The notes under the pieces are model-generated. The model was not told the origin of the DNA. It worked only from the letters and a program-made list of their open reading frames with translations, and searched no databases. 64,000 nucleotides of DNA from NCBI GenBank assembly GCA_047495785.1, contig JBLDXI010000054.1, positions 3,224,001 through 3,288,000 of the forward strand, given 5' to 3'. Source of the DNA: Lepidodermella squamata. Lineage: Eukaryota; Animalia; Gastrotricha. Shown one piece after another: positions 1 through 64,000 of this stretch; position 1 is the first letter of the stretch, and the number at the start of each line of letters is the position of its first letter. The translations under genes were made by a program, and so were the position numbers.

Positions 1-2778
1 TGACGGATTCTTAGGCCTGCCAACCGCCGCTCTTGGTACGGATTATTTCGTCGTAGTGTGGAACCCAGCAACCATCGGTGGCCAGTTCGGTATCGCAGCG
101 ACTGAAGGTAATAACACTAAATTCATCAAATTTTTCAATAACTTGATTTTTTCGATCAGATGATACTCAAATCGATATCCAGTTTTCGAATCCGATGGAG
201 GAACTTCGCGTTGTTTTCAACGGCCGTGCCTATTCGAACAATGATTTGTTGAAGATCCGTCTCGACTCGTACCAGACGTTTTTGGCTATCAACGAAGTTC
301 GCGAGTCTGATTTGACCGGAACTCGCATCAAGTCGAACAAGCCGATCGCTGTTTTCAGCGGCAACATTCGCACGTCGATTGAATTCACATCCGGCAACCC
401 GTCTCGCGACCATTTAGTCGAGCAGATCCCGCCAACCAGCGTCTGGGGCAAGAGGTTCGTTTCTGTTAGCACGCCTGGCCGCACTGTGGGTGACTACTAC
501 AAAATCGTGGCGAGCCTCTCGAACACTTTCGTCACCATCCGAACTGCTGAGAAGTCGGAGAGCTACTTACTGGCGAAAGCTGGTGATTTCAAGCAAGTCC
601 GCATCAAGTCGTCGACCTGTGCTTATATCGAGTCTGACAACCCGGTTCTTGTCACTATGTTCGTGCTTAGCCAGGACGGCTCGGATAACCCGGAAAAGGC
701 CGATCCTTCCATGATTATTATCCCACCCATCAACCAGTACCGTATTCGTTACACATTTTCGACGACAGATTACGCCGGTCTGACCCCGGGACAGGGTTAC
801 ACCAACTACATCATGATGGCGGTACCGAGCCGAAAGGTCAACGGGTTGTTGTTAGACGAACGTTCCGTCAAGTTGTCGAACGTTTATAAGGTGGCTGATA
901 CTGATTACTCATGCGGAACGATCACGGTGCAACCGGGTCGTCACACCCTGTTGCACGCCGATCAGGTCACGCCTTTCATGGGTATTTTATACGGCGCTGG
1001 TGACCGCGAGTCCTACGCATTCCCGATTGGTATGGAGTTGAAAACTCAGACTAAGTGCTACCCTTGCCCGCAAAAGGAGCCGTGTGATAACATTGATAAC
1101 GACTGCGATGGTAAAATTGAGGAGGAGATGTGTAACGGTAAGGACGATGACGGTGATGGCCTTATCGATGAGGATTGTTGCCAGCTGTCCACGCCGGCCT
1201 TCGCTAAGTGCTACGACACCAAGACTATTCAGGCTTGCTACGGTGAAACTGCGAATTTCTCGTGTAATGAGGGCCAGTTCGTCAAACTCATCACCGCCCA
1301 TTTCGGCCGCATTGGATTCGCCGGTGAGTTGAGTTGCCGCTCTCCGAACCCGCTCAACTGCCAGGGTCTGGAGCAGTTCTGCGGTTTCAACGATGTCTAC
1401 GGCGTTGTTGAGGCTAAATGCTTGGGCAGATCGAACTGCTCGATTCAGGTTAATCAGTACTCGATGGGCGACGCTTGCCGAGGTTCCCCGTGCCAACTCT
1501 GCCACCAATACCTGCACGCGATTTACACCTGTATCGATGAACAGGACATGTCCTGCTCGATTCTTGCCAGTCGTGCGAATGGACCTGGTGGCGATAGTGC
1601 GGTTTCGTCTCGCTTCAGTGCTTCAAGCACGTTGTCAGCCTCAGCAATGGCTACAGCTAATCCGACCTCGCAAGATGGTGTTTGCTCATCGGTCATCCCT
1701 CAAGCTGGTGAGAAATGCCAAGCGCCTGAATGCACAACCCAGCCAAAGCCAAGCCCTATGGACCTCCACATTCCGGCTGCTGCAAGGTATGGCGTGAAAT
1801 GATTCATGTAATTTTTCAAATTTTACAATTTTTCCCTTCAGATTCTCTGCATCAAGCGTGCATTCGTGGTGCCCATCTTTCTGCGACCGGAATAACTCAT
1901 TCCTTCAAATCGATCTCGGAGGCCATTATGAAGTGACAGGTTACCTGATGCAAGGTGCTCGCGCCCATGAGCAGTGGGTTAGCCGAGCTGGTTTCGCCTA
2001 CAGTGTTGACGGCAAGATTTGGACTGAAATAATGGACAATAACACACTCAAGGTGCGTTTCTTTTTTCCGCGATTTTTAGTATTGATTTTATTTTTCGCT
2101 TTTTTTTGTTTCAGAGCTTTGCCGGAAATACAGACTCGCGATCGGCGCTTTGGTGCCCCCTGCGCGCATATAACATCGTGGCGAGGTACATTCGTGCTGT
2201 TGTGCTCGACTACTACACCTACCCGTGCCTGCATTTCGATATTGCCCGTTGCGATACTCGTGAGTTTGATTTTTTAATCTTTCATCCGGTTCGTCGGAAG
2301 TCTAGGGCAGCACTAGCGGTGCTTGATTAATAATGGATTATTCAACATCTGATTTGAATTATTCATTAATGTTCGTTGTTTTTCAGTGAGAATGTGCGAG
2401 CCGTTGAGTTTGAACAATACCCTCGCTAATGGAATCGTCTGGCCTGACACCGGTACGCCCCTTGGGTCCAGTGTGACAGTCAACTGCCGGCCTGGTTGGA
2501 TGACAGTTGATCGGTTGACTTCATTCGAAATGCGATGCGATTCTACTGGCCACTGGTCTGGCGAGCCGAAGCATTGCTCTATACCACGCGACTGCGGAGA
2601 CATTCCCTACGTTGACGGGGCGTTGCATGACGGCCGAAATTCTGCGATCGGAGCAAGAGTAACGTATTCTTGCGTTGCCTCTGGTGGAATAACTCGCCCT
2701 GCCCTTCAAGGCAACGCGACAATCGTGTGTCAAGAAGACGCTAGTTGGTCTCAACCGCCGTCGTGTATCTCGTCATGA
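1..2778 (+). CDS. Secreted mosaic protein, 5'-truncated by the window: IgGFc-binding N-terminal domain, Cys/Asp metal-binding repeats, SUEL/galactose-lectin domain, F5/8-C discoidin domain, two Sushi/CCP modules
   Basis: ORF 195-1802 has 'SNKPIAVFSGN...DHLVEQIPPTSVWGKRF' and 'DPSMIIIPPINQY' (IgGFc-binding), 'CDNIDNDCDGKIEE/CNGKDDDGDGLIDEDC', and 'AHFGR...KCLGRSNCSI...QYLHAIYTC' (SUEL). Later exons give 'FLQIDLG...MQGARAHEQWV' (discoidin) and 'W..P.C' Sushi motifs. GT-AG introns at about 108-159, 1787-1841, 2053-2114 and 2260-2385. Confidence 0.8.
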
Positions 2779-3471
2779 GTCTGAATAATATAGATGAATT
2801 GCTATAAATATTATTTCCGATGCTTTTTTCTAAAGATTATTTGACCTACCTCGCTTCTAGTTGCTCTCACAACGCACGTTGCTCAAAAAAGTACAATCAA
2901 AAAGGCAAAAAGAGAAGTCATTTGTCTTTCTGCTCGTCTTCTCTGGTTTTGGCAATCTACATTTCCGCGCACTTCTTTTAAAAATTTGCTGCTCAAAGAA
3001 TTGGCTGTTGTCGATTTCTTATTTCCTGCCATTATTCTGATCGACAGAACCGAATTCTCATATAGGCGCTTTTGTTGATACGCTTGTTTATATTATGACA
3101 TTATATTATGGCAACAACAAGAATCGCATCACATTCAGTGATTATAACGTATAATTACATTGTTAACTTTTACTGAATAGAGATTTTCGAAAGTAAAAAA
3201 ATGACTGTTTTTACCAAAAATCATCTCTCTTTTATTTCCAAGGTAATACAAACAAAATATATCTTTATAACAAACGGTCTCATTAACAGCAAGGTGTTTA
3301 TAGCAATATGCAAGCATCGAACTCAATTTCACACGGGAAAGGAAGGGTTGAAAAGAATATGTATGCAACTTTTAGCGTAAAATAGATATGGCATCTAAAT
3401 GCCGGTGAAGGTAAGGAAATTAAAAAATTTACACATATTCGCTCTATAATTTCAGTTCCAGGAAAGTGTTT

Positions 3472-4134
3472 TCAAAACAAAATTCTTTCTTGCTTGCGTA
3501 GATCTGGAACGCCATTGCGAGTATAGAAAGTGTCGCGGATTTTTTGAACTCGGCCAAATGGCGGTTTTTTAATGTCTTCCTTCTTAATTATGTCACCTAA
3601 CCTCCAGCCGTACTCCCACGAGCTGATGAGAGGAAATTCGAATTTTTCTTCAGGGCCCAACGCTTTACGCTGCCGCAAATATTGAGCTCTGCCTTTGCCT
3701 TCTTTCGATAAGCCGTCGAAAAGCAGTGATTTAGAGCACGGGGTAACTGGACGCATTTCAGGAACGTTGGAACTATTTTCTCCCAACTGTTTAGTAGCTG
3801 CTTCAAGAAGCTCATCTAATAAACACACAAAAGTAAACTATGGTCCGATCGATTCAACACAATTGAGAGATTTACCGTCAAACTTTTTAATGCGAATGTT
3901 GAAAGATTCTGGAGGGCGATTCGGTAAGGCCTTGTAGAAATCATCGGAGACCTTAATTCCATCCATTTCAATCTTCTTTCGGAAAACCTCCTTTTGACGC
4001 GAATTCGACTCGCCAGGAGCCGTGCTGCTCAGTGATCCTCTCTTAGCATGCCAATTGAGGCGGGTTGTCTCTTCCTTCTCGATAGCCTCCTCCAACACCT
4101 TGGTTGCCTGCACTCCACCGATGAATCGGCTCAT
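3472..4134 (-). CDS. SPMIP1: Sperm/ciliary microtubule inner protein SPMIP1 (ATP6V1FNB)-like, 2 exons
   Basis: C-terminal 'LLFDGLSKEGKGRAQYLRQRKALGPEEKFEFPLISSWEYGW' matches the family motif; a short GT-AG intron (about 3817-3875) joins the two ORFs. Confidence 0.7.
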
Positions 4135-5625
4135 TATGATTAGCCAATAAAGGTTATTATCTAGGGCAAATCAAATAGAAGCTGATATTCTTTCAAATCC
4201 TATAATTATTTGAGAACTTTTGTACAGAGCCGGGACGTGCTTTTCAGGAAGAATGAGGGCTACTACTAGACGTAAGAGAAAATTATGGACTTCGGAATGC
4301 ACGAGGAAACAACAGGCCGCGGGAGCACCGATCTCCGATACCGCCCGACGCCCAATTTAGGGCTTCCTCAGTTAGTAAAATTATTTCATCCAAAAAGTAA
4401 TTTGGACGCAACTGAGTAATCATAAGCCATTAACACAGCAGCAGGAGAAACAACAAAAGAGTAAGATCCGTCGGGCGCCCAAGACTCGAGATGTTGGTAC
4501 TGGCGTTGCTAATGACAATAAAAATAAATTATTCAATATATATTTTATCAGTGTATTAAATTTATTATTTATCATGCACCAAAACAAGTTTCATGAACAA
4601 ATTTTAAAAATTGGCGCGGGAAGCTAGTCGTCAGAGCGTCGTAAAAAAGGAACTTCCAAAGCTGCTTGCTGAAGCACTAGTTTGGAACCATTCATGGCAC
4701 TCGCCACCTACGTTCTTTCACGGGGGAACCTATGCATCAATTGTCATCTTTATACTGCCATCCAGAGTTACCAAAATGCTTGGACATTTTGTCGGCGATC
4801 ACCTCCTGTGATTCGTTTATTCGATTTATTCGATCGTTTTAGTCGATTCACCAATAAATAGTCTTGAGGATACTTGTCTGGCGATTAATCTTATGTCAAG
4901 CGACCCCCAAAAATAGAACCGACAGAGTTTTAAAGGATTCGTGAAGAATACATCTCACGCGTGGCGCGTGTCCTCTGCTTGCAAAGCTTAGTTTCTGGTT
5001 GACTGCAAGACAACTTTGTTGCAATTATTTTTATTTTCCTGGCGGGCGTCATTGGACTGAAATTAATGCCGCTAATTGATCAAGTAACCGTCTTTGCAGC
5101 GATTATCGATTATTCAACACTCCAGTGCTCCAAAAAGTGGTTTTCTGACCAGTCAGACAGTTCGAAAACTGTCTCTTGCCTCTCATTAGAAAAACATGAC
5201 GTAGATTCCATTTGTCATCAATTACATCTGTTATTGGCCATTTCAATGAGTAGATGACATTTTCCAACAAAAAATAGGGTGTAGAGCCATCCACAACAAT
5301 CGAAAAAACGTGAGATTAACGAGACAAAGCGCAGGAAAACTGGTCAAAACTTGTTACCCTAACAGCTGAACCCTTGAATCTGTTTCGTAATATAATATAT
5401 AATTACCGGGTTTTTGGAGCTGTGGTACATTCTAACGTCTAATCTAACTCACCTGCTTTATAGTGATGCGATGAATGCACTTTGAGCCGAGATATAATTA
5501 ATTTTCAACTTTCCTTTACTTGTCCGCTTCGTTAAACTTAAAAGGCGATCAACTTTTTTCAAAATGCAAAACTTATACTACGATTAGTTTTTTTTATCGA
5601 TTTTGACTGCAGCTTTCATCCTCGA

Positions 5626-6322
5626 ATGGCCAATCCATGGAAAGAATCTATTAAAACATTCGGAGGCATCGAAGAAATTTTACAAGCGGCTTCTGCAATC
5701 GCGGTTTTCGATAAATTGACATTCGATGAAAAGATTCTCCCAGTCGAGCCTTTTAAATGCAAAGTTGACGAGTACGTTTCCTACATGAACGAAATTTCTA
5801 AACTGGAGGAGCAAATTGATAAGGTTTGTCAGCAAGTTCCCTTTCAATAAGTTTCAATTTAAGTATGTACCTAAGCTAGGTGGTACTGGAAATGCAAGAG
5901 CTCCAGTTTCATATGGAATATAAAGACTTGCTTCACTCTTCAGAAATAGAGAAGAAAACCACGCTGCTGAACGAAATTTGTGAACAAATTGGAAGTATTG
6001 TTAAGAACAAACGCATCCTGACAAATTTATTGCAACAGAAGGGTGGTTCATCAGACGCTCTGCCGTTACATCGGAACTTTCATAAATCGTTTTCCGAGTT
6101 CTTTAAAACATCGGCCATCCTCGTCAATAGCCTGCCGCAGAATCTTGCAATTATTGAACAGGTTAATTTCTAACCGAGTAACAATATATTTATGATCATT
6201 CACGATACATGCAGGCTTCTACTATGGATCCAATGGAGTTTCGTAAACATGCGCGATCTCTCATCGACAACGCTGGTCGTTTGCAGAAATTCTACGCAGA
6301 ATTGGAAGAAATATCTCGTTGA
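5626..6322 (+). CDS. HAUS2: Augmin/HAUS complex subunit 2, 3 exons
   Basis: N-terminal 'MANPW', a coiled coil, and 'KDLLH...LPLHRNFH' resemble HAUS2 (MAAANPW...DVVH...LPIEAVYH). Introns about 5824-5879 and 6162-6214; stop TGA at 6320-6322. Confidence 0.65.
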
Positions 6323-7028
6323 CATTTCGTCTAGTTTTGTTTTCGTGACTGTCACGCTCAGTTTTTATGCACATTTTGCCAAAAATAATAAAACACAATT
6401 TGTAGAACAAATGTCTTGATTTATGTTTTGAGGTTGTAAAAGTTATCCGTTCTAGCTTCATTTTCACGGCCGTTTTGCCATGTCCATTTTGGGTAGGTGA
6501 GAATTTAGCTGTATTTTTCCAACTATTTCGGCGTCAAACCCTGCGTTCAAAGGCGCGGGGAATCAACCAGTCGAATCGTATTGCAGTCCTGCATTAAACA
6601 TGTATGGTAACTTAGCCGTAAAAAAGCAAACATGTCAACTGCGGATTGTATGTCGTGGTTTATTGTCGATTATAATTTGTATGGCGGTACAAAAAGCACC
6701 GAGCCGCAACAACTACTGGGATAAAAACGAAACGGTAGTGTACAAAGTTAACATTTCACAGAAGCATATATGATGAGCCTCGACATTTTGCTGAGCTTCG
6801 ACAAGTTTCTCCAGGTAGAATTATAACAAGAAAATCTAGAAATTTGCAATATGAATATACCGGCAACCGGTAGCTGCGTCACCGTTTCATCACCAGCATT
6901 CCAACCATGCAAGGCAATTTTACTCAATGTATCATGGCAAGGCTGATGATTAGATTCTTTGACAAAGAAAAATGGCGTAACAAAAATGTGATTTGAGTTC
7001 AGTCAGTTATATGATGTATTGATTTCAG

Positions 7029-10000
7029 TTATTCATCTTCCTCGCAAGGCTCCATCTTGCAGCGGCGTTTTGACTTGCGAGCGATGATGATCTCCTCGTC
7101 GCCATCATCCGCATCGTCGCGGTTCTCCGCCTGGCTCTCGTTAATCTGCGACGTTTGTTTTTGAGAGAGACGGCTACCTCGACGCTTGCGAGAAGCTGGT
7201 GCGGGTTCCTCGACTGCCTGAGAGGCATCTTGAGACAACAACGTATCATCGTTACCATCACGAATACGCGTGCCTCCACCTTTCTTGAGCTGGATAATCT
7301 GATTGCGATGGTTATTTCCAAGCTAAAAATGGCAAAATATAAAAATGCTGCCTTGAAGTCCAAATGTTTGCATTACCTTGGAAACATTACAGGGCGAGAG
7401 AAGGAAAAATTGGCCGGGCATTTGGGCCCCATATCGAACGATGAGATTGATAGCGCCTTGGCGATTCTCACCGTCAAGAAAGACGTCGAACTCGTCCATG
7501 CCTTTAATCGGAGCCTCTGAACTCTCCCACAGAGACATGAGGAAGAAAACAGTCGATAGAGAACGTTCACCGCCGGATAAAGTTCTGATCGAACGCGACG
7601 TGGCTGCCTGCGGGGTTTTCGAACCACCTGCGACCGATGTTTGGCTAGACGCAGCACCCGCAACTGTGACGCGACGCTGCTTTTGGGCGACATCCTTATC
7701 CGGGGCAGAAGTGACGCGGAAAGACAACGTGCCATTATCATGGTCAAATTTCAGCTGGCTATTCAAGCCTTTCGTGTAGCTCATCTTCGAAAACCACAGC
7801 TCAATGCCCTTCGAAACATTTCTGACCATGTTAGGGAAGCTACCCTCGCGACGTTGGGTAATCAACTCGAGCGCCTTCAGCTGCTGGTCGCGCTCTTCCA
7901 AATCGTGCGCCTCCTTCTCGATGGACTTCTCACGCTCTTCGAGTGAATCGAAGCCCGTTTTATCGATCCGATGGCGATCGGCGATTTTCTCACGGAGATC
8001 ACGGATAGCTTGCTCGATATCCTTGCGAGATTCGTTGGCTCGGAGTCTCGGGCGATCGTCGCCGAGTCGTTGAAGCATTTCCTTGCAGGCGGCTTCCATC
8101 TCTTCACATCGTCGTTTCCTGAATTACGAATTAAATAAAAAAGCTACCTTAAAATTGTTGAAACTTGCATATTTTCCCACTGATCGGTCAATTTTTCGAA
8201 TTGCTCACGAATCGCAGGCAATTTACGACGCGCCTCGGCAGAACTTCGGTGAATATGAGCGCCACGTTCTTCAGCCTGCTCATGCTCATGCTCTTTCCGG
8301 GTCAGGTTGGCCCGGGCGTCAACCAACTGTCGATCTGCGGCTCGAACTTGGTCATTCGCAGCCTTGAGACGAGCATCGAGAACAACCTGCTCTTGACTAG
8401 TCTGGTACGCTTTGATATCAGCATCTTTTTGGCGCAGTTCCTCCTCAAACATAGCCACGTCGTTGGGCTCTTCCATAACCATAGCGGCTAATCGCGTCAG
8501 GCGTTCGATTTCATTTTCAACTGAACGCAATTTCCCGTTCAATTCAGTGCTAGTAGACTCCATTTTGCGGAAAGCGTTATTTGCCTGTTGGTATTCTCGA
8601 GCTGCCGCTTCAATTTCGGGCTTCAAATCCCGGTAACGCGCGCCCACCTCGGCCTCTTTCGCCCTGACATCAGCCATTTGGTTCTCGACATTTTTCATCA
8701 AATAATCAGTTCGAACAGGGTACTGATTTGCAACGAAATTCGAACTCTTCGTGTGGGAAAAGTAACGAATTTTATCCTTCTTCTTGTCGATGAGTTCGGT
8801 CATACGGATACAACGGCCTGAGTTGACTAGGTCGAAACACTTGTGAACATCCTCGGCGAATAGCTTGAGTTCAATTTGAGACAACTCCAGTAGAAAGTTG
8901 AAGACATCATCGTCAGTTATTTCTGCCAGGTCGAAAAATGATAAGAGGTCCGAATCAGGACAACTAGCCCGAGTTCGGGAGATGTCAGCGCGACCTTGAC
9001 CGAGAGGACGCTCAGACATGATAACAGTCGGATAATCAGCTGGATTTCGAGGGTTCAGACGGACTTTCTTCTGAAGGATATCATGCAAAACTTGGCGATC
9101 GGCCGGGCAAGAGCAGATGAACGAGCCGTAGTTACGACCGATAGCAGCCTCGACAGCCGGGCCCCAAGCTTCATCGCCGATTAGACTGATATACCGGCCA
9201 AGCGGGCCGATCGGAGGTTTCTTGAACATACCAGCATTCACTGCGATTTCGATTTCGCGAACAATTGCCGGCATGTGTCTGCCAAATCGACTGATTGAGC
9301 TGGTTTTCACGGTCTCATAAGTAGCCCGTTGACGAGAAAGCTGCTCCATCTCGGTTCGAAGAGAATACTCGGTCTGGCGGAGACGTTGTTCATTCTGGCG
9401 ACACTCGTTCAAATGGCGTTGAGCTTCTTCACGACCGGCTGTTTCCTGATTTATCGCATCTTCGAGATCCTTCTTACGCCGGTTCAGATCAACCAATTTT
9501 GCTTCATTTCTCTGCCGCTCAGCATCTGCACCTTGTTTAGCACGGGCTTTACGCTGGGCCTCCTCGATATTGCGAATAATATCTTGGCGGCTGTTGTTCA
9601 ACTGATTCAACTTCCGCTGACGAAACTGCATATCGGCCTGAAAAATCACAAGTTACATCAAATTTCAGGCGTAAAATCTAGAGGGACGTACTTCAACTTT
9701 CTTCAAGTCAGCCTGTGCCTCACTTCGACGAGTTTGAGCAATCTGAACCTCGCCTTTCGCCCGTTCAACCTCATCAACCGCAGCTTGAACGAACGCAGCC
9801 TGCTCCGCGACTCGGGCTTGTGTGTCCTCGAGCATACGATGAGCATCATCTTTCCGCTTTTCGACCTCGGCGCGCTGTTTGGCGATTTTTTCGACGTCAT
9901 TACGAATGGCGACTAATTCACGCTCTTTCTGCGCTAGATCAACCCATTCGAGAGATCGTTTTAGGTCAGCTTCGCGCTGCTCGAGAGTTGTCACCTCTTG

Positions 10001-10937
10001 AAAGCGATTGTAGCGTTTCTTCAGTGCGTCAACTTCCCGTTTTCGGTGCTGGTGATTGTCACGCCGAATGCTCCAAGTTTGACGAACGCGGTCCATCTCT
10101 CGTTTCAGGGTGGAAACTCGCGTGCAGACGTCAGCGAGGCCGGTGCCCATGAAGAAGAACTTGTACATGTCCTTTTCACTTGCATCAAACAACAGCTTCT
10201 TTGCATTTTCTTGGGTAAGAATCATCAACGGATTTTCGACATGAATATCGAAATAACTCATGAGTCTGTTACAAATAAAGTAGTGATAAAGGTTTGTAGT
10301 AATTAAAACTATTACTTTCTCAATGCTGCGGCAGTTTTGTAGACAGGCTGGCCACGTTCATTAAGCAAGGCGTACTCACTGGTGCCTTGTTGATTCAGAC
10401 GCCGCTTAACGTAGATATAATTTCCAAATCGCTCACGCTGGTAACTACCAGCACCTGTGTCGTTGCGAAGCTTGATTTGAATCTCTGCGTGACTAATTTC
10501 ACAACAGAAGCAATAAAACATTCGATCATTCCGCATATTACTCACGTTTTGCCTTCCTTCACAAATCCTTTAGTATTAATACCACGACACGTAATATTTG
10601 CCCGCCCACCAAATCCAAGCATCAGTGAGGTGAGAATAGCACTTTTGCCAGCTATAAGAAACAACAGAAAACATTTAATATTGGATATTGGGATAACATT
10701 GAAAACCAACATCCGTTGGGACCGGTTATGAAAGTGATTTTGTTGTTGGAGAGAGCATTAATAGAGAGCTCGCTGTGGCACATAAAGTTCTTCAGAGATA
10801 TTTCTTCGATGAGGCCGAGGTCGTTCTAAAAACATAGGTTTGTCAAAATAACTACAAGAACATTAGAAAGGCAAACGTACGTTTCGATTGAACTTCCTAT
10901 CCACAGGCAGCTCAAGATCGTCGACTTCCATACTCAT
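7029..10937 (-). CDS. SMC6: Structural maintenance of chromosomes protein 6, multi-exon
   Basis: Walker A region split by an intron near 10650-10710, 'ENPLMILTQ', hinge '[10 protein letters not shown]', long coiled coils, signature 'LSGGERS' and Walker B 'MDEFDVFLD', typical of SMC6. ATG at 10937; the last exon ends '...PCEEDE*' at 7029. Confidence 0.93.
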
Positions 10938-11184
10938 TTTTAATCTCTAAATGTCAAGAAAATAAGTACTACAGATTTCAATAGGAAACAAAGAAACAGG
11001 GATAGTATTGAGTATTGAAAAATACGCGCCTTATCTCGTCACTCTGTACAAGCGATCTTTCAACGGGGGCACCTTTTCACCCGGAATGACGCAATCATTC
11101 TAAAATATGCTTCAGGTCAGATGAAGAATTTGACACTAACGCTCTTTGCCCTTCATAAAAATTCTTCAAAGGTTTTATATGCCG

Positions 11185-11375
11185 TTTCGTTGGTAGAAGT
11201 GCCCTCCCAGAGGGATTGCTCTCGGACGGGCAAGATTAAGGCTTAGGTTAGGTTCAGGGTTAGGTTGGGGGAGAGCAACGCCCTCTAAGCCCTCTGAGAG
11301 CAACGCCCTCTCAGAGGTCACTTCTACCAACGAAATTGGAGGCGTTTATGTAGGTTTACGCACCGCGTAAATACG
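11185..11375. mobile_element. Small non-autonomous element (HINE-like or MITE)
   Basis: Perfect 17-bp inverted repeat TTTCGTTGGTAGAAGTG (11185-11201) / CACTTCTACCAACGAAA (11319-11335), extending imperfectly inward; internal TTAGG-like microsatellite; downstream hairpin TTTACGC-ACC-GCGTAAA (11355-11371). Confidence 0.65.
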
Positions 11376-12029
11376 TAGTTATAACATCAGCGTTCTAGCA
11401 AGTGCGGAATTCTAGAAATTGCGCAGGCTGAACAGCCCTCGTTAATCTGAATGTTGGAAATAAGTAATGGGGAAAGGGGAAGGTACAGTCCAGAAAGGAC
11501 AACGCGCGTTGAGGGACCCATAATAGGAGAAAAATATGATGTTGCACCACCTGCGGCCTCATCGCTGCTCGTTGCTCCGCGAAACGCGCGTTTTTCGACG
11601 ACAAATGGGGACTAGTGGTCCTGCTGCAGCAGTCGGTGCAGCGCCGCGCGTCGCTTAGCCGGTCGGTCAGATGAATCCAGGAAGCACCGTGCATCGAGGA
11701 CCTTGAAAGCCTCGCCGACAGTGGAGTCTGCGAGGAGAACCAAGACGGCCTAATCTTAGAGTAATGATGTCCACACTTGACATATAATCCCGTGTACTTA
11801 TAGATATCGGGCCCAAAATTCCCGAAATGCCTTCGATTGCAGTACATCCGCGATGAGATTTGTCCCGCCTTTTTTCAAATTCAAATTATTTTTAGAAATT
11901 TCATGTAGCGTTTTAATATTTATAGGCTTAATGATTTGGTATATGCAAAAGTTATCTGGTCAGTAACAGTTAGTAGCAAATTTTTGATGACCGATCGCTT
12001 TTTCTGCGATTCGTCGTCACCTGACTTCG

Positions 12030-13480
12030 ATTCCCTACAAAAAAGCTCCGCGTTGGCTGTAGAGCCGAAGAATGAAGAGTCCTGATACCATTCTGCCACA
12101 ACTAGCAAACTGCATCAAATCCCGAGATGGCGCTTGCGCGCCATCTTTTTATCACTCGCCATTCTGAGCGGCGCTTCTTGCTCATTAAACCCGTCAGCGT
12201 TTCCAATTTTTTAGATGTTGAAACTAAATACAACAATTTGCTGGCGCCCAGTACATATCTGTAACAACTATAATTTTTACAAATTATATCAAACTGATAT
12301 TTGAAAAAAACAGCAGCTCATCGGATTGTAACAAGCCGTAACAACCAATTGTCACAACTTCATGATCCGATGGCATATCCAGAATCACATTCACAAGTGC
12401 TATCAAAGTCATTATTTCCAAGTGGTAGTGATTATCGAGACGTACATGAGAACCGTTAGCATGGAATGTCTGATCGCATTAATTAATGAATTAAGGAATC
12501 GATGAAATGAATTAATGAAATGAAATTAATGAATCTAATATTCGAATTTGATGTTCTGCAGTATAAAGCTATACGTAAATGATTGAAATGTTGCTAGTCG
12601 CATTGCCGAAGGTCGAACATTTATGCTTCAACGATCATCAGGGCGTTCGTGTAATAATACTCTGGGTGAGCTAAAAATAGCTACAAAAAAGCTAAAATGA
12701 ATGAAAAAAGTAGCAAAGCTAATTTTAGAAGAGTATTATTACGCGCACGACCTGTAGTTAGATAGATTGTAGATCGTCAACGAAGCGTTTTAAATTGAAA
12801 CTTGAGGTATACTCAAATAAAATACTTATAGATCATTAGTAGGTGTAGACCTAACTAATCTCTCGTGGAAGAGAGAAATTTGTTGAGAGATATCACAAGC
12901 TCTCTACGAATGTCATGTATTCTCAGTGATTAATGTTGTTAATCAATGTTATCGATTCGATCCTGGTCACGATGGTGGTATAGTGAAATAGGTAGCATAT
13001 GGAAAATGCAATCTGATCGGCTCTTGATTATCAATATCAATTTCAATACATTACCTATCATGTCACGGGGACGGAATCACCTCTTCATATTAATTCCGAA
13101 GAGGTAACATCTCACTGAAATGCGAGACATATCATGCGATTATCCCGCAATCTGATTAATGCATTTTTATTGCGCATCTTTACCACAAGGGATATAATAT
13201 CCAGCAGTGTAATATATCGGAAGCAGTTACAGTGCCTATGGGATATGGGATTCAAGAGAAAGGGAGCGATCAACATGTTACCTGTGTTGCTTTTTGTATT
13301 ACTTTCTATTCTGCTATGACTCCGTGTCATAAGAAGCGCCGCTCAGAATGGCGAGTGATAAAAAGATGGCGCGCAAGCGCCATCTCGGGATTTGATGCAG
13401 TTTGCTAGTTGTGGCAGAATGGTATCAGGACTCTTCATTCTTCGGCTCTACAGCCAACGCGGAGCTTTTTTGTAGGGAAT
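12030..13480. mobile_element. Non-autonomous DNA transposon with about 150-bp terminal inverted repeats
   Basis: 12030-12179 is the reverse complement of 13331-13480 (termini ATTCCCTACAAAAAAGCTCCGCG...CGCGGAGCTTTTTTGTAGGGAAT); the AT-rich interior has no recognisable transposase. Confidence 0.8.
12639..12754. mobile_element. Nested MITE-like element
   Basis: Imperfect 25-bp inverted repeat CAGGGCGTTCGTGTAATAATACTCT / AGAGTATTATTACGCGCACGACCTG inside the larger TIR element. Confidence 0.5.
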
Positions 13481-15443
13481 TTGATGCAGTTTCGTAAAGC
13501 TATAGTTTGCTTGCTATTTGAAGCTGTCCGCGTTACACGTTCGCTGTCGCGAATATGAGGATGACAAAGCGAGATCTAGCTATTCGATCGAACTCAAGCG
13601 ACAGATTACATCCGGTGTCGAAGATTGATCTATTGCCAATAGGAAGATATCGAATTCAGCGCTCGCGTGCTGCGCACGCTCGCTTCGGGTCGTTTTTGTT
13701 ACTCAACGAACCATATTCGATCGAATATACCTGATAAATAGCGTGCGAAGCGAGCTTAGCTGGGGCTACTTTTCACGATTATCAGTCTGAAAATGATCAG
13801 GTTTATCTCAAATTCGGACAAGCCTGGGTTAACCAGCTATGGATAGCGTTGACCCCCTGGACGGCCCTTCGCTAAAGCAGCGATGATCCCTCCAGGTTCT
13901 TCGTCGCAAAATTACACCAAACTTTCGCGGCGCTATTTCGCATGCTCTGATAAGAATTCAGAGTGATTCAGAATTCTCCCATCGATAAACATACGACTGC
14001 AGTATGTTTCACTATATAAGTATTTCAGTCCATATTTCAATAAATCTTCAACAAGTCTTAAACTCGTTTTTTCAATTTTAATCAAGCCAATCATATGTAC
14101 AAAACTGAGAATGTCGGAAGTTCTGCAAAGAAAGTGTAGCCCGTGGCGCAAGCTGCATCGGTGCACATCATGATGCCGCCGCATGCAACATGCAAAACTC
14201 ATTTGCAAGATCTCCATGGAGAAAGACTTGATGATTTTTTTTAACATGGATGGATACTTCGTTGTTATTCGATATTCGATGCATAGTTGCCTTTTTAACC
14301 AGCTCTCAAAAGTTTCTGCGAGAAACTCGACGGAAAAACAGCAGTTGGGTAACTCGAACAACGCAACTTTAACTTAGTGCCGCAACTTGCAAGTTTCGAA
14401 GCGCGCGCTCAAGTCACAAGTTTGAAAAAAATACCGCCAAAATAAAATATAATTTTTGCACTCATTAATAATTTTGGATTTTAAATAAAATTCCAGGAAT
14501 TAATTTTTTTTAATGTGAATCCTGTCCCCTCACGAAACCGCGGCCAGAGCGATTCGCGTTTACACACTGAGGGGGGGGGGGTCCACACTTTTTAAGGAAC
14601 CACGTAAAAATTGACTTCACGCGGTGACACAAAACAACACGTTACCTGTAGAATTTTTGCAAATAAATTATACCATTAGACAGCTGGGGATATTAGCTAC
14701 ATGCTGGTATAATTTTTTTCGAGAATATCTTTTGCCTTGGCCTTGTAATAAACACTCAAAGTAGGTACACTTTTGCCAATTTTCTTCTATTCTGCGTAGA
14801 CCTTATTATATAGGGGGCTGACGGTGTGCCTTTTTTCCTCTTCCCTGGCCATTTCCCTTTTCGCCGCTGTCCTTTCCCAACCCTCTCTCCATTCTTCGGG
14901 AGGGCACGACCGTGCCCCCACAATTTACTTCGAACTTTAGCTGAGGCTTCGCTGTTCCTTTTCTGGCCCTGTGCCAGGGGCCTTTCAATTGCGGTCTGTA
15001 ACCCGATTCCCGATGGGGCGATATAGGTTCAACATTTTCTGAGACTTTTCTCTTAAAAGCTCTATGACTAGAGATTAAATCATGAACCATGCCCCCTGCC
15101 CTTCCACGCTATGCGCTATGCCCTGGCAAGGCGTAAGGCCACTGATTTTTTCCGATCATTCGAGGTGCTTGAACTTAATACGGACTAATGAGTCATCGTT
15201 ACGTCAGAGACGCTCATTTCTCAGATGTGAGCGAAACAACTATAGATAGTTGCAAGTTGTAAGTTAGAAGCAAGAGAGAATTTTAGGTAAATCCTTATTG
15301 AGGTTGAATAGAGCTCCTGTTACGTAACTGTTTAATCTCAACACATACTTTCCAAGCAGATTGGGATTTTTAACATGTAACATGTAACCGGCTTTAACAA
15401 TAATACAAAATTCCCGTTCTTTGTTAGTTGTTAGAATGAATTG

Positions 15444-16747
15444 ATGTTTTTAAACCTAAATATGAAGTCGATATTCCTCAACCAAACATCACTTCAATAT
15501 TTATCGGGTAACATACTTCCCAATGCGATTACATTTTGTGGCAGCAATGAGATCCTAGCTGGAATGTCCAATGGTCAGCTGCTATTGAGTCGTATCAGGC
15601 CCATTCTAGAAGTAACCTGCGAGTACAACGCCCCAGACCTGATCACGGCAATTGCAGCAGTATCGTCCTCTAACGATGTCTCCGCTCTGGGCTTTCAATA
15701 TGTATGTGTCACCGCACTTGGCTTGTTAGTTTTTCTCAAGAAAAGCGTTGTAAACGGCAAAGAAGCGCTGCTTGAGTATTGCACGCTGCAAACTCCTCCT
15801 AACGCGTTTTCCCTGATGATTGGCGATATTGAAAACGGGCAGTTAGAGCTGGTAATTGGCTACACTGATCGCTTCGCTCGAATATACAAAACTAAGCCCA
15901 ATACATCGGGCTTGAGTTTGTCCTTGGAGCTCTGTTGTTCAATTAGCTTCAGCGGTCATGTGGCTAGTATGTGTTCGTTTTTCTCATACAGTTTAAATTC
16001 AAATTGTCTTCTGGTATCTCAACCCGGTGCGACATTTGTTGCCATTTCATTTTCGGAACTTCCTAAAACCGGTGGCTTATTTGAAGTCGACGATAAAATC
16101 CGCCGAGGGCCGGGTAAATTATGATTTAATCCAGAAATTCGCCTGGATTGTTCAGTTTATTTCTAGGCTCGCAGTCATTGTTATGTCGCTCTTCTGTTCG
16201 TACGTCTTGGTGCTGTCCGTTCATTCAATTCAGCGCTGATCGTGCCTCAGAAGAACTTGTTTGCATTGCTACTCTTGATGGCTTGCTGGCAATTTGTCGA
16301 TTAAATGATGGTGTTTCGATCTTCGAGATCGCCCTAGCGAGCCAGCTAGTTGATTTATCACCTGTTATCGTAACAATGGACAACTCTTTAAAAAGTTTCG
16401 TTGCTCTTGCATCTTGGAACGGTGTCATTTATTTAATCAGCGAAAACTGTGATATTCGGAAATTCGAAACTGGGGTTGCACCACAATGTGTTGCGAAGCC
16501 TTGCCAATCCGTTGCTTCAGATTGCTTCGCAATGGTATCTCTGGCGCCAAGCTCTTTGATATCCTACGAGATCAACGTTAATAACGTATTTGTCAATCCT
16601 AACTTGTTCGCTAATTTTAGAATGGATGAAAAGTCTTCCGCGATCATTGACGAACAGACAAAAGGTAAATCTGTACCACAAAAAGTAGCTTTCTTGCGCG
16701 AACTGCTTTATAGCGGCGAGAAGTCAAATTCTGCTGTAAATGAATAA
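15444..16747 (+). CDS. ITFG2: KICSTOR subunit ITFG2 (FG-GAP repeat protein), 2 exons
   Basis: 'LSGNILPNAI', 'IGDIENGQLELVIGYTDRFARIY', 'LLVSQPG', 'IATLDG' and 'ASWNG..Y' match ITFG2; intron about 16114-16166. Confidence 0.8.
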
Positions 16748-16859
16748 AATTTACAGATATTTTTACGATTCCTGACAATATCTTGAAAATGCCAGCTTTA
16801 ATCCATCCATCGCTTTTACATTATGTTTAGATTATTATTGAATAAATGACTCACTTTTA

Positions 16860-18641
16860 ATGGAGGGAAAGAAATGGGTAAGATTGAGGAAAAGGTTATT
16901 TTGAAAATATTAAAAAAATCTTATTTCAGAATAATATTGCGTCGCAATTCGACCTGCCTGAGCGTCAAGCTAAAGTCAAGCAGCTGTTAAAAATCAATGA
17001 GCCTGGAGCCGAAGTTTGGTGCCTCTGCCGATCTTCAGATTGTAGCACTTTTATGATGTTTGTCCACCTAGCAAATTACAAGAAACCTGATGATTTACGT
17101 TAGGTATGTTTCAGAGGCTGCGATAATTGCGATGAATGGTATCACGGAAACTGTATTGGCTTGAAAGAGCGCGAGTCAAAGAAAATCAAGAAATATTTTT
17201 GCGAGAAATGTCGAGCCGAAGACCCTAGTCTCGAGATTCAATACAAGCCGCAATATGCTGAAAAAATGCAGCGCAAAAAGCAAAAACGTTTAAGGGTCGA
17301 GGAAGACGAGGCTTTCTCCGATTTAGATTCAGTAAGATTTTCACTTCATACTTGTAGGTTTTTAAAGTCGCAATTTTTCTAGGCACAATCGAAAAAGCAG
17401 AAAACCAGTGAATCAGTGAAGACTGAGACACCCAAACAGAAGCAGGTCGCGGAAGTTATCAATCGGCAAAATAAATCGGTTCCTCGTCCTTCTCCAGCCC
17501 AACCTCAATCTGTCAAGGTAGAACCTACCCCAAAGGCTGCCGAGAAGCCGGTTGCTTACGTTCCATCTCAATGCTATGGACCCGGCTGTTGCGAGGCTGC
17601 CCGGCCTGGTTCGAAGTATTGCAGTGACGATTGTGGCATGAATTTAGCGCGAAATCGAATTTTCGAGTTGCTTCCGTGGCGAGTTAGTCAATGGGTCGCA
17701 TCTACATCATCTGCCGACTTGAAAAATCAGAAAGACCTTGAAAAGCTGCGGGAAGACCGTCAGGCTCTTCACGACCAATTAGCTGCTTTGGACTCGAAAA
17801 AACAAAAGCTGGAAAATTTGATAACACGCGCGAAAAGCACGCTGCCGATGCCAGACCGAACTGACGAGGAGGGTGGCGAGGAGGGCGCGGGTGAGGGCGC
17901 TAGCTCAAAAGGCAATGAAGAAGCTCAACTTGACTGTGTTTCCTGCGGTAACGCTCAACCTCAAAAAATGGCCTTCCGTCACATGGAGCGGTGTTTTGCC
18001 CGCTTAGAGAGCCAAACCACCTGTTGGTCGATAATGAGCACCCGAATCGAGGGTGACTCTATGCTGTGTGATTATTACAGCCCTCAGCTCAACATGTACT
18101 GCAAACGTTTAAAACACATCTGCCCTGAACATTTTAAGGAGGAGAAGAGCGAAACTGAAGTTTGCGGTTGCCCTCTTGTCACACATGGCAGCTCGCCGAT
18201 GTTCGAAGTTTGTTTCAACGTATGCGGCCAACAGAAAAGCTGTTCCGATGACGCGGAATACACCGAATTTTGTCGATTGCTCAAATCCCGATGCACACGA
18301 CACACGTCTTGGGATCGGTTAAGGCGTGCGCATATTGATCTCGAACGATTCAAATTGGTATGCAACTTCATGCTTTATCGGATTTTCCTCATTTTGTTTG
18401 TTTTTAGTGGAGTAAACTCGAAGAGCTGCTGGAGAGGGAAAATCAAATCCGGTTCGCCCTATCTAATCGCGCTGGGGTAGTTGCGCTTCTACTCAATGAA
18501 ACAGTTGACTGTGATCCCGATGTTCCTTTGATCCGGCCGAAAAATGTTGTAAAATCGGATGTTCAGCCGGCGGCCCAACCTGGACACGAGTATTGCTCTA
18601 CCTTAAAAGAAGCTCAGCAGCCGATGGAAACGTCTGCATGA
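16860..18641 (+). CDS. CXXC1: CFP1/CXXC1 (SET1/COMPASS PHD subunit) lacking a CXXC finger
   Basis: 'QFDLPERQAKV', PHD 'WCLCRSSDCSTFM|IGCDNCDEWYHGNC...FCEKC', 'QCYGPGC...SKYCSDDCGMNLA', 'HMERCF', 'YCKRLKHICPEH', final exon 'LSNRAGVVALLL'. Confidence 0.9.
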
Positions 18642-19293
18642 ATTGTTCCGTTTTTTATACGTTTTTTGACAAAAATACGGCAATAAATGTCATCGAAGCA
18701 TCTTTTTATTTCACTTTTCCAATGAACTCAGATGTTATAAATCTCGCAGGAGCAGGTGTAGATGATGATAATAATAACTCGGAGCAACAAGACAATGAGA
18801 GTGATTTTTCAAGAGTGAACCAGTCAAGCTGGTAATTCGAGCATGACGTGATACTTTCTACGCAATTAATGATTTTGTCGTAAAGACTGGAATGAGCCGT
18901 TTTCATTGACTGATGATGATAATAATAGTGTGAGGTTACTTGTCGTAATATCGCAAAAGCACGCGCATCCCACCCGCTGCCGCTGAGTTCATTCGTGTGG
19001 CACATGGAAGTAACTGACAAACGAGACGATAAAACTTCGTACAACAAGTTGTATGCATAATATATATTTTTATAGATAAATTTCTTTTTATTCAATATAG
19101 TATAGCAATATAATTTTTTAGCAAACAGCAACAATTGAACCATTTTGTTTCAAAACCGAAGGATTTTCGCAACAATAAAACTCGTCAAATTCTCGAATAA
19201 TAATAGAATTAGATTGATACAAAGGTGATGTAGGTTTTTCTTTGTTTGTTTGAAATGCGTAGAACAATGAGGCAGATTCTTCTCAAGAAATCA

Positions 19294-22200
19294 CTAGACG
19301 AAAGAGGAGCCGCGCCCGTTGGAGCCCGAAACTAAAATGCCGGTGGTATCACAGGCAGGCGACGCCTGATGCTCGGGCGCTTCTTCTTCGTTCGTTGACG
19401 TGTCGTCGACCATGAGCAACGAGGGTGACGAGTCGGAACCCGTCGCTTCGGCTTTGACCATCGCTGCGAAGGGTCCACTGACGGCGGTGAAAGCCGACGT
19501 TCTCGTCTCTTTCACCGCAACTGATGAGGTAGTACTACTAGCTGTTAAGCTGGATCCAAACATATTGCGCAGGAGCGAATCGCGTGAAAAATTATTAGTA
19601 GAAGTAGTAGTGCTGTTGACAGCTGGACCAGGTGAGACTTGATTGCGTTTGTTGGCCGGCTGGAGTTGCTGGCCGGACGAAGAGGCCAAGAGATCGCGTT
19701 CCAAATTTCGGGACAGGAAAATCGGAATTAAACTGGATACGGAAACTGAGCCGAGGTGCGTGCGGAAAAACAACTCTTCGACTACGTTGGGTTGAAGGCG
19801 TTGGATAGACGCGAGCAGTAGCATGACGGACGAAACACGCTGCACCACCGCCGCTTGACCAGACGAGGAAGTAAATTCGGTGTCATCGGCACCGTTTTGG
19901 AGCAAACTGCCCAGCGTCGACGTCGAGCAGGAAGATTGCGGTGCTGATATAGACGCACCGCTGCATTGGAAAGACGAAAATTGTTGCAGGGTGAGGTCGC
20001 GCAGGCCCTTTAAAGCCGCGCTCGGCTCGTCATCGGCCGAGAAAAGCACGAAAAGGCGCAGGAAACCGAACTCCGGCGCACCCAGGTGCAAACTGTCTGC
20101 ACTCGATAATATGGACGATAGCAGTTTGTTTTGCTCGCACAACAGTGCGGATGCGTTCTTTTGATCAGCTGCTGCTGCCGCTGGTTTGCTGTTGCTGTTG
20201 TTGTTTGTCGCATCTTCTTTAGTCGCCAGGATGAGGCGCAAATGATTGTCAACAGCGGATAAAATAATAGGAAAGTTAAACCGCTTCGAACATTGGGCCA
20301 TGCTTATCGCAAACAGCGCGTGCCAGGAGTTCTGGAGAATTCGCATTTGAGTCTGAAAAATACGAAATATTACCTCAAAACTCAAATAAAAAATCGATAA
20401 TAATTGGGTATAAATATTTGCAATATTAAAATCGGAGTACCATAGCTAAATTTTTTCCGATTTCGATTTTTTTCTCAATCGATAATGATGTCACGGGATT
20501 TTTCACTCTAGCTGTCTGATAAAATCATCAAGACAGAATTTTTGCAACGTTGGCTGCCAAGATTTCTTATGTTCGAAAATTAATGATTTGTAAAATCGAT
20601 ATTTGAAATCGATATCGGCGCTCTGCAGGCTGAATTATAACTCGTAAATTAGGCATGATAATAAAAATTGAACTCGAAAAGCCGTGTTTTGAGGAAATTT
20701 AGTACTAGAGCCTCAAATTTAGTACACTCGTGATTCTAATGCGTCCTCCTTAATGCTATAAATAGGTGCGAGGCCTATGAAAGAAGCGTAAGCGTACCTC
20801 TGTAGGAAGGAACTCGAATGCTGGCAATTTTTTAATCCAAGCCAACGTGTGAAATAGCAGGCGACTAGTACATTGAAACACTTGTTGGCTATTCATAACG
20901 GCGCCCGTTGCCATCAGTTGAGCAGCAAGTGTCGGCGATGACAAGTCAGAACCGGGCAAAGGGCCGACGTCAAACTTGACGAGGTCGGCGGGCAGAACCG
21001 GGCCTACGAAGACCGGCGGGCTATTCTGTGCACTTTTCGCCGCCATCGCGCCGTTTTGGCCGTTATCGCTGCCAGACGATTTAGCAGCCTCCAGGAGTAC
21101 TGAGAAAGTTTTACTCAGCTCAGATGACGGCAGGCCGTTCGAGGCGTTGCTGGTTTCATTGAGTAACGTATTTCTCGCGTTGCCATTGGCTGAAGCGAAG
21201 AGAGGGGGCGATAAGGAGGAGACTGATTGGCGGCCTCGCGACGTGCTCCGCTGAAGCATAAATTCCGAATCATCATCGCTGACTATTGAGGCGGCATTCC
21301 GAATGACTCCGACGCAGGGCGATTGGGTTTGAGCATTGCCATTTGTTTGGAGCGGTTGAGATCGACGAGCTGAGTTGTTGACCACCGCAAGCAACTGCGC
21401 TAATTGCGAATTGCTTGACTGATACACCGACGAGCTGCTCTGAGCAGGGGTGGGCAGCGACGGCAGATCAGCCAGCTGCTGTTGCAGTTGCGACATTTGC
21501 TGAGGTGGTTGTGACGTAGGTACCGCACTAGCCGGCTGGGGTGAGGGAGTCACTCCTGGGGTATTTGAGCCGAAGTCAGGGGGAGGAGGTGATTGCGATA
21601 AAAGAAATCCGCTGCCTTTTCGGCCAGGTTGCACAGCTAAAATATTTTATTAACATTAAAAAAAAATCCACCTTAATTTTTTCCGAAAACTCACATTCAC
21701 GCTTCATGCCCATTTTGAGGCATTTTTGTAGTCGGCAATACTGGCAATTATTGCGGAGGGTAACGTTGACTTCGCAAACTTTCTTGAAATGGCATTGGTA
21801 TTGAATGTTTTTGCGAACCGAACGTTTGAAAAATCCTTTACAGCCTTCGCATGAAATAATGCCGTAGTGGCGACCCGAAGCCCGATCACCGCATACTACG
21901 CACGATTCAATGACCACATATTGTAATTGACCAGCTTGTTTATTGCCGATATCCAAAGGCTATAAAAATCGAAAAGCAAAATCCACATAAAAACCCATGT
22001 TTTGACGCGCCAAGAATAAAACTAACACTATCGGCGATTTCATTCAATAAATACGATGTTTTCTCCGGTACCGTCGAGTCTTGTTCCACTGTATCCGAAT
22101 CGCTGTTATTAAGCCGCGTGGAAAATTGCGATCCGTTGCTTCCGTTCGATTTTACCGCCTGGTTTTGCGGCGGGGCATTCTGCGGCATAACATCGGGTTC

Positions 22201-22533
22201 GGAAATTAACCGTTGTAAATGTTTGGTTGTAAACAACGGCAGGCGTTGTGTTAATGTGTAAATAGGCGCCATTGCCGATTCAAATTTCCGCTTATCATCC
22301 TCCTGATCGCTATCATCGTCGTTCGTTCCATTTCCGTTGCCGTTCTTCTCATTTTTCACATTTGACTCGTCGTTATTCGGCGACATAGAATCAGAGTCTG
22401 CGGAGTAGTCGGCGTTGCTTGACAAACGTAATGGCGTCTCGGACTGACGGTCCAAATCCGGGGCACCGCCACCCTCGCTTCCATCGATTCGGCGGCGTTT
22501 ACTGGAGAGACCACTTAAATCGATCACTTCCAT
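19294..22533 (-). CDS. Orphan nuclear receptor, NR2C (TR2/TR4/HR78-like)
   Basis: C4 zinc-finger DBD '[31 protein letters not shown]...[17 protein letters not shown]'; LBD '[17 protein letters not shown]...[10 protein letters not shown]...VVEELFF'. Confidence 0.85.
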
Positions 22534-25500
22534 TTAATTTATTGATAATAAAAAGCCGCGGTGGTCAGCGCATTGCTATCGAGGTGTAATATTTTCGGAA
22601 CAGATCGTCTAGAAAAAGAAATGGAATTGCTAGTAAGTACTTGAGTGAAAAACAGTCATGGTCAACCGAGGGAAGCGCGTCAATTAGAGCGTGTGGCGAT
22701 AAAACGTGTGCCAAACTAAAGATAGAGTCGAAATTAGCTTTACGAAAACAAAACGGAAGAGAAGCGCACTAAATACAAGGCAATATGATCTCCGCTATAC
22801 AGGGTTGTTTTGACCTAGCCTCGCGGGAAAACTCGAGCATCATGTGGTCAGTCAGTCAGTCAGTACTTGACTCAGACGGCAATGTATCTAGAAGAAAGGG
22901 AAAGAGCACGCGCTCTTGCCAAGGTAGAAATATATTGCGGATAGAGAAAACGAACGGCTCGCGAGCGGGCAGTCAGCATCCCCGTGCCGCCGCAATAGCG
23001 TCAGAGGCTTGCCCTATTGTATACGGACTAATATAATACAAGTAGTACTCATATACAGCAAGTATGCACGCTATGAAATGCTCAATAGCGATATAGCATG
23101 AAGAGTAAGCGAAGCTTGCCAAGCACGCCGGGTCCACAGCGCAAGAGGTCAGGTCCTGTAAACAGTCGAACTCGTATACATGAATATACTAGCGGGTGTA
23201 GAGCAGAAGCGATGATCATGTAAACAGTTCTAATTAATTACGAAAGCGTGGGTTCACGACTCGGCCACAATGAGTTCAACAGACGCGCGCAAAGTTTAGG
23301 GGTTAAAGGCGCTCTATATAACATTAATATTACTACGCATAGCCAGTATTGGTCATATTATCAGCCAGTCGGTCGGTCACTGAGCGGTCCGGTACGACGC
23401 ACCCTGGCCAAGAAGGTTAAGCGCCGCGTTAAGCCAAAAAGGTCACAACAGGGTTAACAGCGCGCGTTATGTCATCGACATCTGTGCGCGCGCTTAGTAC
23501 ACCGGTATCAAGTATGGGCAGTGGTCAGCGCCCCCTATAATACAATCGCTGGAAGCCAAATAATTGGCAACAATAGCGGGCATCGAATAGCCGAAATAAG
23601 GTATTTCCGCACTTGGGTGCGTTTTTTATGTCAGGAATTATCCTTTGCCTATGTAAATGCACCGTGAATTCCAGTTTATATATACATTACAGTACATCGC
23701 ACATAAAGGCATAAAAGTGCAGCGAGTTGCGCGGCCAATGGATGTATTTTTTGTTGTTCTGACACGAGTATATGCAAGTGCGCGCCTTCTGCTATTTTAG
23801 GTTAGAATGCACTGGTCGATAAATGAGTGGCCAGCGTATTTGGCAGAAAAGTAGCTGTATAACCGGTCCCAATATTATACACAAATGATGCAATGAGAAG
23901 ATGTATGGCTATCACATTATACATCAACAGGAAAAAACCGAAATCTTCGATAAGTGCATTGAACGGGGGCCACAGTAAATATAACATTTCATCTCAGCGC
24001 AGAGCAAGGTCAGTCGAGCGACGTGAGTAGCGGAGAGAAAATCGAATGCGAATAAACATACTGCGACCTAACGAACATTCAGAATAAAGAGGTCATAAGC
24101 TCAAGCATTTACGCGAATACTTTTATTAATAGCAAAACCTGTTCATGTCAGCGTCAATTAGTATCAAGTCATTCGCATAAACAGCGCATGCTAAAATTAC
24201 TGTCATGTTGCGTTACGCAAATCCAATTAGGCATCGCACCGTGAAAAAAAGAAATCTTTGTCACTTCCTACTTCAGACCATATTGCTGGGGTTGAAATTT
24301 TGTAAAAACTGATTAGTGTCAATTCGCCTATCAAAGAGTGGGCAATAAAGATAACAAAAAAGCAGTTTCGGGACAATGATATGGGATAACATCATAATCT
24401 AATGAAAATCCGTTCCATTTCGAACTTTCCTAGTTTCGAACAATGGACAGTTCCTTTCGCCATACATAAGAATACCTGGGACATAAATAAGAGTCAGTAT
24501 GAATCTCACAACATAGTGATAACACGAATTTGTCTTTCGAGTAGAATCGGAAACAAAATGTCATCTAGAGGCAATTTTATGAATTGCTAATAGGAAACTT
24601 TGGCCAGGACTCAATTATAATTCATTCACCTAATCGTTCACTAAATACCGAGTAATTATGTCAAGCCCTGATAATTTCTCACGATGTCTTCAAAAGTCTG
24701 CCTATATAGATAGAGGATAAACTGATGCATCCGAAGTGGAAATGGGATCTAACTTTCTTCAGTATAACTTTATAAAACGTTTCAAGTTGACAACACATAG
24801 GATTAGAGAGCAGAGAACGGAGAGCTGTAGAAGGTTCAATGCTCAATTTTAGTCAATTAACTTCAGTTTCAAGCCAGGGCACAGAGCCAAAAGATGAGGC
24901 CCGAGAAACAGCACGTGGGGACGATTGATTTAAGTCACTAACAATGTCGTTTTGAAGCACTCCAACGTCTCACAATTTTATTACTATTTTTAGCATTAAA
25001 TTGGGTAATTTTGATCCTGAAAGAATGATTGTTTGCCAATTCTGATAGTTCAACGGGGCGGAGGTTGTTGACTTGAATTTAGGCGTGGGGATAGCACAAC
25101 GGGGTATATAAATGAATTAGAACGAGAAAAAATGAAGCCATAATTTCAAAATTTCATGAAGCTAGGACCAAACTTCAAGTTAACAACAAAAGTTGTTAAC
25201 AAGAGACCGTTTTTCCAATAAAACAAGACCGTTGGAAAAAAAAACCAAACTTCAAGGGCCGCCAACGGCCATTAACAAACTGACGCGGTTCCACATATGG
25301 TGTAGGGCAAGGGTGAATGTTCAGTGATTTCTCAAATATAAATCCTAATTATGAATCATGTGTGTCGAATAAAGTGGTACAAGGTATGGTATATGGTAAT
25401 GATGCGGCTTTCAACGATTGACAAGCTCTGAAAACGTTAAATTATTGAGGAAGAGGTAAGACCGTTGAACAGGAACAACAGTGTTCCCTAGAATCCCTAA

Positions 25501-26631
25501 AATAGCGAAACTGTCGAGTAAATAATGACTAATAATGACTAAACAATATCGCTTACCGCTTCATTGACTAGTAAAAAGTATTGCGAGCTACAAGTTAACT
25601 CCTTCTATTTAGTTCCTTCGCCTATCATCGAAATCAGCTGAACAAGTAATAAGTCACCAGTTTAGATCGCCTAAAGATGCGGATTATTTGCGGGGTTAGT
25701 GTCCGACGAAATAACAACTAAGATGAAGTAAACACGGAGGTGACCCGGTGTGAGTACATTTAGGTGCATTTCTTGGCAAGCTCATCGTATCCTTGCTGAA
25801 AAAGCGTGCTCGATCGCTGGCAGTGATGCCAAACATATTGCTAGCGTCAATATTAAAGGTCAAGGTCACTATTAATCTTAAGAGAATTATCATGCGAACA
25901 TATTTAGAATTATGAAAAAAAATGATTCATACTATTTTACCACTTTTTCGGTTCTTCGGCCTTCACTGTTGCGCGCGCATTTTCTTCGAAAATGTTCAGG
26001 GTTTTCGAAAAGTCTGCTCTTGGCGGATCCCATCGAAGTAGCGGTTCACCCACCGAAAGGAACATCGCAAGGGACGAGGACCTTCCCGCTTCCCGCTTCC
26101 AGGTCAAATGCGACCAACGTGCAATTGGAGCATGCATGAAACACTGCTACCACTGTTGCCACGACTAGTCACATCCTGCCGTTGCGTCTTTAGCGGCGGT
26201 AGTCAGTACCCTTGTTCTGCAGTGGGATGACAGCAAATCTCGACTGGAAGCGACTCGGCCCATGTGAAGATCCTCATTGCAATGTTAACGTAATGACAGC
26301 GAAGCACCTTAAATGTGTAATCTGCTACCCGTCCAGATTCGTTTCGTGATCATCCGCTCCCCAACAAAAGTACATGGTAATTGACGTGGCATGGCATAGT
26401 TCTTCAAGTACTGCCATAATAGCAGGCTTGAAGAAAATTTAATTTTAAATTTAATTGCCACTAATTACTAGTGAGCCTAACACCCAGCAGTTATTGCTAA
26501 TTGCATTTGTTATAATTTTTCGGAATTTAGCTAGGTATGAGGCATATATCTCTGCACGTTCATGTTTGAATTTCTTCTAGGTGATTTATATCCTTCAATT
26601 ACCAGATTTTCGGAACCACGGTCAACTTCAC

Positions 26632-27823
26632 ATGGCTGATGATAGCTTACCATACATTTACGGATTAGAGCTCCCTACTAGGGCGCTGGCAGCCTCGAAA
26701 GCAGACGAGGATAGCATTGTGTTTTTCATCGGCACACAGTCTTTACGGAGTGAGAATCAATTGGTTAGCGTCACGTTCGATGAAGATTTCCAGACTTCAG
26801 TTCCTGTAATTTACAATCACTCTTGTGGAGAGATATGGCGGATCACTTCTTCGCCATCAGACAAACTGGTTGTATCAACTTTGTATAATTCGTACGAAAA
26901 TTCGACTCTGAAGAGTCATTGCAGGGTCTGGAAGATCCCAATTTTCGATGAAGATATGTGCAGTTCGCCCAACGATTCGCTGTCCCAAAGTGCGAACTTA
27001 ACATCATTAGCCATGTTTGATGGTTCCAAATGCTCAACTATTCTCTCCAATTGTTGGCATCCAGAAGACGGAAGTAAAATGGCTGTATTCACCGGTGAAT
27101 CGGTGTATATTTGGAATGTTGACACCGAATCACAAACAAAGCTGACCGATTTCTCTTCTCGTTCGCATACCCATGTATACTCTGGGGCTTGGAGTCCGCA
27201 TCGCCGCGGCGCAGAAATCTACGTGCTTAGTGATTCAGCGTTGAAAATAATTGATGCTAACAGTGGTCTTCAAGTTGAGTCGCTTGAGAATTGCCACAAC
27301 GCTCAAATCCGCGATATTGATTTCAATCCATTCGATGAATTTTCCTTTGTCACTTGCGGTGACGATTGCACTACTCGATTCTGGGACAGAAGGCGGCTGA
27401 ATGAACCACTCAGAATTCAACGCGATCATTCTCATTGGGTTTGGAAAGTTCGGTGAGCATTTTAGTTTTTATTTGGTATCTATTTCACATAATTTTTGTA
27501 GCTACAACCTGTTGCACGACGAACTGATTCTGTCTTCCTCAAGCGATGGTCAAGTCCTGCTTAGTAATTTCGCGTCGATATCATCTCAATCATCAATCGC
27601 AGCTGTTGACGATAGCACGGATAGCGATGCTGATGCTTCGAATTCGAGAACTGAAGTGTTCGGAGAAGGCGTGCTAAAAAAGTACGAGGATCACGAAGAC
27701 TCAGTTTATGGTGTGGAGTGGTCACCTGCTAACCCATGGTACTTCGCTTCGCTCAGCTATGACGGTCGGCTAGTCATCAATCGAGTGCCACAACATATTT
27801 CTGATGCTATGACTCTAAAATAG
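26632..27823 (+). CDS. EIPR1: EARP/GARP-interacting WD40 protein EIPR1 (TSSC1), 2 exons
   Basis: 'IYGLELPTRAL', 'FFIGTQSLR.ENQ', 'RDIDFNP', 'HSHWVW.VR|YN..HDELIL', 'YEDHEDSVYGVEWSPANPWYFASLSYDGR'. Confidence 0.92.
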
Positions 27824-27948
27824 TCTAAAATAGTGTTCTCGTCTAATATTTATTGGTGAATTGATTTCGCGTTGTTAATGAAATTTATTGCTCTCAATGA
27901 TTTTAATAAAAGGATTTCCATCTTGATCCGATAGATTTTTATAAAGAA

Positions 27949-30614
27949 ATGACTTCGGTTCCTAAAATTGTAAAACTTGAGGAATCTGTTATCAATCGAA
28001 TTGCGGCTGGTGAGGTGGTTCAGCGACCTGCTAACGCGATTAAAGAATTGTTAGAAAATTCGTTGGACGCCGGGGCCACAAATGTGCAGATCACGATCAA
28101 ACAAGGAGGTATAAAATTGCTGCAAATTCAAGACAACGGGCACGGCATTTCTGAAGGCGACATGCCTCTGGTTTGCGAACGTTTCACAACCAGCAAATTA
28201 CGAAAATTTGAAGATTTGAATCAAATCGCCACATTTGGATTCCGCGGCGAAGCTTTAGCGAGTATCAGCCATGTAGCTCGAGTTACGATCACGACTAAAA
28301 CCGCATCGAGTCAGTGCGCTTATAAAGCTAGCTATCTTGATGGAAAGATGACTTCGGAATTGTCGTTTTGTGCCGGTAATACTGGCACTCAAATTCTAGC
28401 GGAAGATGTGTTTTACAACATGCCCACTAGAAGAAATGCATTGCAAAATTATGCAGAGGAGGCGAGACGGTAATTCAATTTTTTTCTTTACCGATAAATA
28501 TGTTTACAAGTTTTTCTCAGAATTTGCGAGGTTGTCCAAAAATACGCCATACATAACTACAAAGTAGCAATTACGCTGAGACGTTTCGATGAAAATGTTC
28601 CAGATGTCAGAACTACAGGAGGATCGAATGCTACGGCCGTTGACGCCATTCGTACCGTTTACGGAAACGAAATTGCGAAGAATCTGCTGCCTGAAATGTC
28701 GATCGAAGACTCGAAATTAGCGTTTTCAGCCCGATGCCTTTGCACAACAGCTAATTATGCTGGAAAGAAAATGGTTTTCTTGCTTTTCATCAACAACCGT
28801 CTTGTCGAGTGCGCGAATTTGAAGCGAGCTGTAGAGCAGATTTACAGTGTTTATCTCCCAAAAAATTCATCTCCATTCGTTTATTTATCCCTGTCTATCG
28901 TTCCGCAAAATCTCGATGTGAATGTCCATCCAACTAAGCAACAGGTTCACTTTTTGTTCGAAGATGAAATCATCGATATGATTAAGCGAACAATCGACAG
29001 TTCGCTGGCGTCCATCAATTCAAGTCGATCGTTCAAGTTGGAAACGTTTAACGCGACCAGCTCATCAGCTGCCATGTCCAGTTTTGCGGATGAACCGCCG
29101 AAAAAGCGCCCGATTTCAACCCCGATAAGTACCCCGCAACCGCCACGCATTAGCAGTAGTGCATCAACAGCTCAACACTCGATTATTCGAGCTGATAATT
29201 CGCAGCAGAAATTGGACAGGTTTTTCAACAATAAACAACCGAGAACTTCGATTGGAACTCCTGCAGCCTCCCTAACTGAGCGGTTTGGTCGTCAAGTTTC
29301 ATCTTCGACTGCAATTCTGACAACAGATGAACCAGAAGCACCTAGTCAAATGGAATCTCAGGAAGAATCTGTTCGCAGTCGTACTTTGGAAACGTTGACG
29401 GATGATATTAGTTTCTACGTTAAACCCAGACGAATATCAGTTGCTGCTAATAACGAACGGCCGCGTGAGCACCCGGTTTCTAGCGATAACGATGAACTGC
29501 TTAATTCGGCTTATGATTCGATGAATAAGACGAAGGAGCTGACAGATGAAATAATGGAAGTTGAACCTGAACCTGAGCCTGAAGTGGTAATGTCTCGGAA
29601 ATCTGAAATTGCTGTCTCGAAACCAGTGGCTCAAGAAATCGCGAAACCTTCAGCGTCTAGGCCGAGTGTTTCCGTTAAAGTTACACCCTTAGTTACCCCT
29701 TCACGCGTACCATCATCTACAAACGTTTCCGTAAAGCCGTTCAAAAAGCGAAACCTTCAATATGATAGCGTCAATGCTTTGAGGAAAGAGGTTAGTCTAA
29801 ACAATTATGAAAACGTTTAGGTTTTTACGTCTTTTTCAGGTCCAAGAGAATTGCCATGACGGGTTATCGAGAATCTTGTCGAATTTCACGTTCGTTGGTT
29901 GTGTTGATTACACATATTCTCTGATCCAGAACGATGCCCACCTGTTGATGGTCGACAATCCGAAGCTCTCGAGTGATTTTTTCTACCAAGCTTTTCTATT
30001 CAACTTTGGAAACATGGGATATATTCGCTTCAGCGGTAAAATTTCTCAAATTTTCAATATTTTTTTAATATTTTTTCCGTAATGCAGAACCTATTTCAAT
30101 CGAAGAACTGGCCCTAATTGCCCTTGAATCTCCTCAATCGGCCTGGAAAGAGGATGACGGTTCAAAGGAAGAGCTTGCCGTATTCTGCCGAGATTTTCTA
30201 ATATCAAAAGCTGCTATGTTGTTCGACTATTACTCAATAGAAATCGACCAAGATGACGGGACAATTCTATCGATACCTCTAGTCATCCCGGACTATGTGC
30301 CGAATCTAGCCAAGTTGCCGTTTTTCATCCTTCACCTCGCTAGTGACGTGAATTGGGAGGCGGAAAAGCCGTGTTTTGCCGATATTTGCTCGCAATTGGC
30401 TAAATTTTACGCAGCAGGCGACGCGCCGTCCTTGTCGCAGCAAGACGCGTTGGAAGATGATGAGTTCAAGCAGCAACTCGAACACGCAATTTTCATTCAG
30501 ATCAAACAGCTGATATCGTCAAATTATTTTCCGTCGAAAAAGCTCTCAGAATCTGCAGCAGTTGTTGAAGTGACTTCATTGCATGAACTGTACAAAGTTT
30601 TCGAACGTTGTTAA
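27949..30614 (+). CDS. MLH1: DNA mismatch repair protein MutL homolog 1
   Basis: '[27 protein letters not shown]', '[16 protein letters not shown]', 'DVNVHPTK', and C-terminal 'LYKVFERC'. Confidence 0.97.
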
Positions 30615-30705
30615 TAAGTTTTATCCAAGCCTTTCTACTCGAGTGATTTGATGACAATAAACAGATTATCTAGTCATTTCAATTTAGAAAATTGATAGTT
30701 GAATA

Positions 30706-33418
30706 ATGTCGGTTTCTGAAATTGAGCATTTTGAAGAAACGCTTGATTTAAGCAGTGATAGCGTTTTCGAAAGCGCTCGTCATCAAAATGTGAAAAGCGA
30801 GCCAGCTGAACAACCTGCGAAAGAAGAGCCGAAGTCTGAGCCTTCGAAGGCCGTTCAAGTCGTTTGCTTGGGCGATAAAGGCTTCTTGTTGAACGAAGAA
30901 GCTTTGCGTTCGATTTTACTCCAAGAATCCGTTCGAAATCGACCTGTTGTAGTTTTATCGATCGCTGGCAGTTTCCGATCCGGCAAATCCTTTCTGCTGA
31001 ATTTCGTTTTAAGATACTTGAGCCTCTTGGAGGAAAACGGTTCGGTCGACGAAAATTGGGTTTCAGACCTGAGGGACGGCTTCGAATGGAGAAGTGGCGT
31101 GGAACGAGTTACTACTGGCATCTGGCTTTGGAATCACCCTTTTATTTGCAAAATACCCGATATCGGCGAAGTAGCTGTCTTGGTTATGGACTCGCAAGGT
31201 CTCTACGATAGGCAGACCTCGAAAAAGGACTGCTGCAACATTTTCGCCCTGTCAGCTCTTGTTTCTTCCATTCAAATTCACAATCTTCAAAACCGGTTGC
31301 AATCGAATGACTTCGAGAGTTTACAATTTTTGGGCGAATATGCGAAACTTATGCTTGATTCTGAGTCGAAACGAGCGCCGTTTCACCGCCTCAACCTTCT
31401 GGTTCGCGATTGGCAGCTGAGCGACGATTTTGGCTGGGAAAGCGGTAAAGAAGCGTTGACGTCTTTCCTGGAAAGTGACGCTTGCCCTGAAACTAAAGCC
31501 CTGTTAGATGGCATTCGAGCTTCTTTTGAGAAAATCGACTGTTTCTTGATGCCTTACCCCGGCAAGAAAGTAGCGACTGGCCGCGGGTTTACCGGGTTTA
31601 ACATCCGACATTGATGACGATTTTGTGGCCAGCATTCGTCAATACATCCCAGCCCTAGTCTCGCCTGATAGAATGATCGTGAAAACCGTGAGTGGAAACC
31701 GGGTGAATGGGCGAGAGCTGTTCAATTTATTCAAAAGTTACGCCAATGCCTTCACCGGGTCGAAGCTGCCGGAACCCAAGGCTCTATTCAACTGCCTGGT
31801 TGAGGCTACGAATACGAATGCTGTTTACGAGGCTGAACAGGTCTACAGCGCTAAGATGGAGAAAATTATCAAAGATAAGCCACTCCCGAGTCAAAAACTG
31901 ATTGAAGCAAACAAGGCCATTAAAACCGAAGTATTCGAACTTTTCGAAAGGTTCTCAAGAGCTTGGTGAAAATTACGGTTTTATATTGCGATAATTTTTC
32001 AGTGTTAAGAAGATGGGCAACAAGGATCAAAGTGCCCCGTTCCAAGCACGGCTTGAAACTTTTATGGCTAAAAAGTTTGACGAAGTCTACGAGCAGAACA
32101 AAAAGTACGCAATATTGTGAACATGTAAAATTAAATCTTAGACTTAATGCAGGAAAGCGGCTATGTCGATCAAGTTGCTGAAATCGAAAGCTGAGGCCGT
32201 GTTCAAAACGTCAATGAACGACATACTGGGGCGACCTGCACAGCACTTGTCGAATGAAGATCTTACTTCAAAGCATGATGGCATTTGTAGTCGCGTTCGA
32301 GGAATTTTCAATGAGTAATCTTTTCACCTTATTGTTAACAATTCAAAAATGGGGTTTAGGGACTTATCTAACACATTGCAAGTGGTCTAGACTTGAAACG
32401 TCTCGAGAACGATTCTTGGCCTTCAATAGGCCCTGAACTAATTTTTCTTGCAAATTTCCAGTTTCTACTAAATTTCTATCATTCTCAGAAAAAATCCGAA
32501 AATCCTCCAAAATTTGCCAGTTTTACCGATTTAGGTTGGCGTGAAGACACTGGTGTAATCCTGCTAAAATTACCGATAATATAGCGAAATTTCACCGAAA
32601 AATAGCCCATAGCAGAAATCGACTGAAAGAGCAATAAAATTTGTGAGGCGGATGTGTTCCAAAATTGAATTTTTGAGCGCGCCTTGAATTTTCTGAAATT
32701 AGCAATATACCATGTAGTCAAATTTCTCAATGACCCTGGTGGGTAATATCGTCAAAATCTGATGATTTCCTCAACTTGTCACTTGTCAACGGTCTAATTG
32801 CTTTATTTGGATTTTCCTGATTTTTTAAGGGCGATCGAACTGGGCGCAGAAAGCGATTGGATGGTGGAAATGTTCGAAAACGGCCTGAAGCAGGCTAAAG
32901 CCGATAACGAGCTGATCTTAGCCCGCCAGAAGCAGCGTGAAGCCGAAGCTACGGCAGCGCGAGCCTCGGCCGAGCGAGAAGTTATCGCCGCTCGTTTGGC
33001 TGAAGTGCAGCGTCAAAATCAGGAACGCGAAGCCGAGCTTGCGACTTTGAACTCTCGTCTGTCGCAGCTTTCAGTCAGCTCATCATCGTCTTCGTCTCGC
33101 AATGACAGCGGTCTTGCTTACTCGCCGTACGCCGCCTCGCCATTCAGCCCGGCTAGAAGCTCGACCCCAGCGAATTACTTGAACGTACCGTCTCAGTCGA
33201 GTTACTACACGCCCTCAACGCCGTCCGGTATGTCGAATAGCAGTCGGTCGAGCCGGTCAAGCTCGCAAGCTGCTCCTGCCTCGCCTTTCAACGTGCCACC
33301 GGGTAAGACCTATGTCAGTGGCTACACGAAAGCGAATGGCACGGTCGTTCAGGGTTATTACCGCACTGCTCGAAGTGCTAACACCTCAAGATCGTCCAAC
33401 AGCAGCCGTTTCGGTTGA
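30706..33418 (+). CDS. Atlastin/GBP-family large GTPase without transmembrane helices; one-base frame break near 31596
   Basis: P-loop 'SIAGSFRSGKSFLLN', 'RVTTGIWLW', 'MDSQG', 'LVRDW', 'CFLMPYPG', helical bundle 'VKKMG'; later exons encode a second helical segment, a coiled coil and a Ser-rich tail. Confidence 0.8.
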
Positions 33419-34874
33419 CAGGGGCCATGCTAGATATTCATAGCATGAAGCTGGATTTTTGACTGAATCTGTTCGTTTTTCTGTACTATACAAAGTTTAT
33501 CAAACATAATTTTCCTTCATCTCATACTTGCTCACTGATGATAACCCGGTTTCTGAGGTTCAACTACTGTTGTGAATAAAATTCATATATTTCGTATGTG
33601 TTTGCTCATGAATCAACTCATGTTGATCCGCATTTTGACGTCAATTCTGATGATTGATTCCTGAAAAAATCGAGAATGGCTGGTCATGTAAGCATTTCTC
33701 AAGAAGTCGAAGGAAAATCCTATATAAGGAGCGTAATAGATTGCCTCCTTCAGTTCAGAAATGGGTGAATTCTGGCTATTGCAAAGATTTCTTTACAGTG
33801 CTCAACGAAGTGGAGTGAAGGTTTCTTATCGCATCCTTGGCATTTCAACTGTGGCCTGTTTAGGCGGAACTCCTTGCCAGGTGCACTTTTACTCCATGTA
33901 ATTTTAGCAGTTTCACACTGATAAGAAAAGCGATACGAAAAGGTCCGGGCGTGGTGGCGGCAAGCGCAATTTACTTATGGTCAAATTTTAGATCGTGCGC
34001 AAACCAGCTTACATGCGGTTCCCAGAATCTGTTTTTGTACCATTCAACCACAGAAAACTTTGTTGAGATTTATCGCAATGCAAAAGGGATTGTGGAGCCT
34101 TAGGGAAAATAACTTTTCAGGTAACTTTTCTGAATGGTCTGTACAAGGCAAACTAAGTAAGAAAAGAGCATCGAGTGCTGAGCATAAGCCAGGTGAAATC
34201 GCCATCTTTAGTAATGTAACCATCAGCCAAGCCTACTCCAAAACCGAGCTATTTAGTGAACTGTAAATACTGCACACTATTTCGTGCGTTAGCGTGTGTG
34301 AAGCTGAATGAAGTGTGACAGGCAGGTTTTTTTTCATACCTATGCACCTGAACATTGCTGAGCTCGGTAAAGCTGTAATTGGCTACCAAACGGCCTTTCT
34401 TACAGCTAATTTCAGCTGACCAGTTTTTTCAGCTTTTTCTCATAGATATGCTCGTTGAAAACTGCGCTCAAGCCCTATTTATGAAAACCGACTTTAATCT
34501 TGCAAAGCTCATCAATTGGTTTTAGACTTCATGACAAGTTTTAGACCATTTCACCATAGCAGCGGGATAATTTGCCATTAACATGATTTTTCGAAATTGA
34601 CTTTTTGAAGTTCCTTGCTTAGTAAGGTTACGGCGGATCTTCTTGTGAAATCCATGTTTCAAAATTCCACCGGAAACATGATGTCCCATTTACCATCCAG
34701 GCACTCGCTATAATTATTTTATGGTTAAATGTACCATTTACACTGTATATGAAATGGCGGCACATAAAATATACAAAAAATGGCACATTATCCCGCTGAG
34801 CTGACGATTTCATAACTTCATAAGATGACCTAAACATTTGAGGAATTTTTTAAACATGTATTGCGATTAGTAAC

Positions 34875-37123
34875 ATGGAGCCAGCCAAAACTAAAAAACC
34901 CAATTCAAATGGCCCAGCATCGACGACTGGGAAAGACGGCTCAAATAAATCCGACCCGGCCAAGCCAGCGAAGAAGAAGGAAGACAAAGCTAAAGACCCC
35001 AAGCCGCCAAAGGCACCAAAGGCTGAGGGCACAAAGCCGAAGAAGGATGACAACGCCAAGAAGGAAAATCAAGGTCAAAAACCTGCAAAGGAGCCAGGAA
35101 ACCGGAAGAAAACTCCGAAGTCAGAGAAGCAACATGATGGAAATGCTGCATCTGGAGCTAAAACGCGTCGTAAATCTTCCGGTAATAAAAGACCGAAATC
35201 AACCGGGGAAAATCAGCAACAAGGCAAAACCGCCGCTCATGCTCCTACATCGCGAACAGCTGTAGCCGGATTCTTGGGTCAAGTTTTCGGAGCTGTTTTG
35301 AGTTCTTTCTCGGAACAGCTGAGTCTCAACGTCAATTTATCAAGTCCGCAGCAGAATGCCCGGAGTGCCAATCAACCCGCGCAAGTGGCTCCGCCTGAGC
35401 CCAAAAGAGTAACCGTGGAAATAGGCGAGGTAACTGTTCCGAAAACAGCCGTTGGTTTTGTCATCGGCACTCAGGGTGCGACAATCAAGGTAATGCGCCT
35501 TCACTGCTTTTAAGCAGATTATTGAGGTGTTTTATTTTGTAAGGCTATTGCCGAGAGAACCCATACATCAATCAAGACACCTGTGAGAAATGGTCCTCAA
35601 ACTTTTGTCATCACAGGGTCAAAGGAAAACGTCGAGGCTGCGTGCAAGGAAATTCGAGACGTAGCGGCGCGTGCGAAAACAGTGGTTCCATATAAGAAGT
35701 CGATAACTGTTCCAGGCCACATGGTAGACTCGATTATAGGTCTTTATATCTTTCCTTCTCTTTATTATCTTTACTTCTTTATAAATAGGCGAGCAGCGTA
35801 AAAACATTATTGATTTGGCTGTAAAAACGCAAACTAGAATTATACCGCCAAAGCCTGGAGAATCACCTACTTTCGTAATCACGGGCAAGCAGAGTGGAGT
35901 AGACAAAGCCCATTTTTGCATTGGAAAACTGGTTGAGAGTTTATCAACAAGCAATCAAGCTGAAAAGTTGATCGTTGTCGAGGAAGACGACGATTCTACA
36001 GCTGAAGGCTCATCTTCCGACGAGGAAACCGATTCGGATGAGACAAGTGAGGAAGGATCAAGTAGCGATGAGGAGGATTCCGATGCAGATCCTGAACCGG
36101 AAACTTCTACGGCAGAAATAAAGCCAGTCGCCGAAACAGCAATTGCAGCCCCGAACACAGGAATTGATAAAAAGTCTCAGACCGCAATTCTGATTCAGAA
36201 TGTCAACACTTCGGCAACTGAAAAACAGCTACAAGACTTTTTCTCAGCCTGTGGCAAAGTGAAATCGATTGAAATTATGAAGCACAAAACGACCAATGTG
36301 CCTGTTGGGTTGGCTCCGAAATTTTCTCAAATCAATTTTTCTAGCCTATATTTTTTGATAGAAATGCAGTCATAGATTTCGATGATCAAGATTCCTTTTC
36401 AAAAGCACTGGAGCTCAGTAAAGCGGAGTTTTTAGGAAAGAAAATAACTATTTCACCCAGATTTTCGAAGACACCTAGCAGCAGCAGTATTGCCGCGACC
36501 AAGCCCCCTCAAGCCACAGTAACGTAAGGAATTTGAACTAACTTGAAATTACTTTATTATTCTTAGAATATTTCAGGGTGAAGCGCCATATTGTCATCGA
36601 TGCCGACAACGTTTGCATGGCCCACGGAAGAGGAAAAGTGTACTCTGGACGGGGTCTGGAGCTGGCGGTGCAATATTTCGAGAGTAAAGGTCATAAAGTA
36701 TTGGCCATCGTACCGGAGGAGAAATTGCGCTGTCCTCCCGACTTTCAGCAATATCGAGTCGAAGGTCAGGACATACTGTGCCGGCTAGAAATGGCTGGAA
36801 ATTTAGTGGTGGTGCCTAGGAAGAAACTAGCCGATGGCTCTACGGTCAAACCTTACGCTGACCTTTTGACGGTAAAATATGCTTACGAAGAGGATGGGGT
36901 TATCATTTCCAACGACAACATGATCGATGTGATTGAGAAATACCCTCAGTACAAGGATGTGGTTGAAAACAGGCGGATCATGTTCGCTTTTGCGTTGGAT
37001 AAATTTATGATCGTTGACGATCCGAATGGACGTGCTGGTATGGAGACGGCAGACTTGCTGAGTTATGAAAAGCGCGTCGAAGCCGCTAAGCCCGCACATC
37101 CGGATTTGATTTCATTCATCTAA
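34875..37123 (+). CDS. Lys-rich N-terminus, two MEX-3-like KH domains, acidic linker, RRM and Zc3h12a/Regnase-type NYN(PIN) ribonuclease domain
   Basis: KH 'VPKTAVGFVIGTQGATIK|AIAERTHT..FVITG', a second KH, RRM 'ILIQNVNTSATEKQLQDFFSACGKVKSIEI', NYN 'IVIDADNVCMAHG...YFESKGH...IISNDNMID'. Exons are joined by about 50-nt GT-AG introns. Confidence 0.8.
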
Positions 37124-38061
37124 ATATATTTTCGGAGGAAAAAATAACTGATATCGGAAATAATTGTTGTCTTGTTGCCTACAAATGGAAAAATTGATTG
37201 TCTAATAAACTTACCTTTTTTGTGAAGCTATCTGCAACTGACAGAACACTGTGCTAACTTGTTATGGAGGTTGCTTACATCGCTTTTCAAAATAATCTTA
37301 TTATTTTTGTTGCATTGGCGCTTTAATGAAATCTTCAACCGGCAACGGCTCCGACGCCGGAAACGCTGATCACTGGCTTATGCTCAGAAACCAAGTTTCC
37401 GAAGTTTCTGAACGGTGGAAAGCTATTTTTGTAGGTAATATTATAGTGCTGTAACAATACTGATCCGTTTTGCGACCCAGTCAGAAGACTATTCCGGTGA
37501 CATTAACCCTCAGCCTCATCATCGGCCCTTTTGTAGCTACTGTAGTATTTATATCTGCCCCATTGCCAAAATTCGAAATTATTTGGACTGTTGGTGAGTG
37601 AAGCTATGGTCAACTCGCAAAATGAACGATTTTCTGCTGAAATGGATAATGTTGCAATAAATTTTGTTTACCGCAGAAGTTCAGCAAGATTTTCAATAGG
37701 CATTTGTAAAATGAGATAGTAGAAGGCTACTATTCACTGGAAATCCTGTTCGATTTTTTTCGGCCGAAGAAAACCACAAAATTCCTTCTCAGTACTTTGA
37801 ACATTGCGGTAGTAACAACTCATTTGCATCTGATCTTCCAGCCCGATCACCGCGTCAATGTTACTTTGAAACCCTTCAAGGGTCCTGTATGATACCCTTG
37901 GACAAAATATTGTTCCCCGAACGTTGAAGGCAAAAACAAGGTGTTGCAATGTGGTTCTTTCATTTTTACTCGGTTATTATACTCAACAGCACTCCTCATA
38001 ATTTTTTAAAGAAGAACTCTCATCATCCACCGTGTAACGGCAACGAAGCAGCAGCACGTGT

Positions 38062-38648
38062 TCAATGGAAGAAAGTCGACGGCCGAGAAGCGGTGAAGCG
38101 CGGGGCGTGCAGGCGACGGTTGACGACGCGAGGCAGAGGGAACTTGACGTTCTTGTCCAAGAACTGCTTGAGATGAGGGCGACGCACCTTGTCGTCGGCC
38201 AACGGCTCAACACGGATGATCGAGATGGCGTCGGCCTGGGCACGATGTTGACCACCCATCTCACGGTCTAGAATAATTCGAGAAAATAGCTTTTATAATT
38301 AGATGAAACTCAATTAAACTTACACAACTGCGTCACGGCGCCGGACGAGGTGACGTCGCGGAACTCCTTGTACATGTTGTGTTCGGCGGTCTTGGAGCGG
38401 TAACGCAGCCAGATGCCGAAAGTTTTCACCTTCGAGGGGTTTTCATTGATGCGCTTGCACGCGATGATCTCGCCGGTCGCCTTCTTCATTTTACGCATTT
38501 GCTTGAGGAAATGCCAGAACCGCGACTTGGCGACGACGTGATCTGGGGCGTAGAGGCGCATTTGGTAGACGGTCGGGTGCAACGTCTTTTCGGTCGGGAG
38601 CGCACGTCCAACAACCTTGTACTGGATGAGTTGGCCACGGAACCGCAT
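38062..38648 (-). CDS. RPL18A: 60S ribosomal protein L18a (eL20), 2 exons
   Basis: '[10 protein letters not shown]...[11 protein letters not shown]...GIWLRYRS...HNMYKEFRD', 'KVKFPLP'-like segment and C-terminal 'RPSTFF'; strong GC3 codon bias. Confidence 0.96.
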
Positions 38649-38763
38649 TGTCAACTAAGCTTAATAGCCCTAAAAATCAAGCATAATAATCAATTAATCA
38701 AATGGCAAGCTAATCAATTATTTCACGAATAGAACAAAATTATCAAGACAAGAAATGCATAAA

Positions 38764-41056
38764 TTAATTGATATCATCATTATCATCGTCGTCGCTAATA
38801 CAAAGTTCCTCCAGCGACAATTTAGCACTTTCACGTTGTAGCTCAGCCAGGCCGGAAATCTCCTCGAGGTAACTAGGGTTAGAGCACACACGGCTGACGA
38901 ATTCGAACTTGTGGGTAAGATACTCGTTTATTACAGCGGTTGAGCATGCAGAGCAGTTTGAGAACGCCGATGAGTTGACAACAAGCTGCTCGTACTTCGA
39001 CAAAAAGCCACGAATTTGATGCGGAACAATACCTAGACAGGTATCGGCTGAGTTGGCCGGAGCACACGGTCCCAACGCGTGATTCAAAACACTGACCATT
39101 AATTCGACTGCCAGCCCACTCGCAAGCATAGAAATTCCTCCACGAGAAACTGTGCATTGCTGATCCAAAGTTCGCTCTCGTAAAGAATTCGTCGGACCAA
39201 CAACATCGGTGCAGAAGTAGCAACCCAATTTAGGAGGCATGTTCTCTCCCGAGCAGCCGTGTCTCAAAACCAGGAAACTGTCAAAGCCCAATGCTGATGT
39301 TATCGCCAATTTGCCATAAGCAGCCGCCATGACAGATGGCAGCCATCGACTTTCACGACTGTCTGTCAGCAAAAAGACGACATCGTATTCCCTAACGAGA
39401 GCATCTAGCTGTTCCCAATTTTTCATGCTATCCTTCATTGTCGCGTTGGAAATAGGATGACCAGGCATGGGAATGGTGAGCTCGGGATAACTGGAAATAT
39501 TCACACCAGGGTAGATTTTCCTTAGTGAATCAGCAGCTGCATCCGCCTTCAACATCTTGTTATCAACGCAGTGTTGGAAGTTGAAAAGCGACTGCCGAAC
39601 TGGATTCGAATATGAAATTTTCCCGTTATCAACAAGGGCCATTTTATGTACTCCCCACGACTGAAACCAAATAAAAAAAATTAAACCGTCAAGCGCAAAA
39701 TTTAAAACAAATGCATACAAGTAAGCATCTCGCTACGTTGCAGCCAAGAGTGCCGCATCCCAAGAGGAGGCAGGAAGTATTGGCAATTTTCTCCAAGTCC
39801 AATTCAGGCGCAACACGCCACTTCATAAGCTTCAGATTCAAAGAAACTGCTTCGTTAGCAAGTTTGACCGGGTCCATGGAAGTGCTCATATCAACAAAGC
39901 CGGGTTGGAGTTTTCCGGATTTTCTATCTCGCTCCCAACCAGTGACAGTAAGTTTATCTAATTGTTAATGGATCTTGTAAAAGATGATTTATGGGTTCGT
40001 TGGAAACATACCAAAAGATAATAGAGATCCGGTCATCAATTTGACCGAGAATGAAAGGCTGCATGATAAATCAAATCGATTACTGGCATCTTTCATTCGC
40101 CGAATAGCAATGATGTCAGCTTTCTCGGAAGAATTCAAAATTTGAGCTTGCAACAGCAACAAATAATTTCGTAGAGGCCAGCCAGGATTGTCGGTTGACG
40201 ATGGATCGCAGAAACAAAATTTAATCTACATAAAAAGATACCAATGAGAATAATCTAGCTCTAAATATGTCTCAGCTTACATCATCGATATTGGAACAAG
40301 ACTTGATCTGTTCCAGAGTAAGAACTTTTCCAGTCACTTCATTGTATCCGAAGAATGCAAGGGACACTGAGTCATTGTCATCGATTGCCCGTTGTAATGC
40401 AGCAATCTAATCAACTAGATGTGAAATTGGCGATAATGAAAAATTTAACTTACTTTCTCGGAGGACCAACTATCAGCAAGTGTCTTCGGCTTAGATAGAT
40501 ATGAAAATGGTTCACTTGGTGATAGAGCAGGATAAGCCAGCCAATAATGGAAATGGAACTTTTTCAAATCCTGCAAGATATTTTGTTAGAAAAGTAGGAT
40601 AGCAAAGGCTTTCTTATATACCCCGTGACATAAAAATATGAAGCGATTTAGCACCAATGGATTAACAACAGCCTCGGCATTCGTAATACTGTCAAATATC
40701 TCTTTACACGCCGAGGCGAGTGTGCCTCGTGTGCAAAGTCCTTGGAATCCTTCAAGGGTATTGGTATTTTGAAGCTTCCCAATACACGGAAAGCTGAATT
40801 TCTTGTCATCATTTGATCTAAATACGAAAAATTGATATCACAATTAAGACTAAATCATCAAAGCATACCTATCAAAAGCGGTGTAATCAATGGTGAATTG
40901 AGGAGGTAATGCACGCTGGCTCTCCAGGCCATAATTCGCTACAATCTCAACTGCTGACTCATCTAATTGAAGGACATTTAGTTTGAGCTGTGTCAAGCGA
41001 TGCCAAAACGTAGGATGAATGAAAGTTGTGAAGGGCTCGAAAGATACAATATCCAT
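38764..41056 (-). CDS. ATG7: Ubiquitin-like modifier-activating enzyme ATG7, multi-exon
   Basis: '[17 protein letters not shown]', '[12 protein letters not shown]', '[14 protein letters not shown]', '[17 protein letters not shown]', 'DSRESRWLP', and catalytic '[11 protein letters not shown]'. Confidence 0.96.
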
Positions 41057-41317
41057 TTAACCACCGCTGATGGGAGGAATAACAGCGATTTCGTCGTTTG
41101 AATGCAAATTTAATTGCACTGGGCTCTCTAAATCAAGGTAACTCTGATTCAGCGACAAGATTGATGCTGATTTCAATAGCTCCAATGCAGGATAGGTCTT
41201 CAGAAGAAGATCTTGAATATCTCGCGCAGTGTAAGGTACACTTTCGTGCAACGTCACCTCAGCAAACCGAAGTCCAACTTTTTCTGCCGCTTCTCCGAAG
41301 AACAGCACCTTTACCAT
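41057..41317 (-). CDS. MOCS2A: Molybdopterin synthase sulfur-carrier subunit (MoaD/ThiS ubiquitin-like fold)
   Basis: 'MVKVLFFGEAAE..G' start and 'DEIAVIPPISGG*' end with the diglycine terminus; single exon, about 86 aa. Confidence 0.9.
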   Translation of the reverse strand: MVKVLFFGEAAEKVGLRFAEVTLHESVPYTARDIQDLLLKTYPALELLKSASILSLNQSYLDLESPVQLNLHSNDEIAVIPPISGG

Positions 41318-41699
41318 CAACAAAACAGACGAACAGCTATGGCAAATCGAGGAGATAACGCGGGAAACAGCAGGTTAACCGATAAGCAGAGATGATGCGG
41401 AAGGGTTAGCGGCGCGGCGAACTTGCGAAAAACTTCAGCGGAAAGAATCGCCGCGACGGCATGAGGTTCTATGTCAATGCCACAATTTATAAAATTTTAT
41501 TTAATATTTGTTCACAAAATATAATAGAAAAATTAAACGAATGATATTTTATCCGTTTACCAGAGCACTGTCGCATGCTATAGTTTGCGCGGGAAATCGA
41601 TTCTGTCAGTGATTCAGCATTCCTCTGGTGTCGGGGAAGGTTGAAAAGGCCCCGAAAACGCTCCTCGGTAGTTTTAGAGCCAAAGCCAAAGCCGTCAGT

Positions 41700-42330
41700 T
41701 CTGCAACTAGAACTCCGAAAGATGTGCTCATGGCTAAAACAGTCTCGCAGTGAATGGCAAAAAATTGCAATTCATGCATCTCAAGCCGCACCTCTTGACA
41801 GCGCCCGATTTCGCTGTCACCATCGGCGGGGTTGCGATAAAGCCGTCAGAAATCATGGATACCCTTGTCTTTAAAATCGACAAACGAGCACGTTCTCTCT
41901 CAAACAGGCTGTCGATGCTGAGATTGATCATAAAACTGCAGTTATGAAGACCAATGGCCTCGTCGTCAGCCGTCATGATTATGGTGACCTCAAAATCGAC
42001 TTGCGACAAACTGCAATCGGCACAGGATCGAGCTATCAAAATCATATACGGCGAACATCCTATGGCAGATCCGGTACCGCTTCGGCATGGACTTGGATGG
42101 CTAACTGTCGACCAGAAACACGCGATGCACCTATGCAAATTCATGTGGAAGAGCCTAACCAGACGGCACTGGAAAAATTCATCAGATATTACAGCTTAAC
42201 GATCGCAGCCATGGCTACAGCTGCCGTAATTTTGAGCCATTGGTCACGCCGACCTACACGGCATCTCAAGCATCTCATTTGATGTAGGCGTTGACAGAAG
42301 TTACCCATCCCAAAGCCTTGATAGTCCATA
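41700..42330 (+). pseudogene. Degenerate non-LTR retrotransposon (LINE) ORF2 C-terminal remnant
   Basis: Frameshifted fragments 'CDKLQSAQDRAIKIIYG...LRHGLGWLTVDQKHAMHLCKFMWKSL' resemble the region downstream of RT in L2/CR1-type LINEs. Confidence 0.55.
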
Positions 42331-43329
42331 AAAGCCATAATAGGCGCACTTTACCGATTTTCTCAGGTACTTTTGGGCAGTACATAGTAGACTGACGATG
42401 TGCCTCTTCCTCTCTCTTCCCTTCTCTCTTTCCTCTCTTCCCTAGCCGTTCCCTTTTTCACCGCTTTCCTGTTTATTCGATCATCCTTCGAGAGGGCACA
42501 GCCCAGAGCCATGCTCCCTAATTTTTAGCTGAAATTCAAGTGGAGCATTACGTCAAAGTTTTGCTCAACGTCTGGCGTCAGGCATCAGACGTGATGGACC
42601 TCTGAATTTTGTTGGGGGTTTTATCGTCTTATCAAATAGCTAGCAATATAGCCCTTGAGAGCCCCTTTCACGTGGGGGACTAACCAAAGATCGAACTGAT
42701 TTCCACATGCTTAATGCAGCTGTTCAACTCTCTGTAGAAGTGTACAGTGTCTTAAGTACTCCTACTCTACAATTATAGACGAAATAAGCGCGAGTTTATT
42801 GCCAACGATTAGCACAAAACGTGCGCGGAAACGATGCCGAACGTCTTTAAATTATCTGCGATGTCTGGTATCCGAGGGATTTCTCTAAACAATTTCCGAT
42901 TCGCGGATCAATCGGCAGTTAGTGTATCTCACCGCGCTTCTTTCTGACAAGTACAGCCATTTCAAACTGTAAATTAATCGCTCCAATCGACTTTTTATAG
43001 ATACACGTTTCATGTCACCACCTCAGTTTCCATATATACCTATGCCATATGTAAGGGGATATCTTGAAATTCTGCTAACTTTAACTTTACTCATAAATAC
43101 CCATCACAGCGTGCATTTATTGTCAGCTTTCAATAATTACATCGAGGAAAAATAGTGCAATATTTTGGCAGAATATTTCTACCTTCAACAGGAATGGCAT
43201 AATCTTCACAAATTAAACAATTATCGTTCAAGTAAACGCTTTAGTTGCGGTTTCGTCTGATCAAAAAATCACTGATAATAATGTCTATTATCTATAATAA
43301 ATCACTTCGTAAGTGAATATCGAAACTTT

Positions 43330-45250
43330 CTAGACCGAAATCGAGCCATCACGGAAGCCCGTTTTGCCGATAATGCAGTTCACCAAGACTGGTTTGCCGC
43401 TCAGTTGAGCCGCGCTTCTCACATCTTCAAAGCACTGCCGAATCGCCGAGGCTGATGATTTTTCGTTAAGAACAGCGCCGTTGCCACTAAAACACATTCA
43501 GTTGAATAAGTGCAAATAATTTCAAGCAATAAACTAACCCAAGAGCCTCAACAGCTTTGTCGTAGTCGGTGTAGTCAAGCATACAGGCCACGCACGACTT
43601 GAACATAACAATCTGCTCGCGATAGATTTGAGACCAACACGCATCGTTTCCTACAACAGCCATGATCGGGATTTTGTGTCGAACAAACGTGTCGAACTCG
43701 GCCAGACTGTAACCAACAGAACCGTCGCCGAAAATAACCCAAACGTCAGCATCAGGCCGGCAAAGTTTCGCTCCAAGAGCGAAGCCGGCTCCGACGCCCA
43801 GAGTGCCGAAAGCGCCGGGATCGAGCCAGCCAAGGGGAGCAGTGGGTTTCACAATGTAAGCCGCTGATCCAACGAAATCTCCGCCATCCGCGACCAAGAT
43901 AGAACTCTTTTTCAACACTGAGTCGAAGTTTCCCAGAAGATGGAGCGGGTTGAGACCCTTGTTCACCGGTTCTCCCGACTTGTTCTTGATGTCTTCGTCA
44001 CGCTTGGCATCACCATCCCGCCATTTTTGAAGCCACGACTCGTCAGCTTTGTAAGACTTCAATTTTTCTGCTAGTTTCAGCATGAAAGTACCGGCATCAG
44101 CCTGGGAAGCAACGTCGGGATTCCAGAAAACACGCGCGTTTTTGTACAGTTGATCCTTGCTTCGGTTGACGGCGACAATTTTAGCACGTTTCGGTAAAAC
44201 ACGACCGTAGCTGAGACGGAAATCGCAAACAGCACCGGCCATTAGCACGAAATCGGCTTCTTTCAGAGCTTCTTTGCGAGTATGACGACATTGAACTGAG
44301 CTTGAGGTACCCAGAAGACCACGAGCCATACCACCAAGGAATGTTGGAACGCCCAGGCCTTCGATCGCTGCGGCAACTTCGTTCAAATCGGCAGGCGGGG
44401 CGGTGATTTGACTACCAAGGATGAATAGAGGCTTCTTGGCCTTGCTCAAAAGCTCGGCCGCTTTTTGAATCTCAGCATCAGACGCAATAGGGGTTTCAAT
44501 CGGTAAAGGTTCAACAGGCACAGGCTCGAAAGCGCCGGCGAAAATACGGCCGACATGTTTGCGAAGGTACCAAGCGATCAATTTCTGAACGATAGTCTTC
44601 GGCTGCAAACCTCCGATAGCCTCCTTAATAACCATCTCGTACGGATAGAGAATGTCGATCGGCATTTCGACAAACACCGGGCCAGGAGCGCCGGATTTAG
44701 CGATGCGGATCGCCTCTCGAAGGGTAGGTGCGATGTCCCGAATTCGGTTGATGCTAGCCGAATACTTGCAAATAGATTTCAGAACAGACAATTGGTCGAT
44801 ATCTTGAAGGGCACCTCGTCCTTTCGCGATCGTAGCAGCCGCGCCTCCGATCAGCAAAACTGGAGATTCGGCCATTTGGGCGTTCTTCATTGCTGTTACT
44901 GTGTTGGTTACACCAGGGCCAGCTGTCACAACTGCAACGCCAATATTTCGAGTCAACCTGGCGGTAGCATCGGCAGCGAACGCAGCGGTAACTTCATGGC
45001 GAGTGTCAATAACCCGAATGCCCAACTTTTCGCAGCCAATAAATATGGGCGAAACGTGGCCTCCGCAAAGAGTGTAGATGAACTCGACACCGTGAGCCTT
45101 CAAGACATCAGCGACTATGCTGCCACCATGTTGCTTTGATGTCTCGTCGATTGGGTGAGATGACTGATAAATCAAATCAAGCTTGTACACAGCGAAAAGG
45201 ACCGCGGCTATCACGACAAAAGCCAAGAAACCGAAAATCAACAAAATCAT
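43330..45250 (-). CDS. ILVBL: 2-hydroxyacyl-CoA lyase 2 / acetolactate synthase-like protein, 2 exons
   Basis: N-terminal TM segment, '[10 protein letters not shown]', '[14 protein letters not shown]', '[12 protein letters not shown]', TPP motif 'GDGSVG...GNDACW', C-terminal 'FRDGSISV*'. Confidence 0.93.
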
Positions 45251-47312
45251 GTTAATATCTCAACCTAACTGGAAAGTTCAAAAATGCTATTAATAGCGAG
45301 AGGCCATGTCTTTACAACCGCTGTATTACAAGACCAACGCATTAACTGTAACAATTTACAAAGAAAGAAGAAACAAAGAGCACAGCCACGCATTTCTGTA
45401 ATAATGCAACGTAGAAATGTAACACACAATGTACTTTGAACCCAAAGACGCAGCACACAACAGCTCACCTGGTGTCAGCGGGTTACTGTTACGCAGCCAA
45501 GTATGAGTTGTAGCGAAACAGAAACGTTATTTTGCAATCGCTTTGTTTTCCCAATGTTGCTCATTCCCAAGTTTCGTGATTAAAAGGTGAATCAAAGCTA
45601 AAGGGCCGAATTGACTTCATCAGTTATAAACGGCAATCATAACGGAATTTTGATTTATTTGCATCTATTGACAAGGCAACGGCAAAATAAATAAAATTCA
45701 ACTGAAACGCTGAGTTGAATATTTGTTATAGATATCTCTACGCGCGCATGATCAGTCGTGATTCTATCAAAATTTCGCCCGTAATCGCGATTTTATCTAT
45801 TATAGTCGTATGTCATACAGACGCGAGGATTGTCACTATAACACAAGGGTTTTCATAGTCTATTTAAGAGTTCAAATTCTGGCGACGTTTCGGACACAAG
45901 CCTTCATCCTCAGGCCGAAACCTTTGAATTCGCAAATCGCGACGCTTTTAAAAATCGATCCCGAGTCTACGTGCGACCTTCAGATGTTACAATTCCTCGG
46001 AATGATAATCGATATTTATTTCTGTTCCGAATAAAAATTCTAGAAATGCTGAGGATCTTGTAACGCTGTAACTATACGCTGTTTACCGAAGGAATAAAAG
46101 AACATTATAAGATGGGCCATTTCTGGTAAAAAGTTGTACCGTTCATTCAGCTTTGTTCAAGCGATCAGCCAACAGCCCGATTGGGTGGCCTAAAGTTATT
46201 ATCATCGCAACAATTGTCCATAGCAAATTCCACTTTCGCAATACTGAATTCGTAATATTGAATCGCAATAAAGAGCAAGACTGTGTAATGTTTACTAGCA
46301 CGCAAAAGCTTTGTCCGATTGTACTTAATCTATAATAGAGCTTTGTTAGACTTTCAGGAACTTCAAACGGAAAGACAATCGACATCTCAGAACCACATCT
46401 CACATGATTCAAGCTACTGCTTCATAATTTGATCATAATCTGATCGAATCCCGCGCGGTACATTTAGGAACAAACAAATCGAAACTTGCAAAATGTATGT
46501 TTTCAAGACACAACATGATCCAGAATGCGCCGATTACTATTGATTTTTTGATCGAACACTAATCGATGAGCGATAGCCAGAGACCCGAGATCACAGCAAT
46601 TGTTGGATATATAGGGACCCAAACGGTTGGTCCATATTGGCAAATAACAGTAGTATTTGTTGCTCATCCTCGACAGGTTTAAACCTGCGACGCATCAGCT
46701 TAGATTTTCTGAAGGCGTAACATATAAGAATTTCTCAAACTGATGCGATTAAATATAAATAAAGATTGCTGGGTAACTATCATAAAATTCTCAGCATATA
46801 CAAAAGGAATCATCATAATCGCAGGATACCATCAACACAACATAATACATGTTAGCGAAAATGAAAGGTTGAATGAAAAATCCCATTTATATAGTTGCAT
46901 GGGATCTAACGAGGCTCAAGTCTGAGTCATATCATTCGTCGAGGAAGGCAATTTCTCTTATGAAGATTCATATACTTCTGCTGTTAACGGTCGCATTACT
47001 TCTGCGCTCGATCCTCTTTTTGCCCATTTATAAATCCATTCCTGAATACATACTGTTACTCTTTTAAAAAATTAAAAATGGTACAATCTGAAGGGAAACA
47101 ATAAAATTATGAATCCGGGAGGGTTGGAACAACCCGAACCGGATGTAAAGCAGGGAAATTTGGTCGGCCGGGGGGAGTTGTAAAATACTAAAAAAAGTTA
47201 TATTATAGAATAAAAAATAATTTTTAATATTAAACATTATTTTAATGTCAAGAACTGGCGCTGATTTCAAAATTGTTTCTGGTTCTTGGCAACAACGCTT
47301 TTCAGCGGCCTA

Positions 47313-50300
47313 TGTACAGCCGTATGATACCGAAGTCAACCGTAAACGACAGCCAAACCCTGATCTGGGTGAAAACTGCCATGGTCATAATTATACGCAT
47401 CATTCACATCATCCATGCATGCATGAGTTCTATTTTATGTTTTTTTCCTAGTTTATTTCCGATGAAGCGACTGCCAGCAACTGTTTTGGTTTTTGTTATT
47501 ATAAGTTTGCTGAGAAACGATTCAACGTGGTATCAAGGAAGACAGAAGGTATTGAGTGAAGCTCTGTATGAACCATGGGGCGATTGGGTTGATGCGGTTG
47601 ATCATTTCGCTGCGAAAGAAGTTTTCCGTAATTGTTTGCGCTGGAGATTTAGCAGATCAACCGTGACTTTTTCTATTTTGGTTTGTGGCGACATCGAGTC
47701 TAATCCAGGGCGTAAGTGCTGTAAGGAGATTTTTTAGTGACACTAGTATTTTTTCTTCAGCAAATAATCAGCGGTCGAATAGTGATCATACTGGTCCTGA
47801 GTTTCGCAAAGTTGTTTCCACACGTACTACACGTACGTTTATACACTTTACTTGTTACTTAGTTTGGATTTAACTAAATGTCTAATACAGAAGCTGCTTC
47901 AATTGGCAAACCTCTGTTTTCAGCTAGTATGGCTAGTCCTTCAAGAATTCCAGTTCAACTGCCATCGAACAGCGGAAAGGCTATTCCTACCGTTAACATA
48001 AGCATGTTTTCGACCCCTCCGAAACTCCCTGTGCGAATCGACCTTGCAAGCCCAGCTGTTTTGGGTGGCAAAAGACAGCTTGATTTTAACAATGGTAGGC
48101 ATGCATTTTATAATTGATACAATTATTCTAATTCTGTGGTTGTTTTGTAGAAGGAGGTAGCCTTGTTGTAAAAAGACCTATGACTTCATCATCCGCAACT
48201 GGACATTCAACGCCGTCTGGGCCTGCTAGAATAGAGGTTATGCCAGAAATGCGCTTGACACCTCTAAAATTGAAAATGGTAGGCTTTAGTGCAAAATAAC
48301 TTGATTTAACATTATTCGGATAGATTGATCAATTGGATGCAAATCGAATCGAAGTCGAAGGCATCGGTGCTTATTTTCACGCCTGTTTTGCCATGAAATT
48401 GTTCGGTTTTGAAACCCTGTCCAAATTTAAAGAGCAGTGCTTTGGAAGAATGGAATTGCTGCATTTATCTGCTTTGCAATCAAAGAGATTGATTGAGCGC
48501 GGCTTGCTAACAGAGAATCAAATAAAGAAAACACCTTTAATGGTGAAAGCCGAAGATGTTGACGCTGAAATAAGTAGGCTATTTACTCCATGGTGCTGCA
48601 TACACATTCGCTATTCACTATTATGTAGGAAAACATCCGCAGTCTTCACAATCTACAGTGACAGGGACAACGACGCCAAAAGCACAGTCAGGCTCTAAGT
48701 CTCAATCACGCAATTTATTTATTGCCGAGGATACACCTTGTTATAGTGAAGATATATACGAGGTCAAGGTAATCAGCTTGAACAATTGGAGAAACGTTTG
48801 AGGGAAAACAAAATTATTCATAGGAAACGGTTCAGCCGGAGGATTTACCCGATGCCGATGTCGATTCAAGCATGCGAGTGTTCGAAGCAATCTCTGATTT
48901 CAAGAAAGAAAATGCAGTCAACAAAATCAAGGACTTCTTCTCGGCGGATAATTTGACTGAAACGGTGTGCGCTGTCTGTCAGGAACTAGTACCAAAACGA
49001 GACATCATTACGAAAATCCTGGAGCAGTCGTTTATCTACAACCGATTGTCTCGATTGCGTTGGGCCGATTCCATTCCTAGCAATGTGCGTCAGGAATACT
49101 GCGCTAAAGATATTGACGAACGATTAGCCGGCCTCGCTTTGAATCCTGCAGGCGTTTCGAACAGTGCAGAAGGAACTTCCATGCAGTTTTGCAAGCATTG
49201 TTACGACTCGCTTTGCTCTTCTAGCATAAAAACGCCGCCTGTGATGGCAATAGCAAATGGATGGGCGTTTGGGAGATTGCCGGAACAATTTTCGTCATTG
49301 TCTTGGGCGGAACGAAAGATGACATCGCTCGTTCAAATTGCTGCGAACATTCAAATAATCGGTCGAAATTTACGCAGACAATTACGTAGCCACACGATTG
49401 CTCTTGTCGCTACACCCGGTCCTGCTGCTACACAAATGCCCATGGCTTTGGAAGATAAAGATTACCTTGTTGTTTTCGCGAATGCTACTGACGATGACAT
49501 GAAGGTAAAATTTGTGAAATTTTGGAGATTTATTTCATATTTGACTTGTATGGTTAGATTGCCAAACAAAAATACGTTCGTGTTCGGCGAGAATTGGTGC
49601 GTGACTTCATGATGTTCTTGAAACAAAACAACAAATCGTTCAAAATGATTCCCATTGATGATGTTGCGCTCAATGCATTACCTGAAGATGATGAAAGGTT
49701 GGATTTGACTACGATTTTGAATGATGGCGAAGAAATCATGGGTGACATCAGCGCAGAATCGATTCGCGTGAATAGCGGTTTAGATGAAGGTGGATTGTTA
49801 GAAACTCATTCTGGTTTATTTGATGTCAACACATCGCAAGGCCGGCAACCTGATGTCGAAAAAGTTGATGAAATCAAAGACGGCGAAAATCTAAAACGTT
49901 TTCGTGTGACATCATCGAACGTCTTCCAAAATGAACGTGACGCCGAATTTTTTATCAAGGCTTTTCCTAATTTGTTTCCGTACGGGGTTGGCTCGCCTTT
50001 ATGCCCACGGCCGGTGCATGTCTCGTTAGAAAAAGCGGTGAAACATTTGATGCGAATAGCCGATCGAAGATTTGCGATAGATGCGAATTTCGTTTTGCTG
50101 GCGTTTGATATGATAGCTCGGAAACGAGCGCACTTGCAGCTGTCTGTGCGATTAAAATGTGATCCGAATATTGCGGCGGAAGCTGTAAGCGTTTCACCCG
50201 AAAATTTTTCTGAACTGCTTCAGTACCAAATTGGGGCCAGAGCTGCAATAAGCCGAAACCAAAAGCCGAGCGATATCCCCGAGTCTCTTCGCTCTGCATC

Positions 50301-53300
50301 ACGTGTCCTCAAGTGTATTGAGAAGGCCGCCGGCAATACATTTGGGAATAAGTTCGAGCGCGAAGAAATGAGGAACCGTGTGTATGGCTACTACGGTCGT
50401 TTTGGCAAACCCCATTTAATGGTCACGGTATCACCTACCGATCACAACAATTGGCTGCTCACATTGTCTGACCCAGATAAGTCAGAAATCGCCGACTCAG
50501 CAATAACCTTAGACGATTTTTATTCTGGGAAATCGTTGCCACCTCTGAACTGGATCCAGAAACATGCAGGATTGGACCCTGTTGCGGCTGCTGCTTATTT
50601 CGACAAGCTGTCCGCATTCATTTTCGGCCCGTTTCTCGGCTGGGATCGTGAAAAAAAGTGTTCCACCCCAGACGGTGGGTATTTCGGCCGAGTACGAGCT
50701 TGGACAGCCGGAATTGAAAGCCAAGGATCGGGAACGCTACACTGGCATGCGTTGTTATGGTTGGATGGGCCTCGTACATCCCTCGAAGAGGCCGAAGATC
50801 CACATTTTGAAACAGCTCTGAAGGATTTCGCTGATTCGGCAACTTCAGCTGAATATCCGATTTTCAAATTTTTTCACAACGGTACCGACGCAGAGGGTCA
50901 TCCGAATTTTATATGTCCTTGTTGCGGAAAAGCTAATTTGTCTATGCGCAAGCTGGAGCTATTTTTAAAGATGAAGAATGCAAATCGTTGCCCCTACTCG
51001 ATAGCTTCGTGCCCTGGCTGTAGCACGAATTTTACGGCTTGTTCTTTGCGTGAAAAGTGTTTCACCGCTCTGACCGAAACTTTTGGTCTTGACCTCACGA
51101 ATTTAAAACCTTCAGTTCGCTTGAGACTGGCAACTCCGCAGCCTTTTCCGCTCCCCGCCACTATCGACGGCGCGACTGTAATTGCATGCAATGAAAAGAT
51201 CATCAGACACCTGTCAGGTGAAAGCTTGGTCGGCTTAATTTCAGAGGAGGAAAGAAAACTCATTTTCGATTCAATTTTCTTGACCGAAGGCATTGCTGCT
51301 GTCCAGGAACATGCATACATGCATTATAGCAGTTGTTTCAAAAAAGGTATTAGTAAATATTTTACAATGACGAAATTGAATTAAATTTTTATGTACCTTA
51401 GGGCCAAAACGAGGAATGAAGCACTGTTACTGCCGTTTTGGAAAGCCCGCAGATCGTACCGCTGAAACTACAATCGGGTCCAATAATACCGCTGGAGTTC
51501 GTATCGATGAAGAGGTCAAGTTAAGGCGAACCCTAGGGTGTGAATGGCTGAATGGATTCTCGTCTGAACTTTTCTCGCTGATTAGATCGAATCACGACAT
51601 ACGACATTTGCGAGGCTGTTCGATTACCTATTCTGTGAAGTATGTGACGAAACCTCAGGAAGATGTCGATTCAAAAGCTGCTATCCAAGCGTACTCCGAA
51701 GGATTGGAGAAATCAATCAAGCGCCGAATAGACAGAGAAACTGAAACCATCCCTGAAGCTCAACGAGGCGCTGGGCGATTGCGCAGTCTCCTGTACAACT
51801 TGACCCACCGGCAAGAGATCTGCACTCCAATGGCAGCACTGTATTTGTTGAGGAACGATATCGCGTTTTACGAGTCCCACGTTTCCAGTCGACTGTACCT
51901 GAACTCAGCCTTGGCTCTTTTGAACAATCGAGACGTTAATGTTAATCTCGAGCGACAAAATGACGGTTCTTTCAAGGGGTACCATGCGATTTCCGATATC
52001 ATATTGCGACCTGAAGAATTTGAAAATTTGTGCTGGTATGATATCACCATGCATTTCGAGAAATGTGCCCTGGGGAAAAATGACGATTGCTACAGATTGC
52101 AACCTGAGCACGCTCAATTCAGAAAAATGGCATATCGTCAACGCGAGCAACCAGCTGTCGTAGTAGTCGTTGGCCCAGGCTTGTTGCCTACCCAAAGAAT
52201 AGAAAACGATAAACAGATGGAAGATTTCGCATTATCCTGTTTACTGATGTTCGTGCCGTTACCCCGAAGCATCGGCGATTTGAAACGCTCTAAAAACACT
52301 TGGACTGAAGCGTGGAGAGACGCCTTAACGTCCGGAGACGTGTCGGATAACGGCCTGAAATATATTAAGTATAATCAAGATCGCTGGGACATGCTGCTTA
52401 AAGGCCAGCAAATGACCGAGGCTTATTATGAACACCTCAAAGAAATGGAGAAGGTAATAATCAAAATTAATCATGTGTAAATTAATATTAAACTTCAAAT
52501 TTTCTGAACTTTCAGAACATGCCAAATCGGAGCGACCTGAATGCTTCAGAAATCGTGGGAGAAAACGAAGAAAATCAAGCTGAATTCGACTATTCCTTTG
52601 AAAGTATGGAAAATGTCGATTCTGAAATCTATTCGGACGCCGACGAAGACAACTGGCTCGCGGATGAAGTTGAAATCGATGGTTCAAATAACACGTCATT
52701 TCTCGCTGATCTAAATTTGCCGAGCCATCTGAGCCACGTTAGCCAGAAAGATTTGGAGAGCGGAATCAAGCAAAAGCCTACCGAAATCGAAAATGGCGAG
52801 TCTCCCGTTGCTTTGAACGATGTATTGCCGAAGCCTGAAGGTAAATACCGGCCATTATCAGTCACTGAAGTGCTTGTTCTGGGCAAATTGGCGCGTGATG
52901 ATTGCTTGTATCAATCAAGCAGTAGCACCTACTGTGACGCACGTAAATCTCAGACCCGAAACCAAATAGACGCTTTTGTCAATGTCCCGGGAAGCCCTGG
53001 CCAGCCTGAAATTCGAATTCCAATTTTTGCGTCTTTAAATGAGATTTCGAAGGCTTTCAACTACACCGAGGATCAGCACAGGGCATTCATCGTACAAGGA
53101 AGAGCTTTTTTACAACGCCTTCTGGATGACGAGGTTGACGATATGTCAATTGAGACTTTGCTTGACCATCAGCAGGTGTTGCTGCTACATGGCCTAGGAG
53201 GCGCTGGGAAATCCACCGTAAGTATCACCTCGATTTATTAACGCTGTAGCAATTTATTTACACCATATAGGTAATCCGCGGATGGCTGGCTCTTGCTGCT

Positions 53301-55222
53301 AGCTGGCAACGACCGGGCTCCATTGCAACAATGGCAGTCTCGGGAGTAGCTGCGATCAATGTTAACGGCTGTACTCTAGCCTCGGCAATTTGCGGATTCG
53401 TCCAGAGCGATTGCAAAAGCATTTCTGATAACATCAGACAACGCTTCGGCGGCCTCAAATTGATCATCATTGACGAACTCTCAATGTTGGGTAATTACTA
53501 TTTTAGTAGCTCAATATTCTTAGGAAGGATTTTTAGACGGACAAATAAATGATGGAATCGACTCTATGTTAAATTTTAATTAAGTAGATTATTAAAAAGT
53601 GCGCTAGTTTTAATTTTTTTCATGTCATATTAATACAGCTCAAAATCAGCTCGAAGCTCTTGAAAAGTGGATACAAGAAGTGTTTGACGACAAGAGGAAA
53701 GGCAATTTTTTCGGCTGTGCCAATGTTGTTCTTGCTGGCGACTTCTTCCAACTACCCCCTGTCAATGGGTCCCTATTATATTCTGAAAAAGGCCAATCTG
53801 AGGGTTTCCGATGCTATCGAACGATCACTCAAAACACTGTGTTGCTCACGAAAAATCTCCGTACTGACGCTCCTGATTACGCAGCCTTACAGGAGAAAAT
53901 ACGCCAGGGCTTGTGGGATGACGAAATTTGGAACCTTCTACGCGACCGAATTGGAAAAATCCCCGATGGAGACGGGTTTTGTCCGAAAATAGTCACCCAA
54001 AATGAAACACGGCATCGATTGGCGAAACAACATCTTCGTTCAGTTTGTCTTGAGTTGGCCGAAAAAGGCGAGAAAGAACCAATTATGCTCGAAGCTGATT
54101 TCAAAATCTCTTCCGATAAGGCAGAACCGCTCTCCAAACATGAAATTGATTTCTTGAAAACACTGGGCGATGAGAAATTGGAGAGAATTCAAACATTCCT
54201 GCCGTTGTACTTGGGTGCCAATGTGCTAATTTCAACGAGCCTTAACGTTCCGATGGGTATTTTTATCCGATATCCGTTACTTAAGACTTTAAGACTTAAG
54301 ACATACTTTAAGCGAAACCAAATTATTTTTCAATTTTTAGTATAAGAAAGCGTGATTGTCCTTGAAAATTCATTCGATTATTTCGGTTTTAGGAATTGTG
54401 ATTACGTATATCCGATAAACCATAAATTTGATATGAAATTCTAAAAGGATTTTTTAAATTTCAGCATGATAACAATTTTTGTCCTGTTCAAACTGTTCTT
54501 TAAATGAATCATCCTTGAATTATTTAGGTTTGGCGAACGGCACAAGGGGACGAATTGTTGGTTGGAAGTTTCCCGAAAATACGCAATACGTTATTGTAAT
54601 ATTTCATACATCCCGAAATGTTTAATTATTTTTCCTAAATTTCAGCGAGAATTTGAAGGAATGCGATTCCGTATTCCGATCGATCCGTCAACTAAGAAGC
54701 GCGCAACCATTGAATATGTCTTAGTGGAACTCGCGTCGGGGAAGTTGAGGTATAAGCCGCCGAACCAACCCCCAGGCCTTCCCGATAACGTTATTGCGTT
54801 GCCTCCAATGCAACATAAATTGCGAAATCGGGTTAAAATCGCGAACAGCAAGCACAACCAACGGAAAACCGTTTCCATCACCATTACGGCCGTTCAGCTG
54901 AGGCAAGCAGATGTAATGACCACTCACTGCACGCAAGGTTTAATGTTGTGATAATTTTATTTAGCCAAGTCAACATCTCGTGTCTTCAGGTTGCCAATTT
55001 GATCGGTATATTATTGCCGAAACGTCCCCAAGGCATTTTTACGTCCAAATTTCACGCGGAAAGCAGGGCCTGAGCAGCATCGGCATCATCGACCTCCCAG
55101 AGTCTCTCATGAGTCTATGCAAGCCGTGCCCGGCACTATGCAAGGAAATGGAACGTTTAAGTGTGCTTCATCGTATCACCAAGTCACGCTACGACTTCGC
55201 CTTTCCTTCACAGCCTTCGTAA
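47313..55222 (+). CDS. Helitron Rep-PIF1 helicase polyprotein with an N-terminal leader and 2A-like motif; about 13 introns; exact start codon uncertain
   Basis: Manual splicing keeps one open frame from 'GDIESNPG|P' through Rep motifs (LMVTVSP; ESQGSGTLHWH; YSVKYVTK) and PIF1 motifs (GLGGAGKST, IIIDELSM, GDFFQLPPV, GLANGT, THCTQG, YVQISRG) to TAA at 55222. Confidence 0.88.
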
Positions 55223-55663
55223 TTATGAGCCATTATTACGTCTTTAGTTGATTAGCAATAAAACTTCTCCATTGGAACTTGGACGTAAAGGTGGTTGTAA
55301 ACAATTTTAGCAATTTTCGTTCAACATTTCACTGACTAATGAAATCCGATATTCTAAGGAGTAGCTAGTTGTTTGACATTTCCAACGTGCTCTCCTATGA
55401 ATTTCCGATTACTCTGTCAGGCTGCTTCACGCCCATTTGTAATTCAATTGTTGCGCAATACTACGCGCCAAAACGTCGCGTGCTTTAAAAAGTAAATCTG
55501 CCACCATTTTACCGCCTTTTTGGCTACTTAAACCTCCCTTCTGTGGTCATCAACATCATTCACAGCTTTCTCAACATTTTCGTGTACTATTGTTCTTCAT
55601 TATTATCCTATTATTATTCCTTGTTATTATTCTTATCGTTTTTTAATCTCATTTCAATCTGAC

Positions 55664-56766
55664 ATGTCTCGTGGTCGCGGAATAAAACACGGGCTCAATC
55701 TTAATGAGATGTCGGAGGGCGAACGCCCTGAATCGAGGGCAAGGATCGATTCACCCAGTAATTTTTACTGCAATTAGTTAATTCTGGTGACTCGTATTTT
55801 TCCAGATTTGATAAACGAGGATTCGGTCGACTATGACTTCGATCTAACTGACGTCATGTCGACAACGCCAGTTAAGCCGCTCTCGCTCTGGACATTGACA
55901 ACGCCAGTCCATGACGCCGCAGTGATAATTCGAGTCGCTAGCTCCAGCGGCATTGCGTAATTTTAATTTCTACGCTTGAGTTTTTTATACCTAGTTATTT
56001 GTTCCTAGTCACTACTCCAACGGCGCAATGGTCACCTTCGTCATTTACGACGGCAAGGACAACCGGAAGCTCAAATGCACCACGCAAGCTGAGCTGATAG
56101 CCGGCAAGCTGCTCTTCAACAGAACTTTCAAAATTTTCGGCTTCAAGGCCGAAAAGGTGAGAAATTTCTTGACATTATATAATTTGCCATTCATTCATCA
56201 ATTCTTTACCGGTCATTTAATTTAATCTATTTCCCAACAGGACACCGACCCAGTTTTCGGGGCAACAAGTTTCAGAGCTGAATCTTCGTTCACAGCAGTG
56301 CCCGTCGACGATATCCTCGTTCCTCAGCTGACGTGGAACGTTATTTCGCCGACGGATTTTGCGGCTATTCAGCTCAACGAAACCAGGCGCTTCACTGACC
56401 TGCTTGGTTTCGTCAGCCAAGAAGAAGCGCCAGCGCCTGTAACGCCTACAAAAAGCGGCATCGTATGTATTTTTATTACTCCTGGTTTTTTTTTAATTTT
56501 CTATTTTTCAGAATCGTCCGTTGACAAAAATGGACTTCACGCTGAAGCTTTCTCCTCTCGTCAGCGTGAAGATGTGCGTATGGGAGGACCAAATTCCTGC
56601 CCTCAAACGAGCAACCAAGCCGAAAATTGTAGCGTTCAAGCATGCTACGATTCAGCGCTCAGAGCGTTTCGGCCTTCAGGTTTCCTGCACAAGGAACCTG
56701 CAAGTAAATCCCGACTTCGAAGAGGCCATGGTCCTTCGCCGCCAACTTGTACCAATGCGAAAATAA
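55664..56766 (+). CDS. Helitron-encoded RPA70-like ssDNA-binding protein with two OB folds, 5 exons
   Basis: The spliced product has 'IIRVASSSGIAHYSNGAMVTFVIYD', 'FTDLLGFV', 'VKMCVW', 'IVAFKHATI' and 'VNPDFEEAMVLR', which resemble RPA70 DBD-A/B (…NPDIPEAYKLR). Confidence 0.72.
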
Positions 56767-57906
56767 CACTGTTTTTACTCATTTTGATCATTCTTTTTTT
56801 CATCATCTCATTTCATTTCATTACATCAGTTTTATTGTGAAACTTATCAATTGAAGTACAACTTTTTCTTTACTGCTCATTCAACAAACTTTAACAATAA
56901 AACGCGTCTGAGTGTCAATTCAACCCAACTTTTATTATTTCCGGAAGCCAGTAGAAGCTAATTTTTTTGCTAACTTTAGCAACACTTAGTTGGAGCTTGA
57001 ATGGCGAACAACAGCATATCTTTGTGGGCAATTTTCCGTAACAATCCTGATTGATTGATGATAGGCTAGATACAAATATATGTATTAGTGAGTAGTCATC
57101 CCAATTGTATGACGCAATAGAAGCTAATAAGGACGCACGTCTCAAGTAATCATAAATCAAAACTAAAGTTCTGGCGCTGAAATAAATGATGTTGCGAAGC
57201 ACGCAAGAGACACAAACATAAAATTAACAAGCTAAGAGCAAGATAAAGCAGCAGCTGTAACCTTATTTTCAATTATTGATAGAGTCAGGCCGATCCCTTC
57301 ATTCGTAAGCTGACTAGCTCGAAAGCCCTGGTCATCGAATCGGATTCGGTCATCGGTGACAGGTTTTAACTTATCAACCTAAGCCCTGTTAAATCACCAT
57401 GTTTGGTGTCAGGGTCTAACATCCACCCATCCATCGTATTTTCTTGTAGATATTTTTGGTACACCACAAGAACTAATAGAAGCATCTCAATCCACGAATG
57501 CTAATAGTTATTCAGTTATTAACCTTCCCTAACGTTACCTCCGAGCGCCACGGCCCCAACCAACTTCCAACCCTCCCGGATTGTGGCTGTGCGACAGCCA
57601 CTGCAGTGATGATGAGTTTGATCATTTAGAACTAGAGTCACACAATGGAGTTGGAAAAAGTAGAAAATTAGTTACAAATTATTGAGTTACGTCGCTAATA
57701 AAATTCAGTATTGAAAAAAGAGAGGCATATACTTCAAGGTAGCGATTGCGGGGACGGCGTAGTCGCTACTAAAGATAATACTCTACAAACAAGCAGTGAG
57801 CAGCATGTAGTTAGTGGCTCCTGCTTATTATCTGCAACGCAAACATACAGCGGCTCGATTTTTTTCCTCTCAGACCACAAACAGCTGAGACCTGAGACGT
57901 GTGAAA

Positions 57907-60900
57907 ATGAATCCGGGAGGGTTGGAACAACCCGAACCGGATGTAAAGCAGGGAAATTTGGTCGGCCGGGGGGAGTTGTAAAATACTAAAAAAAGTTATA
58001 TTATAGAATAAAAAATAATTTTTAATATTAAACATTATTTTAATGTCAAGAACTGGCGCTGATTTCAAAATTGTTTCTGGTTCTTGGCAACAACGCTTTT
58101 CAGCGGCCTATGTACAGCCGTATGATACCGAAGTCAACCGTAAACGACAGCCAAACCCTGATCTGGGTGAAAACTGCCATGGTCATAATTATACGCATCA
58201 TTCACATCATCCATGCATGCATGAGTTCTATTTTATGTTTTTTTCCTAGTTTATTTCCGATGAAGCGACTGCCAGCAACTGTTTTGGTTTTTGTTATTAT
58301 AAGTTTGCTGAGAAACGATTCAACGTGGTATCAAGGAAGACAGAAGGTATTGAGTGAAGCTCTGTATGAACCATGGGGCGATTGGGTTGATGCGGTTGAT
58401 CATTTCGCTGCGAAAGAAGTTTTCCGTAATTGTTTGCGCTGGAGATTTAGCAGATCAACCGTGACTTTTTCTATTTTGGTTTGTGGCGACATCGAGTCTA
58501 ATCCAGGGCGTAAGTGCTGTAAGGAGATTTTTTAGTGACACTAGTATTTTTTCTTCAGCAAATAATCAGCGGTCGAATAGTGATCATACTGGTCCTGAGT
58601 TTCGCAAAGTTGTTTCCACACGTACTACACGTACGTTTATACACTTTACTTGTTACTTAGTTTGGATTTAACTAAATGTCTAATACAGAAGCTGCTTCAA
58701 TTGGCAAACCTCTGTTTTCAGCTAGTATGGCTAGTCCTTCAAGAATTCCAGTTCAACTGCCATCGAACAGCGGAAAGGCTATTCCTACCGTTAACATAAG
58801 CATGTTTTCGACCCCTCCGAAACTCCCTGTGCGAATCGACCTTGCAAGCCCAGCTGTTTTGGGTGGCAAAAGACAGCTTGATTTTAACAATGGTAGGCAT
58901 GCATTTTATAATTGATACAATTATTCTAATTCTGTGGTTGTTTTGTAGAAGGAGGTAGCCTTGTTGTAAAAAGACCTATGACTTCATCATCCGCAACTGG
59001 ACATTCAACGCCGTCTGGGCCTGCTAGAATAGAGGTTATGCCAGAAATGCGCTTGACACCTCTAAAATTGAAAATGGTAGGCTTTAGTGCAAAATAACTT
59101 GATTTAACATTATTCGGATAGATTGATCAATTGGATGCAAATCGAATCGAAGTCGAAGGCATCGGTGCTTATTTTCACGCCTGTTTTGCCATGAAATTGT
59201 TCGGTTTTGAAACCCTGTCCAAATTTAAAGAGCAGTGCTTTGGAAGAATGGAATTGCTGCATTTATCTGCTTTGCAATCAAAGAGATTGATTGAGCGCGG
59301 CTTGCTAACAGAGAATCAAATAAAGAAAACACCTTTAATGGTGAAAGCCGAAGATGTTGACGCTGAAATAAGTAGGCTATTTACTCCATGGTGCTGCATA
59401 CACATTCGCTATTCACTATTATGTAGGAAAACATCCGCAGTCTTCACAATCTACAGTGACAGGGACAACGACGCCAAAAGCACAGTCAGGCTCTAAGTCT
59501 CAATCACGCAATTTATTTATTGCCGAGGATACACCTTGTTATAGTGAAGATATATACGAGGTCAAGGTAATCAGCTTGAACAATTGGAGAAACGTTTGAG
59601 GGAAAACAAAATTATTCATAGGAAACGGTTCAGCCGGAGGATTTACCCGATGCCGATGTCGATTCAAGCATGCGAGTGTTCGAAGCAATCTCTGATTTCA
59701 AGAAAGAAAATGCAGTCAACAAAATCAAGGACTTCTTCTCGGCGGATAATTTGACTGAAACGGTGTGCGCTGTCTGTCAGGAACTAGTACCAAAACGAGA
59801 CATCATTACGAAAATCCTGGAGCAGTCGTTTATCTACAACCGATTGTCTCGATTGCGTTGGGCCGATTCCATTCCTAGCAATGTGCGTCAGGAATACTGC
59901 GCTAAAGATATTGACGAACGATTAGCCGGCCTCGCTTTGAATCCTGCAGGCGTTTCGAACAGTGCAGAAGGAACTTCCATGCAGTTTTGCAAGCATTGTT
60001 ACGACTCGCTTTGCTCTTCTAGCATAAAAACGCCGCCTGTGATGGCAATAGCAAATGGATGGGCGTTTGGGAGATTGCCGGAACAATTTTCGTCATTGTC
60101 TTGGGCGGAACGAAAGATGACATCGCTCGTTCAAATTGCTGCGAACATTCAAATAATCGGTCGAAATTTACGCAGACAATTACGTAGCCACACGATTGCT
60201 CTTGTCGCTACACCCGGTCCTGCTGCTACACAAATGCCCATGGCTTTGGAAGATAAAGATTACCTTGTTGTTTTCGCGAATGCTACTGACGATGACATGA
60301 AGGTAAAATTTGTGAAATTTTGGAGATTTATTTCATATTTGACTTGTATGGTTAGATTGCCAAACAAAAATACGTTCGTGTTCGGCGAGAATTGGTGCGT
60401 GACTTCATGATGTTCTTGAAACAAAACAACAAATCGTTCAAAATGATTCCCATTGATGATGTTGCGCTCAATGCATTACCTGAAGATGATGAAAGGTTGG
60501 ATTTGACTACGATTTTGAATGATGGCGAAGAAATCATGGGTGACATCAGCGCAGAATCGATTCGCGTGAATAGCGGTTTAGATGAAGGTGGATTGTTAGA
60601 AACTCATTCTGGTTTATTTGATGTCAACACATCGCAAGGCCGGCAACCTGATGTCGAAAAAGTTGATGAAATCAAAGACGGCGAAAATCTAAAACGTTTT
60701 CGTGTGACATCATCGAACGTCTTCCAAAATGAACGTGACGCCGAATTTTTTATCAAGGCTTTTCCTAATTTGTTTCCGTACGGGGTTGGCTCGCCTTTAT
60801 GCCCACGGCCGGTGCATGTCTCGTTAGAAAAAGCGGTGAAACATTTGATGCGAATAGCCGATCGAAGATTTGCGATAGATGCGAATTTCGTTTTGCTGGC

Positions 60901-63900
60901 GTTTGATATGATAGCTCGGAAACGAGCGCACTTGCAGCTGTCTGTGCGATTAAAATGTGATCCGAATATTGCGGCGGAAGCTGTAAGCGTTTCACCCGAA
61001 AATTTTTCTGAACTGCTTCAGTACCAAATTGGGGCCAGAGCTGCAATAAGCCGAAACCAAAAGCCGAGCGATATCCCCGAGTCTCTTCGCTCTGCATCAC
61101 GTGTCCTCAAGTGTATTGAGAAGGCCGCCGGCAATACATTTGGGAATAAGTTCGAGCGCGAAGAAATGAGGAACCGTGTGTATGGCTACTACGGTCGTTT
61201 TGGCAAACCCCATTTAATGGTCACGGTATCACCTACCGATCACAACAATTGGCTGCTCACATTGTCTGACCCAGATAAGTCAGAAATCGCCGACTCAGCA
61301 ATAACCTTAGACGATTTTTATTCTGGGAAATCGTTGCCACCTCTGAACTGGATCCAGAAACATGCAGGATTGGACCCTGTTGCGGCTGCTGCTTATTTCG
61401 ACAAGCTGTCCGCATTCATTTTCGGCCCGTTTCTCGGCTGGGATCGTGAAAAAAAGTGTTCCACCCCAGACGGTGGGTATTTCGGCCGAGTACGAGCTTG
61501 GACAGCCGGAATTGAAAGCCAAGGATCGGGAACGCTACACTGGCATGCGTTGTTATGGTTGGATGGGCCTCGTACATCCCTCGAAGAGGCCGAAGATCCA
61601 CATTTTGAAACAGCTCTGAAGGATTTCGCTGATTCGGCAACTTCAGCTGAATATCCGATTTTCAAATTTTTTCACAACGGTACCGACGCAGAGGGTCATC
61701 CGAATTTTATATGTCCTTGTTGCGGAAAAGCTAATTTGTCTATGCGCAAGCTGGAGCTATTTTTAAAGATGAAGAATGCAAATCGTTGCCCCTACTCGAT
61801 AGCTTCGTGCCCTGGCTGTAGCACGAATTTTACGGCTTGTTCTTTGCGTGAAAAGTGTTTCACCGCTCTGACCGAAACTTTTGGTCTTGACCTCACGAAT
61901 TTAAAACCTTCAGTTCGCTTGAGACTGGCAACTCCGCAGCCTTTTCCGCTCCCCGCCACTATCGACGGCGCGACTGTAATTGCATGCAATGAAAAGATCA
62001 TCAGACACCTGTCAGGTGAAAGCTTGGTCGGCTTAATTTCAGAGGAGGAAAGAAAACTCATTTTCGATTCAATTTTCTTGACCGAAGGCATTGCTGCTGT
62101 CCAGGAACATGCATACATGCATTATAGCAGTTGTTTCAAAAAAGGTATTAGTAAATATTTTACAATGACGAAATTGAATTAAATTTTTATGTACCTTAGG
62201 GCCAAAACGAGGAATGAAGCACTGTTACTGCCGTTTTGGAAAGCCCGCAGATCGTACCGCTGAAACTACAATCGGGTCCAATAATACCGCTGGAGTTCGT
62301 ATCGATGAAGAGGTCAAGTTAAGGCGAACCCTAGGGTGTGAATGGCTGAATGGATTCTCGTCTGAACTTTTCTCGCTGATTAGATCGAATCACGACATAC
62401 GACATTTGCGAGGCTGTTCGATTACCTATTCTGTGAAGTATGTGACGAAACCTCAGGAAGATGTCGATTCAAAAGCTGCTATCCAAGCGTACTCCGAAGG
62501 ATTGGAGAAATCAATCAAGCGCCGAATAGACAGAGAAACTGAAACCATCCCTGAAGCTCAACGAGGCGCTGGGCGATTGCGCAGTCTCCTGTACAACTTG
62601 ACCCACCGGCAAGAGATCTGCACTCCAATGGCAGCACTGTATTTGTTGAGGAACGATATCGCGTTTTACGAGTCCCACGTTTCCAGTCGACTGTACCTGA
62701 ACTCAGCCTTGGCTCTTTTGAACAATCGAGACGTTAATGTTAATCTCGAGCGACAAAATGACGGTTCTTTCAAGGGGTACCATGCGATTTCCGATATCAT
62801 ATTGCGACCTGAAGAATTTGAAAATTTGTGCTGGTATGATATCACCATGCATTTCGAGAAATGTGCCCTGGGGAAAAATGACGATTGCTACAGATTGCAA
62901 CCTGAGCACGCTCAATTCAGAAAAATGGCATATCGTCAACGCGAGCAACCAGCTGTCGTAGTAGTCGTTGGCCCAGGCTTGTTGCCTACCCAAAGAATAG
63001 AAAACGATAAACAGATGGAAGATTTCGCATTATCCTGTTTACTGATGTTCGTGCCGTTACCCCGAAGCATCGGCGATTTGAAACGCTCTAAAAACACTTG
63101 GACTGAAGCGTGGAGAGACGCCTTAACGTCCGGAGACGTGTCGGATAACGGCCTGAAATATATTAAGTATAATCAAGATCGCTGGGACATGCTGCTTAAA
63201 GGCCAGCAAATGACCGAGGCTTATTATGAACACCTCAAAGAAATGGAGAAGGTAATAATCAAAATTAATCATGTGTAAATTAATATTAAACTTCAAATTT
63301 TCTGAACTTTCAGAACATGCCAAATCGGAGCGACCTGAATGCTTCAGAAATCGTGGGAGAAAACGAAGAAAATCAAGCTGAATTCGACTATTCCTTTGAA
63401 AGTATGGAAAATGTCGATTCTGAAATCTATTCGGACGCCGACGAAGACAACTGGCTCGCGGATGAAGTTGAAATCGATGGTTCAAATAACACGTCATTTC
63501 TCGCTGATCTAAATTTGCCGAGCCATCTGAGCCACGTTAGCCAGAAAGATTTGGAGAGCGGAATCAAGCAAAAGCCTACCGAAATCGAAAATGGCGAGTC
63601 TCCCGTTGCTTTGAACGATGTATTGCCGAAGCCTGAAGGTAAATACCGGCCATTATCAGTCACTGAAGTGCTTGTTCTGGGCAAATTGGCGCGTGATGAT
63701 TGCTTGTATCAATCAAGCAGTAGCACCTACTGTGACGCACGTAAATCTCAGACCCGAAACCAAATAGACGCTTTTGTCAATGTCCCGGGAAGCCCTGGCC
63801 AGCCTGAAATTCGAATTCCAATTTTTGCGTCTTTAAATGAGATTTCGAAGGCTTTCAACTACACCGAGGATCAGCACAGGGCATTCATCGTACAAGGAAG

Positions 63901-64000
63901 AGCTTTTTTACAACGCCTTCTGGATGACGAGGTTGACGATATGTCAATTGAGACTTTGCTTGACCATCAGCAGGTGTTGCTGCTACATGGCCTAGGAGGC
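57907..64000 (+). mobile_element. Second, head-to-tail copy of the same Helitron2-type element, truncated by the window end
   Basis: Sequence and every ORF translation repeat copy 1 at a constant offset of 10798 bp. Confidence 0.92.
58111..64000 (+). CDS. Helitron Rep-helicase polyprotein with 2A-like leader, copy 2, partial
   Basis: ORFs 58071, 59670, 60392 and 62214 translate identically to 47273, 48872, 49594 and 51416. Confidence 0.86.

Follow-up and report, generated by a model that had tools for sequence, protein, structure and literature searches.

A predicted intron-split 2A (StopGo) motif at the head of the Rep-helicase gene of a Helitron2-type transposon in Lepidodermella squamata

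A Helitron2-type element present in three copies

The window analysed here, a stretch of 64,000 nucleotides of contig 54 (JBLDXI010000054.1) of the gastrotrich Lepidodermella squamata, carries a rolling-circle transposon with a Rep-helicase (RepHel) gene, followed by part of a second copy (Table 1). The host genome is compact, at 121 Mb, and domain content, with nuclear receptor, GBP, IgGFc-binding/SUEL lectin and CFP1, is that of an animal. In a comparison of the three genomic copies, identity begins at 47108/47109 and stops at 57607, and the flanking DNA is unrelated. HLE2 elements are expected to insert between T and T. The exact ends here are ambiguous by one base: the 5' flanks terminate in T, A and T, the last base of the element is T, and the 3' flanks open with G, T and T. 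Two identical copies lie on this contig, copy 2 repeating copy 1 at an offset of 10,798 nt, and the third, on contig 9, is 99.2% identical. Copy variants occur at a 2:1 read depth, confirming two identical copies plus a third. In each of these copies the exon with the putative 2A motif starts 353 nt from the left end.

Table 1. Position of the element, its second copy and the parts of the RepHel gene in the window
Feature	Position	Strand	Basis or remark
Helitron2-type (HLE2) element, copy 1, 10,499 bp	47109-57607	+	boundaries from three-copy comparison
Left terminal inverted repeat, 18 nt, AATCCGGGAGGGTTGGAA	47112-47129	+	perfect reverse complement of 57565-57582
Coding exon 1: 83-codon leader plus C, first base of the Pro codon	47462-47711	+	open frame, codon usage
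Hydrophobic head of leader, RLPATVLVFVIISLLR, signal- or anchor-like	47468-47515	+	hydropathy
Putative 2A/StopGo tract VTFSILVCGDIESNPG plus C	47663-47711	+	sequence reading
Intron 1, 49 nt, phase 1, GTAAGT...TTTTTTCTTCAG, in-frame TAG at 47735-47737	47712-47760	+	predicted splice
Rival donor GTAAGG, same phase	47721-47726	+	would give 40-nt intron, NPG-RKC-S, without 2A
Exon 2: CA completes Pro84, then NNQRSNSDHTGPEFRKVVSTRTT	47761-47832	+	gene model
Intron 2, 58 nt, GTACGT...AATACAG; holds ATG 47878, rival start	47833-47890	+	gene model
Exons 3-7 (47891-49504)	47891-48094, 48151-48278, 48324-48573, 48629-48768, 48824-49504	+	gene model
Exon 8: Rep (Helitron_like_N; HUH as HWH)	49558-51346	+	Pfam 47.6 bits
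Exons 9-11	51402-52453, 52516-53217, 53271-53490	+	gene model
Exons 12-15	53639-54256, 54528-54589, 54646-54937, 54990-55222	+	gene model
Right terminal inverted repeat	57565-57582	+	pairs with 47112-47129
3' hairpin, 8-bp stem, 3-nt loop, then tail TGCAGT	57583-57601	+	DNA fold
Unique spacer between copies 1 and 2, 299 bp	57608-57906		
Copy 2, 100% identical to copy 1	57907-64000 (window edge; to 68405 in extended coordinates)	+	
Copy 2 leader exon (58260-58509) and intron 1 (58510-58558)	58260-58558	+	motif 58485-58508

HLE2 elements are defined by short terminal inverted repeats and a stem-loop after the right repeat (PMC11417382). Both are present: the 18-nt inverted repeat is perfect, and the hairpin (-8.6 kcal/mol, z = -2.1) follows its right half. 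The HLE2 marker DUF6570 (PF20209, 35.2 bits) was found in exon 7. No Exo_endo_phos match, indicative of the APE endonuclease of the Helentron variant, was obtained in the pieces scanned; the ORF stops at 55222, directly after the helicase, and the 3' 2.3 kb of the element holds short ORFs only, the one tested being without a Pfam match. On these features, and in the pieces scanned, the element is of HLE2/Helitron2 type and not the endonuclease-bearing Helentron variant. The original prediction of a Helitron Rep-helicase gene is supported in silico and can be made more exact, with the 2A exon lying inside the element.

Gene model and constraint between copies

The gene was modelled by dynamic programming with a host-like intron-length prior, and the 3' exons were set by hand from PIF1 motifs. 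The model comprises 15 exons and a 2,230-codon ORF ending in TAA at 55222, with 2,146 open codons past the proline. It recovers the first introns of the original prediction and bears out its claim of a frame that stays open into Rep and helicase. Exons 3-7 contain an S/T/P-rich linker, an unassigned domain and DUF6570. The neighbours of the Rep exon in the ESM Atlas are all Helitron_like_N clusters. Exons 9-15 carry a tyrosine motif (YSVKYVTK), Walker A (GGAGKST), Walker B (IIIDELS) and a PIF1-like helicase match of 26.4 bits, so that an HUH Rep with tyrosine motif is joined to an SF1B (PIF1-like) helicase as in RepHel proteins. The frame of the model has the best codon usage in every one of exons 1-7. 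Ten of the 14 introns belong to the host-like class of 49-62 nt, the other lengths being 45, 148 and 271 nt; confident host introns (n = 15) span 49-62 nt, a range that includes the 49 nt of intron 1. A histogram of GTRAGT-to-acceptor distances was uninformative because host donors are degenerate.

Between the contig-54 and contig-9 copies, the coding sequence differs by 18 substitutions in 6,693 nt and the introns by 16 in 1,068 nt, a 5.6 times lower divergence in exons. Eleven of the coding substitutions are synonymous and seven nonsynonymous, giving a pN/pS of 0.18 (binomial p = 0.0005). Exons 1 and 2 show no substitution; their one indel is an in-frame insertion of 3 nt after 47781 in exon 2 of the contig-9 copy. 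Conservation of the leader is visible just among copies differing by at most 0.8%, because the protein, Atlas and genome searches detected no homologue of the leader. With identical copies and a constrained coding sequence, the element looks autonomous, recently mobile and, by appearance, currently active.

The leader exon and the split motif

In the model, exon 1 opens with the ATG at 47462, in the frame that scores best for codon usage among the three. Several further ATGs lie upstream of 47462, and a possible upstream exon would use ATG 47245, a donor at 47367 and an acceptor at 47451. The predicted leader has a hydrophobic segment at residues 3-18 (MKRLPATVLVFVIISLL; Kyte-Doolittle 11-residue maximum 3.12), as had been predicted, then some 50 spacer residues and, at residues 66-84, the 2A tract. 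The exon ends in ...FSILVCGDIESNPG and one additional C, encoded by TTT TCT ATT TTG GTT TGT GGC GAC ATC GAG TCT AAT CCA GGG C, directly followed by a perfect GTAAGT donor at 47712. The acceptor, with a 12-nt pyrimidine tract and TTTTTTCTTCAG, extends to 47760, after which exon 2 opens with CA AAT. Removal of 47712-47760 would join C to CA to form the proline codon CCA and give SILVCGDIESNPG-P. Since the predicted splice makes this joint, the product would contain GDIESNPG-P, a classical 2A core. In the genomic DNA the codon after GDIESNPG (47687-47710) reads R, and the unspliced ORF (47273-47737) continues as ...NPGRKCCKEIF-stop. Within the window the 24-nt motif is present at two places only, 47687-47710 and, in copy 2, 58485-58508, and it had no match in 100 shuffles. 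These readings agree with the original prediction of a core completed by intron removal, of NPG-R and a stop at 47737 in the unspliced frame, and of the same motif in copy 2.

The sequence features of a class A 2A were found, namely D(V/I)ExNPG, then P by way of the predicted splice, and, in the gene model, a frame open downstream from the proline. GDIESNPGP is a classical viral core with about 99% activity (PMC8623073). The tract ahead of it, STVTFSILVCG, is, judged by sequence, of the kind found upstream of 2As, where about 10-20 residues form a hydrophobic or helical stretch of LLxxxG type. Its ILVCG part is similar to LLKCGDIESNPGP, which belongs to one of the retrotransposons of this genome, and other 2As here are preceded by LLKCG, LLLMTAG and LLLAN.

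2A motifs elsewhere in the genome

The pattern D[VI/M]ExNPG was found at 18 sites in the 121-Mb genome and its reversed control at none. Thirteen sites are in non-LTR retrotransposons, with P directly after the motif and in long ORFs, three are the Helitron copies, and two, of the D[VM]ExNPG type and lacking any 2A context, are chance. The retrotransposon 2As are likewise preceded by hydrophobic leaders. A 2A split between D and [VI]ExNPGP, with the acceptor directly ahead of the second part (YAG/[VI]ExNPGP), was found at six loci (control 0). At the one locus examined of the six, an exon ending in ...MKATLLLRSGD is followed by a 53-nt intron, VESNPGP and a P-element-type transposase. Other split positions, NP/GT and N/GT, stayed at control level genome-wide, and the five NP/GT matches examined were without 2A context. 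A contig 41 site with ExNPG followed by C and GT reads LERESNPGR and was rejected as chance. NPG was absent from the large open frames of four other Helitron families of the genome, and no leader accompanied the old Rep remnants found on contigs 1 and 31, one on each.

Searches for relatives and transcripts

The 83-residue leader, compared with 1.84 billion representative proteins, matched one spurious repetitive protein and no true homologue; the ESM Atlas gave no usable match for it, and neither a homologue nor a source gene was found elsewhere in the genome. A protein-homologue search with the Rep exon returned nothing even at E = 1e-3, its word prefilter evidently missing diverged kin, and a metagenome scan also found no relatives, so that the searches made yielded none outside this genome. 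An intron-less processed copy of the exon 1-exon 2 junction was not found in the genome. Searches of sequencing runs with the element and with the neighbouring single-exon TPP-enzyme gene gave no RNA run containing the element. Three possibly-RNA runs contain a neighbouring host gene and nothing from the element, which is no proof of silence; one DNA run covers the element, without joints.

Interpretation and alternatives

The best explanation, and one that we consider fairly likely, is that a 2A split by an intron stands at the head of the Helitron RepHel and yields a released leader and a Pro-initiated enzyme. The first coding exon would encode a leader of at least 83 residues, made up of the hydrophobic head, some 50 spacer residues and the tract FSILVCGDIESNPG. 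The obligatory proline codon would arise once the 49-nt phase-1 intron is removed, and StopGo would then be expected at Gly83-Pro84: ribosomes on the spliced mRNA would fail to form this bond and release the leader, and translation would resume, yielding a RepHel of about 2,147 residues with proline first. On unspliced mRNA translation would end at the TAG within the intron after 91 codons, with no RepHel made. Plausible roles of the leader would be to keep a membrane-seeking peptide off a nuclear enzyme or to throttle transposase yield. Against this reading, N-terminal signal sequences ahead of 2A can, according to one report, inhibit skipping in some artificial polyproteins (PMC2978324).

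Alternatively, the leader could be a separate short or upstream ORF, maybe a captured 5' module, with RepHel starting downstream and NPG left as a relic. The ATG at 47878, which lies in putative intron 2, shares the frame of exon 3 and could initiate a leaderless RepHel; the searches made found no relative of the leader, 2A is absent from the large open frames of the four other Helitron families examined, and Helitrons are known to capture host fragments. However, a relic should have retained CCN behind GGG, whereas here a consensus donor stands exactly one base past the Gly codon, with CA provided by the acceptor. Exon 2 is also open in the required frame, the one indel that separates its copies preserves that frame, this genome was found to contain no gene from which the leader could have come, and other transposases here are headed by split 2As. 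We regard this origin of the leader as unlikely.

It is rather unlikely, too, that the gene is built as modelled and that the element is silent or the tract inactive on host ribosomes, leaving a motif without present function. No transcript of the element was found in the runs examined, and skipping is weak or absent in many 2A-like sequences of eukaryotes (PMC3708506; PMC13405545), but the core is identical to that of highly active viral 2As, the Rep and helicase motifs are intact, and both the low pN/pS and the near-identity of the three copies, backed by variant read depth, argue against a dead element.

Use of the donor at 47721 would produce ...NPG-RKC-SNNQ..., with no StopGo and a RepHel fused to the hydrophobic leader; in a variant of this, both donors would be used and the 2A would act as an alternative-splicing switch. 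GTAAGG is acceptable as a donor, keeps the same phase, and was picked by a length-agnostic gene model. However, the 40-nt intron would be shorter than all confident host introns and than the other introns of the gene (at least 45 nt), GTAAGT matches the donor consensus better, and the perfect 2A tract would be left roleless, which makes this splice quite improbable. A chance meeting of an NPG-ending ORF with GT-AG signals is very improbable: GT-AG pairs are abundant and the genome has two D[VM]ExNPG sites that are due to chance, but the control pattern gave no match, and chance would have to bring together a perfect donor, a typical hydrophobic stretch ahead of the core, a completed Pro codon (about 1 in 16) and 2,146 more open codons.

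Comparison with known systems

RNA viruses, retrotransposons and a small number of host genes are the known sources of 2A/StopGo sequences. A 2A in a Helitron or DNA transposase is not mentioned in the searchable literature or in recent 2A surveys, in agreement with the original prediction that it is no standard Helitron feature. Described HLE2/Helitron2 elements (Thomas & Pritham; Bao & Jurka; HELIANO, PMC11417382) share with the present one the short terminal inverted repeats, the stem-loop after the right repeat, and DUF6570, Rep and PIF1-like helicase without an endonuclease domain; a 2A leader has not been reported in any described HLE. Our observation is probably real and a variant of a known mechanism.

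N-terminal 2A-like sequences have been described in APE-type non-LTR retrotransposons of the L1Tc/Ingi, CR1, Crack, Rex1 and L2 groups (Odon et al. 2013, PMC3708506), and APE-type elements with such 2As are present in the same genome. In these too D(V/I)ExNPGP lies near the N-terminus of the enzyme and sets the catalytic protein apart from a leader that is short or unknown. In contrast, the element here is a rolling-circle DNA transposon without reverse transcriptase or endonuclease, DUF6570, Rep and helicase being the domains downstream, and an intron interrupts the motif, which would exist only in spliced mRNA. The class A 2As of FMDV, Thosea asigna virus, cypovirus and iflavirus (GDIESNPGP) have the identical core, a similar upstream tract and, as expected from the sequence, the same ribosomal skipping of the Gly-Pro bond. 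They are, however, contiguous in unspliced RNA genomes and lie between functional domains of polyproteins, whereas the Helitron one is split by a nuclear intron and heads a single enzyme. The original prediction of a virus-like polyprotein was thus overstated: in layout the gene matches the 2A leaders that stand at the N-terminus of non-LTR retrotransposon proteins and P-type transposases in this genome. Also supported in silico from its interpretation were the in-frame joining to RepHel by host-size introns and the viral 2A core.

NOD-like receptors of sea urchins have '2A-like' N-terminal signal sequences (Roulston et al. 2016, PMC4981915). They share with the Helitron leader a hydrophobic N-terminal element with a 2A and, in principle, a leader-fused membrane or leader-free cytosolic fate. 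There, however, the 2A-like peptide itself serves as signal sequence and stands at the very N-terminus, in a host immune gene. In the transposon gene the hydrophobic head (residues 3-18) lies some 50 residues upstream of the 2A (residues 66-84), so the two are separate elements and the receptor-type arrangement was not found.

If a 2A heads a rolling-circle DNA transposase and is completed by intron removal, the mechanism would be extended to class II elements, and such intron-split 2As would show that protein-based motif searches miss examples. The prediction is directly testable because the element looks currently active. More tentatively, a hydrophobic leader plus 2A may be a shared head for enzymes of unrelated transposable-element classes in this animal, a possibility that we hold to be doubtful. 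The classes would be APE-type and zinc-finger/RT non-LTR retrotransposons, P-element-type DNA transposons and Helitron2, and in the DNA transposons the 2As would come together only through splicing, with the introns at two different places. Such a pattern, if true, would mean convergent recruitment of StopGo as a general device of transposon expression, possibly for enzyme dosing, for coupling synthesis to correct splicing, or for co-making a membrane peptide with its own function. The role of N-terminal 2A leaders in mobile elements is still treated as an open question in recent surveys (PMC12338488, PMC13405545), and the Helitron, the P-type transposases and the retrotransposons of one genome would offer a natural system for studying it.

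The P-element-type locus is also a DNA-transposon enzyme with a splice-completed 2A and a host-sized intron. It differs in being split at D/V in phase 0, as compared to G/P in phase 1 in the Helitron, and its transposase family and leader are unrelated. These differences point to independent acquisitions or independent intron positions. The same genome also contains an SGNVEMNPGP family.

A predicted splice-assembled 2A motif ahead of RepHel

An ATG at 47462 opens a leader exon of 83 codons, which starts MKRLPATVLVFVIISLL, carries a hydrophobic head and ends ...RSTVTFSILVCGDIESNPG. A single extra base, the C at 47711, stands between the last leader codon and GTAAGT; the acceptor tract TTTTTTCTTCAG ends at 47760, 49 bases on from exon 1, and exon 2 opens with CA AAT AAT. 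In the predicted spliced mRNA the C and CA would join to CCA, so that GDIESNPG-P would head the frame of RepHel, the Rep plus PIF1 helicase protein encoded downstream. GDIESNPGP is counted as a classical viral 2A core and is about 99% active in cypo- and iflaviruses (PMC8623073). The unspliced ORF (47273 to 47737) reads NPGRKCCKEIF and then stops. The original prediction had proposed this motif with its 49-nt intron, an unspliced frame that reads NPG-R and stops at 47737, and a second motif in copy 2 of the element; direct reading of the bases at 47462-47762, the ORF listing and an exact match at 58485 bear out all three. Within the window the 24-nt motif is found at two places (47687 and 58485), and none of 100 shuffles contains it. 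The further interpretation, a 2A acting before RepHel, was partly supported, and judging from the sequence we consider it moderately probable that a splice-assembled 2A operates there. No homologue of the leader was found in any protein, atlas or genome search made.

Structure and copies of the element

The region 47109-53202 is identical to 57907-64000 in a self-comparison of the window. When the window was extended from the genome and compared with a copy on contig 9, the unit was found to be 47109-57607 (10,499 bp), and copy 2, which follows a unique 299-bp spacer and runs to 68405, past the window, was 100% identical over its whole length. The contig-9 copy differs from the two contig-54 copies by 61 substitutions and 5 indels. 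An assembly artefact was rejected as the source of the identical pair, because in one DNA run the read depth at the variant sites 47384, 47391, 47417 and 47440 was 119.6 for the contig-54 form and 64.7 for the contig-9 form; this 2:1 ratio supports three real copies. A segmental duplication was ruled out since the flanks are unrelated. The adjacent copies have the same orientation with only 299 bp between them, suggesting that the element re-inserted very recently and possibly locally.

The HLE2 group is characterised by short terminal inverted repeats, by a stem-loop that follows the right one, and by DUF6570 (PMC11417382). Since these are present (see table) and the pieces scanned gave no endonuclease domain, the element is classified by sequence as a Helitron2 variant of this group. 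A tail TGCAGT follows the hairpin, and the translations contain HWH, YSVKYVTK, GGAGKST and IIIDELS. In feature space the element lies closest to clusters of Helitron_like_N families, which are most frequent in rotifers and oomycetes; protein-homology and metagenome searches gave no relatives outside this genome. Otherwise the family is represented only by two short degraded Rep fragments lacking the leader, at C1:4.804 Mb and C31:1.823 Mb, 39-53% identical to the element Rep.

Features of the element (window positions) and related sites elsewhere in the genome (contig number:position); a slash marks the candidate splice acceptor boundary
Feature	Position	Details
Terminal inverted repeats	47112-47129 and 57565-57582	18 nt, perfect
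Hairpin	57583-57601	8-bp/3-nt, -8.6 kcal/mol; directly after right repeat
Pfam domains, + strand		DUF6570 35.2 bits; Helitron_like_N 47.6 bits; PIF1 26.4 bits
Other Helitron-like loci examined	C9:1.104-1.120 Mb, C46:0.59 Mb, C4:0.396 Mb, C29:1.966 Mb	
YAG/[VI]ExNPGP sites	C1:4939548, C4:1030186, C9:3393278(-), C16:415167, C28:109309, C29:3638077	
SGNVEMNPGP copies	C3:918598, C4:473480, C4:524940, C24:4672344, C42:1017009	
tRNA-like string arrays	C10:2.43-2.73 Mb, C48:3-26 kb, C68:20-50 kb, C31:1.86 Mb	Surfaced as chance ELNPGP matches

Gene model and alternatives to the intron 1 splice

Host introns in the window are very short (49-62 nt at 15 high-scoring ORF-to-ORF junctions), as in an EIPR1-like gene with the 49-nt intron GTGAGC...TTTTTGTAG. 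Dynamic programming from ATG 47462 with a host intron-length prior, followed by correction of the helicase end by hand from the PIF1 motifs, gave a RepHel model of 15 exons and 2,230 codons, ending with TAA at 55220-55222. Its 14 introns measure 49, 58, 56, 45, 55, 55, 53, 55, 62, 53, 148, 271, 56 and 52 nt; the first two, already proposed in the original prediction, were recovered, as were those following. In every exon from 1 to 7, codon usage scored higher in the model frame than in the other two.

Between the contig-54 and contig-9 copies there are 18 substitutions in 6,693 nt of coding sequence versus 16 in 1,068 nt of introns, a 5.6-fold difference. Eleven of the coding substitutions are synonymous and seven are not (pN/pS = 0.18, binomial p = 0.0005). 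Exons 1 and 2 together (322 nt) have no substitutions, versus about 4.8 expected at the intron rate, and their sole indel is of +3 nt. The copy comparison thus shows that the protein has been under selection and that the element moved very recently.

A donor GTAAGG at 47721 shares the phase of the predicted one and would yield NPG-RKC-S instead of the 2A. It is disfavoured on two grounds only, an intron of 40 nt and a weaker consensus. A rival start, ATG 47878, lies inside putative intron 2 in frame with exon 3. Upstream of the preferred leader exon the gene may have one more 5' exon, as ATG 47245 could be joined to the leader in frame through an 85-nt candidate intron (donor GTGAAA at 47367; a strong acceptor, TTTTTTTCCTAG, with its end at 47451). 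The contig-9 copy shows four differences in the 5' 353 nt (three substitutions and a 1-nt deletion), and all of them fall inside this candidate intron, as noticed post hoc. A tandem duplication of 120 nt, covering about 47283-47402, is also present in that copy. No RNA run was found to contain the element; three possibly-RNA runs that contain a neighbouring host gene gave no contig matching the element.

2A motifs across the genome

The pattern D[VI/M]ExNPG has 18 sites in the 121-Mb genome, with none in the reversed control. At 13 sites Pro follows directly, inside long ORFs of non-LTR retrotransposons; three are the Helitron copies, and the remaining two lack both a hydrophobic tract and an open frame downstream. 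Given these counts and contexts, the motif is essentially diagnostic of a 2A in the L. squamata genome. The 13 unsplit D[VI]ExNPGP sites lie on contigs 2, 7, 10, 11, 15, 32, 33, 42, 48, 55, 60 and 64, and the retrotransposons carrying them form at least five families, one with PHD-like cysteines and an Exo_endo_phos domain, another R2/RLE-like, with C2H2 fingers, then RVT_1, and no APE domain over the stretch examined. Their leaders contain, 5' of the 2A, from one to about six hydrophobic segments that look membrane-like, a theme that the head of the Helitron leader fits, and the ILVCG before the Helitron 2A core is similar to the LLKCG in the 2A of a local retrotransposon. Large open frames of the four other Helitron-like families contained no NPG motif. 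In one of these families a frame of 2,403 codons is free of introns, and the contig-4 copy is followed by an ORF whose GNTCYINASLQ motif is ubiquitin-hydrolase-like.

Six sites of differing nucleotide sequence match YAG/[VI]ExNPGP (control 0; about 0.2 expected by chance). At the one examined, C29:3638077, an exon ending ...MKATLLLRSGD meets GTGAGT, and a 53-nt intron ends in TTTTAG. The 2A aspartate would come from the upstream exon, and VESNPGP begins a frame that stays open for at least 407 codons, with Tnp_P_element and TNP-like RNase H domains, a P-element-type transposase. The six-site pattern and this locus therefore argue that splice-assembled 2As recur in the genome, and the split 2A at C29:3638077 makes the Helitron intron 1 splice more credible. 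The two unrelated proteins would both be headed by such a 2A; the transposase motif is split D/V in phase 0 and the Helitron motif G/P in phase 1, so the Helitron would be an independent case.

Relation to known 2As

APE-type non-LTR retrotransposons are known to carry N-terminal 2As (PMC3708506), and sea-urchin NLRs have a 2A-like signal sequence (PMC4981915). Recent surveys add LINE ORF1p/ORF2p, a Ty3-like element, and RapGEF, death-domain and ankyrin proteins, describing eukaryotic 2As as clustered near N-termini and of unclear function (PMC13405545, PMC12338488). Helitrons, helicases and introns go unmentioned in three 2A surveys. For a Helitron or transposase 2A, the library searched returned only unrelated or biotechnology papers. 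Once spliced, the Helitron motif would have the sequence of a class A 2A and is expected to work alike. Sitting in an HLE2/Helitron2 element, it falls outside the retrotransposon group and outside the NLR signal-sequence group, and would represent a known mechanism in a new setting.

A further family, SGNVEMNPGP, has five copies (TTCAG/TCG GGC AAT GTT GAG ATG AAT CCC GGT CC) and is a 2A variant with N replacing D, apparently just after an acceptor. Separately, an identical string resembling a tRNA T-arm, GGGAATTGAACCCGGGACC, recurs dozens of times at about 4.5-kb spacing, which indicates large tandem arrays containing a tRNA gene.
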